A DNA stretch of 56,027 nt, taken from contig JBBQXJ010000024.1 in the NCBI GenBank assembly GCA_038209745.1, positions 1 through 56,027 of the forward strand. The letters run 5' to 3'. The notes below the pieces were generated by a model that was not told the DNA's origin, did not search any database, and was given only the letters and a program-made list of their open reading frames with translations. The position numbers and the translations under genes were made by a program. Shown here piece by piece: positions 1-56,027 of this stretch (within the stretch, counting starts at the first letter, position 1; each line of letters opens with the position of its first letter). Source of the stretch: Verrucomicrobiota bacterium (GTDB taxonomy: Bacteria; Verrucomicrobiota; Verrucomicrobiia; Limisphaerales; CANJSG01).

Positions 1-139
1 GCTCAACAGTGTTTTCAGCGCCGTGAAGCGCAAAGCGCGCGGCTATCGCAGCAGCGTCCACATGATCGCCATGCTCTACTTCGTCGCCGGCAAACTTGCT
101 ATACCCACCCTCCCCAGCCACCGAAAGTAGCGAGGAACC
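1..139 (+). mobile_element. Right end of an ISL3-family insertion sequence (contig break)
   Basis: Contains a transposase C-terminus followed by a terminal sequence ...GAAAGTAGCGAGGAACC (reverse complement GGTTCCTC..., like ISL3 GG(C/T)TC ends). The AT-rich 8-mer AGTATTTC at 140-147 is a candidate target duplication. Confidence 0.85.
2..130 (+). CDS. ISL3-family transposase, C-terminal fragment (partial)
   Basis: Frame 2 reads LNSVFSAVKRKARGYRSSVHMIAMLYFVAGKLAIPTLPSHRK*, which matches the ISL3 'N...KRxARGYR' C-terminal motif. Not in the ORF track. Confidence 0.85.
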   Translation, partial: LNSVFSAVKRKARGYRSSVHMIAMLYFVAGKLAIPTLPSHRK

Positions 140-3100
140 AGTATTTCCAACCCTTCTTAAAGCCTTGGCCGTCGGCCTGCTGGCTTCCCTCGCGCCGGTC
201 GCGATGGGTCAAACGACGACCTTATCCGACTCGTTCAATCGAAACGGACCGATCGCCGACAGCACGCCCGATTTGCCGGACTCCAACTTCCCCGGAACGT
301 GGTCCTCGCCCGGCGATGCCGCCGCCATCTGGAACACGACGACGGCCCAAGGCGGCCGACTCGTCTATAGCGGGATCACCAGCGGCCTAACCCGCCTGCC
401 GTTCGCTCCTCTGCCGGGCTTTGTCTACACGTTGAGCGTGACGATCAACATCGCAGCCACGCCGAACGACATGTGGATGAGCTTCGGCTTCGACGACGGC
501 AACACCGCGGCCAACTCGCCCGCGTCCCCTTCCGGCCCGTGGTCTTTGGTCAAACCGTCCGGGGCGGTCGAATGCTTTGCCAACGGCACGAGCACCACCA
601 TCGTCAGCCTGCCGGCTGGAACAGCCAACCGGGGCGGAACGAACAACCTGATGCAGATGGTCCTCGACACCACGGGGGCCAACTGGTCGATGCGGTTGTT
701 GGTGAATGGTTCGCAAAAGACGTCCCACACCTTCTTGGGTCAGCCCAACATCGCCGGGGTCGTCCTCGGAGAATACGCCGGCTCGAGCCAGCTGAGCGCC
801 ACCAACACCAGCCTCTCCGTGACCGCCTTCATGCCGACCGCTCCGGAGATCACGATCGAGCCCGTCGGCTTCACCAATTGGTTGGACAAGGCGGCTTCCA
901 TCTCCGTGTCGGCCTCCGGGGCCCAACCAATCTCCTACCAATGGCTGAAGAACGGCGCGGCGCTGTCCGGCAACGTCGCCGACAGCCTGCAGTTCCCCGC
1001 CTTGATCGGGACCGATTCCGGTGCCTACTCGGTCATCGTCAGCAATAGTCTCGGCGCCGTGACCAGCCGCGTGGCCGTCGCCTATGTGGAGACCTCCAGC
1101 GTGTTGCAGATCAGTCCCAAGCTTTCGATCGTCAGGCTTCCCGCAGTGTCCACCGACGCCTCTTCGGATATCGGGGGGGCCAACGTCTATTTGACCGCGC
1201 TCGACTTCGGATCCGATCCCAACCCCATCCTGGTCGGCGGCGTTCCGTTCCAGATGGTGAACCCTTCCGGCACCGCCTCGGCCAACGGCGTGGACCCGGT
1301 CCACGGTGGATCCTGGTCCCTCGCCTCGGCCTCCGGTCATGGCGCGGGCTCGCCCAACTTCACCGGCGAGATCGGCGACGCCAGCGGCGTGGCGGATCCG
1401 GCCGGCGCCACCTACCTGCTCCTGAGCGACGACACCTCCACCGGCACGGGCAACAGTCCCCTCGACTTCGTCAAGCTCTCGCTCGGCGGACTCACCTCCG
1501 GCGGGAAATACTCTTTGCGCTACTACTACCGGCAACTCGCCCTGGAGCCCGGCCGTCCCGTCACCTTTGACTTCAACGGCGACGGTTCGGACACGACGCT
1601 GAAGACCGACGTGGACACCGGCGGCGCCTACTACTTGAAGTATGACTTCACCGCCTCGACGAACTCCGTCGCCATGACCATGACCCAGGGTGCCGCCGGC
1701 AAGGGACTCGTCCTCTACGGCCTGACCCTCCAGCAGACGTCCGCGCCGGCCGTTCCTCCCTCCATCATTTCCCAGCCCATAGGTTTGACCAATTGGGTGG
1801 ATCTCGCCGGAAACCTCTCCGTTTCTGCCAGCGGCGCCCTCCCCCTTTCCTACCAATGGTTCCGCGGCGGAACCTCGGTCGCCGGCCTCACCGGCGCTTC
1901 GATCGACTTCGTCGCTCTCACCGGCACGGATTCTGGCGACTACACCGTCGTTGTGGCCAATTCCTTCGGCTCGGTCACCAGCGGCGTCGCCCGCGTCTTC
2001 GTTGTCACCAATGGCCAGATGGATCTCACACCATCGATCTCCATCGTGAAGCTGCCGGCCTTCGACACGGATGCCGCCACGCGCATCGGAACCACCAACA
2101 TCTACCTGTCCGCGCTCGACTTCGGATCCGACACCGCGCCGCTCTCGGTCAACGGGGTCGATTTCCAACAGGTCTCGTTGCCCGGGGCATCCAGCGCCAG
2201 CGGCACGGACGCGACCTACGGCGGCACTTGGAGCATCACCGGGAACAGGGGCACCAACGGCGTCGGTTTCGCCAACGCCGGGGCCGCGACCACGGAGGCG
2301 GATGGCGCCACCGCCTCGCTCTTGGCGGACTTTTCCTACCTCAATTCCGGCGCCGCCATCGGCGATTCCGCATCGCTCACTCTGGGCCGTTTGGTGCCCG
2401 GCGGCCAATACGCCCTGCGCTACTACTACCGCCGCTGGAGTGGCGACCGCCCGATCCGTTTCACCTTCAACGGACACGGCACCAATGAAACGGTCCGGAC
2501 CGACATCGACCTCGGCGGCGCCTATTTTCTGGAATATGACTTCACCGCTGCGTCCACCAACGTGACCGGCACTTTTGAGGCGCTCCAGACAGGTAACGGC
2601 CCCCATATCTACGGGGTCACCCTCCACCAGACCGCCGCCCCGGCCGTGCCTCCCACCATCGTCGCCCAACCGGCCGGCATCACGAATTGGTCGGGCCTGG
2701 CCAGCAGCTTCTCCTTGCAGGTCGCAGGCGCCCTCCCGCTCCACTACCAGTGGTGGCATGACGGGGCGCCGATCGACGGCGCGAACAGCGCCTCGCTCAC
2801 GCTGACCGGCCTCGCCAGCGCCAACGACGGCGACTATCGGGTCGTCGTCACGAACGCCTCCGGTTCCGTCACCAGCAGCGTGGCCAAGGTCCTTGTGGTG
2901 ACCGGCGACCTCATGCAGCTCACCCCCACCACCGCCATCCGGCGTTTGCCCGCTGCGGGAACCGACGCTGCGTCGACCCTCGACGCGACCAACACCTACC
3001 TCGCCGCCCTCGACTTCGGCAGCGACACGACCCCGTTGACGATCAACGGGGTGACCTTCCAGCAGCTCACCCTCGCCGGCACCGGCAGCGGCGCGGATGG

Positions 3101-3758
3101 CAGCCATCCGTTGAGCAGCGGCACCGACGCCACCTACGGCGGCACGTGGAGCCTCGCGGGATCCTTCACCGGCGCCGGCGGCTTCGCGAGCCACAGCGCC
3201 GCCACCGACCAGGCGGATGGAGCCATGGCCTCCCTTTTGGCCGACTTCACCTATCTGAACGGCACGGTCGTCCCGGGCGACAGCACGACCCTCACCCTCG
3301 GCGGGATCAAGCCGGGCGGCGAATATGTCCTCCGCTACTACTACCGGAAATGGGACGTGAACAGGGTCATCCGTTTCACCCTCAACGGACAGGGCTCCAA
3401 CGAGGTGGTCCAGACGGACCTCGACCTTGGCGGCGCCTACTGTCTGGAATACGCGTTCACCGCCACGTCCACCGACGTGGTCTCCGAACTCGAAGCCCGG
3501 GTCGCCGGAAACGGCCCGCACATCTATGGCGTGACCTTGCAGCAGACCAAGGCCGCTCCGGACACCGTGACGCTCGTTTCCGTCCGTGCGGGCAACAGCC
3601 TCACCCTCTCGTGGGATGCGGGCCATGCCGGCTACATCCTTGAAAGCGCCGATAGCGTGACGGCGGCGGTTTGGAATCCCGTCTCCGGCGTCGTGGGCAA
3701 CAGCGTAACAGTGGACACCGCGTCCGGAACGCGCTTCTATCGTCTCAAGAACCCATGA
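96..3758 (+). CDS. Large secreted protein with 3x (Ig-like + ~210-aa repeated domain) and C-terminal F[YF]R domain; native 5' end probably displaced by the ISL3
   Basis: Signal-peptide-like h-region LLKALAVGLLASLAPVAMG. Three Ig I-set-like units (SYQW..G...D.G.Y.V.V.N..G.VTS) and three copies of an ALDFGSD...LRYYYR domain. The only upstream start is a TTG at 96, inside the IS. Confidence 0.85.
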   Translation: MLYPPSPATESSEEPVFPTLLKALAVGLLASLAPVAMGQTTTLSDSFNRNGPIADSTPDLPDSNFPGTWSSPGDAAAIWNTTTAQGGRLVYSGITSGLTRLPFAPLPGFVYTLSVTINIAATPNDMWMSFGFDDGNTAANSPASPSGPWSLVKPSGAVECFANGTSTTIVSLPAGTANRGGTNNLMQMVLDTTGANWSMRLLVNGSQKTSHTFLGQPNIAGVVLGEYAGSSQLSATNTSLSVTAFMPTAPEITIEPVGFTNWLDKAASISVSASGAQPISYQWLKNGAALSGNVADSLQFPALIGTDSGAYSVIVSNSLGAVTSRVAVAYVETSSVLQISPKLSIVRLPAVSTDASSDIGGANVYLTALDFGSDPNPILVGGVPFQMVNPSGTASANGVDPVHGGSWSLASASGHGAGSPNFTGEIGDASGVADPAGATYLLLSDDTSTGTGNSPLDFVKLSLGGLTSGGKYSLRYYYRQLALEPGRPVTFDFNGDGSDTTLKTDVDTGGAYYLKYDFTASTNSVAMTMTQGAAGKGLVLYGLTLQQTSAPAVPPSIISQPIGLTNWVDLAGNLSVSASGALPLSYQWFRGGTSVAGLTGASIDFVALTGTDSGDYTVVVANSFGSVTSGVARVFVVTNGQMDLTPSISIVKLPAFDTDAATRIGTTNIYLSALDFGSDTAPLSVNGVDFQQVSLPGASSASGTDATYGGTWSITGNRGTNGVGFANAGAATTEADGATASLLADFSYLNSGAAIGDSASLTLGRLVPGGQYALRYYYRRWSGDRPIRFTFNGHGTNETVRTDIDLGGAYFLEYDFTAASTNVTGTFEALQTGNGPHIYGVTLHQTAAPAVPPTIVAQPAGITNWSGLASSFSLQVAGALPLHYQWWHDGAPIDGANSASLTLTGLASANDGDYRVVVTNASGSVTSSVAKVLVVTGDLMQLTPTTAIRRLPAAGTDAASTLDATNTYLAALDFGSDTTPLTINGVTFQQLTLAGTGSGADGSHPLSSGTDATYGGTWSLAGSFTGAGGFASHSAATDQADGAMASLLADFTYLNGTVVPGDSTTLTLGGIKPGGEYVLRYYYRKWDVNRVIRFTLNGQGSNEVVQTDLDLGGAYCLEYAFTATSTDVVSELEARVAGNGPHIYGVTLQQTKAAPDTVTLVSVRAGNSLTLSWDAGHAGYILESADSVTAAVWNPVSGVVGNSVTVDTASGTRFYRLKNP

Positions 3759-3790
3759 CCTCCCAGCGCACCAATTGACCAACTGCATCC

Positions 3791-3816
3791 GGGCCGGACG
3801 GGCAACCGTCCGGCCC
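3791..3816 (+). terminator. Intercistronic hairpin (terminator or mRNA stabiliser)
   Basis: 11-bp stem GGGCCGGACGG/CCGTCCGGCCC with GCAA tetraloop; only a weak U-tract follows. Confidence 0.5.
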
Positions 3817-3836
3817 AATTTCACGCTTCATTTCCC

Positions 3837-4604
3837 ATGAGCACTCCATCCCTGTTCCGTTCCCGCCGCGCTTTCACCCTGATCGAGCTGCTGGTGGTCA
3901 TTGCGATCATCGCCATCCTCGCCGGCATGCTGCTGCCCGCCTTGGCCAAGGCCAAGGCCCGCGCCCAGAACATCAGTTGCCTCAGCAACATGAAGCAGCT
4001 CGGCCTGTGCTGGATCATGTATTCCGCAGACAACAGCGACAAGCTGGTCCGCAACGATCTGCCAACGAGCTCGGCCTCCTGGATCGCCGGCGATGTCACC
4101 ACGTCTGCCGGTGCCACCAATGTCCTGAACCTCAAGAACGGCCAGCTCTACGTCTACAACACCTCGGTGAAGATCTATCAATGCCCCGGGTCGCTCGCCG
4201 ATTGGCCCAAGGGGCTCGGCCGACCCGCTGGCGCCTCGATGGTCCGCACGGTCTCGCTCAACATCCGCATGGGCGGCAACATCAACCTCGGCTACGCCTC
4301 GCTGTTCAAGAAGGCCGGCGACATTACCGCGCCCGGCCCATCGGCCGCGTTGACCTTCATTGACGAGAGCCTGAACACGATCGACGACGGGGTGTTCGCG
4401 ATCCCCCAAGACCGGCCCAACCTTTGGCAAAACTCACCGACCATCCGGCACGGCAGCGCCTCGACCCTGTCTTTTGCCGACGGCCACTCCGAGAGCTGGA
4501 AATGGAATCAGTTGAAGACGGAGCAATACCTCGACGTCACGGCGACTGCCGCAACCAGCCTCACCGAACTCAGGCGGATGCAAGGCGCGGTCTGGATCAA
4601 GTGA
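3837..4604 (+). CDS. Prepilin-type N-terminal cleavage/methylation protein with H-X9-DG domain
   Basis: [27 protein letters not shown] at the N-terminus; [13 protein letters not shown] gives H-X9-DG near the C-terminus. Confidence 0.93.
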
Positions 4605-4680
4605 GACCTGGGGTCTCGCATCTTGGACCGGCCCATTCCAACGGAGCGCCCGTCCCGATCATTCTCTGAAGCCGCATTAC

Positions 4681-4704
4681 TAATCGGCCCACGATAAGTT
4701 GACT
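4681..4704 (+). promoter_or_regulatory. Candidate LysR autoregulatory dyad plus -35 box
   Basis: TAATC-N7-GATAA (4681-4697) lies directly before TTGACT (4699-4704), upstream of the LysR ATG at 4736. Confidence 0.35.
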
Positions 4705-4735
4705 TCATCCCGGTCGGAGAGTTCGCTCAAGATCC

Positions 4736-5629
4736 ATGCAGATCGACAGTCTCAAGGTGTTCTGCGACCTCGCCGAAACCGAAAGCTTCACCAAAGCGGC
4801 CCGCATCAACGGTGTCACCCAATCCGCCGTCAGCCAGCAGATCGGCTCGCTGGAACGGCAGTTCAAGACCCTCCTGATCGAGCGGAGCAAAAAGAAGTTC
4901 CGCCTCACCCGCGAGGGCCAGGTGCTCTACGACTACAGCAAGCAGATCATCCAGACGTATGACACGCTTCTGAGCCGCCTACAGGAGATCAAGGACATCG
5001 TCTCCGGCACCATCCGCGTGGCGACGATCTACTCGGTCGGACTGCACGATCTGCCGCCCTATCTGAAGTCTTTTCTGAGGCAATTCCCCACGGTCAACGT
5101 TCACGTGGAATATCGCCGCGCCAACCAGGTCTACGAAGACGTGCTCGGCAACGTGGTCGATCTTGGGCTCGTGGCCTATCCGGTGAAGGACTCCAAACTG
5201 GAGATCATCCCCCTGCGCAATGACCGCCTTGTCCTCATCTGTCATCCGAACCACCCGTTCGCCAAGAAGGAATCGGTCAAGCTCGAGGCGCTGAACAAGG
5301 CCAAGTTCATCAGCTTCGAACCGGACATCCCGACGCGCAAAGCCATCGACAAGCTGCTCAAAGACGGCGATGTGGAGATCCAGCACGTCATGGAGTTCGA
5401 CAACGTCGAGACCGTGAAACGCGCCGTCGAGATCGAAGCGGGCATCTCCATCGTGCCCCGGGGCACCGTCCACCAGGAAGTCGCCGGCGGGACCCTCTGT
5501 CAGGTCAACATCGAGGGCCCCGAGCTCTATCGCCCGCTCGGCGCGATCCACAAGAAGAACAAGGTCCTCAGCCCCGCGATGAAGCACTTCCTCAACATCC
5601 TGAAGGGCGATCTCCCGGCGAAGGTTTGA
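4736..5629 (+). CDS. LysR-family transcriptional regulator
   Basis: N-terminal HTH SFTKAARINGVTQSAVSQQIGSLE; 297 aa; substrate-binding domain with ETVKRAVEIEAGISIVP. Confidence 0.96.
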   Translation: MQIDSLKVFCDLAETESFTKAARINGVTQSAVSQQIGSLERQFKTLLIERSKKKFRLTREGQVLYDYSKQIIQTYDTLLSRLQEIKDIVSGTIRVATIYSVGLHDLPPYLKSFLRQFPTVNVHVEYRRANQVYEDVLGNVVDLGLVAYPVKDSKLEIIPLRNDRLVLICHPNHPFAKKESVKLEALNKAKFISFEPDIPTRKAIDKLLKDGDVEIQHVMEFDNVETVKRAVEIEAGISIVPRGTVHQEVAGGTLCQVNIEGPELYRPLGAIHKKNKVLSPAMKHFLNILKGDLPAKV

Positions 5630-5658
5630 CCTGAAAAGCAAGACCTCGGTGCAGAACC

Positions 5659-5909
5659 GGTAGGACGACGGCTCCCGCCGAGCTGCCTTGGGCCGAGCTT
5701 CGTTCTCAGCCGGAACGAGGCAGTGGGAGTCTGCGTCCGAAGCGAGGCGGAGCCCCGTAGGACGAGGTTCCCTGCCCGTCACAACGAGGTCTGGAGGGAA
5801 TCACTGAACGGCGAGAGCCTAGCACGATGGGCAACCCAGGGCTCTTGCCGCGCCCCGTAGAGCAGGCTGGGAGCCTACCCTCCTTTGGACTGCTTCGTTC
5901 CGGCTAAGA
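5659..5909. repeat. REP/MITE-like cluster of GTAG-headed imperfect palindromes and a 21-bp inverted repeat
   Basis: GGTAGGACGACGGCTCCCGCCGAGC at 5659 and GTAGGACGAGGTTCCCTGCCCG at 5757, with an inverted degenerate copy at ~5860-5883. Inverted repeat 5704-5724 / 5889-5909 matches at 19/21. Confidence 0.6.
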
Positions 5910-5913
5910 GCAA

Positions 5914-5949
5914 CACTGGCGACTCCGGAACGTTCCGGAGTCGCCAGTG
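5914..5949. terminator. Perfect 36-bp palindrome between convergent genes (possible bidirectional terminator)
   Basis: CACTGGCGACTCCGGAAC|GTTCCGGAGTCGCCAGTG, with no U-tract. Confidence 0.55.
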
Positions 5950-6018
5950 GATCTTGCGCGACGTAGGTCAACCATCCGGCGGCTTTCGGGAGCCGTCGCC
6001 CTGCCTTTTTTGACTCGC

Positions 6019-8169
6019 TCAATTCCCCGACCGCAGTGTGACGATGCGGCCCTGGGACATGCGCTTGATCGACAGCCGCAGATCGCCGCCGACGGCGGTC
6101 AACCGCTCGAAGTCCGCCACGGAATTGACCGGCTGGTCGTTCACATGGGTGATGAGCTCGTAGGGCTTGATGCCCGCGATGGACGCCTTGCCACCGGGTT
6201 CGAGCTTGGACACCACCACGCCGGGCTGGTCTGCGGTCCGTTGCAGATAGTGGCGCACCTCGTAGGTCAGATCCTTGACCGTGAGTCCCAGCGTGTCCGA
6301 CTTCACCTTGTTGGCCGACTGGTAGTGGGCCGGGCTCGGGGTGACGGTGAATTCGTGGCTCTTCGCCACGCCATTGGAGACGTATTCCAGGCGGAACTTC
6401 CCGCCGAATCCAAGCTCGGTCAGGACGCGGTTGACCGTGTTGTCCACCGGAGGCCAAGGCGAGGGGAGGCGGTCGAAGAACTGTTCACGGAGCTGGTCGA
6501 GACGATCCCACGGGAACATGTCGCGCGACCGGTCCTCCTCGATGCGGATCTCGATCGGCGCCGCCTGGCCCGGCGCCACTACCCGCAACAGAATGTCGCC
6601 CGTCTTCACTCCCGCCTCGGACGCCGGCGAACCGGGGTACACATACGTCACCAATGCGCCGGTCTGCCCGTCCCGTGTCTGGTCGGCCACGTTGTTGGCG
6701 CGGGCCAGATCCTGGTCGAGGCTCTGCAGCTCGACGCCCAGCCAGGCGACACGGCCCGCGTCCGCCTCGGACAACGGCACGTTCGCGGGATCGGAACTGG
6801 TCGCGAGATCGCCCAGCGCCTCGGAGACATACTTTGCCGGCACCATCATTTCACGGGTGTCGAACCGGCTGCTGCGATCGAGCGAAGCGTTGCCGCGGAG
6901 AGCCATCGGCACGGCCACGAGCCGGGCATCCTGATCGAAGAGGAAGATCCCGCTTTGATCCTCGTAGAGCCGGGAAAAGATCCGCTCCTTGGCCCCCATC
7001 TCGAACCACAGAAGCCGTTCCCGGTTGAAATAGGCGGACCGCTGTTCCCCCAGCACCATCACCTCGGAGCGCAGCAGCAGTTTCATCCGATGGTCGCGCA
7101 GATCCGCGATCGACAGCTGGACACCGTTCCCGATGGACTTGTCCAGCGTCAGGATCAAAGCCCCGAAATCCTTGAGCGACGCGGTGAACTTGCCCTCGAT
7201 CACTTCGTCGCCCACATGCACGCGGATCCGCTCCAGGCGCGCCGTCACCTTGGGCGGCAGGGCCAACGGCACCAGCACCCGGCTCCCGCCGATGACGATG
7301 CCCACCACGTTGCGCTCGGTCGCGCTCTCCATCGGGTCCTCGTCGAAGCCGCGCCGCAAAGTGGACGCCATCGCCGAGGCGACGGTTGGGCTGCGGAAGT
7401 TCAAGGTGACGTGGACCAGTCCAGTGTCGGTCGATTTCTCCAGATCCTTCAAATGGCGCTCCATCTGCGCCTGCGTCCACATCGGCCACGTCATCGGTGA
7501 ACCGCGCCAACCGGATTCGGCCGGGGTAAAAGGCTTGATGGCCACGCCCACGGGGTTGCCCTTCTTGTCGGTGATGAGCATGTCCGCCTGGATCGGCACG
7601 TCGGCCTCGCGGCCGTGCCATTTCAGCAGCGAAGCCGAGAACCCGGAGACCGTCGCGGCCCATTCGCCGTTGTAGAACGTATAACCGACGGCCGAGAACG
7701 GCCCCGCCGCATCGTCCTTGAACTTCGACTCCTTGATCCCGGCCAAAGGCGCCGACAGCCGGAGGATCAACGCATCGCGGTCCAGGACATAGAACGCCGG
7801 CGTCGCCTCGACCTCCTGGTCGCCCTTGCGGACGGTGATCTTCTTGATGAAACGCGGGTGGACCATCGGATCGGTCAGCATCACCAGATCCTTGCCCACG
7901 ACGAAGCCGCCGGATTCCCACGGCCGTTCCTCGCGGATCAGCTGGTTGAGATCCATTTCGCCGGCGGCCGCCCGGCCCAAGCCGCTCGACTGTCGGGTGG
8001 GCCCGTCGCTGCCATCGAACTGGAGGTGGAACTGGACGCGGACCAAGTAAGGATCGGCATTGGCCAGAAGCGCCTTCTGGCTCTCGACGTCCTTGGTCTC
8101 GGCGGCGCGGGCGGCGAACGGGATCAACCCGATCAACGCGGCGATCAACAGGGTGCGGAATGGTTTCAT
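6019..8169 (-). CDS. Secreted PDZ-domain protein with degenerate trypsin-like domains
   Basis: Start taken at MKPFRTLLIAALIG (signal peptide). PDZ motifs AWLGVELQ..., YPGSPASEAGVKTGDILL and GGKASIAGIKPYELITHVN. No GNSGG motif. Confidence 0.85.
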   Translation of the reverse strand: MKPFRTLLIAALIGLIPFAARAAETKDVESQKALLANADPYLVRVQFHLQFDGSDGPTRQSSGLGRAAAGEMDLNQLIREERPWESGGFVVGKDLVMLTDPMVHPRFIKKITVRKGDQEVEATPAFYVLDRDALILRLSAPLAGIKESKFKDDAAGPFSAVGYTFYNGEWAATVSGFSASLLKWHGREADVPIQADMLITDKKGNPVGVAIKPFTPAESGWRGSPMTWPMWTQAQMERHLKDLEKSTDTGLVHVTLNFRSPTVASAMASTLRRGFDEDPMESATERNVVGIVIGGSRVLVPLALPPKVTARLERIRVHVGDEVIEGKFTASLKDFGALILTLDKSIGNGVQLSIADLRDHRMKLLLRSEVMVLGEQRSAYFNRERLLWFEMGAKERIFSRLYEDQSGIFLFDQDARLVAVPMALRGNASLDRSSRFDTREMMVPAKYVSEALGDLATSSDPANVPLSEADAGRVAWLGVELQSLDQDLARANNVADQTRDGQTGALVTYVYPGSPASEAGVKTGDILLRVVAPGQAAPIEIRIEEDRSRDMFPWDRLDQLREQFFDRLPSPWPPVDNTVNRVLTELGFGGKFRLEYVSNGVAKSHEFTVTPSPAHYQSANKVKSDTLGLTVKDLTYEVRHYLQRTADQPGVVVSKLEPGGKASIAGIKPYELITHVNDQPVNSVADFERLTAVGGDLRLSIKRMSQGRIVTLRSGN

Positions 8170-8431
8170 GAAATGGAGATCAATACTCGGAACCGGTTTG
8201 AAATTCTTGGGCAATATCGATGGGGCACCAGCAGTGCGGCAGATCGGAGCCCCAGCGTGAGCTTTGGTTTGAGGGCCGATCCAGACAAGCTCCGGCGGAT
8301 CGGCAAAAGGCTTCTTCCATTTCTCCGAAGCTTTTTGAACTTCATTCCCTACAGGTGCCAGCCCTCCGGGTTGAATTCCGGTCCGCTCAGAGCCTTCGCC
8401 AACTATAAACCGTCGTCCTCTCATTCGCTGA

Positions 8432-8848
8432 TCAGGGTTGATGCCGTTGAATCAGCACCGATACCAACCCAAAGCCGGCTGTAGCTGCCAAAATGGCGAG
8501 ATAAGTCAGACGACGTGACAAGCGGCTGCTTTCAGCTGAAATCGGACGGAAGCGCGAACCAGTTCGCTGGCGGTTTCGTCGGCACCAGTCATAAGCCGCG
8601 AATAGCACAATCCCGAAGACTGCAACCATGGTTACAGTCCGCGAAAAAAAAGCCCACAGTAAGAATACCAAGGGGACCGAAGTAAACTCGGGGGCAAACA
8701 CAAATGCAGAAATGACTCCAGGAGGTTGATCATAAGCGAGGGCTCCACAAATACGGCAGTTGGCAGGCCAGCCTCTGCTGAAGTGACTGTGCGAGCTTGC
8801 GACAATCCCGGGTTGCCCGCAGTTGGGACAATCAAACGTCTCGCTCAT
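8432..8848 (-). CDS. Small membrane protein with N-terminal CxxC...CxxC zinc ribbon
   Basis: MSETFDCPNCG...NCRICG followed by ~3 hydrophobic segments; visibly lower GC than its neighbours. Confidence 0.65.
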   Translation of the reverse strand: MSETFDCPNCGQPGIVASSHSHFSRGWPANCRICGALAYDQPPGVISAFVFAPEFTSVPLVFLLWAFFSRTVTMVAVFGIVLFAAYDWCRRNRQRTGSRFRPISAESSRLSRRLTYLAILAATAGFGLVSVLIQRHQP

Positions 8849-8911
8849 TTGAGGCCTCTTAGACGTTTTGCATCTCTGCTTCGCTGCGAGAATAGATTCC
8901 ACGGTTAGCGG

Positions 8912-10300
8912 CTACTCCTTCTCGTAGTTCCGCGCGTAGTCCAGGACCACCTGGCGGAGCTGGCCGTTGCGCAGGACGCTGACCAGCACGCGGTCCTTCG
9001 TTCCCAGCGTGTCGAGCGCCTCCTTGTGGGCCTCGCGCACGTCGTCGAGGGTGGTGACTTCCTTGCTGCCGATCTTCACCAAGATGTCGCGCTGCTGCAG
9101 CACGTTGGCGGCGTTGCCCGGGAACTTCACCCCGAAGATGAAAACGCCCTCGGGGCGGACGAAATGGAGGTCCGGATTGTCGAACTGGTTAATCGCTTTG
9201 ACCGTGAAGTCCCAGCGCGGGCAGTCCAGCTCCTCGCCCTCCACTTGGCCCTTTTCCTTCGCGGTCAGCTGGAGCGTCAGGGGTTCTCCCTTGCGAACGA
9301 GCTCCAGGGTGGACGGCGTGGTCTTGGGGAGAAAGGCGAGTTCGCGCCGGACGAGCGGCAGATCCTCGTCGGTCATGGCGGTCACCTGGTTGCCGTTGAT
9401 GCTGACGAGCCGGTCGCCGGCGAGGATGCCCGCGTGCCGGGCGGGGCTGCCGGCGTCGGTGTCCGCAATCATCACTCCGTTCGAAGCGTCGAAGTAGATG
9501 TTGCGGTTGAAATCCTTCAGCGGCTGGAGCTGGAGCCCGGTCCAGCTCCAATCGACCCGGCCCTTCTGCCGGATCCGGTCGGCCACCTGTTTGACGACCT
9601 CGATGGGGATCGAAAAGCCGGTGTCGCCGCCCTGCATGATGCCTCGGGTGTTGATGCCGATGACCTCGCCGGCGGTGTTGACCAGCGGGCCGCCGGAATT
9701 GCCGGGGCTGATCGAGGCGTCGGTCTGGAGCCAGTAGCTGTATTCGCTGGTGCCGGGCAGGAAGCGCTTCGTGCAGGAGATGATGCCGATGGAGACGGAG
9801 CGGGACATGCCCCAGGGCGCGCCCATCGCCATGACGAAGTCGCCCTCGGTCAGCTCGACGGACTTGCCCAGCTTGGCAAAGGGCAGCGGTGCGTGATCCT
9901 TGGGCAGCTTGAGTTTGAGCAGGGAGATGTCGACGTCCTTGTCCGCGCCGATGATCTCCGCCGCGCAGGCCGTGCCGTCCTGGAGCAGGCAGCGGACTTC
10001 GACCGCCTTGTCCACCACGTGCCAGTTGGAGAGCACTTCGCCATCGGCCGAGATGACCACGCCGCTGCCGGAGACTTCCTGGGAGACCTTCTTGCCGCCT
10101 TCGAGGTTCTCGCGGAGCACCCGGATGAAGACGACCGTCGGGAAAACCTTCTCCTTGGCCTCGCGCACGATCTGGCGGAAATCGAGCCGGTCGAGGCCTC
10201 GCATTTCGTTCTGGGCGGAGACGGAGCCGCCGACCGCGAGCAGCGCGCCGACGACAAGAGCGGGGATGCAACGAAGAGGAAACAGGATCGAGGCTCTCAT
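8912..10300 (-). CDS. HtrA/DegP-like trypsin serine protease with PDZ domains
   Basis: Signal peptide from MRASILF; catalytic triad contexts SNWHVV, DISLL and PGNSGGPL; two PDZ-like regions. Confidence 0.95.
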   Translation of the reverse strand: MRASILFPLRCIPALVVGALLAVGGSVSAQNEMRGLDRLDFRQIVREAKEKVFPTVVFIRVLRENLEGGKKVSQEVSGSGVVISADGEVLSNWHVVDKAVEVRCLLQDGTACAAEIIGADKDVDISLLKLKLPKDHAPLPFAKLGKSVELTEGDFVMAMGAPWGMSRSVSIGIISCTKRFLPGTSEYSYWLQTDASISPGNSGGPLVNTAGEVIGINTRGIMQGGDTGFSIPIEVVKQVADRIRQKGRVDWSWTGLQLQPLKDFNRNIYFDASNGVMIADTDAGSPARHAGILAGDRLVSINGNQVTAMTDEDLPLVRRELAFLPKTTPSTLELVRKGEPLTLQLTAKEKGQVEGEELDCPRWDFTVKAINQFDNPDLHFVRPEGVFIFGVKFPGNAANVLQQRDILVKIGSKEVTTLDDVREAHKEALDTLGTKDRVLVSVLRNGQLRQVVLDYARNYEKE

Positions 10301-10408
10301 GTGACTGGCGCATAGGTAGCGCGTCGGTCGCACAGCGTCCAGCGTCGTTCCCGGATAAAAGCGCCCGCCCACAGAAAACCGGACGGAAGCGTGCCTGTGA
10401 CGACGCGC

Positions 10409-11956
10409 TCAGGCGGCGAGGACGACGTGCTTTATGGCGCCGTAGACTTCGGATGAATTCATCGGTGCGCCGCCACCTTTCGGCGCGGCCGAGATCATGA
10501 CCGGCCAATCGGCCTGGCTGGCAGGGCGGCAGCCGTGGGATCCCTTGACCAGAGAGGCATCGAGCGGGATCAGGTCCATCAGCATGCGGAAGCCGAGTTT
10601 CTTCTGGAGCAGGCGCCACGCGATCTTGAGCTTGGGCGCAGGGATCCTGGGATCGAGGAAGAGCTCCACGGGGTCGTAGCCGGGCTTGCGGTGGATGTCG
10701 ACGCAGCGGGCGAAGTCGGGCGCCTTTTTGTCGCTGAGCCAGTAGTAGTAGGTGAACCAGGCGTCTTCGCGGGCCACGGCGATGAAGTCTCCGGCCCTCT
10801 CGTGGTCGATGCCCGCCGCCTTCTTCGTCTCGCCATCCAAGACCCGGGCGATGCCATCGGTGCCTTCCAACAGAGCACGGACTTCGTGTCGGATTCGCGG
10901 ATCGATCCTTTCGTTCAGATAGACGTGGGCGACCTGGTGGTCGGCGACGGCGAAGACCTGGGAATTGCCCGCGTCGAGAATCTCCAAGCCCAGCTCTTCC
11001 TTCACGATGATCCAGCCGCGCTCCCGGAAAAGGCGGTTCAAGTGGATCGGCTGGGAGACATTCGTGATGCCGTATTCGGAGAGCAGGATCACGGAGACGC
11101 CGCATTGTTCGAAGAACTGGATGAGGTCGCCGACGATGGCGTCGATGGCGCGGAGGTCGGGGAGGATGGCGGGATTCAGGGAGGGATGCCCGGGGGCGGA
11201 TGACTGATGACTAATTCCCGATACCTGATTCCCGATGCCCGATTCCGGATGCCCGATGCTGTTTGGGGCGGAGCCGCTGTTCTCTGGGATCCGGGATCCG
11301 GGATCCGGTGTCGTCCGATACGTCCCATGCCGTTGCAGGTTGTAGTCGAGGTGCGGCAGGTAAACGAGGCTCAGGGTCGGCTGATACTTGCGCTCGGTCC
11401 ACTTGGCCGATTCGGCGATCCAGCGGGTGACGCAGTCGGGTTCGCCCTGGGGAGACTTCACGCCGGCCGCAGGGCCCCAGAACCCGGCGAAGGGGAATTC
11501 TCCCAGCTCCTTCTTGATCTCGGGACGGATATCGGCGGGCCAGGAATAGATGTCGAAGAACTTCCGGCCGTCGGCGGGATACATGGGCCGGGGCGTGATC
11601 GAGTAGTCCACGCTGGCATACATGTTATACCACCAGAAGAGGGTGGCGCAGGTGAACTGCGGATCGAACGAACGGAGCTCGTCCCAGAGCTTGGGCGCGG
11701 TGACGACGTGGTTCGACTGCTTCCAGAAATGGACCTCGCTGAGCTCCCGGTTGAACCAACCGTTGGCCACGATGCCGTGTTTGGCGGGAGTCTTGCCCGT
11801 GACGTAGTTCGACTGGGCGGTGCAGGTCAGCGCCGGGAAAGACGGATCGATGTGGCGCAGGGAGCCGCGATCCCGGAAGGCGGCGATGGCCGGCGTGTGT
11901 TCGCCGATGAGGGCTTCGGTCAGGCCGACGACGTTGAGGACCACGGTGCGCTGCAT
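10409..11956 (-). CDS. Alkaline phosphatase / nucleotide pyrophosphatase-phosphodiesterase family protein (EboF-like)
   Basis: MQRTVVLNVVGL, PALTCTAQS, HGIVANGW, YLPHLDY, SEYGI, DIHRKPGYDPVELF and KGSHG motifs. Confidence 0.9.
   Translation of the reverse strand: MQRTVVLNVVGLTEALIGEHTPAIAAFRDRGSLRHIDPSFPALTCTAQSNYVTGKTPAKHGIVANGWFNRELSEVHFWKQSNHVVTAPKLWDELRSFDPQFTCATLFWWYNMYASVDYSITPRPMYPADGRKFFDIYSWPADIRPEIKKELGEFPFAGFWGPAAGVKSPQGEPDCVTRWIAESAKWTERKYQPTLSLVYLPHLDYNLQRHGTYRTTPDPGSRIPENSGSAPNSIGHPESGIGNQVSGISHQSSAPGHPSLNPAILPDLRAIDAIVGDLIQFFEQCGVSVILLSEYGITNVSQPIHLNRLFRERGWIIVKEELGLEILDAGNSQVFAVADHQVAHVYLNERIDPRIRHEVRALLEGTDGIARVLDGETKKAAGIDHERAGDFIAVAREDAWFTYYYWLSDKKAPDFARCVDIHRKPGYDPVELFLDPRIPAPKLKIAWRLLQKKLGFRMLMDLIPLDASLVKGSHGCRPASQADWPVMISAAPKGGGAPMNSSEVYGAIKHVVLAA
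11199..11306. repeat. Heptamer tandem repeats inside the CDS
   Basis: Nine heptamers at 11199-11261 (GATGACT GATGACT AATTCCC GATACCT GATTCCC GATGCCC GATTCCG GATGCCC GATGCTG) and 3x GGGATCC at 11286-11306. Confidence 0.85.
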
Positions 11957-12239
11957 GGATCGCACGTTGGCAGAGGGCGGACCGGGTTCAAGCCACGGTA
12001 TCCGCCGAAACGAAATCGACCGTAGCCCGGTTCTGGAACAGGTCCCGGGCGAAGTGACACTGCTCCCGTAAGCCGCGCCGAAATGAACGTGCTCGGCCAC
12101 CCGCGAGCGGAACCCGACGTGATGGTGGACATTGGCCACGCTTTATCCCTACCCCGGGTGTGGCGACGGCCATTGATGGCCCATGGGACGCCCATCCAAC
12201 TCCCTCGCCAACCGAGCCGGACTGTGGCACATCCGCTCG

Positions 12240-13610
12240 ATGCCCCGGATCATACTGACTCTCCTGGCCCTGTTGGCGCTTCTCCCCAAGTCCATCGCCG
12301 CGCAACCGCCCCGCCTCAAGGTCTCCGAAAACCATCGCGAACTGGTGACGACGGCCGGCCAACCGTTCGTCTATCTGGGCGACACCGCCTGGGAGCTGTT
12401 CCATCGCTTGGACCGGGCGGACGCGGACCTCTATCTGGCCGACCGCGCGAAGAAAGGCTTCAACGTGATCCAAGCCGTGGCCCTGGCCGAGATCAACGGA
12501 CTGACGGAGCCCAACGCCTATGGCGACCTGCCGTTGAAGGACAACGATCCCACCCGGCCGAACGAGGCCTACTTCAAGCATGTGGACTACATCGTGAACC
12601 AAGCCGCGAGGCTGGGGATGTTCACGGGGCTGCTCCCGACCTGGGGCGACAAGGTGAACAAGAAGTGGGGAGCCGGCCCGGAGATCTTCACCCCGGAGAA
12701 CGCCCGCATCTATGGCGAATGGATCGGCCGCCGCTATCAGGACAAGCCGATCATCTGGATCCTCGGCGGCGACCGTCCGATCGAGAACGAACGGCATCGG
12801 CTGGTCTTTCGGGCCATGGCCGAAGGCATCCGGGCGGCGGTCGGCGACTCGCAGTTGATCACCTATCATCCGTCGGGCGGCAGTTCCTCTTCCACCTACG
12901 TGCAGGGGGAGACCTGGCCGGACTTCAACATGATGCAAAGCGGCCACGAAGCCCGGAACACCGCGAACTACCGCATGATCGCCGAAGATCTCGCGATGAA
13001 ACCGACCCGCCCGACGTTCGACGGCGAGCCAGCCTATGAAGACCACCCGGTGCGCGGCGACAAATCCCACACCCAGTGGTTCGACCAATGGGACGTGCGC
13101 AAGCTCTGCTACTGGGGACTCTTCGCCGGCGCCTGCGGCCACACCTATGGCACCCACAGCATCTGGGCGATGTGGGACGGGAAAGGACAAAAGCCCGCCG
13201 ATCAACGGACTCCCTGGAAAGAAGCGCTCAAGCTGCCGGGCAGCGCCCAGGTCGGCTTCGCCAAACACCTCCTCGAAAGCCGTCCCCTCCTCGGCCGAAT
13301 CGGCGACCCGTCGCTGCTGACATCCGGGACCGGTGACGGGGCCGAACATTGCCAGGCACTCCGGGCGGCCGATGGAGCGTGGGCCATGGTCTACTCGGCC
13401 AGCGGCAAGGCCTTCACCGTCGACACGTCCACGCTCACCGGCAGGCAGCTGAAGTCCTGGTGGTGGGATCCGCGCTCGGGCCAGTCTTCGCCGGGTCCCG
13501 CCGTCGCCAGGACCGGCAAACCCGAAACGTTCAGACCGCCTTCCACGGGCGACGGACAGGACTGGGTGCTGGTGTTGGACGACGCCGCCAAGAAGTTCGC
13601 CCGTCCCTGA
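12240..13610 (+). CDS. Glycoside hydrolase family 140-like (DUF4038, apiosidase-like) with C-terminal collagen-binding-like domain
   Basis: Signal peptide; PFVYLGDTAWELFHRL, KGFNVIQAV, WILGGDR, TYHP, QSGH, DGEPAYE, GHTYG and a C-terminal DWVLVLD. Confidence 0.9.
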   Translation: MPRIILTLLALLALLPKSIAAQPPRLKVSENHRELVTTAGQPFVYLGDTAWELFHRLDRADADLYLADRAKKGFNVIQAVALAEINGLTEPNAYGDLPLKDNDPTRPNEAYFKHVDYIVNQAARLGMFTGLLPTWGDKVNKKWGAGPEIFTPENARIYGEWIGRRYQDKPIIWILGGDRPIENERHRLVFRAMAEGIRAAVGDSQLITYHPSGGSSSSTYVQGETWPDFNMMQSGHEARNTANYRMIAEDLAMKPTRPTFDGEPAYEDHPVRGDKSHTQWFDQWDVRKLCYWGLFAGACGHTYGTHSIWAMWDGKGQKPADQRTPWKEALKLPGSAQVGFAKHLLESRPLLGRIGDPSLLTSGTGDGAEHCQALRAADGAWAMVYSASGKAFTVDTSTLTGRQLKSWWWDPRSGQSSPGPAVARTGKPETFRPPSTGDGQDWVLVLDDAAKKFARP

Positions 13611-13680
13611 GCCCTGGAGAAGCGCATGCCTCCGCCGAAGTTGCCGCCGACCGACAGCGCCGACGGCCATTCCAACAATG

Positions 13681-13712
13681 AAAAAGCCCCGGACGGTTCT
13701 CGTCCGGGGCTT
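13681..13712 (-). terminator. Intrinsic terminator (probably bidirectional)
   Basis: Stem AAGCCCCGGACG/CGTCCGGGGCTT, with an A5 on the + strand (U-tract for the minus-strand gene), between convergent genes. Confidence 0.85.
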
Positions 13713-13729
13713 CGCGTTTTAAGGGAAGG

Positions 13730-16700
13730 TTACTGCTTCACCTGGAAAAACTGCTGAGTTCCCGTCGGTGTCGTCTCATACGGCGACGTGGCGGCAGGGA
13801 CGTCGTTCCACGGACCGGTCGCGTCCGGAGCGGACTGCAGGGTGCCGTTGGAGTAGGTGATACGGACTTTGTCGGTGTTGAGGCCGACCGCGAGCTCCGG
13901 TGCCCCCAGGCCGATCGGCGTGGTGAGGCCATAGGGCCGCGGAACGGTGGAGTTGAGGCCGCTCGTCGAGATGTAGAAGTCGTCGAAGAGCAGCGAGCTG
14001 GCGCTGTTGTTGCCAACGATGAGCTTGTCCAGCGTGGGCCGGGTCAGCGTGCCGCCGGCGGTGGCGGGATCGCCCGTCGCACTGCGGTTGCTGATGTAGT
14101 CCTGGAGGATCAATTCGCGGGGAGCCGAATCGCCGTCCTTCTGTACCCAGACGCTGAACATGTCGCCCGTCTCGACATCGGCGATGAGCGGGCCGTTGGT
14201 GATGTCGATCCAGACGTTGTAGACGACGTTTGATCCGAGCACCGGGCCCGCCGTGTCGACCGTGGCATTCCCTGCACCGTAGTTGGCTCCGAACATCAGG
14301 GAGCCGGACACGGTGGACGGAATCACTGCGGGTCCGAATCCACCGGCGTCGTTGTTGTCGCCCCAGAAACGATAGGCGCGGTCGGTCACACCGAAGAAGC
14401 CGGTCATGGCCAACGCGGGATCCCGGGCAACATAGGCCCGGGCGAACAGGGTGCGGGTCTGTCCCTCGGAGATCGCAAGCTTCTGGAGCTGCAGGATGAC
14501 GGAATGGCTCCCCGTGCCCATGTCCAGCAGCTTGTTGCCGTCGATGTTGGTAATCGTCGTGTTGGCCTGGGGGTCGCTCCAGAATCCGTTGGACGTGAAG
14601 TTGCCTTCAGGGTAACGGTCGAAGTTTTCGAGCAGGGACCAGTTGGAGGCGATCCCGCCGATGGCAGCCACCGTGATCCGGTTGGTCAACGACTCGGCGC
14701 CACGCGTCGCGATCAGCGTGTAGGTCGTCGTGTTCGTGATGATCAGATCGACGCTGCCGATGCCCACGACGGTCGAGGGAAGGACCGTGCCGATTCCTTG
14801 GTCGATGGTGACTGCGGTGACGTCCTTGCTGACGTCCCAACGAAGCGTCGTGGTGCTGCCCAGGGCGACGGCGGGAAGATCCGACCTGAATCTGTTGATG
14901 ACGAGGGGCTGGGTATTCGCGATCGGAGTCGGGGTGCCTTCATTGTAGAGCTTGAGGATCTCCTCGGCCGAAAGGGACCGGGACCAGATCGCGACGTCGT
15001 CTATCAGGCCCTCAAAAGTGAACTGTCGGCTCGGGGCCGCAGCTGCGCCCCGACGGACACCACCGATGGAGGTTATGACGGTTGAGAGCGGGCGCCGGGG
15101 ATCGGGCTGTCCAGTGCCGCCGGGATCGATGACTCCGTCGATGAAGAGCCGAGCCGTGGTCACGCCGCCCAGTTCTTTTTGGACGTAGACCACATGGTGC
15201 CAGGTATTGTCATAGGCGGTCCCGAGGGAATGGATGTGGTTCCCCGTCGCCCCCGTGTCGCTCCGGACAAAGGAGTCGATCGTCCCGTCGGTGTTCCCGT
15301 TGTGGGTCCCGAGGTTGAAGAGCGGCTGCGCGCTGGTGGAGGACGACTCGGAGAAGATCCGCTTGTCCTGCTGCGGCCCAGGTCCGTTCACCCACAAGGA
15401 CACGGTGAAGTTGGTGCTCTTGGAGTAGATGGAGAGCGCGTCCTCCGGGAGGTTCTCCCGCTCCATCATGGAAGCGCTGGCGGCGTAGAACTTCATGGCA
15501 TTGCCCCACTTTCCGGGGACGATGTTGGTGGACGACATGTTGATCAGGGTCATGTCGTAGCCGTTGGCCAAGTCGGGGGTCTTGGTGCCCTCGACCGTGT
15601 TGAGCGGCCAATAAGCGACCAAGTTGTTGGTGAGATCGGGCGCCGGCGGTGAACTGACCAGAAGGGTCGCCACAACGCTGGTGACCGCGCCAAAGCCGTT
15701 GCTCACGACGAAGGTGTAGGCCCCCGAGTCGCTCGTTTGAAGGCCCTTGAATGCCAGCGAGGTGTTGGTTGCATCCATCAATGCCGCCGCGCCCTTATAC
15801 CAACGCAACTCCGTGAATGGCCGGGTGCCGATCGCGCCCGAGCGGAGCGTGAAGTCGTCTCCGACCAGAAGATTGGTCGATCCCGTCGGCTGCACGCTGA
15901 TGGAGGGCGGGAATTTCGGCACGGGCACCGCGATGCCGTTGCTGAAGACGTCCTGCACCTCGGAGGCGCTCAATGCCCTCTCCCAAACCGCCACGTCGTC
16001 GATCAACCCCGTGAACGCCACTTGGGGCAGGATGCCCGTGCTGGGACGGTAGACGCAGCCGATGGACATGATGTCCCAACGGATGGGAGCCGGAGGACGG
16101 ACGAAGGTGAGGTTGGTGTTGAGGACACCGTCGATGTAGAGCAGGCCGACTCCGTTTTGGTCGGTCCAAGCCACATGGTGCCACGCATCGTCAAAGGGAG
16201 TGCCGCTGCGGAAGTGGTTGACCGGATTCCCGCCATTGCGGACGTAGAGATCGAAGCTGTCGTCCGTGCCGCCACTGTGGGTGCCGAAGGTGTAGAGCGG
16301 GTCGGTGCTCACGCTGGACGACATCGCGACGACCTTCCTGTCGTTCTGACCGGTTCCCTTGCCCTTGACCCAATAGGCCACGGTCAAAGCCGGGCCGTTG
16401 GCCACGGGAATCAGCGTGTCTCGCGGCACACCGGTGATGGGATCGAGGCCGGGATCCTGGAAGTAGAGGTAGCGGGCGGCGGCGGCGCCATCCGGGCCGC
16501 CGGGGAACGAAAAGGCGTTGCCGTTCTTGCCGGGCACCACTTGGGCCGCACTGAAACCGACGGCGGTCATGTTGTTGGTGCTGACCACGTCGAGGGTCTG
16601 ACTGTCGCCATTCGACAAGGCGTCCAGTGGCCAATAGGCGACGAGACCTTCGCGAACATCGGCGGCTGTCGCCGATATTCCCATGACCACGCCAAGGGCG

Positions 16701-16735
16701 AGGCCGAGAATTTTTCTGGGGTTCATGGAGTTCAT
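13730..16735 (-). CDS. Secreted protein with two LamG-like (concanavalin A) domains, an Ig domain and a C-terminal FFQV domain
   Basis: Signal peptide; 2x LVAYWPL...WHHV...L[YF]IDG...F.GLIDDVA[VI]W.R.LS; Ig unit WYKG...DSGAYTFVVSN. Confidence 0.92.
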   Translation of the reverse strand: MNSMNPRKILGLALGVVMGISATAADVREGLVAYWPLDALSNGDSQTLDVVSTNNMTAVGFSAAQVVPGKNGNAFSFPGGPDGAAAARYLYFQDPGLDPITGVPRDTLIPVANGPALTVAYWVKGKGTGQNDRKVVAMSSSVSTDPLYTFGTHSGGTDDSFDLYVRNGGNPVNHFRSGTPFDDAWHHVAWTDQNGVGLLYIDGVLNTNLTFVRPPAPIRWDIMSIGCVYRPSTGILPQVAFTGLIDDVAVWERALSASEVQDVFSNGIAVPVPKFPPSISVQPTGSTNLLVGDDFTLRSGAIGTRPFTELRWYKGAAALMDATNTSLAFKGLQTSDSGAYTFVVSNGFGAVTSVVATLLVSSPPAPDLTNNLVAYWPLNTVEGTKTPDLANGYDMTLINMSSTNIVPGKWGNAMKFYAASASMMERENLPEDALSIYSKSTNFTVSLWVNGPGPQQDKRIFSESSSTSAQPLFNLGTHNGNTDGTIDSFVRSDTGATGNHIHSLGTAYDNTWHHVVYVQKELGGVTTARLFIDGVIDPGGTGQPDPRRPLSTVITSIGGVRRGAAAAPSRQFTFEGLIDDVAIWSRSLSAEEILKLYNEGTPTPIANTQPLVINRFRSDLPAVALGSTTTLRWDVSKDVTAVTIDQGIGTVLPSTVVGIGSVDLIITNTTTYTLIATRGAESLTNRITVAAIGGIASNWSLLENFDRYPEGNFTSNGFWSDPQANTTITNIDGNKLLDMGTGSHSVILQLQKLAISEGQTRTLFARAYVARDPALAMTGFFGVTDRAYRFWGDNNDAGGFGPAVIPSTVSGSLMFGANYGAGNATVDTAGPVLGSNVVYNVWIDITNGPLIADVETGDMFSVWVQKDGDSAPRELILQDYISNRSATGDPATAGGTLTRPTLDKLIVGNNSASSLLFDDFYISTSGLNSTVPRPYGLTTPIGLGAPELAVGLNTDKVRITYSNGTLQSAPDATGPWNDVPAATSPYETTPTGTQQFFQVKQ

Positions 16736-17016
16736 GTTGAGGAGTGTTTGTTTGTTTAGGTTTAGGTCGATCTCCCTGATGAAAACGCCGAGCCCTCTTG
16801 GTTCACCGTCAGATCCGTCCCGCTTCCCTCAAGGGACGGTCCTTCCCCGTTGTTCAGCAGGGAGAGAATTATTGGGAAGATGGAGATTTTTACGCCTTGG
16901 CCCGAAACGCGACAAGGCTGAATCATCATCTTCTGCGGCAAGATGATCAAAGTGTGGCGACGGTTGCGGACCGGGGCCAAGCCGCGGGAGCGTGGGTCCC
17001 GCAGATGCCAAGCGAG

Positions 17017-18147
17017 TCAGACCTCCAGTTCTTTTTCGAACTTCGTCAGATTCCGGCAACGACCGGCCTCCACCAGCACGACGTCCTCCAGCCGGACGCC
17101 ACCGACGCCGGGATAGTAGAGCCCGGGCTCGACGGCCAGCACTTGCCCCGCACGCACGATGTGTCGGCTGCTTTCGCTCAGATTGGGTTGCTCGTGCAGC
17201 TCCAGTCCCAGGCCATGACCGGTGGGGTGGAAAAAACCCTCGAACCGGCCCCGGCGCACTCCGGTCTCGAAGCCTTCCCGGACGAAGTAGTCGGCCACCG
17301 CCCGATGGATCCCGGCGGCGAGCACGCCGTCCCGCAACAGACCGAGGGCGAGCTTCTGACCGGTCTTCACCGTGTCAAAAAGACGCCGCACCGCCTCGGA
17401 GGCACGGCCCTTGACCACCGTTCGGGCAAGGTCGGCATGGTAGCCGGTCTTCTGGGACCTCGGGAAAACGTCGAGGATGATCGGCTCACCCGCTTTCAGC
17501 GGGCCGCTGCCGCGTTCCAAGGGATGGCCGCTTTGTCTTCCGCACGAAACGAACGTGCGGACGGCCGTTCCTCCGGCATGGGCGACGGCCGACTCGATGA
17601 TGCCACGAAGGCGTTCGCTCGTGAGCGGACTGTGCAGAAGATGCAGGCTCCTGTCCCGGCCGATCTGGGCGCGGCGCAACGCTTCGATGCCCTCGGACAA
17701 GCCCACTTCGGCCATGGTCAGCGCAGCGGAGATTTTCTTCACCTCGGCGCTGGTCTTGATCTCGCGCGCCGGAAAGACGGCCCCTTTGGCCACCTTCACC
17801 TTGAGATTCAAACGGCGCAGCTCGCGGGACATCCCGGCCGGAAAGCTTGCGGGAACGGTGACGCGGCGGCGGCCCGTGCGCTTCAGCACCGCCCTGATGA
17901 CCGCCGCGAAATGGGCCGGTCGACGGTCGTCGTCGCAACCGGGATGATGTTCGCTGAGGGCCCCCACTTCACAGCCGACGACCTGCCGCCGGGCCCGGTC
18001 CAGCTCCGCGTCTTGGAGATAGACTCGGGCCTGTCCGTCGATACGCAGGTAGACAAAGGGATCGGTCGAGAAGAAGCCCGTGGCATAGAGCATGTCCGCG
18101 TCACGTTCACTGTCGGCGACGATCAACAATGTGTCGGATCGGGCCAT
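17017..18147 (-). CDS. Xaa-Pro aminopeptidase family (M24)
   Basis: IILD..P, GYHADLART, HPTGHGLGLELHEQP and VEPGLYYPGVGGVRLED. Confidence 0.95.
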   Translation of the reverse strand: MARSDTLLIVADSERDADMLYATGFFSTDPFVYLRIDGQARVYLQDAELDRARRQVVGCEVGALSEHHPGCDDDRRPAHFAAVIRAVLKRTGRRRVTVPASFPAGMSRELRRLNLKVKVAKGAVFPAREIKTSAEVKKISAALTMAEVGLSEGIEALRRAQIGRDRSLHLLHSPLTSERLRGIIESAVAHAGGTAVRTFVSCGRQSGHPLERGSGPLKAGEPIILDVFPRSQKTGYHADLARTVVKGRASEAVRRLFDTVKTGQKLALGLLRDGVLAAGIHRAVADYFVREGFETGVRRGRFEGFFHPTGHGLGLELHEQPNLSESSRHIVRAGQVLAVEPGLYYPGVGGVRLEDVVLVEAGRCRNLTKFEKELEV

Positions 18148-18159
18148 GGCAGAGAAGCG

Positions 18160-18783
18160 TCAGACGTCGAACATCCGGTCCCCGGCGTCTCCCAGTCCGG
18201 GAACGATGAAGGAACGCGCGTCAAGGCGCATATCGATGGCGGCGGTGAACATCGGCAGGCGCGGATACCTCGCGCGCACCGCGGCGATGCCTTCGGGGGC
18301 GGCCAACAGGTTGACCATGCGCAGGTGGACGACTTTACGCTCCGTCAGGAGATCCAAAGCGGCCAAGGCGCTCCCACCGGTGGCGAGCATCGGGTCCAGC
18401 AGGATGACTTCGTAGCGGGAGAGGTTCTTCGGCAGGCTAACCTGATAGATCGAGGGCTTGGCGGTGACTTCGTCCCGCTTGATACCGACCATGCCGACGT
18501 GGGCCTCCGGCAAGATTTGCAGGATCGCATTCACGAGCCCCAGACCCGCGCGGAGAATGGGAACGAGCAAGACCGGGCGGCGCAGTTGACTGCCGGTCGT
18601 GATGGCCAGCGGGGTGATCACCCGTATCGGCTTCAGGGCGAAGTCGCGAGTGGCGTCGAAAAACATGAGCGCGGCGGTTTCGCCGACCAGCCGCCGAAAA
18701 TCCTTCGGCTTGGTGCGCTCGTCGCGCAGCTGGGCCACGTTGTGCTGGATGAGCGGATGTTGATTGACTGTGACGCGCTTCAC
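18160..18783 (-). CDS. upp: Uracil phosphoribosyltransferase
   Basis: HPLIQH, VPILRAGLG, LLDPMLATGGS and IVPGLGDAGDR. A GTG start at 18783 gives 207 aa. Confidence 0.97.
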   Translation of the reverse strand: MKRVTVNQHPLIQHNVAQLRDERTKPKDFRRLVGETAALMFFDATRDFALKPIRVITPLAITTGSQLRRPVLLVPILRAGLGLVNAILQILPEAHVGMVGIKRDEVTAKPSIYQVSLPKNLSRYEVILLDPMLATGGSALAALDLLTERKVVHLRMVNLLAAPEGIAAVRARYPRLPMFTAAIDMRLDARSFIVPGLGDAGDRMFDV

Positions 18784-19105
18784 AGGGGGCGAGGCTTTGA
18801 CAATATCGACCGACCGACAGCTTGTAACACCACGGTGCGGCCGGGAGGAAGCGCCGGTTTCGAACCGCCACGATTTCCCCGTCGTCGAATGGAAACAAAC
18901 GGTTCGCAGGTCGGTTTGACTCACGCAGTCAGGCGATCCATCCGGCAAACCGTCAATTTTCGATAAATCGGGCCAGAGTCCACTTAGTGGACAAATGTTC
19001 CATATTTTGAATCCCCATCACCGCAACATCTTTCCGATTGGCTAGGATTAGGACTTCCAACAACGTTGGATTTCGACGATTTATCGGGCGGATGGCTCAG
19101 CCGAC

Positions 19106-20665
19106 ATGGGCATCCGCGACGATTCCATGAACCAAGACCTCGCGACACCCAAAGAGATCTCCCCCGGCTGCTCTGGATCGGGAGACACGTTCACCGCACT
19201 GGCCGGAGCCTTGGCCGTGGTTGGAATGGGTCTCTGGGAGCTGGAAGGCCGGCGCGAGTATTTTCAATTCAGCACTGTAGCCCATGACCTGTTCCGAACG
19301 GGAGGCGGTCCCGCGACAACACTGGAGTCGGTCCTGTCGCGGATCCAGCAACCGAGTCGTGACGGTCTCGATGCCGGCCTCGACCGGTTGATCAAAGATG
19401 GCGTCCCCATGGAGCTCGATCTTGTGCTGTGTCTGCCTGGCGGCGGAACCCGCTGGATCCAAATGCGCGGTCATCGGGTCGGCCCAGCGGGCGATCCGGG
19501 CACCTGCCGAGGAACAGTCCACGATGTCACCCGCCTGCGCGAAATCGACGCAGCCGCGAGCGACGATGCACTACGGCATCGTCGATTCGTGGAGAAAACC
19601 CATGAACTGGTCGCAGAGATCACCGTGGACGGCCGTTTTACGTATGTGAATCCCTGTCACGAACGGGTCTTGGGCTGGACGGCCGGAGAGATACTTGGCA
19701 CGTCCGCATTTGATCTCGTCCACCCGGAGGATCTGCCCCGGGTCCAAGTCCGCTTCCACGATGACGACGCCAACGACACCTACCGCTTCCGTCACCGGGA
19801 CGGTTCGTGGCGCTGGCTGGAATCCAGCGGATCCCGAATCCGCCTCTCCAACGGCGAAGAACGGGGAGTGATCATCTCACGTGATGTGACCGAACGACGG
19901 TGCGCAGAAGCGGAGAAGGCGCGGCTCGAAGTCCATCTCCGCCATGCACAAAAGATGGAGGCCTTCTGCACCTTGGCGGGAGGGATCGCCCACGATTTCA
20001 ACAACATCCTCGGGATCATCATCGCCTATACGGAGCTGGCGCGGCTGGACCTGCCCGAAGAACATCCGGTCCAATCCGGACTCGGCCACGTGATGCAGGC
20101 CGGCATGCGCGCCAAGGATCTGGTGCAGCAGATCCTCGCGTTCAGCCGACAGCAACAGCTGGAACGCCGACCGATCCGGCTGGACGAGCCCCTGAACGAC
20201 GCGTTGGCGCTCTTCCGTTCCTCCCAGAAACGTCCCTGCGGCCTCTCCGTGCGGATGGATCCGGACACACCGCCAGTCATGGCCGATTCCGGCCAGATCC
20301 GGCAGGTGATCCTGAACCTTTGTTCCAACGCCTCACTGGCCTTGCCGGACGAAACTGGCCAGATCGAAGTGATCCTCGACCGGATGGATGGTCGGACCGA
20401 TCCTCGCCGCCGCCTCGGACCGATGGACTACGCGCGGATCACCGTGCGCGATTCCGGCTGCGGGATGGATGCGGGCACAGCGAAAAAGGTCTTCGACCCC
20501 TTCTTCACGACCCGGGCGGAAGGCGAGGGAGCCGGCCTGGGACTTGCCGTCGTGCATGGAGTCGTGAAGAGCCACGGCGGGATCGTCCAAGTGGAAAGCA
20601 CCCCCGGCCGAGGCAGCACCTTCGAGGTGTTGCTGCCGAGATTCGCCGGCGACCCGCCCGCATAA
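19106..20665 (+). CDS. PAS-domain sensor histidine kinase (no receiver domain)
   Basis: PAS/PAC (VHPED, DGSWRWLE), H-box AGGIAHDFNNIL, N-box QVILNLCSNA, and G-boxes DSGCGM, FDPFFTT, GAGLGL. Confidence 0.95.
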   Translation: MGIRDDSMNQDLATPKEISPGCSGSGDTFTALAGALAVVGMGLWELEGRREYFQFSTVAHDLFRTGGGPATTLESVLSRIQQPSRDGLDAGLDRLIKDGVPMELDLVLCLPGGGTRWIQMRGHRVGPAGDPGTCRGTVHDVTRLREIDAAASDDALRHRRFVEKTHELVAEITVDGRFTYVNPCHERVLGWTAGEILGTSAFDLVHPEDLPRVQVRFHDDDANDTYRFRHRDGSWRWLESSGSRIRLSNGEERGVIISRDVTERRCAEAEKARLEVHLRHAQKMEAFCTLAGGIAHDFNNILGIIIAYTELARLDLPEEHPVQSGLGHVMQAGMRAKDLVQQILAFSRQQQLERRPIRLDEPLNDALALFRSSQKRPCGLSVRMDPDTPPVMADSGQIRQVILNLCSNASLALPDETGQIEVILDRMDGRTDPRRRLGPMDYARITVRDSGCGMDAGTAKKVFDPFFTTRAEGEGAGLGLAVVHGVVKSHGGIVQVESTPGRGSTFEVLLPRFAGDPPA

Positions 20666-20674
20666 GCGGCCCGG

Positions 20675-22843
20675 TCAGGGAGCGGGTCGGGACAAGCGGA
20701 AGAACTGCTGTTGATTGGTCGCGGGCCGCGTGATGTGCAGTTCGGCACCGGAGAGGGCGGGCACATTCGACAGTGTCTGCCACGAGCTACCCGCCGGAAG
20801 CTGGCCAACCGCCTGGACGGTGAAGTTGCTCCACTGCGACGGCCAGGACAGCACCACATTCGTCTGGCTGCCCTGCAGGATCTTGAGCGTCGGGGCCGTG
20901 TCGACGAAGACCACCACCATCGCGGAATTGTCCGCTTGGAAAAGATCCGCGGTCGAAGCCGTCACCATGGCGGTCGCCGCCGCGCCGATCGGAGGATTGG
21001 CCAGCACCGTCACCCGGCAGTTCAAGTTCAGGGTCCACGAGTTCGATCGTTCCAGGCTGCCGAGCGACGCGGTCCCGCCCATGGAACTGGTCGAGACGGA
21101 CCCAGCGGACACCGAGGCCGATTGGACCGCCAGAAAGAACGGCACCTCCAGCTTCAGCACCAAATTCGTCGCGCCGTTCGGTCCGGCATTCGTCACCACG
21201 GCGGAGAGGAGGACGGACTCGCCCACCGTCGCCGGACTCCGGTCCACCGCGATCTGCACCGCCAGATCGGCGCTCGGGGCGATCTGGAAAAACTGCACGC
21301 TGTCGACCACCCCTCCGGGCGTGGTCACCGTCACAAAACCCGCCGTGGCATTGGCGGGAACCGTGGCATGGAGAGTGTTGTTGTCCACGACGGTAAACCC
21401 GCCGACCCGCCCGTTGAAGCGCACCTCCGAGGCGCCCGAAAGATTGGTGCCGGCAATCGTGATCACCGCTTGGACCGGCGCGTCCGAAGGATTCAAAGAG
21501 ACGATCACGGGCGGCAGGAAGAAGTTGGAGGAGGTCGTCGCTGACCCGAAGGGATTGAGCACGGAGACCGGACCAGTCGTCGCCCCGACCGGCACGACCG
21601 CGTTGATCTGCGTCCTGGAAACGACGAAGAAGGAAAGCGAGCGGACCGAACCGAACAGCACATTCGTCGCATCGATGAGGTTGTCGCCACGGATGACGAT
21701 CGGGTCGCCAACCGATCCGTTGGGCGGTGTGAACCCGCTGATCAACGGAGCTGAACCCGTCACCACGAAGTTGCTGGAGGACGAGTTGGTGCCGTACGCC
21801 GTGGAGACGGTGAAGAGCCCGCTCGAGGCGTTCGCCGGGATTGTCGCCAGCAGCTGGGTAGGGGCTGTGACACTCACTGCGGCGACGTTGGTGCCGTTCA
21901 GCTTCACCACGGTGCCGCCGGTGACGAAATTCACCCCGTCGATCGTCACGTGGGTTCCCGCCGGTCCGTAAACCGGACTGAAACCGAGAACTTCGGGCGC
22001 GTAGCCGATGAGGAAGTTCGTCGACGTGGTGTTCGTGCCGTAGGGCGTGACGACGGAGATCGGCGCGGTCACCGCGTTGGCCGGGACCCGGGCATGGATC
22101 TGGGTGCCGGCCGTGAAGACCAGCTGCGAGGCCAGGTTTGTGCCGAAGCGGACCAGCGTGGAGCCGCTGTAGAAGTTCACTCCATTGATGACCACCTCGG
22201 TGCCGGGCACGCCGCGCACCGGATTGAAGTCCGTGATGAGCGGACCTCCGCCGAAGGGATAGAAATTCGTCGACGTGACGAAGGTGCCGTACGCGACACT
22301 GAAGCTGTTGCTGGCCGTTATCGGGCCGGGAACGGCCCCGGCGGGAACCTTGACGCGGATCTGGCCGACGGCGGGGCCGGTCAATGGGACCCCCGTCGTA
22401 ACGGCTCCGCCGAACCAAACCTTCGTCGAGGTGTCGAGGTTCTTCCCGTAAAGCGAGACCTCGGTGTTCGTCTGGCCGGTGAGCGGATAGAACGACGCGA
22501 CATAGGGCTGGCCGCGCAGGACGACAAAGTCGTTCGTCGTCACAAAACTCGATCCACCCACCGTCACCGTGATCGGTCCGGTCGTGGCCGAAGCGGGGAC
22601 CTTGCTGTTGATCTGGGAGCTGGCCGCCACGTAGGGCGCCGCATCTTGCACGCCGTTGAAGTAGACCTTGGCCCCGGTCGCAAAGCCCGACCCGCTGATG
22701 ACAACGGTTTCCTGCGAACCGGGTGTGCCATACGGCAGTTCAAACCCAGTCACGATCGGAACCGCAGAAACTGAAAATGCCGCCAAGACCCCGATTCCCA
22801 AACCCAAGCGGAGAACCTCCCGAACTCGATACGGATCACACAT
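20675..22843 (-). CDS. Secreted IPT/TIG-repeat protein with DUF11-like domain and C-terminal FFRL domain
   Basis: About six repeats of P.I..F.P..G..GT.V.I.G.NF...VP..A.TGPI.V; ADLAV...VTNAGPNGAT (DUF11-like). Start inferred at MCDPY. Confidence 0.88.
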   Translation of the reverse strand: MCDPYRVREVLRLGLGIGVLAAFSVSAVPIVTGFELPYGTPGSQETVVISGSGFATGAKVYFNGVQDAAPYVAASSQINSKVPASATTGPITVTVGGSSFVTTNDFVVLRGQPYVASFYPLTGQTNTEVSLYGKNLDTSTKVWFGGAVTTGVPLTGPAVGQIRVKVPAGAVPGPITASNSFSVAYGTFVTSTNFYPFGGGPLITDFNPVRGVPGTEVVINGVNFYSGSTLVRFGTNLASQLVFTAGTQIHARVPANAVTAPISVVTPYGTNTTSTNFLIGYAPEVLGFSPVYGPAGTHVTIDGVNFVTGGTVVKLNGTNVAAVSVTAPTQLLATIPANASSGLFTVSTAYGTNSSSSNFVVTGSAPLISGFTPPNGSVGDPIVIRGDNLIDATNVLFGSVRSLSFFVVSRTQINAVVPVGATTGPVSVLNPFGSATTSSNFFLPPVIVSLNPSDAPVQAVITIAGTNLSGASEVRFNGRVGGFTVVDNNTLHATVPANATAGFVTVTTPGGVVDSVQFFQIAPSADLAVQIAVDRSPATVGESVLLSAVVTNAGPNGATNLVLKLEVPFFLAVQSASVSAGSVSTSSMGGTASLGSLERSNSWTLNLNCRVTVLANPPIGAAATAMVTASTADLFQADNSAMVVVFVDTAPTLKILQGSQTNVVLSWPSQWSNFTVQAVGQLPAGSSWQTLSNVPALSGAELHITRPATNQQQFFRLSRPAP

Positions 22844-22956
22844 GGCGCGGAGTCTTTCGCCAGTTCGACCCGATTCAAGCCCGAAGTCTTCCTCTACCGC
22901 TCGTTTCCGCAGTCCCGGCTGGAACCCCCGGAAGGCTTGGGTTGGAATCCTCTTCA

Positions 22957-24348
22957 TTGAACTCCTCACCGCTGAAACAGAAGCCGGCTCCTCAGCCGCA
23001 AGCAACCGCCGCCCTCCCCCGATGGTTCTTGCTCGCCGCCGGCGCGATCTTCGGCCTGATCTTCGTGAAACAGGGGAATCCCGTGATCTTCGCCCGGATG
23101 ATCGCCCGCCCCACCAACCTGGCCGAACTCGTATTCCAGTTCTGGCCGATTTCATGGGGCTACAAGTTGGGGCTCGTCCTCGGACTCGCGACCGTTCTGA
23201 TGTGGCTGAGGTCTGGCCTGAAGCCGCGCCTCGGCTTCGACACTCCCTGGCCCCTGCGCTGCATGGCGCTCGCGTTGGCTTGGTTCGGTTGGCAGGTGCT
23301 GGCCGCGACCACCTCGGTCCAGGCAGGACTCACCGCCCTCGTCCTGGCCCAGTTCCTCGGCTGCGTCGCGTGTCTGGCGTTCGGTCTCTTCGTGCTGCGC
23401 GACATGAAGCCCGGACACTCCGTCTGGTTCTGGCTGCCTGTGCTGCTGGCCTTCAGCTACTCCCTCTGGGCCGGCTGGGACCAACATTTCGGGGGTCTGG
23501 AGCAGATCCGGCAGGAAGTCATGGCAGGCCGTGGATCCATGACCCACCAAGTCGGTGGCAACGTGGCCTTCGCGACGCTGCACACGAAGGCGATGAGCGA
23601 CCGTATCTACGGCACGTTCGTCTACCCCAACACGTTCGCCGGCGGGATCCTGCTGTTGCTGCCCATCACCCTGGCTTGGATCCAGACTTCGGGACGTCCT
23701 TGGAAAGCCCCGCTTCGGCTCGGGCTGATGGGCCTTTTCGCTGGCGTCGCCGGCGCTTGTCTCATTTGGTCCGGCTCCAAGTCCGCTTGGCTGATCGCGG
23801 TGGTGATGGGAGGCATCGCCATTTGGAGGAGCCCGTGGCAACGAAAGTGGAAACTAGGAATCATTGTTTCCCTCACGGTCCTTGGCCTGACCGCGTTCGG
23901 CATCCGCTATGCCGGTTACTTCCGGAAAGGAGCCACCAGCGTGGAGGCCCGCCTCGACTACTGGAGGGCCGCCCTGGAAATCACCCGGACCCATCCGGGA
24001 CTGGGCACCGGACCCGGCACCTTTCAGATCCCGTATCAGCGCCTGAAAAGCCCCGACGCAGAAATGGCCCGTTTGGCCCACAACGACTTCCTGGAACAGG
24101 CCAGCGACTCCGGAATTGTTGGTTTCCTCCTCTATTCCGGCCTGATCGCGGCGCTCGCCTGGTCACTGTATCGTCACCCGACAAAGGCGCTCCTGCCTCA
24201 AGCAGCCCTGCTGGGTTGGTCGGGGGTGCAGCTGCAGAGCTTGAGCGAGTTCAACCTCTACATTCCAGGATTGGCCTGGACGGGGTTTCTCATGGCCGGA
24301 TGGCTGTTGAGCCGGAATCGATTCGACACGGCGAACGCCGGGTCCTAG
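22957..24348 (+). CDS. O-antigen ligase (Wzy_C) family membrane protein
   Basis: Multi-TM; RIYGTFVYPNTFAG, SGSKS, RLDYW, HPGLGTGPGTF and AHNDFLE. Start uncertain; TTG at 22957 chosen to avoid overlap with the divergent gene. Confidence 0.88.
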   Translation: MNSSPLKQKPAPQPQATAALPRWFLLAAGAIFGLIFVKQGNPVIFARMIARPTNLAELVFQFWPISWGYKLGLVLGLATVLMWLRSGLKPRLGFDTPWPLRCMALALAWFGWQVLAATTSVQAGLTALVLAQFLGCVACLAFGLFVLRDMKPGHSVWFWLPVLLAFSYSLWAGWDQHFGGLEQIRQEVMAGRGSMTHQVGGNVAFATLHTKAMSDRIYGTFVYPNTFAGGILLLLPITLAWIQTSGRPWKAPLRLGLMGLFAGVAGACLIWSGSKSAWLIAVVMGGIAIWRSPWQRKWKLGIIVSLTVLGLTAFGIRYAGYFRKGATSVEARLDYWRAALEITRTHPGLGTGPGTFQIPYQRLKSPDAEMARLAHNDFLEQASDSGIVGFLLYSGLIAALAWSLYRHPTKALLPQAALLGWSGVQLQSLSEFNLYIPGLAWTGFLMAGWLLSRNRFDTANAGS

Positions 24349-24363
24349 CCTCCCGGCCTTGCC

Positions 24364-24810
24364 ATGAAGATCCTCTTTCTCAATGGCCCGAACCTCAACC
24401 TCCTAGGCACCCGCGAGCCCGCCGTCTATGGGCACGCGACATTGGCCGACGTTGAAGCGATGATCCGGAAGCGGGCCGTCATCTTGGGCGTGGAAACCGA
24501 CTTTCGCCAAAGCAACAGCGAAGGCGAATTGATCGACTGGATCCACGCCGCCCGAAATCAGGTCTCCGCGATCGTCATCAACGCCGGCGGCCTCACCCAC
24601 ACCTCGGTTGCTCTCCGGGACGCGATTGCCGGGGTCGCCATTCCCACGATCGAAATCCACTTGTCCAACGTCCATTCCCGGGAAGAGTTTCGTCACACAT
24701 CGCTGCTGACCGCCGTCTGCAAGGGCGTCATCTCCGGGTTCGGAGTCCAATCGTATCTCCTTGGGCTTGATGCCGCCGTTAGCGTTACCGCCATTGGTAA
24801 AACGGTCTAA
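24364..24810 (+). CDS. aroQ: Type II 3-dehydroquinate dehydratase
   Basis: LNGPNLNLLGTREPAVYG, QSNSEGELID, THTSVALRDA and EIHLSNVHSREEFRH. Confidence 0.98.
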   Translation: MKILFLNGPNLNLLGTREPAVYGHATLADVEAMIRKRAVILGVETDFRQSNSEGELIDWIHAARNQVSAIVINAGGLTHTSVALRDAIAGVAIPTIEIHLSNVHSREEFRHTSLLTAVCKGVISGFGVQSYLLGLDAAVSVTAIGKTV

Positions 24811-24862
24811 CATGGGTAAAATCGTCACCAAACCAATGAAAAACCCTCTCCGAGATTCCACC

Positions 24863-24891
24863 TTGACGCTCTTAGGACCCACCCATAGCCT
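24863..24891 (+). promoter_or_regulatory. Sigma70-type promoter for accBC
   Basis: TTGACG (24863-24868), 17-bp spacer, TAGCCT (24886-24891). Confidence 0.65.
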
Positions 24892-24918
24892 TTGGCCGAC
24901 ATTAGAGACGTCCATGAG

Positions 24919-24953
24919 AAAGCAGAGTCTGACCGACTTCTGCTTTTTTGTTT
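24919..24953 (+). terminator. Terminator-like hairpin in the accB leader
   Basis: AAGCAGAGTC-TGACC-GACTTCTGCTT followed by TTTTGTTT. Confidence 0.55.
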
Positions 24954-24998
24954 CAACGCCCTGTAACGTAACAGTCGTTTTTAGAACCGGAGCCACCT

Positions 24999-25463
24999 GT
25001 GGATCTTAAAGACATCAAGGCCATCATCGACCTGATGAAGAAGAACTCGATCTCCGAGTTCGAACTCGAAAGGCAGGAATTCAAAATCAGACTCAAGCGC
25101 GGCGGCAACGGCGTCGCCGGAACTGCCGAGGATGGCCCCATCACCTACGCGCTGCCTTCAGGCACGCTCCCTCCACCACCCGCACTGACCTCTCCGGCTC
25201 CCTCCGTCCCCGTGACCAGCGGCGGCCTCGAAGTCAAATCGCCGATGATCGGCACCTTCTACCGCTCCCCGTCTCCCGAATCGGCCTCCTACGCCGAAGT
25301 CGGCACGGAAGTCGGTCCGGACAGCGTCGTTTGCCTCATCGAAGCCATGAAGGTCATGAACGAGATCAAGGCCGAAGTCCGAGGCGTGATCACCGAAATC
25401 CTCGTGGACAACGCCAAGCCGGTTGAATTCGGACAGCCGCTGTTCCGCGTCCGACCGATCTGA
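24999..25463 (+). CDS. accB: Acetyl-CoA carboxylase biotin carboxyl carrier protein
   Basis: [23 protein letters not shown] (biotinylated Lys) and VEFGQPLF. Confidence 0.98.
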
Positions 25464-25470
25464 TTCCACC

Positions 25471-26853
25471 ATGTTCGAGAAGATACTGGTCGCAAACCGG
25501 GGTGAAATCGCTGTCCGCATCATCCGCGCCTGCAAGGAACTGAACATCCGCACGGTGGCGGTCTATTCGGAGGCGGACGCGAATTCGATGCATGTCCAAC
25601 TGGCCGACGAGGCCATTTGCATCGGCAAGGCCCAGTCCTCTGAAAGCTATCTCCGGATAGACCGTATCATTTCCGCCGCCGAGATCGCCGATGTGGACGC
25701 CATCCATCCCGGCTACGGCTTCCTCTCCGAGAACGCCCACTTCGCCGACGTCTGCGAGAGCTGCAACATCCGGTTCATCGGGCCCAGTTCCCGGGCGATG
25801 AACGCGATGGGGGACAAAGCGATGAGCCGCGACCTCGCCAAGAAGGCGGGGGTTCCGACTCCTCCCGGCTCGGACGGCATCGTGGTCAACGAAACCGACG
25901 CACTCACGGTCGCCAAGAAGATCGGCTATCCGGTCATGATCAAAGCCGTCGCGGGCGGCGGCGGACGCGGCATGCGCGTCGCGCACAACGACATCTCTCT
26001 CATCAAAGGATTCCACACGGCCCGCAGCGAGGCCGAGAAGGCCTTTGGAAACGCGGGCGTCTACATCGAGAAGTTCATCGAGAACCCGCACCACATCGAG
26101 TTCCAGATCTTGGCGGACACCCGCGGCAACATCATCCATCTGGGAGAGCGCGACTGCTCCATTCAGCGACGAAACCAGAAGTTGATCGAGGAAACTCCTT
26201 CGCCGCTCATCGACAACAAGTTTCCCAAGCTCCGCAAGGAGATGGGCAAGGCCGCCGTCCGGATCGCCGAAATGGCGAACTACACCAACGCCGGCACGGT
26301 CGAGTTCATCGTGGACGACAATGGAAAGTTCTACTTCCTGGAGATGAACAAGCGCATCCAGGTCGAGCATCCCATCACCGAGGAAGTGACCGGGATCGAT
26401 CTGGTAAAGCAGCAGATCATGATCGCGATGGGCGAGCCGCTGCGAATCTCCCAGAGCGATGTCACCTTCAAGGGTCACGCCATCGAGTGCCGGATCAACG
26501 CCGAGGATCCCTTCGACGACTTCCGGCCCTGTCCCGGACAGGTGCAGATGTATTACTCGCCCGGCGGCAGGGGTGTCCGCCTCGACAGCCACGTCTACGC
26601 CGGCTACTCGATCCCGCCGTACTACGATTCGATGATCGGCAAGCTGATCACCACCGGCAAAGACCGTCGCGAGGCGATGGATCGCATGAGCCGGGCTCTG
26701 GGCGAATATATGATCACCGGGATCAAGACGACCATCGCCTTCGAACAGGCCATCATGCAGGATCCGAACTTCCGCCGGGGCGTCTACTCGACCAACTTCA
26801 TCAGCGAGCTTCTGGAAGGACCTCGACGCGGACTGCTGGACGAGAAGGCCTGA
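25471..26853 (+). CDS. accC: Acetyl-CoA carboxylase biotin carboxylase
   Basis: [34 protein letters not shown] and [10 protein letters not shown]. Confidence 0.98.
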
Positions 26854-27359
26854 GCCGGAGTCCGGGCATATTTCTAAACCCGCGGCCGCCTTCCATCCTG
26901 CCGGCGGATCGGAAACAAACGGAACGACCGATGGCGACCTGTTTGGAACGTTTGTTCTTCAAGCCACCACAAGCCCCGTGGGTTTTCGCGGTTGCCGTTG
27001 GTTCCCTCCATGTTCCATCTGGCGAAAGCGTGCCACTCTGGCTCCGCGATTCGAAGGCGCCGGGACCAAATCTTGGGGGGATGTTCGACCGGCACGGGCG
27101 CGCCAGTAGGAACCCACTCCGCGATCTGGATTCTGGAACATGTTTCGCCCAAAATCTCACGTCCGGCGAGGGCGTCTAAAAAAAGAAGAGTTGCGCCAGA
27201 GCCGGATCGACAGTAATTAACGGTCGTTCTGAAGGTCCAGCCGTTGGGCAAAATTTGGGGTTTCCAGTTTCCTGAGTTCGACGGTTTTCTATCCTCCACC
27301 ATTCCGTGGCTGACTTGGATATTTCATTCGTCAGACCTTCTACACCGACTGATATTTTT

Positions 27360-28508
27360 ATGAGCAACGCGCCACAAACCGCGCCCATCACCGACGGCCA
27401 AAGCCAGCAACACCACGGCGACGGCTACCTTGAGATTTCCGACAAGGGATTCGGATTTCTGCGCACTCCGCACAACAATTTCGCCCCCAAGCCGTCCGAC
27501 ATCTTTGTCACGCCGGATGCGATCAAGCGAAACTTCATCCGGGAAGGCTGCCACATCGTCGGCGTTACCCAACCCCCGCACCGCGGCACAAGCCCGCAAC
27601 TGAAGTCCGTCGAATCGGTGAACGGCGTTCCATTTGCCGACTACCTGAAGACGACGCGCTACGAGAACCTCACCACGATCGATCCGATCGAAAAGTTCAA
27701 ACTCGAGACCTCGCCCGACATTATCGAGACCCGCATCATCGACCTTGTCACCCCGATCGGCAAAGGCACCCGCGGCCTCATCGTCGCCCCGCCCCGCACC
27801 GGCAAGACGACGATCCTCAAGCTGATCGCCAATGCGGTGACCGAGAACCATCCCGAGGTCCACGTCATGGTCTTGCTGATCGACGAGCGTCCCGAAGAAG
27901 TCACCGACTTCCAGCGCTCGGTGAAGGCCGAGGTCGTCGCCTCCTCGAACGATCAAGATCTCGAAACCCACGTCCGTCTTTCCCGTTTCATGATCGAGCG
28001 CTGCCGCCGCATGGTGGAATCCGGCAAGGACGTCTTCATCCTGCTCGATTCGCTGACCCGTGTGGCCCGCGCCTACAACAGCGTCCACGGCGGATCCGGT
28101 CGGACAATGACCGGCGGTGTCGACGCCCGAGCCTTGGAAATTCCCCGCAAGATGTTCGCCGCCGCCCGCAAGATCGAACACGGCGGATCCTTGACCATCT
28201 TGGCCACCGCGCTCGTGGACACCGGCAGCCGCATGGACGAACTGATTTTTCAGGAGTTCAAGGGCACCGGCAACATGGAGCTCATCCTCGACCGTAAGCT
28301 CTCCGACCGGCGACTCTATCCCGCCATCGACATCCCGAAGAGCGGCACCCGGAAGGAAGAGAAGCTTTTCGCGCCCAAGAATCTCGAGCCTATCCGCAAG
28401 CTCCGGCGCATGATGATCGACCTGAACCCGGTCGAGGCGATGGAAACGCTCACGGCGGCCTTGAAGAAGAACAAGACCAACGACGAACTTCTGGCCAAAC
28501 TCCTTTGA
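27360..28508 (+). CDS. rho: Transcription termination factor Rho (short form)
   Basis: GFGFLR RNA-binding motif, APPRTGKT Walker A, LIDERPEEVTD and FQEFKGTGNMEL. Confidence 0.97.
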   Translation: MSNAPQTAPITDGQSQQHHGDGYLEISDKGFGFLRTPHNNFAPKPSDIFVTPDAIKRNFIREGCHIVGVTQPPHRGTSPQLKSVESVNGVPFADYLKTTRYENLTTIDPIEKFKLETSPDIIETRIIDLVTPIGKGTRGLIVAPPRTGKTTILKLIANAVTENHPEVHVMVLLIDERPEEVTDFQRSVKAEVVASSNDQDLETHVRLSRFMIERCRRMVESGKDVFILLDSLTRVARAYNSVHGGSGRTMTGGVDARALEIPRKMFAAARKIEHGGSLTILATALVDTGSRMDELIFQEFKGTGNMELILDRKLSDRRLYPAIDIPKSGTRKEEKLFAPKNLEPIRKLRRMMIDLNPVEAMETLTAALKKNKTNDELLAKLL

Positions 28509-28551
28509 TCCAAAGCGGAACCGGCCGGTGGCCGATCCCGCGTCGCCCAGC

Positions 28552-28588
28552 AACGCGCGACCTCTTCGGAGGGTGCGCGTTTTTCTTT
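28552..28588 (+). terminator. Intrinsic terminator after rho
   Basis: AACGCGCGACCTC-TTCG-GAGGGTGCGCGTT followed by TTTCTTT. Confidence 0.8.
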
Positions 28589-28623
28589 GCGCCGGACGCA
28601 AGGCGTTGCTCTGTTGATACATC

Positions 28624-29619
28624 GTGAAACATTCGTCCGCCCCGCGCATGGACCGCCTCACCCGCCCACCGCTTCAGCGGATGATGAAGATCCATGAGGC
28701 GGTCAAGGCTGGGAGCTTTCCCAACCAGTCGAGTCTGGGTCTGGAGCTCGAAGTCTCCACCAAGACCGTCCAGCGCGACCTCGAGTTCATGCGGGACCGG
28801 ATGAGCCTGCCGCTCGAATTCGACCGCCTCCGCAACGGCTATTACTACGAGGGCGAAGTCGGCCCCCTGCCCTCCGTCCAGATCAGCGAAGGCGAACTGC
28901 TCGCCCTGTTGGTCGCGGAAAAATCCCTCCAACAATATCGGGGAACCAGCTTCGAGAAACCCCTCGCCGCCGCCTTCAAGAAGCTCGCCGCCTCCCTGCC
29001 CGAAAACGTCACCATCCATCTGGCCGACTGGGAGCAGACCATCTCCTTCCGCACCAGCGCCGAGTCCACGCTGGACCTGAAGACGTTCGATACCCTCGCC
29101 AAGGCGACTGCCGGTCGGAAGCAGCTCCACCTGACCTACCGCAAGCCCGGGAAGAAGGGCACCGAACCCCGGGTGGTCGACCCTTACCACCTCGCCAACA
29201 TCAACGGCGAATGGTTCCTCTTTGGCCACTGCCACCTCCGGAACGACATCCGTACGTTCGTTCCCGCCCGCATCGAGAACCTCAAGACCACCGGAAAGAC
29301 GTTCCCGCGCCCCGCGAAGTTCTCCCTCGAAAAGAGGCTGCGCGACAGCTTCGGGGTCGTGTCGGGCGCCGGGGAATTCGCCGTGCTCATCCGCTTCACC
29401 GAGCAGGCCGCCGACTACATCCGCGAGAAACGCTGGCACGCGTCGCAGACGATCACCGAGCGCGCCGACGGGAGCCTGGACCTCCGGCTGAAGCTCTCCA
29501 GCCTCGACGAAGTGCAGCGGTGGCTGCTGGGCTGGGGCGGGCATGCGGTCCCGCTGGAACCGAAGGAACTGGTGGAAAGCGTGCGCCGCGCCGCCGAACG
29601 GCTCCTGGCCGTCACTTGA
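28624..29619 (+). CDS. HTH-WYL(-WCX) transcriptional regulator (PafB/PafC/YafY-like)
   Basis: HTH LEVSTKTVQRDLEFMR; WYL region RVVDPYHL...EWFLFGHCHLRNDIRTF...RI; C-terminal WLLGWG...LEP.EL. Confidence 0.95.
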   Translation: MKHSSAPRMDRLTRPPLQRMMKIHEAVKAGSFPNQSSLGLELEVSTKTVQRDLEFMRDRMSLPLEFDRLRNGYYYEGEVGPLPSVQISEGELLALLVAEKSLQQYRGTSFEKPLAAAFKKLAASLPENVTIHLADWEQTISFRTSAESTLDLKTFDTLAKATAGRKQLHLTYRKPGKKGTEPRVVDPYHLANINGEWFLFGHCHLRNDIRTFVPARIENLKTTGKTFPRPAKFSLEKRLRDSFGVVSGAGEFAVLIRFTEQAADYIREKRWHASQTITERADGSLDLRLKLSSLDEVQRWLLGWGGHAVPLEPKELVESVRRAAERLLAVT

Positions 29620-30811
29620 AGGCCGACCGGAGGAACCAGTGCTGCTTGAGCCCCTGCACCATCTGGTCCGCGTCGATCACCAGGTGATAGACACCGCTCA
29701 GCAGATTCGTGTTGGCATGCACCTGGACGGCGAGGTTCGAGGTGATCTGCGACAGGCTTTCGAGCGATTGGTTCAGAGTCAGGAGATTGGTGTTGGCCGT
29801 GCCCATGACCGTGTGGACACCGCCGAAGGTCTGGTCGATCTGCGCGTTCAGGTTGCTCGTGAGGATCCACTCGCCGAGGGATCCCTGGCCGTTCGTCAGG
29901 TTCCCGGTGATCTGGGCCACGTTGGCCGCGAGGCGGGGCAATTCTTCGGCCGCTTTGGTCAGGTTCAAGGCGGCGGGCCGGACGTCGCCCAGCAGGCCGT
30001 CCAGTTTGGCCGTGGCGCTGGCGGCGTTGTTGAGGATGGTGGTGAGCTGGTTGGTCAACGCGAGGAAGCTCGGCAGCGCCTTCTCGATCGTGTCCGCGAT
30101 CTCCTCGACCCGCTCTCCTACCGGCCGCGCTTCGACAGGATCAAGCCAGAGGATGCTCCCCTCTTCCCACGCGACGTAGAGGTTGGTCTTGGCCGCGTCG
30201 CTTTTGGCCGTCTCCTGGAGGTCGAAGCGGGCCTGCTGTTTGAGCACTTCGCTCCGGTCGGGACTGATCGGAGCGCCTCCGGTCTTGACGATTTCGGCCG
30301 CCATGACCGCGTTCGTCGCGTGGGACCAGGCCGCCGCGAAGGCCGACTTGGACAGAGTCCGGTAATTGGCGCGGTTGTCGCCGATGACCGTCGGGACCGC
30401 CCAGGATTCCACCCCTTTGGAGATTTCGAACGCTCGGTCTCCCAGAATCCCGGACACCACCTTCACCTTCGAATCCGTCCAGACGTAGCCGAAGTTCGGT
30501 TGCATCACTTCGAAGTCCACCGTCACGCCGTAGAAGTCCCACGGATTGTTGGGGGTAATCTTGGTGATCTTGCCCGCGTTGAAGCCCATCAGCTTCACCG
30601 GCGACCCTACGGTCAAGCCGGCGGCGTTGTTCACACCCGTCTGGTAGTGGACCTTCGCCAGGAACCAGCCCTTCCGCTGCGCCGTGTGGTAGACGTAATA
30701 GGCAAAGCCCGCGAACAGCAGCAGCGAGGCGACCGTCACAAAGACACCCACCAGCCGTTCCACCCGGTTCAACCGAGTGCGCAACTGGGGTGTCAGATCC
30801 TGCAAGGCCAT
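29612..30811 (-). CDS. MlaD/MCE family protein
   Basis: N-terminal TM (VGVFVTVASLLL), AAGLTVGSPVKLMGFNAGKIT MCE motif, helical C-terminus ending HWFLRSAFK. Confidence 0.88.
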   Translation of the reverse strand: MALQDLTPQLRTRLNRVERLVGVFVTVASLLLFAGFAYYVYHTAQRKGWFLAKVHYQTGVNNAAGLTVGSPVKLMGFNAGKITKITPNNPWDFYGVTVDFEVMQPNFGYVWTDSKVKVVSGILGDRAFEISKGVESWAVPTVIGDNRANYRTLSKSAFAAAWSHATNAVMAAEIVKTGGAPISPDRSEVLKQQARFDLQETAKSDAAKTNLYVAWEEGSILWLDPVEARPVGERVEEIADTIEKALPSFLALTNQLTTILNNAASATAKLDGLLGDVRPAALNLTKAAEELPRLAANVAQITGNLTNGQGSLGEWILTSNLNAQIDQTFGGVHTVMGTANTNLLTLNQSLESLSQITSNLAVQVHANTNLLSGVYHLVIDADQMVQGLKQHWFLRSAFK

Positions 30812-30812
30812 A

Positions 30813-31607
30813 TCAGCTTCGTTGTTTCTGCCGGCTCCAGTCCGGCGCGGCCAGCGCCGAATGCTCCTTCGCCTCTTCCGTTCCGCCCAGCGGCACCCAG
30901 CGCCGTTCCTCGATCACTGCGAACCGTCCCTCCACGCTCCGCCACGGGTGCAGGGAATCCGTCCCCAGAACCACGGTCATCGGCGCCATGCCGTTGAAGC
31001 CACGGTTCAGCGCTTGCAGCCTTTCCAGCCACCATCCGTGCCGATCCGCGTTCGCCACCGCGAGCGGCCGGTCCAGAAAGAGCACCTCCGGCTCCAGCAC
31101 CAAGGCCCGGGCCAGCGCGACCCGCTGGCGGGCCGAGAGCGACAACGCCACGGCCGGGCTGGTCAATTGGGGTTCCAGATCAAGGGCGCGGGCCAATTCC
31201 AGGACCCGGTCCTCGATCTCGTCCAGAAACATGAACCGATGATAACGGAGCGGCAGGGCGATGTTTTCCATCACCGTCAAGTTTCGGAGCAATCGGCCGC
31301 CCGCCGAAAACACCAGTCCGGCCCGTTTGCGCAGCGCGACCATCCCCTCCTCGGAAAGGGCCGCAGGGTCGTCACCAAAGAGCCGGATCGAACCGGCGGC
31401 GGGCTTTTCCAGTCCGGCGAGGGTTTGGATCACCCCGCTAGGGCTCGCGGTCGACAAACCGCCCACCACCCAGAACTGCCCGGCTTCGATCCGACACTCA
31501 TGAATAAAGACCTCGGGGCGCTCGAAGTAGGCGGGCGCATCGGGTGCGTGGATCTCCACGTCGGCGGCTTCCAGGACGGGGGCGGCGTTGTTCATGGGGG
31601 TCATCAC
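30813..31607 (-). CDS. MlaF-like ABC ATP-binding protein with degenerate catalytic motifs
   Basis: LAGLEKPAAGSIRLFG, NLTVMENIALPL and RQRVALARALVLEPEVLFLD.P are recognisable; Walker A, signature and Walker B are altered. Confidence 0.85.
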   Translation of the reverse strand: MMTPMNNAAPVLEAADVEIHAPDAPAYFERPEVFIHECRIEAGQFWVVGGLSTASPSGVIQTLAGLEKPAAGSIRLFGDDPAALSEEGMVALRKRAGLVFSAGGRLLRNLTVMENIALPLRYHRFMFLDEIEDRVLELARALDLEPQLTSPAVALSLSARQRVALARALVLEPEVLFLDRPLAVANADRHGWWLERLQALNRGFNGMAPMTVVLGTDSLHPWRSVEGRFAVIEERRWVPLGGTEEAKEHSALAAPDWSRQKQRS

Positions 31608-33343
31608 GGGTCGCCGCTCCGGTCGACCGGCAACTGGATCGTGATCGTGGTTCCACGGCCGAGCTCGGACTTGATCTTCACCTTGCCACGGTGCGCCTCC
31701 ACGACCCGGCCGACGATCGCCAACCCGATGCCGGTGCCTCGCACCTTCGTGGTCTGCAACAGGGAGGTGAAGGCGCGCTTCTGCTGCTCCTCGCTCATTC
31801 CCTCGCCCGTGTCCTCGAACTCCACGACCACATGTCGCTGGCCGGACACGCGCGCCTTGGACAGGCGGGAGCTGATCCGGAGGCTCCCGCCGTTGGGCAT
31901 GGCTTCCACGGCGTTCAGCGTGAGGTTCAGAAAAGCCTGTTCCAACTGGGTCGCGTCGCCCTGCACCTCCGGCAAATCAGGTTCCAAATCGCGGGTCACC
32001 TTCACGCCCTGGTTGCGCAGCTTGTGCCGGGTGAGCAGGCCGAGATCGTCGATCAAGCCGTTCAGGTCCACCGGACCCATCCGGGGCTCGGAACTGCGGG
32101 CGAAGTCGAGGATCTGCTCCACGATGCGGTTCAGCAGATCCATCTTCTGCCCCATGATCTCGACGTCCTTGTTTCGCGGATCCCGCTCCGGAAACTTCAG
32201 GTCGAGGGAGTGGAAAAGCATTTTCATCACCGTGAGCGGATTCCGGATCTCGTGGGCCACCTCCGCGGCCAACAAGCCCAGCGCGGACAGCTTTTCGTTC
32301 TGCCGCAGCTGCTCCTCCACATCGACGATGCGCTCGTAGAGCCGGGCCTTCTCGATGGCCACGGCGGAGAGCTCGGCCATGGCGCAGAGGATGCGGATCT
32401 CCTCGTTGGAAAAGCTGTGCGGGGCTGCGGTGTAGACGTTGAGCGTGCCGATCGCGTCGCCGCCGAAAACCAGCGGCACGCTCAACAGCGAGACCAGCCC
32501 CTCGGCGCGGGCCACGCCGATGTTCTGATAGTGGCCGGCCACCTGGACGTTCTCGACCTGGAGCGGCTTTTTCCTGCGGACGACGATGCCGAGCATGCTT
32601 TCCGCCACGATCAGCCGCGGCTTGTTCAAATAGGCGTCCCCCGCCCCATGATGGGCGCGCAGATCCAGAAAATCGCCCGACTCGTCGAGCATCAGCAGCG
32701 AACACATCTTGGCGTCCACCAGCAGGCACGCCTCGCGCGTCACGACCTGGAGCGCCTCATCGAGGCTCAGGGTCGAATTGATCGTCCGGCTCACGCTGAC
32801 CAACGTCTCGAAGAGGCGCGCCTTCAGCCGGATCTGCTCATACATCCACGTGTTCGCGATGACCCGTGCCGCCTGGAGCGCGACCGCCTCCAACAGCTCC
32901 TGGTCCGCCGCGCTGAACGCGTCCTCACGGTCCGAATCCACGTTCAACACGCCGCGCACATCGCCGCCGACCTCGAAGGGAACGGCCAGCTCGGAACGGA
33001 CTTCGCCCCGCAACGGGATGTAGCGGCGGTCGCCCCGCACATCGCCCACGCGAACCGGTCGACCCGAGCGCGCCACCCAGCCCGTGACACCCTCGCCGAC
33101 GCGCAGCCGCAGATCGGACACCTGTTCCGGCAGTCCGATGGACGCCTGGATCTCGAGGAAGCCGTTCGTGGGATTGACCAGCACGACGGAGCCGCTGCTC
33201 GCGCGCATCAGGCGAACGGCTTCCCCCAGGATCAGCGTCAGCGCCTGCTGGGGATCGAGCGTCGAATGGATGACGTTGCCGACCTGATACAGGACGTTCA
33301 GGCGCTCGTATTTGTCGCGCAGTTCTTGCAGCTCGTCGCTCAC
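31604..33343 (-). CDS. Double-GAF sensor histidine kinase
   Basis: Two GAF domains (GEGVTGWVA...SELAVP; SLLSVPL...IGTLNVY), H-box AAEVAHEIRNPL, NLTLNAVEAM and GTGIGL. GTG start at 33343. Confidence 0.95.
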   Translation of the reverse strand: MSDELQELRDKYERLNVLYQVGNVIHSTLDPQQALTLILGEAVRLMRASSGSVVLVNPTNGFLEIQASIGLPEQVSDLRLRVGEGVTGWVARSGRPVRVGDVRGDRRYIPLRGEVRSELAVPFEVGGDVRGVLNVDSDREDAFSAADQELLEAVALQAARVIANTWMYEQIRLKARLFETLVSVSRTINSTLSLDEALQVVTREACLLVDAKMCSLLMLDESGDFLDLRAHHGAGDAYLNKPRLIVAESMLGIVVRRKKPLQVENVQVAGHYQNIGVARAEGLVSLLSVPLVFGGDAIGTLNVYTAAPHSFSNEEIRILCAMAELSAVAIEKARLYERIVDVEEQLRQNEKLSALGLLAAEVAHEIRNPLTVMKMLFHSLDLKFPERDPRNKDVEIMGQKMDLLNRIVEQILDFARSSEPRMGPVDLNGLIDDLGLLTRHKLRNQGVKVTRDLEPDLPEVQGDATQLEQAFLNLTLNAVEAMPNGGSLRISSRLSKARVSGQRHVVVEFEDTGEGMSEEQQKRAFTSLLQTTKVRGTGIGLAIVGRVVEAHRGKVKIKSELGRGTTITIQLPVDRSGDP

Positions 33344-33450
33344 GCACCGCAACAGTGGGACGGCGACCACGAACTGCAAGCGCCGGATGGTTTGATCGCC
33401 GCCCCGATGACAGCCCCTGGTTCTGGCGGGGTCCCCGAAGACCTTCGCAT

Positions 33451-33480
33451 TTGCGCGACCGCACGGTCCGCCCTTAGCGT
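33451..33480 (+). promoter_or_regulatory. Sigma70-type promoter, probably leaderless
   Basis: TTGCGC (33451), 18-bp spacer, TAGCGT (33475-33480), 6 nt, ATG at 33487; no Shine-Dalgarno. Confidence 0.5.
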
Positions 33481-33486
33481 CGACCC

Positions 33487-34284
33487 ATGTCGACTCGTCT
33501 TTCCGGCCAGTGGATCCTGATCACCGGTGCCTCCTCAGGGATCGGCGCCGCCGCCGCCCGAGCGTTTGCCGCCGAGGGTTGCCGGCTTCTGCTGGGCGCA
33601 CGGCGCAAGGACCGCATCGAAGCCCTTGCGACGGAGTGCCGGGCCCTCGGCGCGGTCGAAGCCCACGCCCATGTGCTCGACGTCGCGACCACCGACAGCG
33701 TCAAAACCTTTGTCGCCTGGGCAGGCCGCTTGGCGGCGACCTCCGCCGCTGCGAGCCATGGCGAGATCCGGATCCTGATCAACAACGCCGGGGGCGCCGT
33801 CGGCATCGACCCGGTGGCCACGGCTCTCGATGCGGACTGGGAAGCCATGGTGCAGTCGAACTTCCTCGGCTTGCTCCGGATGACCCGCGAAACGCTCCCC
33901 CTCCTCCAGCGGCCCGGCGGCTACATCATCAACATCGGCTCCATAGCCGGCCGCGTCGCCTACGGTGGCGGCGCCGCGTACTGCGCCGTGAAGGCCGGCA
34001 CCCTCCAGATCACGAAGGCGCTCCGGCACGAACTCATGGGCACCGGCATTCGCGTCGGCTCCCTGGATCCGGGATTGGTCGAGACCGAGTTCGCCCTCGT
34101 CCGCTTCAAAGGCGACGCCGATCTCGCCAAAACCGTCTATGCGGGCATGCAACCGCTGGTCGCCGAAGACCTGGCCGAGACCCTCGTCTTCATGGCCAGC
34201 CGTCCCGACCACGTCTGCATCGACGAGGTCCTCATCCTCCCGACCGACCAGGTCACCGTCGGCAAGGTCCATCGTCGCCCCTGA
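33487..34284 (+). CDS. SDR family oxidoreductase (YdfG-like)
   Basis: TGASSGIG, NNAG, YCAVK catalytic YxxxK and PGLVETEFALVRFKGD. Confidence 0.95.
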   Translation: MSTRLSGQWILITGASSGIGAAAARAFAAEGCRLLLGARRKDRIEALATECRALGAVEAHAHVLDVATTDSVKTFVAWAGRLAATSAAASHGEIRILINNAGGAVGIDPVATALDADWEAMVQSNFLGLLRMTRETLPLLQRPGGYIINIGSIAGRVAYGGGAAYCAVKAGTLQITKALRHELMGTGIRVGSLDPGLVETEFALVRFKGDADLAKTVYAGMQPLVAEDLAETLVFMASRPDHVCIDEVLILPTDQVTVGKVHRRP

Positions 34285-34308
34285 GCATCGTCCCACTCGC
34301 CGCCTCCC

Positions 34309-35334
34309 ATGAAAGTATCCGTCCAGACCCTGAAGCTCCATCCGCGCACCCCGTTCCGCATTTCCCGCGAGGCCCAGCTCGAAGTGCGGAACGTGATCGT
34401 GAAGTTGGAGGCCGACGGGATCTCCGGCTACGGCGAGGCGTCGCCCAACAAGTTCTACTCGGAAACTGCGGAAGACGTTTCCAGCAGGATCATGGCGGCG
34501 GCGGGAATCATCGCGGAACTCCGCATCGATTCCATCGCCGACATCGAGACCGCAGGGCCTCGCCTCTGGTCGACCCTCGCGCCGTCCCGCGCCGCCCTCT
34601 GCGCCGTGGACGTCGCGCTCTGGGATTGGCTGGCCAGGAAGCAGGCGGTCTCAGTCTGTCAACTCGTCCACGGCCATGCCCCCAAGCCCGTCACCACGTC
34701 GCTCACCATCGGGCTGTCCACGCCCGAGGAGCTGGTCTCCAAGGTCTCCGAACTTCGCGACACCCCCGTTATCAAGGTGAAGTCCGACCAAGCCGCCGAT
34801 CTCGCGCCGCTCCGCTACATCGCCTCCCACGCCCGGGGCGTTCTCCGGGTCGACGCGAACTGCGCCTGGGACGGGCTGGACATCGCACCGCTGACGCGCG
34901 AACTGGCCAAGCTCCGCGTCGAGTTCGTCGAGCAACCCCTGCCAGTCGAGCAGGACGACCGGATGCCGGACCTCCTCAGAGCTTCGGTTCTTCCCGTGTT
35001 GGCCGACGAGAGCTGCGTCGTGCCGGAAGACATCGAGCGGATCCCCGGCCGGTTCCACGGCTTCAACATCAAGCTGGTGAAATGCGGAGGCCTCACAGCC
35101 GGGCTCCAGATGATGCGGGAAGGACGGCGGCTCGGCCTCAAGACGATGGTGGGCTGCATGCTGGAGACGAGCGTGCTCATCGCGGCCGGACTCGTCGTCG
35201 CCCAGGGCACGGACTACGCCGACTTGGACGGCAGTTGGCTGCTGGCGGACGATCCTTTCGAGGGGCTGGCGGTCTCGGAAGGGCGGGTCTCAGTCGCCGA
35301 TCGACCAGGCCTCGGCATCGGTGTCGATCTGTGA
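34309..35334 (+). CDS. Dipeptide epimerase (L-Ala-D/L-Glu epimerase, enolase superfamily)
   Basis: GYGEASP, IKVK, RVDAN, EQP, ADES, NIKLVKCGG, MVGCM and DLDG. Confidence 0.93.
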   Translation: MKVSVQTLKLHPRTPFRISREAQLEVRNVIVKLEADGISGYGEASPNKFYSETAEDVSSRIMAAAGIIAELRIDSIADIETAGPRLWSTLAPSRAALCAVDVALWDWLARKQAVSVCQLVHGHAPKPVTTSLTIGLSTPEELVSKVSELRDTPVIKVKSDQAADLAPLRYIASHARGVLRVDANCAWDGLDIAPLTRELAKLRVEFVEQPLPVEQDDRMPDLLRASVLPVLADESCVVPEDIERIPGRFHGFNIKLVKCGGLTAGLQMMREGRRLGLKTMVGCMLETSVLIAAGLVVAQGTDYADLDGSWLLADDPFEGLAVSEGRVSVADRPGLGIGVDL

Positions 35335-35448
35335 GCGGAGAGAGAATTCACCAAATGAACTGGTCAACCTGCGGCCCTTGTCCGTAAACAAACCCGCATT
35401 CCGCCGCCCCTTTCGGGAGACTTTCCCAAGGAATCGGCGACCCGATCC

Positions 35449-36300
35449 ATGGGCCTGGACATCAACTCCATCCATTTTCTCCTCGCTGCCCACCGCCGTG
35501 GAGCCCGTTTCGACCACACGATCATGTTGGGTCGGCAGGGGTTGAACATCTTTCCACAGAAGGTGGCCGAACTGTTCGAGGCGGAAGGACTGCCCTCCGC
35601 GAAGTTCCGTGCCGCAGGCCCCGACTGCGCCTATGCGGAGCCGCTGTTCGAGGCGCTCGGGGCGAAGAACGTCGATACGCTGGACAACTCCGATTTCGAG
35701 GGAGCTCGGTTCATCCATGATCTGAACCTGCCGGTGCCGGATGTGCTGAAGAACCGTTTCGACACGGTCTACGACGGAGGCACGTTGGAGCATGTGTTCA
35801 ATTTCCCGCAGGCGCTGAAGAACTGCATGGAGATGACGCGTGAAGGTGGACGCCTCTACATCCACACGTGTTTGAACAATCTGTGTGGCCACGGCTTCTA
35901 CCAGTTCAGCCCGGAGCTCTTCTATCGCGCCCTCGGTCCGGAGAACGGCTTCGAGGTGGAGCGGATGATCGTCCACCGCGTCGGCCCCTACGGCAGCTGG
36001 TATGAGGTCAAAGATCCCAATCTGATCCGGTCGCGGGTCGAGTTGATCACGTTCACCCCCGTGCATTTGCTCGTGCAGGCCCGGCGCACGGCGATCAAGC
36101 CGGTCTTCGCCGAGACGCCGCAGCAGAGCGATTACAGCGTGATGTGGCAGGGAAAACTGGAACCTCCAAAAGTGAAGAACCCGGCATTTCCCAGGCTCTC
36201 CCGACTGAAGAACGCCTTCAAATACGGCTGGATGTTCTACACGGAGCAGTCGCTGCAGAACCGGAAGCGCTTCCAGAAAACCCGGCGGGACGCCCGCTGA
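35449..36300 (+). CDS. Class I SAM-dependent methyltransferase-like protein
   Basis: LDNSDFEGA..IHDLN.PVP, FDTVYDGGTLEHVFN and HGFYQFSPELF. Confidence 0.7.
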   Translation: MGLDINSIHFLLAAHRRGARFDHTIMLGRQGLNIFPQKVAELFEAEGLPSAKFRAAGPDCAYAEPLFEALGAKNVDTLDNSDFEGARFIHDLNLPVPDVLKNRFDTVYDGGTLEHVFNFPQALKNCMEMTREGGRLYIHTCLNNLCGHGFYQFSPELFYRALGPENGFEVERMIVHRVGPYGSWYEVKDPNLIRSRVELITFTPVHLLVQARRTAIKPVFAETPQQSDYSVMWQGKLEPPKVKNPAFPRLSRLKNAFKYGWMFYTEQSLQNRKRFQKTRRDAR

Positions 36301-36318
36301 GGCGCGGCCCGACGAAGA

Positions 36319-37044
36319 TCAGAGGGCGTAGCCCGCCGCGAGCGCGTCGCCGGCGAACATCTTCACCGTGTCGAGCGAGAGAGCGTCGAGATCCATGCCG
36401 GTCATCTTGATGGCCTTGTTCAGGATGTCGTGCGGGACCGTGACGATGTCACAGCCACAGGCATCGGCCTGGAAGATGTTCAACACCTCGCGGACGCTGG
36501 CCCAGAGCAGTTCGCCCTTGGGCAATCGGGCGTTGACCAGTCGGAGGCACTCCTTCATCGCCACCGCGGGATCACGGCCGGTGTCCGCGACGCGGCCGGC
36601 GAAAACGGAGAGGACGCTCGGCACGTTCGGATCCAGCACCGCCACGAAGCCGGCGACCTGGGGAACAGTCAGGATGGCGGTGATGTTCAGCTGCACGCCC
36701 TCGGCGGACAGCTCCTTGGCCAGAGCCACGCAGGATTCGCCGCGCGTGTTGGTGGCGGGAATCTTGACGAAGACGTTCCGTTGCCAGTTGGCGATCCTCA
36801 TCGCCTGGCGCCGCATTTCTGGAAACTCGTCGGAGAAGACCTCGAAGGAGATGGGCTTGGTGGTGACGGTCTGGAGGACGTCCCGGGCGAAGGCCTCGTA
36901 GTCCGTGATCCCCGCCTTGCGCATGAGGGTCGGATTGGTCGTCATCCCCTTGATCAAGGGATTGGCATTGAGGCCCAGGATGCCGGCCTTGTCCGCGCCG
37001 TCGGCGAACAGCTTGATCCGCAGGTCGGCAAGGTGTGAGTTCAT
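36319..37044 (-). CDS. tal: Transaldolase family protein
   Basis: LFADGAD, GMTTNPTLM, ISFEVF, VKIP (Schiff-base Lys), NITA, SVFAGR and LWASVRE. Confidence 0.92.
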   Translation of the reverse strand: MNSHLADLRIKLFADGADKAGILGLNANPLIKGMTTNPTLMRKAGITDYEAFARDVLQTVTTKPISFEVFSDEFPEMRRQAMRIANWQRNVFVKIPATNTRGESCVALAKELSAEGVQLNITAILTVPQVAGFVAVLDPNVPSVLSVFAGRVADTGRDPAVAMKECLRLVNARLPKGELLWASVREVLNIFQADACGCDIVTVPHDILNKAIKMTGMDLDALSLDTVKMFAGDALAAGYAL

Positions 37045-37101
37045 CGGTGGAAAAATCCTAGCGAGCCGTCCTCCGCCGGGCAACCGGCCGTTTCTGGAAT
37101 G

Positions 37102-37128
37102 AAAAACGCCCCGGCAAAACCGGGGCGT
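37102..37128 (-). terminator. Intrinsic terminator after greA
   Basis: Stem ACGCCCCGG/CCGGGGCGT with A5 on the + strand. Confidence 0.8.
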
Positions 37129-37181
37129 CTTCAAACCGTTCGAAGTTCCACGAGCGGAGCGCTGCGCCTAGGCGTGATGTT

Positions 37182-39014
37182 CTAGGAGGCTTTTCCCGCG
37201 ACGATCGGCGACTGGACGACTTCGTCGATGCGCAGCTCCTTCTTCGTTCCCTCGAATTCGAATTCCGCCACGGTGCCGACGGTCTTGTTCATGAGGCACT
37301 GCCCGAGCGGGGTCAGGTAGCTGAGGATGTTCTTGTCCGGGTCGCCGTCCCAAGCTCCGAGAATGTCATAGGTCTCGGAGGTCTTGGTGGCCAGATCGGT
37401 GGCGCTGACCCGTGTGCCGAGTCCGACCACATCGGTCTTGGCCCCGGAGAAATCGGTGCCGCGCGCGCGGCCGAGATCCACTTCCAGCTCGGTCTTGCGG
37501 CGCATCAGCACCTTCTGCATTTCCTTGGCGGCCTTGTATTCGTGGTTTTCGCGCAGGTCACCGTAGCTGCGGGCGATGGCGATCTCCTTGGAGTTGGCCG
37601 GGACCTTCTTCTGCACCAGTTCGGTGTATTCGTTCTTCCGCCGTTCGAGGCTTTCCCAGGAAACGAGGAGGTTGGATTCCTGACGGGTGGAATCTCCGGT
37701 GATGATCGACTGGATGCCGGGGTAGCTCTTGACGATACGACCGAGCAGGGACCGCTTGTCCATGTCGTCGAACACAGGCGAGAGCTGCAGGGCGCGCGTC
37801 AGATCCTTGATGATCTCCAGATCGGCCGAACCAATGAGGTCCACGATCAGTTCCTGGTCGTCGAGGATGAAGTCGCGGAGCCGGTTGGAGCGCTTCTCCA
37901 TGAACTGGTCCCGTTCCATCGCGGTCAGAGCGGCGCGGAAAACATCCGGTCCGAGGATGTCTGCGAAGGAGTCGCTGCGCTCTTTGCAGAGCCAAAGGAG
38001 GAGGTCGGAGCTGATGCTGTGCTGGCTGATGAGCCGGGTCAGCGTGTCCTTGAGCGCGTTTAGCTTGCCGCCTGCGATCAAGGTATGGGCGATCTCGCCG
38101 GCCAACTTGGTGCCGACGGAGTTGATCACGCCCATCAACGCTTCCTGCCAGAGCGCGGTCGAGTCCTTGTAGGACTGGAGCGCGCGACGGTGCTTGGATG
38201 CGGTGATGTCCTCGAGCAGCGAGGCGAGCCGGAGTTCGGCGTGCCAGATGGTGTTCGAATCGACCTCTCCCTCGATCGCGGCAAGGTCGCAGGCGGTGCG
38301 GAGATCGTCGCGAACGAAGATGGCTTCCAGCGCGACCGCCGGCTGGGTCCGTTGATGGGTGGCGATCTCGGCGTTGAGAGCGACGACCATTTCAGAGGCC
38401 AACGCATTCTTGTCCGTCAGATCCTCCATGCTCTTAAGAGCCTCGAAAACGACGCCCACCTTGGCTTTGAGACCTTTTCCAGCGCGGAAATCGGTCATCA
38501 ACCGGTCTTGAAGCGAGGTTTCCTCCGACTGGTAGATGATCGGATCGGTCTTCTTGGCCGGAATGAGAAAGTGGCCGTCCTTCTTCATCTCGCGCCGGGC
38601 GACTTCCCACCACTTCTTCCAGTCCTCGGCGATGACATCCGGCACAAGGATCTTCTGGATCTGGTCAAGCGTCGCCTTGCCGCCGTAGCTCTTGAGCACG
38701 ACCCGGATCAAGTCCAGGTGGTGGAGGGCTGCGGTTTGCCGGAGGGCGTCGATGTTCGAGAGCTTCTGGGCCAGAATGTGGTCTTTGGCGATTGGCACCA
38801 GCGAGTCGGCCGAAAAGCCCAGGTCCATCGTGTGGCCGGCCTTGTCGATGAAATCGATGGTGAACCGCGAGAACACCACGTCCACGGCGGTGATGCGGCC
38901 GAATCCCCAGCTCTTGTGGGAACAAAAGCCGCATTCCATCAAGGTCACCAGCTGATCCACATGCTGATGCTGGATCTTCCCGGTCCTGACCAGTTTCTCA
39001 AATTCCTCTCTCAT
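37182..39014 (-). CDS. greA: GreA/GreB-family elongation factor with long N-terminal extension
   Basis: C-terminal IAIARSYGDLRENHEYKAAKE and ILSYLTPLGQCL; ~450-aa N-terminal extension beginning with HKSWGFGRI. Confidence 0.92.
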   Translation of the reverse strand: MREEFEKLVRTGKIQHQHVDQLVTLMECGFCSHKSWGFGRITAVDVVFSRFTIDFIDKAGHTMDLGFSADSLVPIAKDHILAQKLSNIDALRQTAALHHLDLIRVVLKSYGGKATLDQIQKILVPDVIAEDWKKWWEVARREMKKDGHFLIPAKKTDPIIYQSEETSLQDRLMTDFRAGKGLKAKVGVVFEALKSMEDLTDKNALASEMVVALNAEIATHQRTQPAVALEAIFVRDDLRTACDLAAIEGEVDSNTIWHAELRLASLLEDITASKHRRALQSYKDSTALWQEALMGVINSVGTKLAGEIAHTLIAGGKLNALKDTLTRLISQHSISSDLLLWLCKERSDSFADILGPDVFRAALTAMERDQFMEKRSNRLRDFILDDQELIVDLIGSADLEIIKDLTRALQLSPVFDDMDKRSLLGRIVKSYPGIQSIITGDSTRQESNLLVSWESLERRKNEYTELVQKKVPANSKEIAIARSYGDLRENHEYKAAKEMQKVLMRRKTELEVDLGRARGTDFSGAKTDVVGLGTRVSATDLATKTSETYDILGAWDGDPDKNILSYLTPLGQCLMNKTVGTVAEFEFEGTKKELRIDEVVQSPIVAGKAS

Positions 39015-39064
39015 AAATCGTAAATACTCGCGTCGTCTCCCAGTGCTCGAACAAAATAAGCGGG

Positions 39065-40372
39065 TTGAACAACAGAAATCCAAGAGAAATTGCCCTGAGG
39101 GTCCTGCTTGCCGCCAGAGAAAACGCCTACGTGGAGGAGGCGTTGGACCAAGAACTGGCGGCAAACCCCATGCCCACGGTAGATCGGGGCCTTTGCCGTG
39201 AACTCGTTTTTGGCGTCGTCCGGTGGCGCGCCACCCTCGATTGGCTCATCACCCAGAACACCGACGGGCGGGAGCCCCGACCGGACTTGCGCGACGTCCT
39301 CCGTCTCGGGCTCTACCAGATCTTCTGGTTGACGCGCATCCCGGACCACGCCGCGGTCAACGAAACCGTCGCCTTGGCCCGCTTCGCCGGACTCGACGCC
39401 CAAGCGGGCTTCGTCAACGCCGTCCTCCGCCGCTGCCTCCGGGAGCGCGACGACACCGCCATCGCCCTTGAAGAGCTGAAGGAGACGGACCCCTCCACCG
39501 GCTGGTCCCACCCCAAGTGGTTGGTGGAACGTTGGGAACGTAATTGGGGACCCGACAACACCCACAACCTGATGCTGTGGGACAATTCCCCGCCACCCAC
39601 CTTCGCCCGGGTCAACACGCACCGGATTTCAGCCGCCGATCTCGAAGCCGCCTGGACCACGGAAAAGGTGAACTTCCTCAAGCGCGAATTCCCCTGGACC
39701 GGCCCGGATCTGGTCTACGAACTCATCTCCCATCCGCACCTTCCCTCGATGCCGAGCTTCCAGCAGGGCGGCTTCTACCTCCAGGACCCCAGCACGCTTT
39801 TAGCCGTCGCGGAGCTCGACCCGCAACCGGGCGAGACGATTCTCGACGCCTGCGCCGCGCCCGGGGGCAAGACCACCTACATCGCCCAGCGGATGCAGAA
39901 CCGAGGCAGGATCGTCGCGGAAGACGCGGAAAAAGCGCGCCTCGGTCTGATCCGGGAAAACACCCAGCGCCTCGGCCTGACCTGTATCGACGCCGCCGTC
40001 ACTCCGGCCAAGCCGCTGCCCGCCACGGCCGGGAACCTCCACGCCTTCGACCGCGTCCTCATCGACGCCCCCTGCTCCAACTCGGGCGTTCTTCGCCGCC
40101 GCATCCAGCTCCGCTGGCGCATCCAGCCGGAAGAGCTGGCCCGCCTTCGAAAGACCCAGTTGGAAATTCTCCGCACCCATGCGCCCCGGTTGAAGCCCGG
40201 CGGCGTGCTCGTCTACAGCACCTGCAGCCTGGAACGGGAGGAGAACCGCGACGTCGTCGATGCCTTCCTGGCGGAACACCTGGACTTCACTCTGGAGCGA
40301 GACCGCCAGCTCACCCCTTTCCAAGAACAAGTCGACGGCGCCTACGTCGCACGATTCAAGAAACGGGCTTAG
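39065..40372 (+). CDS. rsmB: 16S rRNA m5C967 methyltransferase RsmB/Sun
   Basis: NusB-like N-terminus (LRLGLYQI, HAAVNETV, FVNAVLR), DACAAPGGKT, DAPCSNSG and YSTCS. Confidence 0.96.
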   Translation: MNNRNPREIALRVLLAARENAYVEEALDQELAANPMPTVDRGLCRELVFGVVRWRATLDWLITQNTDGREPRPDLRDVLRLGLYQIFWLTRIPDHAAVNETVALARFAGLDAQAGFVNAVLRRCLRERDDTAIALEELKETDPSTGWSHPKWLVERWERNWGPDNTHNLMLWDNSPPPTFARVNTHRISAADLEAAWTTEKVNFLKREFPWTGPDLVYELISHPHLPSMPSFQQGGFYLQDPSTLLAVAELDPQPGETILDACAAPGGKTTYIAQRMQNRGRIVAEDAEKARLGLIRENTQRLGLTCIDAAVTPAKPLPATAGNLHAFDRVLIDAPCSNSGVLRRRIQLRWRIQPEELARLRKTQLEILRTHAPRLKPGGVLVYSTCSLEREENRDVVDAFLAEHLDFTLERDRQLTPFQEQVDGAYVARFKKRA

Positions 40373-40399
40373 GCCCAGACGCTCCCACCATCACGACCG

Positions 40400-42280
40400 C
40401 TACGGCACCCGCTCCAATCGGAAGAAGCGGTATCCGATCCCTCCGAGCGAAATCGACACGACACCGACGTCGTTTGTCGGCTGGACCGGGTTGGCAACCC
40501 GGGTCCAATTGACCAGGTCTGATGAGCCCTGGGGCTCGTAGAGATCGTAGGCCCGGGCCGTGAAAGTCAGGTTCGTCGACTCCGAGAGTCCGATCCGCAA
40601 GACCGAGTCGATCCCCGTCGGGTCCGTTCCGGCCAGGAACTCCTGGAAGTTGGACGCCCCGTCGCCGTCGAAATCATCATCAGCCCCGCGCTTCGTCCCG
40701 ACGGACGGATCGGCGTTGCCGAAATACTGGATCATCCAGTTGTCCGGAATGCCGTCCGAGGTTCCGAAGGGCGACGAGTCGTTGCTGAATGAAAGCACCC
40801 GGACCGGGCTCCACGGAGAGCCGTTGGTGCCGTCGGAGAACCGATAAAAAGCGCTCTCATACCCTTGGCCGCTCCCCGGTGTCAGCCGGGGCGAATCCCC
40901 GAAGTTTCCAGCAGGACTGAAGGTCAAGACCCGGCCTATGGATGTAAACGTCCCGTTATTCGCGGTCTGGTTGGTGAGGATCAAGGTCAGGTCGGTCCCA
41001 TCCAGATCGTAGCCCCGGAGTTCCACGGAATTGATCCCGGCCACATTGGGCGTGGTCGAAGCGGTGACCACGTGGAGGAACCGAGGATAGTTCCAAGGCG
41101 GCGTGTTCTTCGTCGGGTAGACCTGCTGGATTACCGGCGGATCATAGACCCCCAGCTTTGCCCCGCGTCCGTCGGCATGGACATAGGCAAACATCATCGC
41201 CTGCCGCAGAGTGTTGCTGCTCTCGCCCTGGTTGATGCTCGAGTGGGCCATGCTCAAAACGTGGCCGATCTCGTGGCACGCCACTTCCTCGAAGGTCTTG
41301 GCGTTCTGCATCGACGCGGCGGTGTGATTTAGGACCAGGTAACCGCGGGAGGTGGGGTGAAACTCGTTGCCCCTCACATTGCCACCCTCACCACCGTCCC
41401 CGAATGCAATGAAAGCATATCTGCGACCGCCGATCCCCAGCGTGCCGGCGTCGACGATGTAGCGGTATTGGTCGTGCAACTGGATCCGGATGCGGCCGTC
41501 GTCCACCTCCACATTGGCCGGCGCCATTCCGAAACTCTCCATGCCATCGAAGACGAACCGGGCGGAAGTCACGCCGCTCCATGCCTGGAAGGCGTTGCTG
41601 ACGGCCGTCAGGCATTGCTCCAGCGACAGCCCCGCCGGCTTGGCGTCCGCATCGACGAGGTAGTGGATCGGCTCGCCCCGGTCCGGAGCCGTGAACCGAG
41701 AGGAAACCCCGCCCTCTGGAATAAGATTGGTCGCAACCGTCTGAGAAACCGTCGATCCGTCCGCATCGAACCAAGACGCGCTGAAGCCCCTGAAATCGGC
41801 GCCATCCTCCGGGGTCTCCAACATTTGCCGCCGCACTGCGGCCGCCACGGCGTCGCCGTCGACCAAGGACGTTGGTGAACGGCCCGAGCCGGAGACCCGC
41901 ACCGCGCCGGCGTCGCCTTCAGGGATAGTGACGAACCCTCCAGGGCTTCGGCCGAGAAACAGCAGCAGCGATTCGCCCCGCACCAGGGCAAACCCACCGT
42001 CCACCTCCAAAACGTGGCCCACGGCGCCTCCGCGATACTTCACTTCCACCACTGCGGGAAACCGACCCTTCAAAGCTTCTTCCACCCGGATCGCCGCCCG
42101 CGTGTAGATCCCGCCGGATGCTTCCCGATACGAGTCCAAGGCCACGACATTCCCCCGGCAGATCGCCTCGGCACGCGACACACGTTCAGACAAGGTTCGC
42201 GGAACCAGCGACGTGGCCCAAGAAGTGAGAGAGCCTGCCAAGCAGGCCATTCCGGCTAGGAGGATGAGCAACGGTTTCAT
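40400..42280 (-). CDS. Secreted matrixin/metzincin-like metalloprotease with Ca-binding DGDG motif and C-terminal FFRL domain
   Basis: Signal peptide MKPLLILL; HEIGHVLSMAH plus Met-turn AMMF; SDGIPDNW...DFDGDGASNFQEFLAGTDP. Confidence 0.88.
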   Translation of the reverse strand: MKPLLILLAGMACLAGSLTSWATSLVPRTLSERVSRAEAICRGNVVALDSYREASGGIYTRAAIRVEEALKGRFPAVVEVKYRGGAVGHVLEVDGGFALVRGESLLLFLGRSPGGFVTIPEGDAGAVRVSGSGRSPTSLVDGDAVAAAVRRQMLETPEDGADFRGFSASWFDADGSTVSQTVATNLIPEGGVSSRFTAPDRGEPIHYLVDADAKPAGLSLEQCLTAVSNAFQAWSGVTSARFVFDGMESFGMAPANVEVDDGRIRIQLHDQYRYIVDAGTLGIGGRRYAFIAFGDGGEGGNVRGNEFHPTSRGYLVLNHTAASMQNAKTFEEVACHEIGHVLSMAHSSINQGESSNTLRQAMMFAYVHADGRGAKLGVYDPPVIQQVYPTKNTPPWNYPRFLHVVTASTTPNVAGINSVELRGYDLDGTDLTLILTNQTANNGTFTSIGRVLTFSPAGNFGDSPRLTPGSGQGYESAFYRFSDGTNGSPWSPVRVLSFSNDSSPFGTSDGIPDNWMIQYFGNADPSVGTKRGADDDFDGDGASNFQEFLAGTDPTGIDSVLRIGLSESTNLTFTARAYDLYEPQGSSDLVNWTRVANPVQPTNDVGVVSISLGGIGYRFFRLERVP

Positions 42281-42383
42281 GGCGCAGGATTCCTGTAGGC
42301 AAGGCACCGCCAAAACCGGGGTCTGGCAAGTCCACAATTACCGGCGACAGAAGGCTGCCTCCCGGCCCCCCACGCGCCGCCGC

Positions 42384-43337
42384 CTAGGGGAGCAACTCGG
42401 CCCGGTAGAACCGGGCGGAACCGGAAGCCGGAAGCGTCAGCTGCTGGGAAGCCGAAACGAGGGTGTTGGTCTGGACCGGCACCCACGTGGCCAGATCGCT
42501 GCTCGCGAGGATCCGGAACGTCTGCCCGGCCTCCGCGTCCAACCGCACGGAGAAACTCGCGCCCGTCAATTGAGGCCCGAACAGCCTCGGTCCGGTCCCG
42601 CCCCCACTCTCGGAGCCGTAGACCGAAATGTTGTCCGCGCCGACGGCGTCGGAAGTCGACGCCCACAGGCTGACGCGCCCCAGAACATCGGACCCCGTCG
42701 TGGTGATTCCGATAAAGGCGTTTTCCAGGGCGTCCTGCACGTTCGCCACGATGTTGCTCCCGATCAGAGCGTTCGTCTGATTGTAGACTTGGATGGTCAC
42801 GGTCCCGGCATTGCTGTTCCCGAGCCGGTAAAACGTCGGCACCAAGGAAACCGCCCGGGGGGCCTTGCCGGCGACCGAGGAGAAGATGATGTCGACGCTT
42901 TCGTTCTGCAGATTCCCGCTCACCTGGTTCGACGGCTGTTTGTTGCCGGAATTGCCGGTGAAGTTCGTCGGCGAGAAGAACAACCCGCCTCCCGGCATCG
43001 TGTTGGTCGCGCCCTCACCGAGAGCATTGCTCTGCACCCGGATCCCGGAGGCGACGCTCGTGCCGGCCGCGAAGGGCCCATTGGCCACGCCCGGCGCCAA
43101 AGGATCGTTGATCGCTATCGCCGACGCGTTTCCCGCGGACGACCAGTTCTCGGTGCCCATCAGGGAGAAGGCGGCTGCCGCCGAGGTGAAGGCGGGCAGT
43201 GTCGTCTGGAACTCGACTCCGGCCAGACCCGTGCCGACCGAAAAGTGCAGCGCCGCGAGCGCGGTGATGGAGACGGCGAAACTGCGGATCCGCGCTGAAA
43301 ACAACGGGCGACGACTTCTTTGAATCAGGTTGTCCAT
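42384..43337 (-). CDS. Secreted hypothetical protein with C-terminal FYRA domain
   Basis: Signal-like segment FAVSITALAALHFSVGTGLAG; beta-rich core; C-terminus ASSDLATWVPV...RFYRAELLP. Confidence 0.8.
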   Translation of the reverse strand: MDNLIQRSRRPLFSARIRSFAVSITALAALHFSVGTGLAGVEFQTTLPAFTSAAAAFSLMGTENWSSAGNASAIAINDPLAPGVANGPFAAGTSVASGIRVQSNALGEGATNTMPGGGLFFSPTNFTGNSGNKQPSNQVSGNLQNESVDIIFSSVAGKAPRAVSLVPTFYRLGNSNAGTVTIQVYNQTNALIGSNIVANVQDALENAFIGITTTGSDVLGRVSLWASTSDAVGADNISVYGSESGGGTGPRLFGPQLTGASFSVRLDAEAGQTFRILASSDLATWVPVQTNTLVSASQQLTLPASGSARFYRAELLP

Positions 43338-43578
43338 ACTGGCTATCGATTGACGTTTCCCTCCGATGCGATTTGCCGATCCGTCGGTTCGCGAAGAACC
43401 CGGGCACGGCGCCTGGCCACAAACCACATCCCGGAGGCGATGGGGCGATCACGACGACACGCCGAATCCCGGCTCATGCTTCATGATGAGCTTGCGTTTT
43501 GGCAGGCCAGACGCAATCGGTCAACGGCTCCGGCAGGGGATTTTACCATGCAACCCGACCCGCCCGAACCCACCGGAG

Positions 43579-44643
43579 CTACTTCTTGAGCAGCTGCGCG
43601 CCGTAGTCGTTGGACGGATCGCGATACATCGTGTGCAGATGCATTGTCGGATCGCCGCCCAGTTTTTGCGGGGCGTATTCGATGAAGACGGTGGGCCCCT
43701 GGATGCGGAAGTAGGCCGGGGTGCCGGGCTTTGTGGGACCGCTCCACGCGAAGTAGGTCCCGGCCAGGTTCGACTTGATCTCGGCCATCTTCTTCGCGGC
43801 GGCTTCGTCGTTGATGATGCCCACCCACTTGCTCGCCAAGTCCAGCAGCAGCGCCTTCTGGGTCTCGGAGAACGAGGACGCCTTCACGCCTTCCGGCATG
43901 ATCTTCTTTCCGTCCTGACCCGGCCCGAGAACGAGGTCGCGCATCTGGGCGCCGAGGATCGCCTCCTTGCGCTGGCCTTCATCGAGGGCGTTGATCAACT
44001 GGAACGAAAGGTCCGTTTCTTCGCCGAGCGGGCGGATCGTCTTTCCGTCCACGACGTAGCGGGCGGGCTGCGTGGCAGTGTGGCTGGGAGTCAAGAGGTT
44101 GTCCCGGCCGATGACGGTGATGTTCAGCGCGAGGTGATGCCCGCCGAACTGGATGATCCAGCGGTCCGCCGGGGACGGTTTTCCGACGAACGAAATGTAG
44201 AACTCGTCCCGGCCAAACTTGATCCCGCCCGGCTGGCCCTCCTTTCGAAGTTGCTCCTCGGCTTCGATGATCTCCATCGCCTTGCGATAGCCCATCGAGC
44301 TCAACGCGGCGGCGAGGACGGCTTTGGCGGCGTCCTGCTGCGCGGGTTTCAGATCTCCCATTCGCAGGCCCGCCCGCTGGTAGATGCCCGTCGGCAAGTT
44401 GGACCAGTTCTTCCGCTGCACCTCGTCGTCGGCAGCGAAAACGGCCTTGGCCCGGCCAGCATCGTCGAGGGTGGCGAGAAAGGCGTTGGCGGCCGCCACG
44501 ACGCGCTGGGTCGCGTTGGCACTCGCCGGGGCGGCGGCTTCAGCCGCCGTCGCGGAGACGAAACAGCCGATGCCCACAATGCCCGCTCCCGAGAGCAGAA
44601 TGGCCAGCACCGCGGCGGAGGGGGAGAATCTTCGAGGTTTCAT
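43579..44643 (-). CDS. DUF3500 domain-containing secreted protein
   Basis: AANAFLATL, WSNLP, QFGGHHLALN, FAWSG, YFRIQGP..FIEY and HLHTMYRDPSNDYG. Confidence 0.9.
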   Translation of the reverse strand: MKPRRFSPSAAVLAILLSGAGIVGIGCFVSATAAEAAAPASANATQRVVAAANAFLATLDDAGRAKAVFAADDEVQRKNWSNLPTGIYQRAGLRMGDLKPAQQDAAKAVLAAALSSMGYRKAMEIIEAEEQLRKEGQPGGIKFGRDEFYISFVGKPSPADRWIIQFGGHHLALNITVIGRDNLLTPSHTATQPARYVVDGKTIRPLGEETDLSFQLINALDEGQRKEAILGAQMRDLVLGPGQDGKKIMPEGVKASSFSETQKALLLDLASKWVGIINDEAAAKKMAEIKSNLAGTYFAWSGPTKPGTPAYFRIQGPTVFIEYAPQKLGGDPTMHLHTMYRDPSNDYGAQLLKK

Positions 44644-44729
44644 GGTAGGAGGAGTGTGTCCGGAGCGTGGCTGGATCCCGGCAAAAGGCGACCGGAAAAC
44701 AAGACGTCCCCCACTTCGGAAGAGCCGCT

Positions 44730-45413
44730 TCACCGTCTGCGAAGACGCGCCGTTCGGCTTCGAAAAGCCCACCAGACCAGCAAAGTGATCCCCACGCCGA
44801 TCGCCAGCCGACCCGGCCATCCACCCGTTGATCGGCCCGGCAACGCGACCGTCGGGTCGATGTCGGCCGCGAGCGTGTAGTCGAATTCCAAGCGAGTCTG
44901 GAGGAGGTTCCGTTCCTGTCGGCCGATGCCGACCGCTCTGGATTCGGGCACGAGGGCGTTGGCCTGATAGACCGAGTAATTGGTCAGATAATGGTTCTGG
45001 AAACTCAGCCGATGAATCCCCGGAACCAACCCAGCCACAGCCGCCGAGAACTGGAGATGGACGACGCCCAACCCTTCCGCCATCTCCGCGCCGCCGGGAA
45101 ACCGCGAGCCGGAACACCACAGCGGCAGCTCCCGTGCATCCACCTTCAGGGAGAGACCCGACCGGACCCGCTCCGCGTAAGCCGCACCTTCCGCCGCCGA
45201 CACGGTCCCATCGTGATCCGGATCGATCGAAGGCAGGATCCAGCCGGCCATTTCGACGCCCGGGGTCAACGACACTTCCACGTCGATCCGGCCCGGGCCC
45301 ACCGAGACGAACGACGCCTGCAGGCATTCATCGAGGCGGTGCGACCAACCCATCGTAGGAACGGAAAGGAACGCCACCAGCCAAAGCATTCGGAGGAGTC
45401 GAATCCCTTTCAT
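44730..45413 (-). CDS. Exported protein with N-terminal HRLDE motif and C-terminal TM anchor (HupE/UreJ-associated type)
   Basis: Signal peptide, then HRLDECLQA; EF-hand-like DPDHDGTVSAAE; SVYQANALVP; C-terminal hydrophobic helix plus basic tail. Confidence 0.7.
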   Translation of the reverse strand: MKGIRLLRMLWLVAFLSVPTMGWSHRLDECLQASFVSVGPGRIDVEVSLTPGVEMAGWILPSIDPDHDGTVSAAEGAAYAERVRSGLSLKVDARELPLWCSGSRFPGGAEMAEGLGVVHLQFSAAVAGLVPGIHRLSFQNHYLTNYSVYQANALVPESRAVGIGRQERNLLQTRLEFDYTLAADIDPTVALPGRSTGGWPGRLAIGVGITLLVWWAFRSRTARLRRR

Positions 45414-45426
45414 CGGGCGGGATGGA

Positions 45427-46869
45427 TCACGCCAAGACCGATTTCAGGACCCGGCCGTACACGTCCGTCAGCCTGAAGTCCCGCCCGCCGAAACGATAGG
45501 TCAGCCGCTCGTGGTCGAGACCCAGCAGATGGAGCACCGTGGCCCAAAGATCGTAGGTGGTGCAGGGGTCCTGCACCGCGTAGTAGCCCAGATCGTCCGT
45601 GGCTCCGTGGACGCTGCCGCCCTTCACGCCGCCGCCCGCCATCCATAGGCTGAATCCATACGGATTGTGGTCGCGCCCGCTGCCACCCTGGGAAAACGGC
45701 GTCCGGCCGAATTCGCCGGTGAAGATGACGACCGTGTCCTCGAGAAGCCCGCGCGATTTCAGATCCCGGAGAAGCCCCGCCAAAGGCTGGTCCACCTGAT
45801 GCGCCATCGCGCCATGGCCTTCCTTGATCTGTCCGTGCTGGTCCCACGGGTTGCCCGCGCCGCCGGCACCGATGCCGGCGCTGATGCAGCTCAGCTCCAC
45901 GAAGCGGACGCCGCGTTCGATCAACCGCCGGGCCACGAGGCACTGTCGACCATAGGCGACCGTCGCCGGGTCGTCGGACTCGAGCCCGTAGAGCTTTCTC
46001 GTCGCGTCGGTCTCGCCGGTGATGTCGCACAGCTCCGGCACGGCCGTCTGCATCCGATAGGCCGTCTCGTAGTTGTGGATCGCGGCGTCGATCTGCGGTT
46101 CACCGGCGGTCGCCGAAAAACGGGCGTCCAAATCCCGGATGAACCCAAGGCTTCGCCGTTGGAGAAGGTCGCTCTCGACCGGTTTGATGTTGGCCAGCGC
46201 CGGATCGCGGTCCACCCGAAGAATGGACGCCTGGTGCTCCGCCGGCAGGAACCCGCTGCTGAACACGCCGACCCCACCATGCGGCGGTTGCGCGGATCCG
46301 CTTTGCAGCACGACGAACGCGGGCAGGTTCCGGTTCTCCGAGCCCAACCCGTAGCCCGTCCACGCTCCCGCGCTGGGATGGCCGGCGAAGGGAAAACCGG
46401 TGTGCATCATGTAGTTTCCCTGCGCGTGCTCGTTGACCTTGGTGGTCATCGACCGGATGACCGCCAGCTCGTCCGCCAGCTCCGCGATCTGGGGGAAGAG
46501 GTCCGTCATCTCGATGCCGCTCCGACCGTATCGGCGGGATTCCCAGGGACTGGCCATGATGTTGCCGTTGTCGTTGAACATCGTCGGCTTCACCGGCACC
46601 GGCATCTTCTCGCCGTGGCGCCGCTTCAATTCCGGTTTGGGATCGAACGAGTCGAGGTGCGACACGCCGCCGCTCATGTAGGCGAGGATGACGTGTTTCG
46701 CCCGGGCCTTGAAATGCGTTCCGGGCGGAAGCCCGGGGCCGGTCGGCGCTCCCAGGAGGTTCTCCGAAAACAGGGCCGACAGCGCGAGCCCGCCGAACCC
46801 CAGCGAGCAGCGCCGCAGCATCTCGCGCCGCGTGAGCGGACAGCAGTGGGAAAACTGGGATGCGTTCAT
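45427..46869 (-). CDS. DUF1501 domain-containing protein (Tat-like)
   Basis: [44 protein letters not shown] and GRDHNP. Confidence 0.95.
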
Positions 46870-46876
46870 ACGGGTC

Positions 46877-49800
46877 TCACCGAAGGTAGATGAACTCTTT
46901 CAGGTTGAACAACGATTGCCCGAAGTCGCGCCAGACCCGTTCGGCTTCACCGCCGTGAGGGTCCTTCGCGAGGTCGTCCAGATACGTCCGGCACAAGGCG
47001 AGTTCCCCGTCGTCCGGCGGACGCGCGAAGGCGATCTCGAACATGCGGCGCACGCGGGCGTCGGGATCCGACTCCGCTCCCAGCATCGAAACGGCCCATT
47101 GCGCCGCCTGCTCGACGACGAAGGGATCGTTCAGCAAGGCGAGGGACTGCGCGGGCACGTTGGTCGCGTCCCGCTGGCCGAGGGTGGTGAAAGGTTTGGG
47201 CGCGTCGAACGTTTCGAGGAACGGGCTGGGGAAATTGCGCTTCACGGTCAGATAGACGCTGCGGCGCCGTTGCTCGGCGGGCGGCGCCAGCGCGTCCGAG
47301 CCCGGACCGAACATCGCGGAGTCCAAACGGCCGCTGATCGCCAGCAGGCTGTCGCGGATCGACTCGGCCTCCAGACGGCGCACGCGGGCATGCGAGAGCC
47401 ATTCGTCGCTGGGGTCCACCTGGCCCGCGCGCTCGGACGCCGTGCTGGACAGCTGATAGGCCCGGGTCGTGACGAGGCAACGGATCAGTTCCTTGCTCGA
47501 CCAGCCGTGCTCGATGAAGCGGAGCGCGAGAAAGTCGAGCAGCTCGGGATGCGAAGGCGTCTCACCGAGACGCCCGAAGTTGTCCACCGTTCCGACGAGG
47601 CCGCGTCCGAAAAGGCAGTGCCAGATCCGATTGACCAGCACCCGCGAAGTCAGGGGATTGCCCGGGTCGGCGATGTCGTTCGCGAGTTCCAACCGACCGC
47701 TTCCCTGCGTCGCATACGGATGGCTGTCGATCAATGGCAGATAGCCGCGCGGGACCGGGTCCATCGGTTTCCGGTGGTCGCCGCGGGACAGGAGCGGAGC
47801 GTCGTAGGCCGTTCCTTCCATCACGCCCGGCACCCGGCGCGGCAGCGGGATCTCCCCTTCGAGCCTCCGGTATTCCAGGACGTCCGTGGCCACCGCCGGC
47901 AATTCCGCGAGACTCGTGGGCAACTGCCCGCTCCGGATGAACGCGTCCAGAAACACCCGGTCTCCTTCGCTCAAGGAGTCCCGCCGCCACGCCTCGACGG
48001 CCTGAACCAGCCGGTCGCCGATCCGTTTCGACAAATCCTCGGCCGACGCGGGCGGACCGGCTTCGAACAAGCCCGTGCTGGCATTGGCCTCTTCCATCGG
48101 CGGTTGCTGGCCGTCGTGGAAGACCACCCGCTCCACCCCGAAGAAGGAACGTCCGCCCGGGCCGGCCGGAGAACGGTCCCGCGAGGTCACGTCCTCGGCC
48201 GTGGCGAATTCGAGATAGGCCGTCGAGTCCCGGCGATAGGCCGTGTCCAGCGTGATCCAGGTCGGCGCGTCGCTGTTGAGGTTGGCCTGCGGAAAAATGT
48301 TGCCCTGGCCGATCGGGTAGTTGTCCGTGATCAGCCGGATCCGCGCGCCTTTCCCTCCCACCACGCGCACGCTGATGCGGTCGCTGGAAACCTTGAAGCG
48401 GGGCGAGGCGAACACGCCGTTGTGCCGCTCGGAGAGTCGATGGCTGAACACGCCCGCTGGCAGCAGTCCGGCCAAGATGCGCTCGCCCTCCGGCTGAACG
48501 GTGAACTCGCCGGGTCGGGCGACGACTTCGGGTGGATTGGCTCCGTAGCGGAACCATCCGTCGGCTCCCTTCCCGGCGAAATCCCAGGCTGGTCGGAACG
48601 TGTCCGCGTTGGACTTGCGCCGCTCCGCCGATTCTTCGTTCTGCTTTGCCGACAGGGCCCGCCATTCACCGGCGAAGGATTCGGCCGCGTGGGTCGACAG
48701 CCGCGACCAGACACCCAGTGGATGGGTCCCGTCCTTTGTGGCGACGCCAAACGCGCTGTTCCGGCGAATCCGCTCGGCGTCGCGTTCCGCATAGTCCGGA
48801 TAGCGCTGCGCCAAGACGCGGCGAAGATCGGCGATTTCTGCCAGACGCCCTTCCCGGACGGCCCGCTGATCCGGTGTCAGTGCTTGGGCAATCGCGTCGG
48901 GGGAGATCAATCCCGGACCCGCGCGAAACGATGCCGCCACTTCATCCGGTTCCAGCGCCCGGTCATAGAGCCGCGCTTCCTCGATCTCGCCCGCGAAGAA
49001 GGGAGAGCCTCCACCCGTGTGCCGCATGCCCAGGAGAACACGCGCCGACTGCGGCTCGAACGTCCGGAGCGTGGCGCCATCGCCGGGAGGAGTGTAGGCG
49101 GCGCCATAGGCCGCGCCGTCGCGGAAGAGCGCGATGCTGTGGTTCGTTCGATAGACCGCGACAAGGTGGACCAACGCACCGGCCGCCGCGGTTTCGGCGG
49201 GGCCGTCCAGGTTCCGGCTGCGGCGGAAACCGTCGCTCCCCGCCAACCACCGGCGCGGCTCCTTTTCGGCGAACACGATGGAGTCGAAGACGGCGCCGTC
49301 CTCTGATTGGACCGTGATCACGCCACCGCCCCGCTGATCGAGGTTCGCCGGGGCCACCCAGATCTCGAGCGTTTTTTCGCGCAACGGACGGTCCAACGGG
49401 GCGGTCCGCAGATACGCCCCCTTGCCGTCGACGATCAATCTGCCGTCCCGAACGAAGGCGCCTCCGACCAGCTCTCCGTTTAGTCCACCGACGGAATCCC
49501 GCGCGTCTCCGTCGAAGGTCCACGCCGCCATTGGCCGGGCGGAGCCTTGGTTTGCGTTCGTCACCCCGCGCAGCCGCAAGACGGCCTCCCGACCGAGGTT
49601 GTCGATCTCGGCCACCCGCTGTTGGAGTCGTCCGATGCGGTCCCTGAAATCGTCGCCGAGAATGGCCGGGGCGTTCGTTCCCCCGGAGCGGAGCCGCGCG
49701 AGCAGGTCCTCCGTGAGCCGGTGCGCGGATTTTTCCCAGGCTTCGGCCAAGCCGCTCTTGATCTCGGCCTTCAACGTTTCCAGCTCGGGCCGACGCACCC

Positions 49801-51016
49801 GCAGCCGCTCGGGTTGGTCGATGGTCAACTGCGTGGGCCGGACGCTCCCGAAGACGCCCTGCAACGCGTAGTAGTCGCGCTGGCCGATGGGATCGAACTT
49901 GTGGTCGTGGCAGCGCGCGCACGAGACCGTGAGTCCCTGGAACGCCTTGGTCACGACGTCGATCTGGCTGTCGATCGTCTTCACCTGTTCGTCGAGCGTG
50001 TCCACCGGATTGAAGCCGTGCTCGACGAGCCGGAAGTGCGCGAGGCCCAGCAGCGATTCGTTGAAGCCCTCGGCGTCGTTCAACCGGGGCTTCGCCAACA
50101 GATCACCGGCGAGATGTTCCCGGATGAGCTGGTCCCACGGCACGTCGGCGTTGAACGCGCGGACGAGGTAGTCGCGGTAGCGCCAGGCGTTGGGGATGTC
50201 CGGGTCGCCCTCGCTGCCGTGCGTCTCGGCGAACCTCACCAGATCCATCCAGTGCCGCGCCCAGTGCTCGCCGAAACGGGGGGAAGCCAGCAGCCGGTCG
50301 ACCACTTTCAGGTAGGCGTCCGGTGCCGCATCGTCGAGGAAGCCACGGATCTCCGCCAACGTCGGCGGCAGCCCGGTCAGCGCGAAAGTGACCCGGCGGA
50401 TCAACGTCCGACGATCGGCCGACGCCGCCGGCTCAAGCCCGCGCTCTTCCATTTTGGCCAGAAGGAACCGGTCCACCGGATGATCGGACCAGGCCCCGTT
50501 CGTCACGGCCGGCAAGGTGGGCAATCGCACCGGCTTGAAGCTCCACCAGTCCTTGCGAGCCTCGAACGTGGCCTCCCAATCGGCGGCCTTGGAAACGGCG
50601 GTGGCGGCGGCCGGCTGGTCCCGGGGATCCGGCGCGCCCTGGTCCACCCAACCGGCGAAGTCCGCGATCACGGCGTCGGCCAGCTTCGGGCGCTTCTTCG
50701 GCATTTCCGAATCCGCGATCTCGTGCCGGATCGACTGCATGATCAGGCTCGCCTTGGAGTCGCCGGGGACGAGCGCCGGGCCGGAGTCGCCTCCCTTGAG
50801 CAGTCCGGCCCGGAAATCCAGCCGCAACCCGCCCTTCTGTTTCGCGGGCCCATGGCACTCGTAGCATTCGTTCGCCAGGACCGGACGGATGCGTTGCTCG
50901 AAAAAGTCGATCTGCTCCGGCGTGGCGCCATGGGCGGCGACGGAACCAAGCAGGCAGAGCGAAGCGATCCGCTTCGTCCACATCCCCGATGCCTTCGTTT
51001 TTCCGGTGTGTTGCAT
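46877..51016 (-). CDS. PSD1 / planctomycete cytochrome c protein (DUF1549 + DUF1553) with inserted LamG domain
   Basis: [64 protein letters not shown] and PSHPELLD. Start may instead be 50983. Confidence 0.95.
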
Positions 51017-51107
51017 CTTGCTCGCACCAAAGGGCGGCGACCCGGGTCGCGGCGGCTCTGGAAGATGGTGTGCAGCTAACTCTCACCCGTGCAGCCCTGT
51101 CAGGCGG

Positions 51108-51141
51108 AAAAGGAAAAGCCGCGCCGGATTTCCGGCGCGGC
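51108..51141 (-). terminator. Intrinsic terminator after htpG
   Basis: Stem GCCGCGCCGG/CCGGCGCGGC preceded by AAAAGGAAAA on the + strand. Confidence 0.8.
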
Positions 51142-51171
51142 CCTCGAAGCCGGCTCCTGTTTGGGGCGCGG

Positions 51172-53013
51172 TTACGCCAGCACACGCTCCAGCAGGGAGT
51201 TCATCCGCTTGAGCATGGCGCGCGGGTCCTCCATCACGCCGGCGGCCACGCGGGCGTTGTCGAGGATCGTCTCCACCACTTCGCCGGCGAAGGCGACGTC
51301 CTTCTGCCGCATCTGGTCGAGGCGCACGATGATCGGGTGGGCCGGATTGATCTCCAGGTCCTGTTGCTCGGGCGGCAACGCGTCCTCCTCCTTCTTCATC
51401 GCCTTCAGCATCCGCCGCATGCTGTTCGTCAGATGCTTGTCGCCGTCCACCACCACGGCCGGGCTGTCCACCAACCGCTGCGACACGCGGACCTCGCCCA
51501 CCTTGTCGCCGAGCGTGGTCTTGATCCATTCCGAAAGGGTCTTCGCCGTGGCTTCGTCCAGAGCGCCGTCCTTCTTGGGTTCGTTCAGGCTGAGATCGGC
51601 CTTCTCGGCGGCCTTCAGCGGCTTGCCGTCGAACTCGTGCAGATGCTCCATGACGAACTCGTCCCACGCGTCGTAGAGGAAGAGCACCTCGAACTTCCGC
51701 TCGCGGAACACCTCGTAGTAGGGGCTCGCCTCGGCCGCTTCGCGGTTCGGCGCCATCAGGCAATAGATCTCCTTCTGCTCGGAGGCCATGCGCTTCACGT
51801 AGTCGGCGAGCGACGTGGTCTTGCCCTTCGCCAGCACGGAGGACTCGTAGCGGATCAGCTTCCCGAGCGCGTCCTTGTGCGTGTAGTCGATGACGATGCC
51901 CTCCTTCAGGAAGCGGTGATACTCGGAGTAGAACTTCTCGTAGGTCTCCGGATCCTTCTCCGCCGTCTCGTCGAGGAACTTCAGGAAGCGGCTGGTCAGC
52001 ACCTTGTTCAGCTTCTGCAGCAGCGAGGTGTCCTGCATCGTCTCGCGCGAGATGTTCAACGGCAGGTCCTCGCTGTCCACCACGCCCTTGAGAAAGCGCA
52101 GCCATTCGGGAAAAAGCCCCTTGGCCTTCGCCTGGATGAGGATCTTGCGGCAATAGAGGTTCACCTCGGACTCGATCCGGCCCACGCCCATCGACTCCCA
52201 GTTCTTCCCCGGGACATAGAGCAGCGACTGGATGGCGATCGGCGCGTCGGCGTTGAAATGCAGGCGCAGCAAAGGCTTCTCCTGGTCGTGCCCGATGAAC
52301 TGGTAGAACTCGTCGTATTCCTCCGGCTTGATCCCGCTCTTGCTCCGCGTCCACAGCGCCTGGACCGTGTTCACCTTCTCGCCGTTCAGCTCGATGGGGA
52401 AGGACACGAAGCTCGAATACCGCTTGATGATCCGCTCGAGGGTCGACTTCTCGCCGAATTCCTTCGCCTCGTCCTTCAGCTCCAGCGTGATCTTGGTGCC
52501 GCGCGGCAGATCCGCCGCCGGCACGATCTCATATCCGCCCGTGCCTTCGCTGACCCATTGCCAACCCGGCTCCTCCGGAATGAACGACCGGCTCAGGACC
52601 GTCACCCGCTTGGCCGCCATGAAGGCCGAGTAGAACCCGACGCCGAACTGGCCGATCAAACCCACGTCCGGCTTCTTGTCCTCCGCCAATTGCTTGAGGA
52701 ACGCCTTCGTGCCGGAATGCGCGATCGTGCCGAGATTCGTCACCAGCTCGTCGTGCGTCATGCCCACGCCCGTGTCCGTGATGGTCAGCGTGCCCGCCTC
52801 GGCGTCGACCGCGAGCGTGATGACCGGGGCCGTGTCCGCATCACGCACCGCAGCGCCGGACGACTGGGAAAAACGGAGCTTCTCGCATGCATCGGCCGCG
52901 TTCGAGACCAGCTCCCGGACGAAGATCTCTTTGTCGGTGTAGAGCGAATGGATGACGATGTTCAGCAGCTGCTGGATCTCCGCCTGGAAAGTATGCTTCT
53001 CGGTCGAACTCAT
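51172..53013 (-). CDS. htpG: Molecular chaperone HtpG (Hsp90)
   Basis: FQAEIQQLL, YTDKEIFVRELVSNAADA, IGQFGVGFYSAF and GVVDSEDLPLNISRE. Confidence 0.98.
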   Translation of the reverse strand: MSSTEKHTFQAEIQQLLNIVIHSLYTDKEIFVRELVSNAADACEKLRFSQSSGAAVRDADTAPVITLAVDAEAGTLTITDTGVGMTHDELVTNLGTIAHSGTKAFLKQLAEDKKPDVGLIGQFGVGFYSAFMAAKRVTVLSRSFIPEEPGWQWVSEGTGGYEIVPAADLPRGTKITLELKDEAKEFGEKSTLERIIKRYSSFVSFPIELNGEKVNTVQALWTRSKSGIKPEEYDEFYQFIGHDQEKPLLRLHFNADAPIAIQSLLYVPGKNWESMGVGRIESEVNLYCRKILIQAKAKGLFPEWLRFLKGVVDSEDLPLNISRETMQDTSLLQKLNKVLTSRFLKFLDETAEKDPETYEKFYSEYHRFLKEGIVIDYTHKDALGKLIRYESSVLAKGKTTSLADYVKRMASEQKEIYCLMAPNREAAEASPYYEVFRERKFEVLFLYDAWDEFVMEHLHEFDGKPLKAAEKADLSLNEPKKDGALDEATAKTLSEWIKTTLGDKVGEVRVSQRLVDSPAVVVDGDKHLTNSMRRMLKAMKKEEDALPPEQQDLEINPAHPIIVRLDQMRQKDVAFAGEVVETILDNARVAAGVMEDPRAMLKRMNSLLERVLA

Positions 53014-53101
53014 AGGTCGGCATTGCATAGAAAGTGCGGGAAGTTTCGTCAAGAGATCGGTGGCACCCCGTTTCCGCCCGGCTCCAATTCCCGGGTCCAA
53101 T

Positions 53102-53252
53102 GGTCGGGCGACGGCTCCGAGCGAACCGCCTTGGGGTGGGCTCGTTCCCAATGAGCCGACACGGGCAATTCCGGAGCGCCTCACCGTCGCCAGAGCCACT
53201 CTCCCGTCGTCAGCAGATCACGCGGCGGCTTGGCGGGCGCCAGCGCCCTACC
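53102..53252. repeat. REP-like inverted pair, same family as the 5659 copy
   Basis: 53102-53135 matches 5659-5692 at 27/34. The distal arm 53223-53252 reads GGTAGGGCG... on the minus strand. Confidence 0.6.
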
Positions 53253-53352
53253 TCCGTCTATCCGCTTGCCAGCCGACTGCGAGCACAGGAATTTCAGGCC
53301 GCACTTTCCAGATCCGAACCAAGAATCGTCCTCCAATCCCGCCGAGATCCCC

Positions 53353-53805
53353 ATGAACCAGATCACCATTCCCACCGACGGCGGCCAGGCTGTCAACATC
53401 CTGGGCATCCCCATGCTCATCCGGCTCAAAGGTAGCGAGACGGGCGGCATTCTGGGCGTGGTCGAATCGCGCGACGTGCCGGGTGGCGGACCTCCGCCGC
53501 ACATCCACCACCGCGAAGACGAGACCTTCCAGATCCTCGAGGGCGACTATGAATGGACCGTGGGCGAACAGACCTTCGTCGCCGGGAAAGGCGCGACCGT
53601 CTTTGCTCCGCGCGGCGTGGTCCACACCTACCGCTACCTCGGCCAAACGCCCGGCCGGCTCATGTGCATCATCACGCCCTCCGGATTCGAGGGCTTCTTC
53701 GAGGACATCGGCGCGCTAAGTCCGCAGGAACAACAGGACCTCCCCCGGGTGATCGGGATCGGGCAGAAATACGGCCTCCAATTCCTGCCGCCGCCGTCGG
53801 CCTGA
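53353..53805 (+). CDS. Cupin domain protein (quercetin dioxygenase-like)
   Basis: GPPPHIHHREDETF and FAPRGVVHTY cupin motifs. Confidence 0.93.
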   Translation: MNQITIPTDGGQAVNILGIPMLIRLKGSETGGILGVVESRDVPGGGPPPHIHHREDETFQILEGDYEWTVGEQTFVAGKGATVFAPRGVVHTYRYLGQTPGRLMCIITPSGFEGFFEDIGALSPQEQQDLPRVIGIGQKYGLQFLPPPSA

Positions 53806-53837
53806 GCGTGATGCCAAAGAGGCTGTTGGACCAATTC

Positions 53838-54230
53838 ATGAAAGCTCGTGTCCTGCTTTGGCTCGCACTGTCGGTTCAGATCGTATTTCTGGTTTAATGG
53901 TTGTTCGTCAGCCCGGAAGTGCAGGGCGAGTTGAAGGTTGCCCAGGACGAACTGGAGACGGGGCATGCCGATTTGCCGGCGCTTACGGTTCGCCACGTCG
54001 ACTCTTCTGAGACGATCGATTCATACGATCCCTCCAAATCGGCCAGCGAGAAGCTGGCTGCGAGGGCCATCTTGATGGCTGTCGCATGCCGATGCTTGGA
54101 TACCCAGCATCAGTCACAGTCGCCATGCTCGCTAGGTTACTGAACGTCGTTCTGTTGATGACGCTACTGTTTCTGAATCGTCAAAGATCCAACGAGAATC
54201 TGCACGCAACCACCGCCCCGCCGCATGAAC
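53838..54230 (+). pseudogene. Decayed small membrane-protein gene, possibly an integron cassette
   Basis: MKARVLLWLALSVQIVFLV*WLFVSPEV... has an in-frame TAA at 53895 within a TM helix. A second TM segment (VAMLARLLNVVLLMTLLFL) lies in another frame. Confidence 0.5.
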
Positions 54231-54262
54231 CCCCACAGTAGAGCCAGGTTCACCTCGTTCGT

Positions 54263-54308
54263 TCGGGTCGAACTGGTCCGACGCGTCTTCGAGATCGACG
54301 ATCCGTCA
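54263..54308 (+). repeat. 46-bp direct repeat A, copy 1
   Basis: TCGGGTCGAACTGGTCCGACGCGTCTTCGAGATCGACGATCCGTCA; 44/46 identical to 55048-55093. Confidence 0.95.
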
Positions 54309-54313
54309 AGATG

Positions 54314-54337
54314 CCGACTATTGACCTGTCCCTTTGT
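54314..54337 (+). repeat. 24-bp direct repeat B, copy 1
   Basis: CCGACTATTGACCTGTCCCTTTGT; identical to 55003-55026. Confidence 0.95.
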
Positions 54338-54373
54338 CTTTCTTTGCTTTCGTATTCACTGGAAAATGGTGAG

Positions 54374-54757
54374 ATGAACAAGGAAAGCCAAGCCATAGCC
54401 CGTGACGTGGATACCTTTGCGTTTTCAGTGCTAAAGCATAGCGAATTCATGTTTGAGAATCCGATTGAAGCTAATTTGCACTATGACAAGTTCATCTGGG
54501 CGTTAAAGCGGCTAGCTAAGTGTGGTGATTGTGGTCTGTCCGCCTTGGCTGAATTGCTGGATGACGAACGGGCTGTTGTTCGAGTTACAGCGGCATGTTA
54601 TCTGATACATTGCAGCACCGAAAAATCAATTAAAGTGTTAACAGAAGCGGCCAAAGAAGACAGAGGCATCGCAATGCTGGCAATTATTACACTTGAACGC
54701 TGGAAAAGAGGAATCTATTTTGATCCACTAACGGGAAAGGAGACTGATTTCCAATAA
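54374..54757 (+). CDS. DUF2019-like helical (HEAT-like) putative immunity protein
   Basis: ANLHYDKF...LAELLDDERAVVRVTAACYL...VLTEAA...AIITLERWKRG pattern; AT-richer DNA; ATG at 54374. Confidence 0.65.
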   Translation: MNKESQAIARDVDTFAFSVLKHSEFMFENPIEANLHYDKFIWALKRLAKCGDCGLSALAELLDDERAVVRVTAACYLIHCSTEKSIKVLTEAAKEDRGIAMLAIITLERWKRGIYFDPLTGKETDFQ

Positions 54758-54758
54758 A

Positions 54759-54938
54759 CGAACTAGGTTCCAACACGGCTTGGCTCCGGCCGATAAAGTG
54801 TGGCGGACTTTCGACATCCATCACATCAAGTCGAAAGAACTTGGATGTGGTAAACATTTCTGGAACTTAGTGCCGGTTGAACGGAAAACCCATCAAAACT
54901 TGTTTAATAGCTTATGGGGAGAATTCACCGAATTATGA
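54759..54938 (+). pseudogene. HNH-nuclease toxin C-terminal fragment
   Basis: Translates RTRFQHGLAPADKVWRTFDIHHIKSKELGCGKHFWNLVPVERKTHQNLFNSLWGEFTEL* (DIHHI...NLVP...H). No ATG start; not in the ORF track. Confidence 0.7.
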
Positions 54939-55002
54939 TGAACGTTGGAGAAGTCATAGACCTGCTTAAGGCGGAATGGCGGAGCCCGCGTGAGGCTAAT
55001 TT
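54935..55002 (+). pseudogene. 5' fragment of the gene coupled to the HNH toxin (probable immunity gene), truncated at repeat B
   Basis: ATGA overlap with the HNH stop; MMNVGEVIDLLKAEWRSPREAN then runs into repeat B. Confidence 0.5.
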
Positions 55003-55026
55003 CCGACTATTGACCTGTCCCTTTGT
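55003..55026 (+). repeat. 24-bp direct repeat B, copy 2
   Basis: Identical to 54314-54337. Confidence 0.95.
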
Positions 55027-55047
55027 ATTCTCGGGTCCTTTGTATTC

Positions 55048-55093
55048 TCGGGTCGAACTGGTCCGACGCATCTTCGAGATCGCCGATCCGTCA
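55048..55093 (+). repeat. 46-bp direct repeat A, copy 2
   Basis: 44/46 identical to 54263-54308. Confidence 0.95.
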
Positions 55094-55112
55094 CCGCGCA
55101 TAGCCTAATAAT

Positions 55113-55887
55113 ATGATCCGCGCTTCTCTTCCCGCCCTGCTGCTGTTGACGACCCAACTCTCGGTGCCGGGAGCGGACTGGCAACCGGTCCCGGTCCATC
55201 GGATCACGCCCGAAAAGCCCGGCTACGGCGGCCTCTGCGGGATCGTCGTCGATCACGCTACGGGCGACGTCTTCGTCGATGTCAGCGACCTCGGTTTCTA
55301 TCGGTCGGCCGACCAAGGGGAGACCTGGAAACACGTCCCTGCGCTTCCGCTCAAAGGACGCACTGAAACGCCGGGCTGCTGGACGATCAACCCGACCGGC
55401 GAAAACAAGACGATGGTCACGGCGCTGGTCTACGGCGCGCCGATCACGGTCGGCACCGAGTCGGCCTCCGGCTTCAAGCATTTCGACAAGCGGTCCGAGC
55501 ACATCGACTGGTGCGCCGTCGATTGGACGGATCCGGCGATGGGATTCGTGCTCGCGCTCAAGCACGAGCAGGCGGGACTGCTCATCGCCTCGAACGACGG
55601 CGGCCAGTCGTTCCGCGATGTGGGCAAAGGCTTTATTTCCGGGTGGGTCTTCGATGGGAAGACCGCCGTTGTAGCCCGGGAAGGTCCGGAGCCGACCCTT
55701 CAGCGCACGACCGACGCGGGGCACACGTTCGTGTCCTGCGGGGGGTTCATGCCGGCCGGAAATGCCAGCGCGCGGGCCCTGCCGAGGTGGAAAGACGGCT
55801 CCCTCTACTGGCTGACCCGACAGGGTTTGATCGTCACCGACGACAAGGGTCTGTCGTGGAACAAGCTCTCCGATGTGCCGAAAGGGC
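55113..55887 (+). pseudogene. Secreted BNR/Asp-box beta-propeller protein truncated by IS66
   Basis: Signal peptide; Asp-boxes RSADQGETW, SNDGGQSF, TTDAGHTF and TDDKGLSW. The frame runs into the IS end and stops at 55916. Confidence 0.75.
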
Positions 55888-56027
55888 GTAAGCGTCCTGC
55901 GGAGCGGCTCTGTTAGAGCGGCGGCATAGATGTCATAGGGATGGGTCTATGGCATCGATGAAGCTGTTGAAGAGGGACGTGCTGGGGCGGGTGCGGACGC
56001 CGAGGGCGAAACGGGAGGAGATCCTGG
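55888..56027 (+). mobile_element. Left end of an IS66-family element (contig break)
   Basis: Begins GTAAGCGTCC, the typical IS66 GTAA terminus, followed by a tnpA-like start. Confidence 0.85.
55949..56027 (+). CDS. tnpA: IS66 accessory protein TnpA, N-terminal fragment (partial)
   Basis: MASMKLLKRDVLGRVRTPRAKREEIL..., located 61 nt inside the IS66 end. Confidence 0.7.
   Translation, partial: MASMKLLKRDVLGRVRTPRAKREEIL

Follow-up and report, generated by a model that had tools for sequence, protein, structure and literature searches.

A REP-like repeat linked to a RAYT-type transposase gene borders strain-variable DNA in an uncultured Verrucomicrobiota bacterium

Introduction

In the 56,027-nt stretch of DNA from an uncultured Verrucomicrobiota bacterium that was analysed here (the window), about 650 bp of DNA with 45% GC, in a host genome of 64% GC, are enclosed by two direct repeats, A and B, nested in the order A-B-cargo-B-A. 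This arrangement raises the question of how the enclosed DNA came to lie there and what A and B have to do with it. The original prediction took B for the site of a trans-acting enzyme, e.g. an HUH transposase, that captures arbitrary slices of DNA, took A for a long target duplication or a second recombination site, and regarded the whole as a candidate for an undescribed system. REP repeats and their RAYTs are usually described as self-spreading hairpin repeats that carry nothing. Here, a RAYT-linked repeat marks the exact borders of strain-variable DNA, low-GC islands and fresh copies of gene fragments.

Results

Nested direct repeats in the window

The nested repeats are real and their coordinates were reproduced (Table 1). 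In a repeat search the two A copies turned out to be 96% identical, and the two B copies (54314-54337 and 55003-55026) agree at all 24 positions and at 26 of 27 if the comparison is extended to 27 nt. The B copies are 689 nt apart and both direct, and the two joints between A and B, x of 5 nt and y of 4 nt, have unrelated sequences. What had been noticed as a short stutter turns out to be a perfect tandem duplication of 17 nt, CCTTTGTATTCTCGGGT, which occupies 55020-55036 and 55037-55053 across the junction of B end and A start. Inverted repeats of at least 14 nt were absent from 53000-56027, as was an integrase among the scanned ORFs of this interval; no tRNA was found anywhere in the window and no Rfam match at E values up to 1 in 53700-55300. 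A chance origin of the repeats can be set aside, since A occurs just twice in the 4.58-Mb assembly, even with 10 mismatches allowed, and the B 24-mer has 17 matches with up to 3 mismatches in the genome, as compared to 0 for a reversed control. The locus is also rich in further repeat families.

Table 1. Features between the cupin gene and the BNR-repeat gene (positions in the window)
Feature	Position	Strand	Remarks
Cupin-domain gene, left host neighbour	53230..53805	+	Pfam Cupin_2, E 3.1e-15
5' coding stub of an apparently decayed IS481-like transposase gene, 28 codons from ATG	54225..54308	+	includes A copy 1
A copy 1, 46 nt	54263..54308	+	inside the IS481-like stub
Joint AGATG, A1 to B1	54309..54313	+	5 nt
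B copy 1, REP-like, private variant CCGACT plus CTTT common to other strains	54314..54341	+	
Strain-private low-GC cargo	54342..54996	+	GC ~0.45; left boundary 54342 vs X4, 54347 vs X3
Complete 127-aa ORF, HEAT-repeat-like, putative immunity protein	54374..54757	+	Pfam HEAT_2, E 5.3e-4, below cut-off
Short ORF with HNH/LHH-nuclease-like motif, read as orphan toxin C-terminal module	54780..54938	+	Pfam LHH, E 0.007, below cut-off
Start of a further ORF, ~22 codons, cut by B copy 2	54935..55002	+	no family match
B copy 2, full unit TAATTT + CCGACTATTGACCTGTCCCTTTGT + ATTC	54997..55030	+	24-nt core 55003-55026; X3/X4 contigs match from 54997
17-nt tandem duplication, private to the source strain	55020..55053	+	17-18 nt absent in X3/X4 contigs
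A copy 2, 46 nt, 44/46	55048..55093	+	repeat search
BNR/Asp-box repeat gene, right host neighbour	55113..55916	+	Pfam BNR, E 5.1e-7

B is a dispersed repeat family

The original prediction had suggested a search of the genome for B, and B is indeed found elsewhere. The family comprises 20 aligned copies of a ~33-nt repeat with the core ATTGACCTGTCCCTTTG, a sharp consensus and unique flanks on both sides, and is over-represented (17 to 20 copies versus 0-1 in reversed controls). The conserved block has its edges near ...CCCTTTGT and 5' of CTGACT. A full unit consists of a small hairpin, CAATAG-CTGA-CTATTG, and the tail ACCTGTCCCTTTGT, of which most copies retain the right arm and the tail alone. 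The left arm is absent in 18 of the 20 copies, including both copies in the window, and these do not fold (z -0.54 and +1.17 for the window copies); of the two copies with CAATAG one folds (z -3.78), the other no better than shuffled sequences (z -0.98). A tight inverted doublet on contig C122, with 31-nt arms 21 nt apart, folds with -27.8 kcal/mol (z -8.4). There are also two wide inverted pairs, enclosing 1.2 and 3.2 kb, as well as direct pairs. Most copies fall between ORFs with family matches, and the copy number is low compared to classical REPs. Both window copies carry the private variant CCGACT. B was also considered as coding sequence and rejected: three of the six frames are open, but the frame differs among copies.

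Four of the six other species in the genus carry the repeat, and 34 genomes representing other families of the same order contain none. The family is found in the genus of the source and in a handful of other Verrucomicrobiota. Beyond a small number of lineages the motif is no commoner than chance would have it: the exact 17-mer has 77 hits in genome_contigs, as compared to an expected ~70, and 400 sampled genomes of the phylum gave 4 single hits at one mismatch, as compared to 7 control hits. Rfam yielded no match at the motif at 18 other motif loci, the sole match being a group II intron elsewhere in locus L087, and a full-text literature search with two 12-mers of the motif returned unrelated primer sequences alone. 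In other lineages B occurs as closely spaced pairs.

Three classes that the original prediction had set aside can be dismissed here as well. The two B copies of the window are 689 nt apart and the remaining ones are dispersed, which is not CRISPR-like, as spacers of 25-50 nt would be expected. An attC site is an imperfect palindrome of 60-140 nt that comes with an IntI integrase; B measures ~33 nt, its window copies are unfolded, and the scanned ORFs around them include no integrase. Finally, an IS or MITE with inverted ends is at odds with the direct orientation of B in the window, with inverted pairs elsewhere that have no flanking duplications, and with interiors devoid of a transposase.

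B is linked to a RAYT-type gene

Only 29 nt from a B copy on another contig (C23:1147-2124) lies a 325-aa ORF that matches Pfam Y1_Tnp with E 2.1e-12, over the cut-off, and NCBIfam REP_Tyr_transpos with E 7.6e-17; the latter match reaches 61.6 bits, which is below the curated cut-off of 80, and the ORF is thus not an equivalog. The translation contains the motifs NHFH (HUH) and YIDLNP (Y), ~110 residues apart, and a long C-terminal extension. The gene is the single tblastn match in the genome (C23:1147-2121), and the proteins behind the three other PF01797 matches differ from it and lack a nearby B copy.

The linkage extends to other lineages. The exact 17-mer adjoins RAYT homologues in species G006, an Opitutales MAG, a Verrucomicrobiae MAG and on three contigs of a further MAG. 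Of 173 homologue loci, the closest 15 have at least 52% identity; 10 of these carry the 12-mer core, with up to 2 mismatches, 90-200 nt upstream and 4 have an inverted copy of the core 200-330 nt downstream, against a background of 0.013 per window of equal size. In the genome of the source the gene has two B copies upstream and none downstream, and may have suffered damage at its 5' end and promoter, as the distance to B is 29 nt versus ~85-100 nt in the relatives. According to an excerpt of the published work, a RAYT is recognized by being single-copy and by having flanking 16-mers that abound in the genome (PMC5581495). Based on the fixed-distance linkage to RAYT-type homologues, B can be regarded as a REP-like repeat, though most copies have no hairpin, and is probably the cognate repeat of the genome's single RAYT-type HUH/Y1 transposase gene. 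Thus, the linkage of gene and repeat across lineages supports the earlier assignment of B to a trans-acting HUH enzyme, whereas a catalytic role at B is what we infer from it; the system as such is not of an undescribed sort but is of the REP/RAYT kind, which is known.

DNA next to B is often truncated or copied

The 20 B copies have 40 flanks. Among these, 7 listed ones, and 1 more by reciprocity, begin within 10 nt of B with a segment that is at least 85% identical to DNA elsewhere. Positions 16293-16665 of contig C91, e.g., correspond to a 373-nt internal piece of an AcrB-family gene on C33 (98.9% identical), and this patch ends exactly at the foot of the B hairpin. The pairs of patch and source are C91/C33, C91/C29, C37/C80 and C127/C50, and none of the sources (C33, C29, C80, C50) has a B copy. 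Inverted B pairs flank low-GC islands, one with a DS8-like anti-phage gene (NCBIfam E 1.3e-78), the other with a 330-aa ORF that has no family match and, as judged by eye, an N-terminal hydrophobic signal-like segment. This heterogeneous, often truncated or copied DNA next to B agrees with the predicted capture of arbitrary slices, the mechanism of which we infer below. Long flanking duplications were not found around three other B-bounded modules (C85, C79 and C122). C79 had looked like a second nested case, with equal 265-nt spacing on both sides, but the intervening DNA is unrelated, and the outer palindromic repeat is a member of another repeat family, one that occurs at contig ends. Fragments of Rhs genes adjoin other B copies.

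The cargo resembles a slice of a toxin-immunity array

GC contents of 0.43-0.475 in 200-nt windows starting at 54300-54800, versus 0.62-0.68 in the neighbouring genes, set the cargo apart, and no second copy of it was found in the genome. Its 127-aa ORF, which may code for an immunity protein as judged from its context, has just two homologues (57-60% identity) among 5.8 billion proteins and no relative in genome_contigs. The LHH match of the next ORF was obtained with 54759-54938 as query, and the stop of this ORF overlaps the ATG at 54935. As the original prediction had stated, the cargo is cut mid-gene at its right end, the last ORF running for ~22 codons before B, and domain searches found no recombinase in it.

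Arrays of orphan toxin C-terminal modules and immunity cassettes occur at polymorphic toxin (Rhs/CDI-type) loci. The cargo is similar in its order of immunity-like ORF, nuclease C-terminal module and overlapping start of the next ORF, and is a putative slice of such an array, with domain matches below the cut-offs. In contrast to these arrays, the locus contains neither Rhs nor another delivery gene, and the slice is bounded by REP-like repeats instead of toxin-gene homology blocks.

A is a piece of an IS481-like stub

The 28-aa stub that contains the first A copy is itself too short for Pfam. In a tblastn search of its own genome it matches the N-termini of IS481-like proteins at C5:43348 (48% identity, E 1.6e-4) and C45:10496, and a homologue in species G001 matches Pfam LZ_Tnp_IS481 with E 7.5e-4, below the cut-off. 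The first 28 codons alone remain in the window, where the IS481 DDE catalytic domain and inverted ends are absent. At both variable sites of A, a DNA alignment shows that the second copy retains the bases of the IS481-like relatives. A thus appears to derive from the 5' coding end that a decayed IS481-like transposase gene has left behind, i.e. to be a relic and not an element, and its predicted role as target duplication or recombination site was not borne out. The locus from the cupin gene to the BNR-repeat gene may be viewed as an old graveyard of mobile DNA.

The DNA between the B copies differs among strains

Evidence from other strains comes from k=31 contigs of the metagenome runs X1-X4, matched to the window at 90% likeness. 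The X1 contigs 54183-54397 and 54380-55142, from an independent k=31 assembly, reproduce both sides at 100% identity at depths of 4.8-6, similar to the 4.8-7 of the flanks, X1 possibly being the sample behind the window assembly, in which case the reads may be identical. Both repeat junctions, i.e. stub-A-B and B-A-BNR gene, are also present in the three other runs. It is therefore most unlikely that the locus is an assembly artefact, i.e. a contig made chimeric by short repeats or carrying DNA of another organism: the metagenome assembly has ~140-nt overlaps at contig ends and the GC content of the cargo is ~20 points off, but neither A nor B reaches the word length with which the assembler apparently finished, and a second assembler spans both sides.

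Contigs of X4 agree with the window over 54106-54341 (6 differing letters) and 54997-55595 (2 differing letters), and depart from it at 54341/54342 and 54996/54997, where they run on for 94 nt and 625 nt in different sequence; neither stretch is present in the genome of the source. An X3 contig appears to join 54346 to 54997 (side 58), whatever may lie between the two sides; the joints 54340>55000 and 54340>55006 (sides 23-25 nt) were left out, as they probably stem from other B copies. X3 and X4 contigs also lack the stutter. The cupin gene is covered by X2-X4 contigs at 95-99% likeness, and one X4 contig links B2-A2 to the BNR gene. X2, X3 and X4 have no contig of at least 90% likeness over 54396-54947; as such gaps are no evidence of absence, turnover is argued from the run-on contigs and the joints.

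Both A-B junctions exist in strains without the cargo, so the cargo did not come with the duplications of A and B. The scaffold stub-A-AGATG-B ... B-ATTC-A-BNR gene appears to be older than the cargo and common to related strains, and the DNA between the B copies seems to turn over among them: the source strain has ~650 bp of foreign DNA there, another strain unrelated GC-rich DNA. That the cargo is foreign, as had been suggested, and strain-specific is supported by its GC content and by the contigs of other strains, which diverge between the B copies. There is no empty allele for comparison, since the interval from cupin to BNR gene is unalignable in the six other species of the genus, DNA-level conservation being confined to the htpG end. 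Searches with the flanks of the B loci at tig and rhaA had the same outcome, the intergenic DNA being too diverged (genic identity 70-83%).

Discussion

We favour, with moderate confidence, a scheme in which a REP-like B and its RAYT are involved in breakage at B and in repair that captures or copies DNA, all within the older scaffold. The RAYT would nick B, or B would be prone to breakage for another reason, and repair or strand transfer at the nick would join or copy whatever DNA is available, so that B would directly adjoin genes cut short, patches copied from elsewhere and slices of foreign DNA. It is the linkage alone that points to an action of the enzyme at B, and no cleavage, circle or strand-transfer product was observed. 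As to the duplication of A, we propose that the second copy may be one short templated patch left by repair at B, and that the 17-nt stutter may have arisen later by private slippage. If the enzyme is responsible, a whole class of 'domesticated' transposases would gain a role in the installation of accessory DNA, an idea that is directly testable, as the site is short and the gene single-copy.

As far as the excerpts of the REP/RAYT literature go (PMC3116915, PMC3337134, PMC5581495), the system shares with REPs, REPINs and RAYTs a single-copy HUH/Y1 gene with NHFH and YIDLNP, a short, over-represented and mostly extragenic repeat that surrounds the gene in inverted orientation in relatives, as in REPtrons, and one inverted B doublet that folds like a REPIN. 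Judged by the same excerpts, there are also differences: the conserved part of B is a 14-17-nt non-palindromic tail and not a hairpin, B has no GTAG tag (by eye), the protein is unusual in its length, in its spacing of HUH and Y and in its C-terminal extension, and B copies bracket strain-variable cargo and copied patches, which the portions of this literature that were consulted incidentally do not describe. The missing left arm in 18 of 20 copies and the family size, 20 copies being few for REPs, count against the RAYT reading, as do the NCBIfam match below the cut-off and, in the genome of the source, the restriction of B to the upstream side of the RAYT gene, at a shorter distance than in relatives. 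Known RAYTs need the REP hairpin.

A bolder version of the scheme, which we put forward tentatively and consider rather unlikely, is that this RAYT clade with its tail-dominated repeat forms a capture-and-copy device, in which a nick at B primes the joining or copying of arbitrary ssDNA, host or foreign, so that B sites would act as sockets for accessory slices. Defence, toxin-immunity and other accessory slices might then be installed at B and swapped among strains, and the device would be a bacterial Y1 counterpart of gene capture by ISCR or Helitrons. IS91/ISCR and the eukaryotic Helitrons are rolling-circle HUH elements that capture neighbouring DNA, and they resemble the B loci in having a short conserved end against arbitrary gene fragments, copies of host genes included. 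However, their Y2 or Rep-helicase travels with the captured DNA, whereas here the Y1 RAYT is single-copy and encoded elsewhere, and no ori/ter pair is defined for B.

Many of these junctions might also stem from ordinary RecA recombination between B copies, or from B landing in junk DNA. The explanation without a dedicated enzyme, to which we assign a small but real chance, assumes RecA-dependent or slipped-strand ectopic recombination among B and local repeats, by which flanking DNA is shuffled, deleted and duplicated, making the A-B...B-A pattern and the variable cargo by-products in non-essential spacer. It is in line with the position of B where unrelated DNAs meet and near 11 of the contig ends, with the many other repeat families of the locus, and with the private CCGACT in both window copies, as expected after local duplication or conversion. 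On the other hand, the variable segment lies strictly between intact B units (54341/54342 and 54996/54997), with no crossover inside B, and exchange between B copies cannot have moved the patches, as their sources carry no B. Furthermore, 24 nt of identity lie at the lower limit for RecA exchange. Clusters of REPs and BIMEs are reportedly, i.e. in work by Tobes and Pareja in 2006 and by Shyamala et al. in 1990, hot spots for insertion sequences and rearrangement. An excerpt of a further study describes ISPpu9 inserted into REPs (PMC8450116). The B loci are similar in that foreign or mobile DNA gathers at or between the repeats and duplication joints lie at repeats, but differ in that the DNA between the window copies is no IS but a recombinase-less, putative slice of a toxin-immunity array. 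If the enzyme is not responsible, the locus would still be a clean example of short repeats marking hot spots of turnover in uncultured Verrucomicrobiota.

We regard as improbable that a small circle with an A-like site integrated at A in the IS481-like stub, by site-specific or Campbell-type recombination, thereby duplicating A and bringing in B and the cargo as its interior. Direct repeats of 46 nt have the size of many integrase att cores, and the two differing sites between the A copies suggest an old event. Nevertheless, the region has no integrase and no tRNA, A is found nowhere else in the genome, and the interior is not one unit, since strains share A-B and B-A yet differ between the B copies.

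Even less probable is the insertion of B-cargo-B as a transposon-like unit that ends in direct repeats and made an unusually long, 46-bp target-site duplication, as the geometry A-[x B ... B y]-A would suggest: no flanking duplications were found around the three other B-bounded modules, x and y are unrelated, and the cargo is younger than the scaffold and has no transposase inside. Equally hard to credit is that B serves regulation, as an operator or promoter element of the RAYT and other genes, rather than recombination or cleavage, and lies at junctions by coincidence: several ORF starts have the reverse complement of B just upstream, as have RAYT genes at a fixed distance, and the closely spaced pairs of other lineages would fit as well, but copied patches ending at B would be left unexplained, a sigma-70-like spacing is not seen by eye, inverted doublets fold into long hairpins, and B occurs in both orientations, lies downstream of rhaA and of a transglutaminase-like gene and even overlaps a 3' end.

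Architecture of the repeat locus

The locus is composed of an outer direct repeat (A, with left and right copies A1 and A2) and an inner direct repeat (B, copies B1 and B2), which enclose a cargo in the nested order A-B-cargo-B-A, just as the original prediction had described it and at the same positions. A1 and B1 are joined by the 5 nt AGATG, and on the right side the order is B2-ATTC-A2, this junction being broken by a tandem duplication, the stutter. B1 and B2 are copies of one another, because both carry the private variant CCGACT. The cargo is indeed AT-richer, with a GC content of 0.43-0.475 (200-nt windows starting at 54300-54800) as compared with 0.62-0.68 in the neighbouring genes. 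No tRNA was found within the window.

Features of the locus, coordinates referring to the window
Feature	Position	Description
Cupin gene	53230-53805	left neighbour
A1	54263-54308	46 nt, 44/46 identical to A2
B1	54314-54337	24 nt identical to B2; 26/27 over 27 nt
Complete cargo ORF, 127 aa	54374-54757	HEAT_2, E 5.3e-4, below cut-off
Short cargo ORF		HNH/LHH-type motif; LHH, E 0.007, below cut-off
B2	55003-55026	see B1
Stutter	55020-55036 and 55037-55053	exact 17-nt tandem duplication: B end (7 nt), ATTC, A start (6 nt)
A2	55048-55093	see A1
BNR/Asp-box gene	55113-55916	right neighbour

The 127-aa ORF has only two homologues among 5.8 billion proteins, and none in genome_contigs. A third cargo ORF, the ATG of which overlaps the preceding stop, is limited to its first ~22 codons and ended by B2, i.e. 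the cargo is cut mid-gene at its right end, as predicted. An immunity-like ORF, a nuclease module and an overlapping next ORF presumably correspond to the orphan-cassette order of polymorphic-toxin loci, the domain calls being weak. No further copy of the cargo was found in the window's genome.

By homology, A can be assigned as a probable remnant of an IS481-like gene. The ORF that begins at 54225 (the stub) translates as MNPHSRARFTSFVRVELVRRVFEIDDPS and retrieves, by tblastn against its own genome, IS481-like N-termini on contigs C5 (48% identity, E 1.6e-4) and C45. In species G001, the homologous stretch runs on into a decayed IS481-type transposase (Pfam LZ_Tnp_IS481, E 7.5e-4, below cut-off). 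DNA homology to the IS481-like copies starts upstream of the ATG, covers A and fades at its end. At both sites at which the A copies differ A2 has the base of the relatives, so the changes in A1 arose after the duplication.

B is a dispersed repeat linked to a RAYT-type transposase

In line with the recognition site that had been proposed, B is dispersed, the 24-mer matching 17 times in the window's genome (up to 3 mismatches) and its reversed control not at all. Twenty copies were aligned from matches to a 17-nt core with at most 2 mismatches, one two-mismatch match on C1 without the flanking consensus being excluded. They share a block of roughly (T-rich) CTGACT ATTGACCTGTCCCTTTG TATT, outside of which both flanks are unique. 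Eleven of the 20 are located no more than about 1.1 kb from a contig end, and at six the GC content is high on the 5' side and low on the 3' side. Inverted pairs surround islands of 1.2 kb (C85, about 40% GC) and 3.2 kb (C79, about 48% GC), and C122 carries a tight inverted doublet. With up to 1 mismatch the core occurs in 4/6 other species of the genus and in none of 34 genomes of other families of the order; across 400 sampled genomes of the phylum it does not exceed chance level, with four single matches versus seven for the control. The exact 17-mer is found 77 times in 596 Gb of genomes, about 70 matches being expected by chance, and only a few Verrucomicrobiota MAGs contain it in multiple copies. 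No Rfam family matches B, and the string was not found in the searchable literature. On contig C135 of G004 (L065) two direct B copies are spaced by 319 nt, and the DNA behind them appears toxin-antitoxin-like by eye, from translations only (a C-terminal fragment resembling PIN/VapC and a small ORF resembling an antitoxin).

The candidate enzyme is encoded on C23, where a 325-aa ORF begins 29 nt downstream of a B copy. It matches Pfam Y1_Tnp (E 2.1e-12) and, with 61.6 bits under a cut-off of 80, the NCBIfam REP-associated tyrosine transposase (RAYT; E 7.6e-17), contains the motifs NHFH (HUH) and YIDLNP, and is single-copy in the window's genome. RAYT homologues adjoin the exact 17-mer in species G006 (79% identity), an Opitutales MAG (42%), a Verrucomicrobiae MAG (44%) and, on three contigs, one further MAG, in which one contig has the 17-mer upstream of the N-terminal gene part and another has it, inverted, downstream of the C-terminal part. 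In two more species a decayed N-terminal RAYT remnant lies behind the repeat. Moreover, 80 of 173 RAYT homologue loci were scanned for a 12-mer core with up to 2 mismatches. At 52% identity or more, the core was found 90-200 nt upstream, oriented as in the window's genome, in 10 of 15 loci and as an inverted copy 200-330 nt downstream in four; the corresponding numbers for the 65 more distant loci are one and none, with a core in opposite orientation upstream in 4/65. The rest of the flanks gives a background of 0.013 matches per equally sized window. This gene-repeat linkage ties B to a trans-encoded HUH-type enzyme, one candidate of the original prediction, and identifies it as the cognate repeat of a RAYT clade. 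Distant lineages exhibit related, shifted motifs, e.g. GGGACAGGAC followed by the palindrome CTATCGATAG, a pattern that would be expected of co-evolving repeat/enzyme pairs.

In its full form, B comprises a small hairpin, CAATAG-CTGA-CTATTG, on the 5' side of the tail ACCTGTCCCTTTGT, but the left arm is kept in only two of 20 copies. The C91 copy folds in single-stranded form (z -3.78), and the C127 copy is not distinct from shuffles (z -0.98). B1 and B2 show no fold (z -0.54 and +1.17), and the C122 doublet folds with -27.8 kcal/mol (z -8.4). Operationally, a RAYT with its REPs is a single-copy HUH/Y1 gene flanked by 16-mers that are abundant genome-wide (PMC5581495; PMC3116915; PMC3337134). 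The B system has this gene and this distribution, whereas most of its copies, in contrast to classical REPs, lack the hairpin, and it is therefore best filed as a REP/RAYT variant and not as a new class. Verrucomicrobia are not mentioned in the available text of two RAYT surveys (PMC6006769; PMC5581495).

The same locus in other strains

Four of 20 metagenome runs found were compared as contigs at 90% likeness, three of which (X2, X3 and X4) stem from other studies. Their strains show 95-99% likeness on the left, from the cupin gene through the stub and A1 to B1, and likewise on the right, from B2 through A2 to the BNR gene. A 330-nt contig of X4 follows the window over 54106-54341 and continues with 94 nt of other DNA that contains another B-like copy, and a 1206-nt contig of X4 consists of 625 nt of other GC-rich DNA followed by a match to 54997-55595 without the stutter (18 nt here); neither continuation was found in the window's genome, which is 92% complete. 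A 1435-nt contig of X3, also lacking the stutter, joins 54346 to 54997, possibly with other letters in between, its shorter side being 58 nt. Contigs of X2 and X3 at the BNR start match from 55104 on and differ upstream, and therefore at least one further arrangement exists. The absence of cargo-covering contigs in X2-X4 was not counted as evidence. Taken with the caution due to metagenome contigs, the DNA between two intact resident B units thus appears to vary by strain on an A/B scaffold common to them, the junctions stub-A-B and B-A-BNR are probably older than the cargo, and the stutter is probably private to the window's strain.

DNA at the borders of B and its possible origin

In seven listed flanks among the 40 of the 20 B copies, and in one more through reciprocity, B is adjoined at no more than 10 nt by a segment with at least 85% identity to another part of the genome. 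The A copies are such segments, separated from B by 5 nt on the left and by 4 nt and the stutter on the right. Most clearly, C91:16293-16665 is a 373-nt internal piece, 98.9% identical, of an AcrB-family gene on C33 (Pfam ACR_tran, E 9e-100, up to the profile end); its end coincides exactly with the hairpin foot of B, homology being lost at either side. The source loci of such patches on C33, C29, C80 and C50 contain no B copy. An inverted B pair encloses a low-GC 829-aa ORF (C79:18428-20917; L016:3129-5618), residues 197-817 of which match the anti-phage protein DS8 of NCBIfam (E 1.3e-78, the score being far under the equivalog cut-off). Rhs-repeat fragments, one of them (510 nt) between two direct B copies on C23, and a C-terminal phage-integrase fragment are also among the neighbours of B. 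Copied or truncated DNA is a frequent neighbour of B copies. Unusual, and worth pursuing at the bench, is how consistently a RAYT-linked repeat marks the exact edges of DNA that is captured, copied or strain-variable.

We moderately favour a reading that combines a RAYT-cognate B, an IS481-like A, an older shared scaffold and turnover of the inter-B DNA via nick or break repair. RAYT may nick B, or B may be break-prone; repair or strand transfer would then insert whichever DNA is at hand, A2 would be a short templated patch of such repair, and the stutter would be later slippage. Within this reading, we consider an enzyme-driven capture step possible rather than probable.

The main rival, in which a short repeat within non-essential DNA simply undergoes recombination and decay around it, seems rather unlikely to us. 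A purely regulatory B is less likely; intact housekeeping genes adjoin B, with copies 10-19 nt past the stops of rhaA and a transglutaminase-like gene and one that extends into the 3' end of a cheB-cheR fusion. Campbell-type integration at A and a long target duplication are likewise less likely explanations of the outer repeat, of which the 4.58-Mb assembly holds two copies only (up to 10 mismatches allowed). Misassembly, too, is less likely: contigs of the fourth run, X1, in which 85% of the sampled words occur and which is possibly the sample of origin, are 100% identical over 54183-54397 and 54380-55142, at depths of 4.8-6 versus 4.8-7 in the flanks.

Further observations

The 829-aa ORF has, by eye, an HNH-like cysteine/histidine N-terminus, and PLD-like and integrase fragments lie beside it. 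Outside the two inverted B copies there, at a distance of 265 nt from each, a perfect palindromic 32-nt hairpin repeat with a 15-bp stem is found (C79:17961-18000 and 21824-21857; L016:2661-2700 and 6524-6557), which belongs to a ~140-nt repeat family at many contig ends (C37, C56, C59, C65, C107, C114, C122). Long arrays of 21-nt tandem repeats adjoin B copies (C91:16720-17075, C127:139-567, C45:30012-30205) and recur on C54, C14 and C44. Another family, ~200 nt long (C6:81503-81702), has more than 50 genome copies of 78-88% identity and is unrelated to B.

In the window, a 675-aa ORF at 51172-53199 (-) is HtpG/Hsp90-like by eye, and its 5' end is the sole part of a 52900-56027 query kept at the DNA level in other species of the genus (83-92%). 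The outermost ~140 nt at either end (1-140 and 55888-56027) are 100% identical to ends of other contigs (C110, C39, C111; C43, C30, C70), as overlaps in the assembly graph at multi-copy elements. The repeat at the left end also recurs in part (48 nt, 93-140) on C85, at a distance of 10 nt from a B copy.
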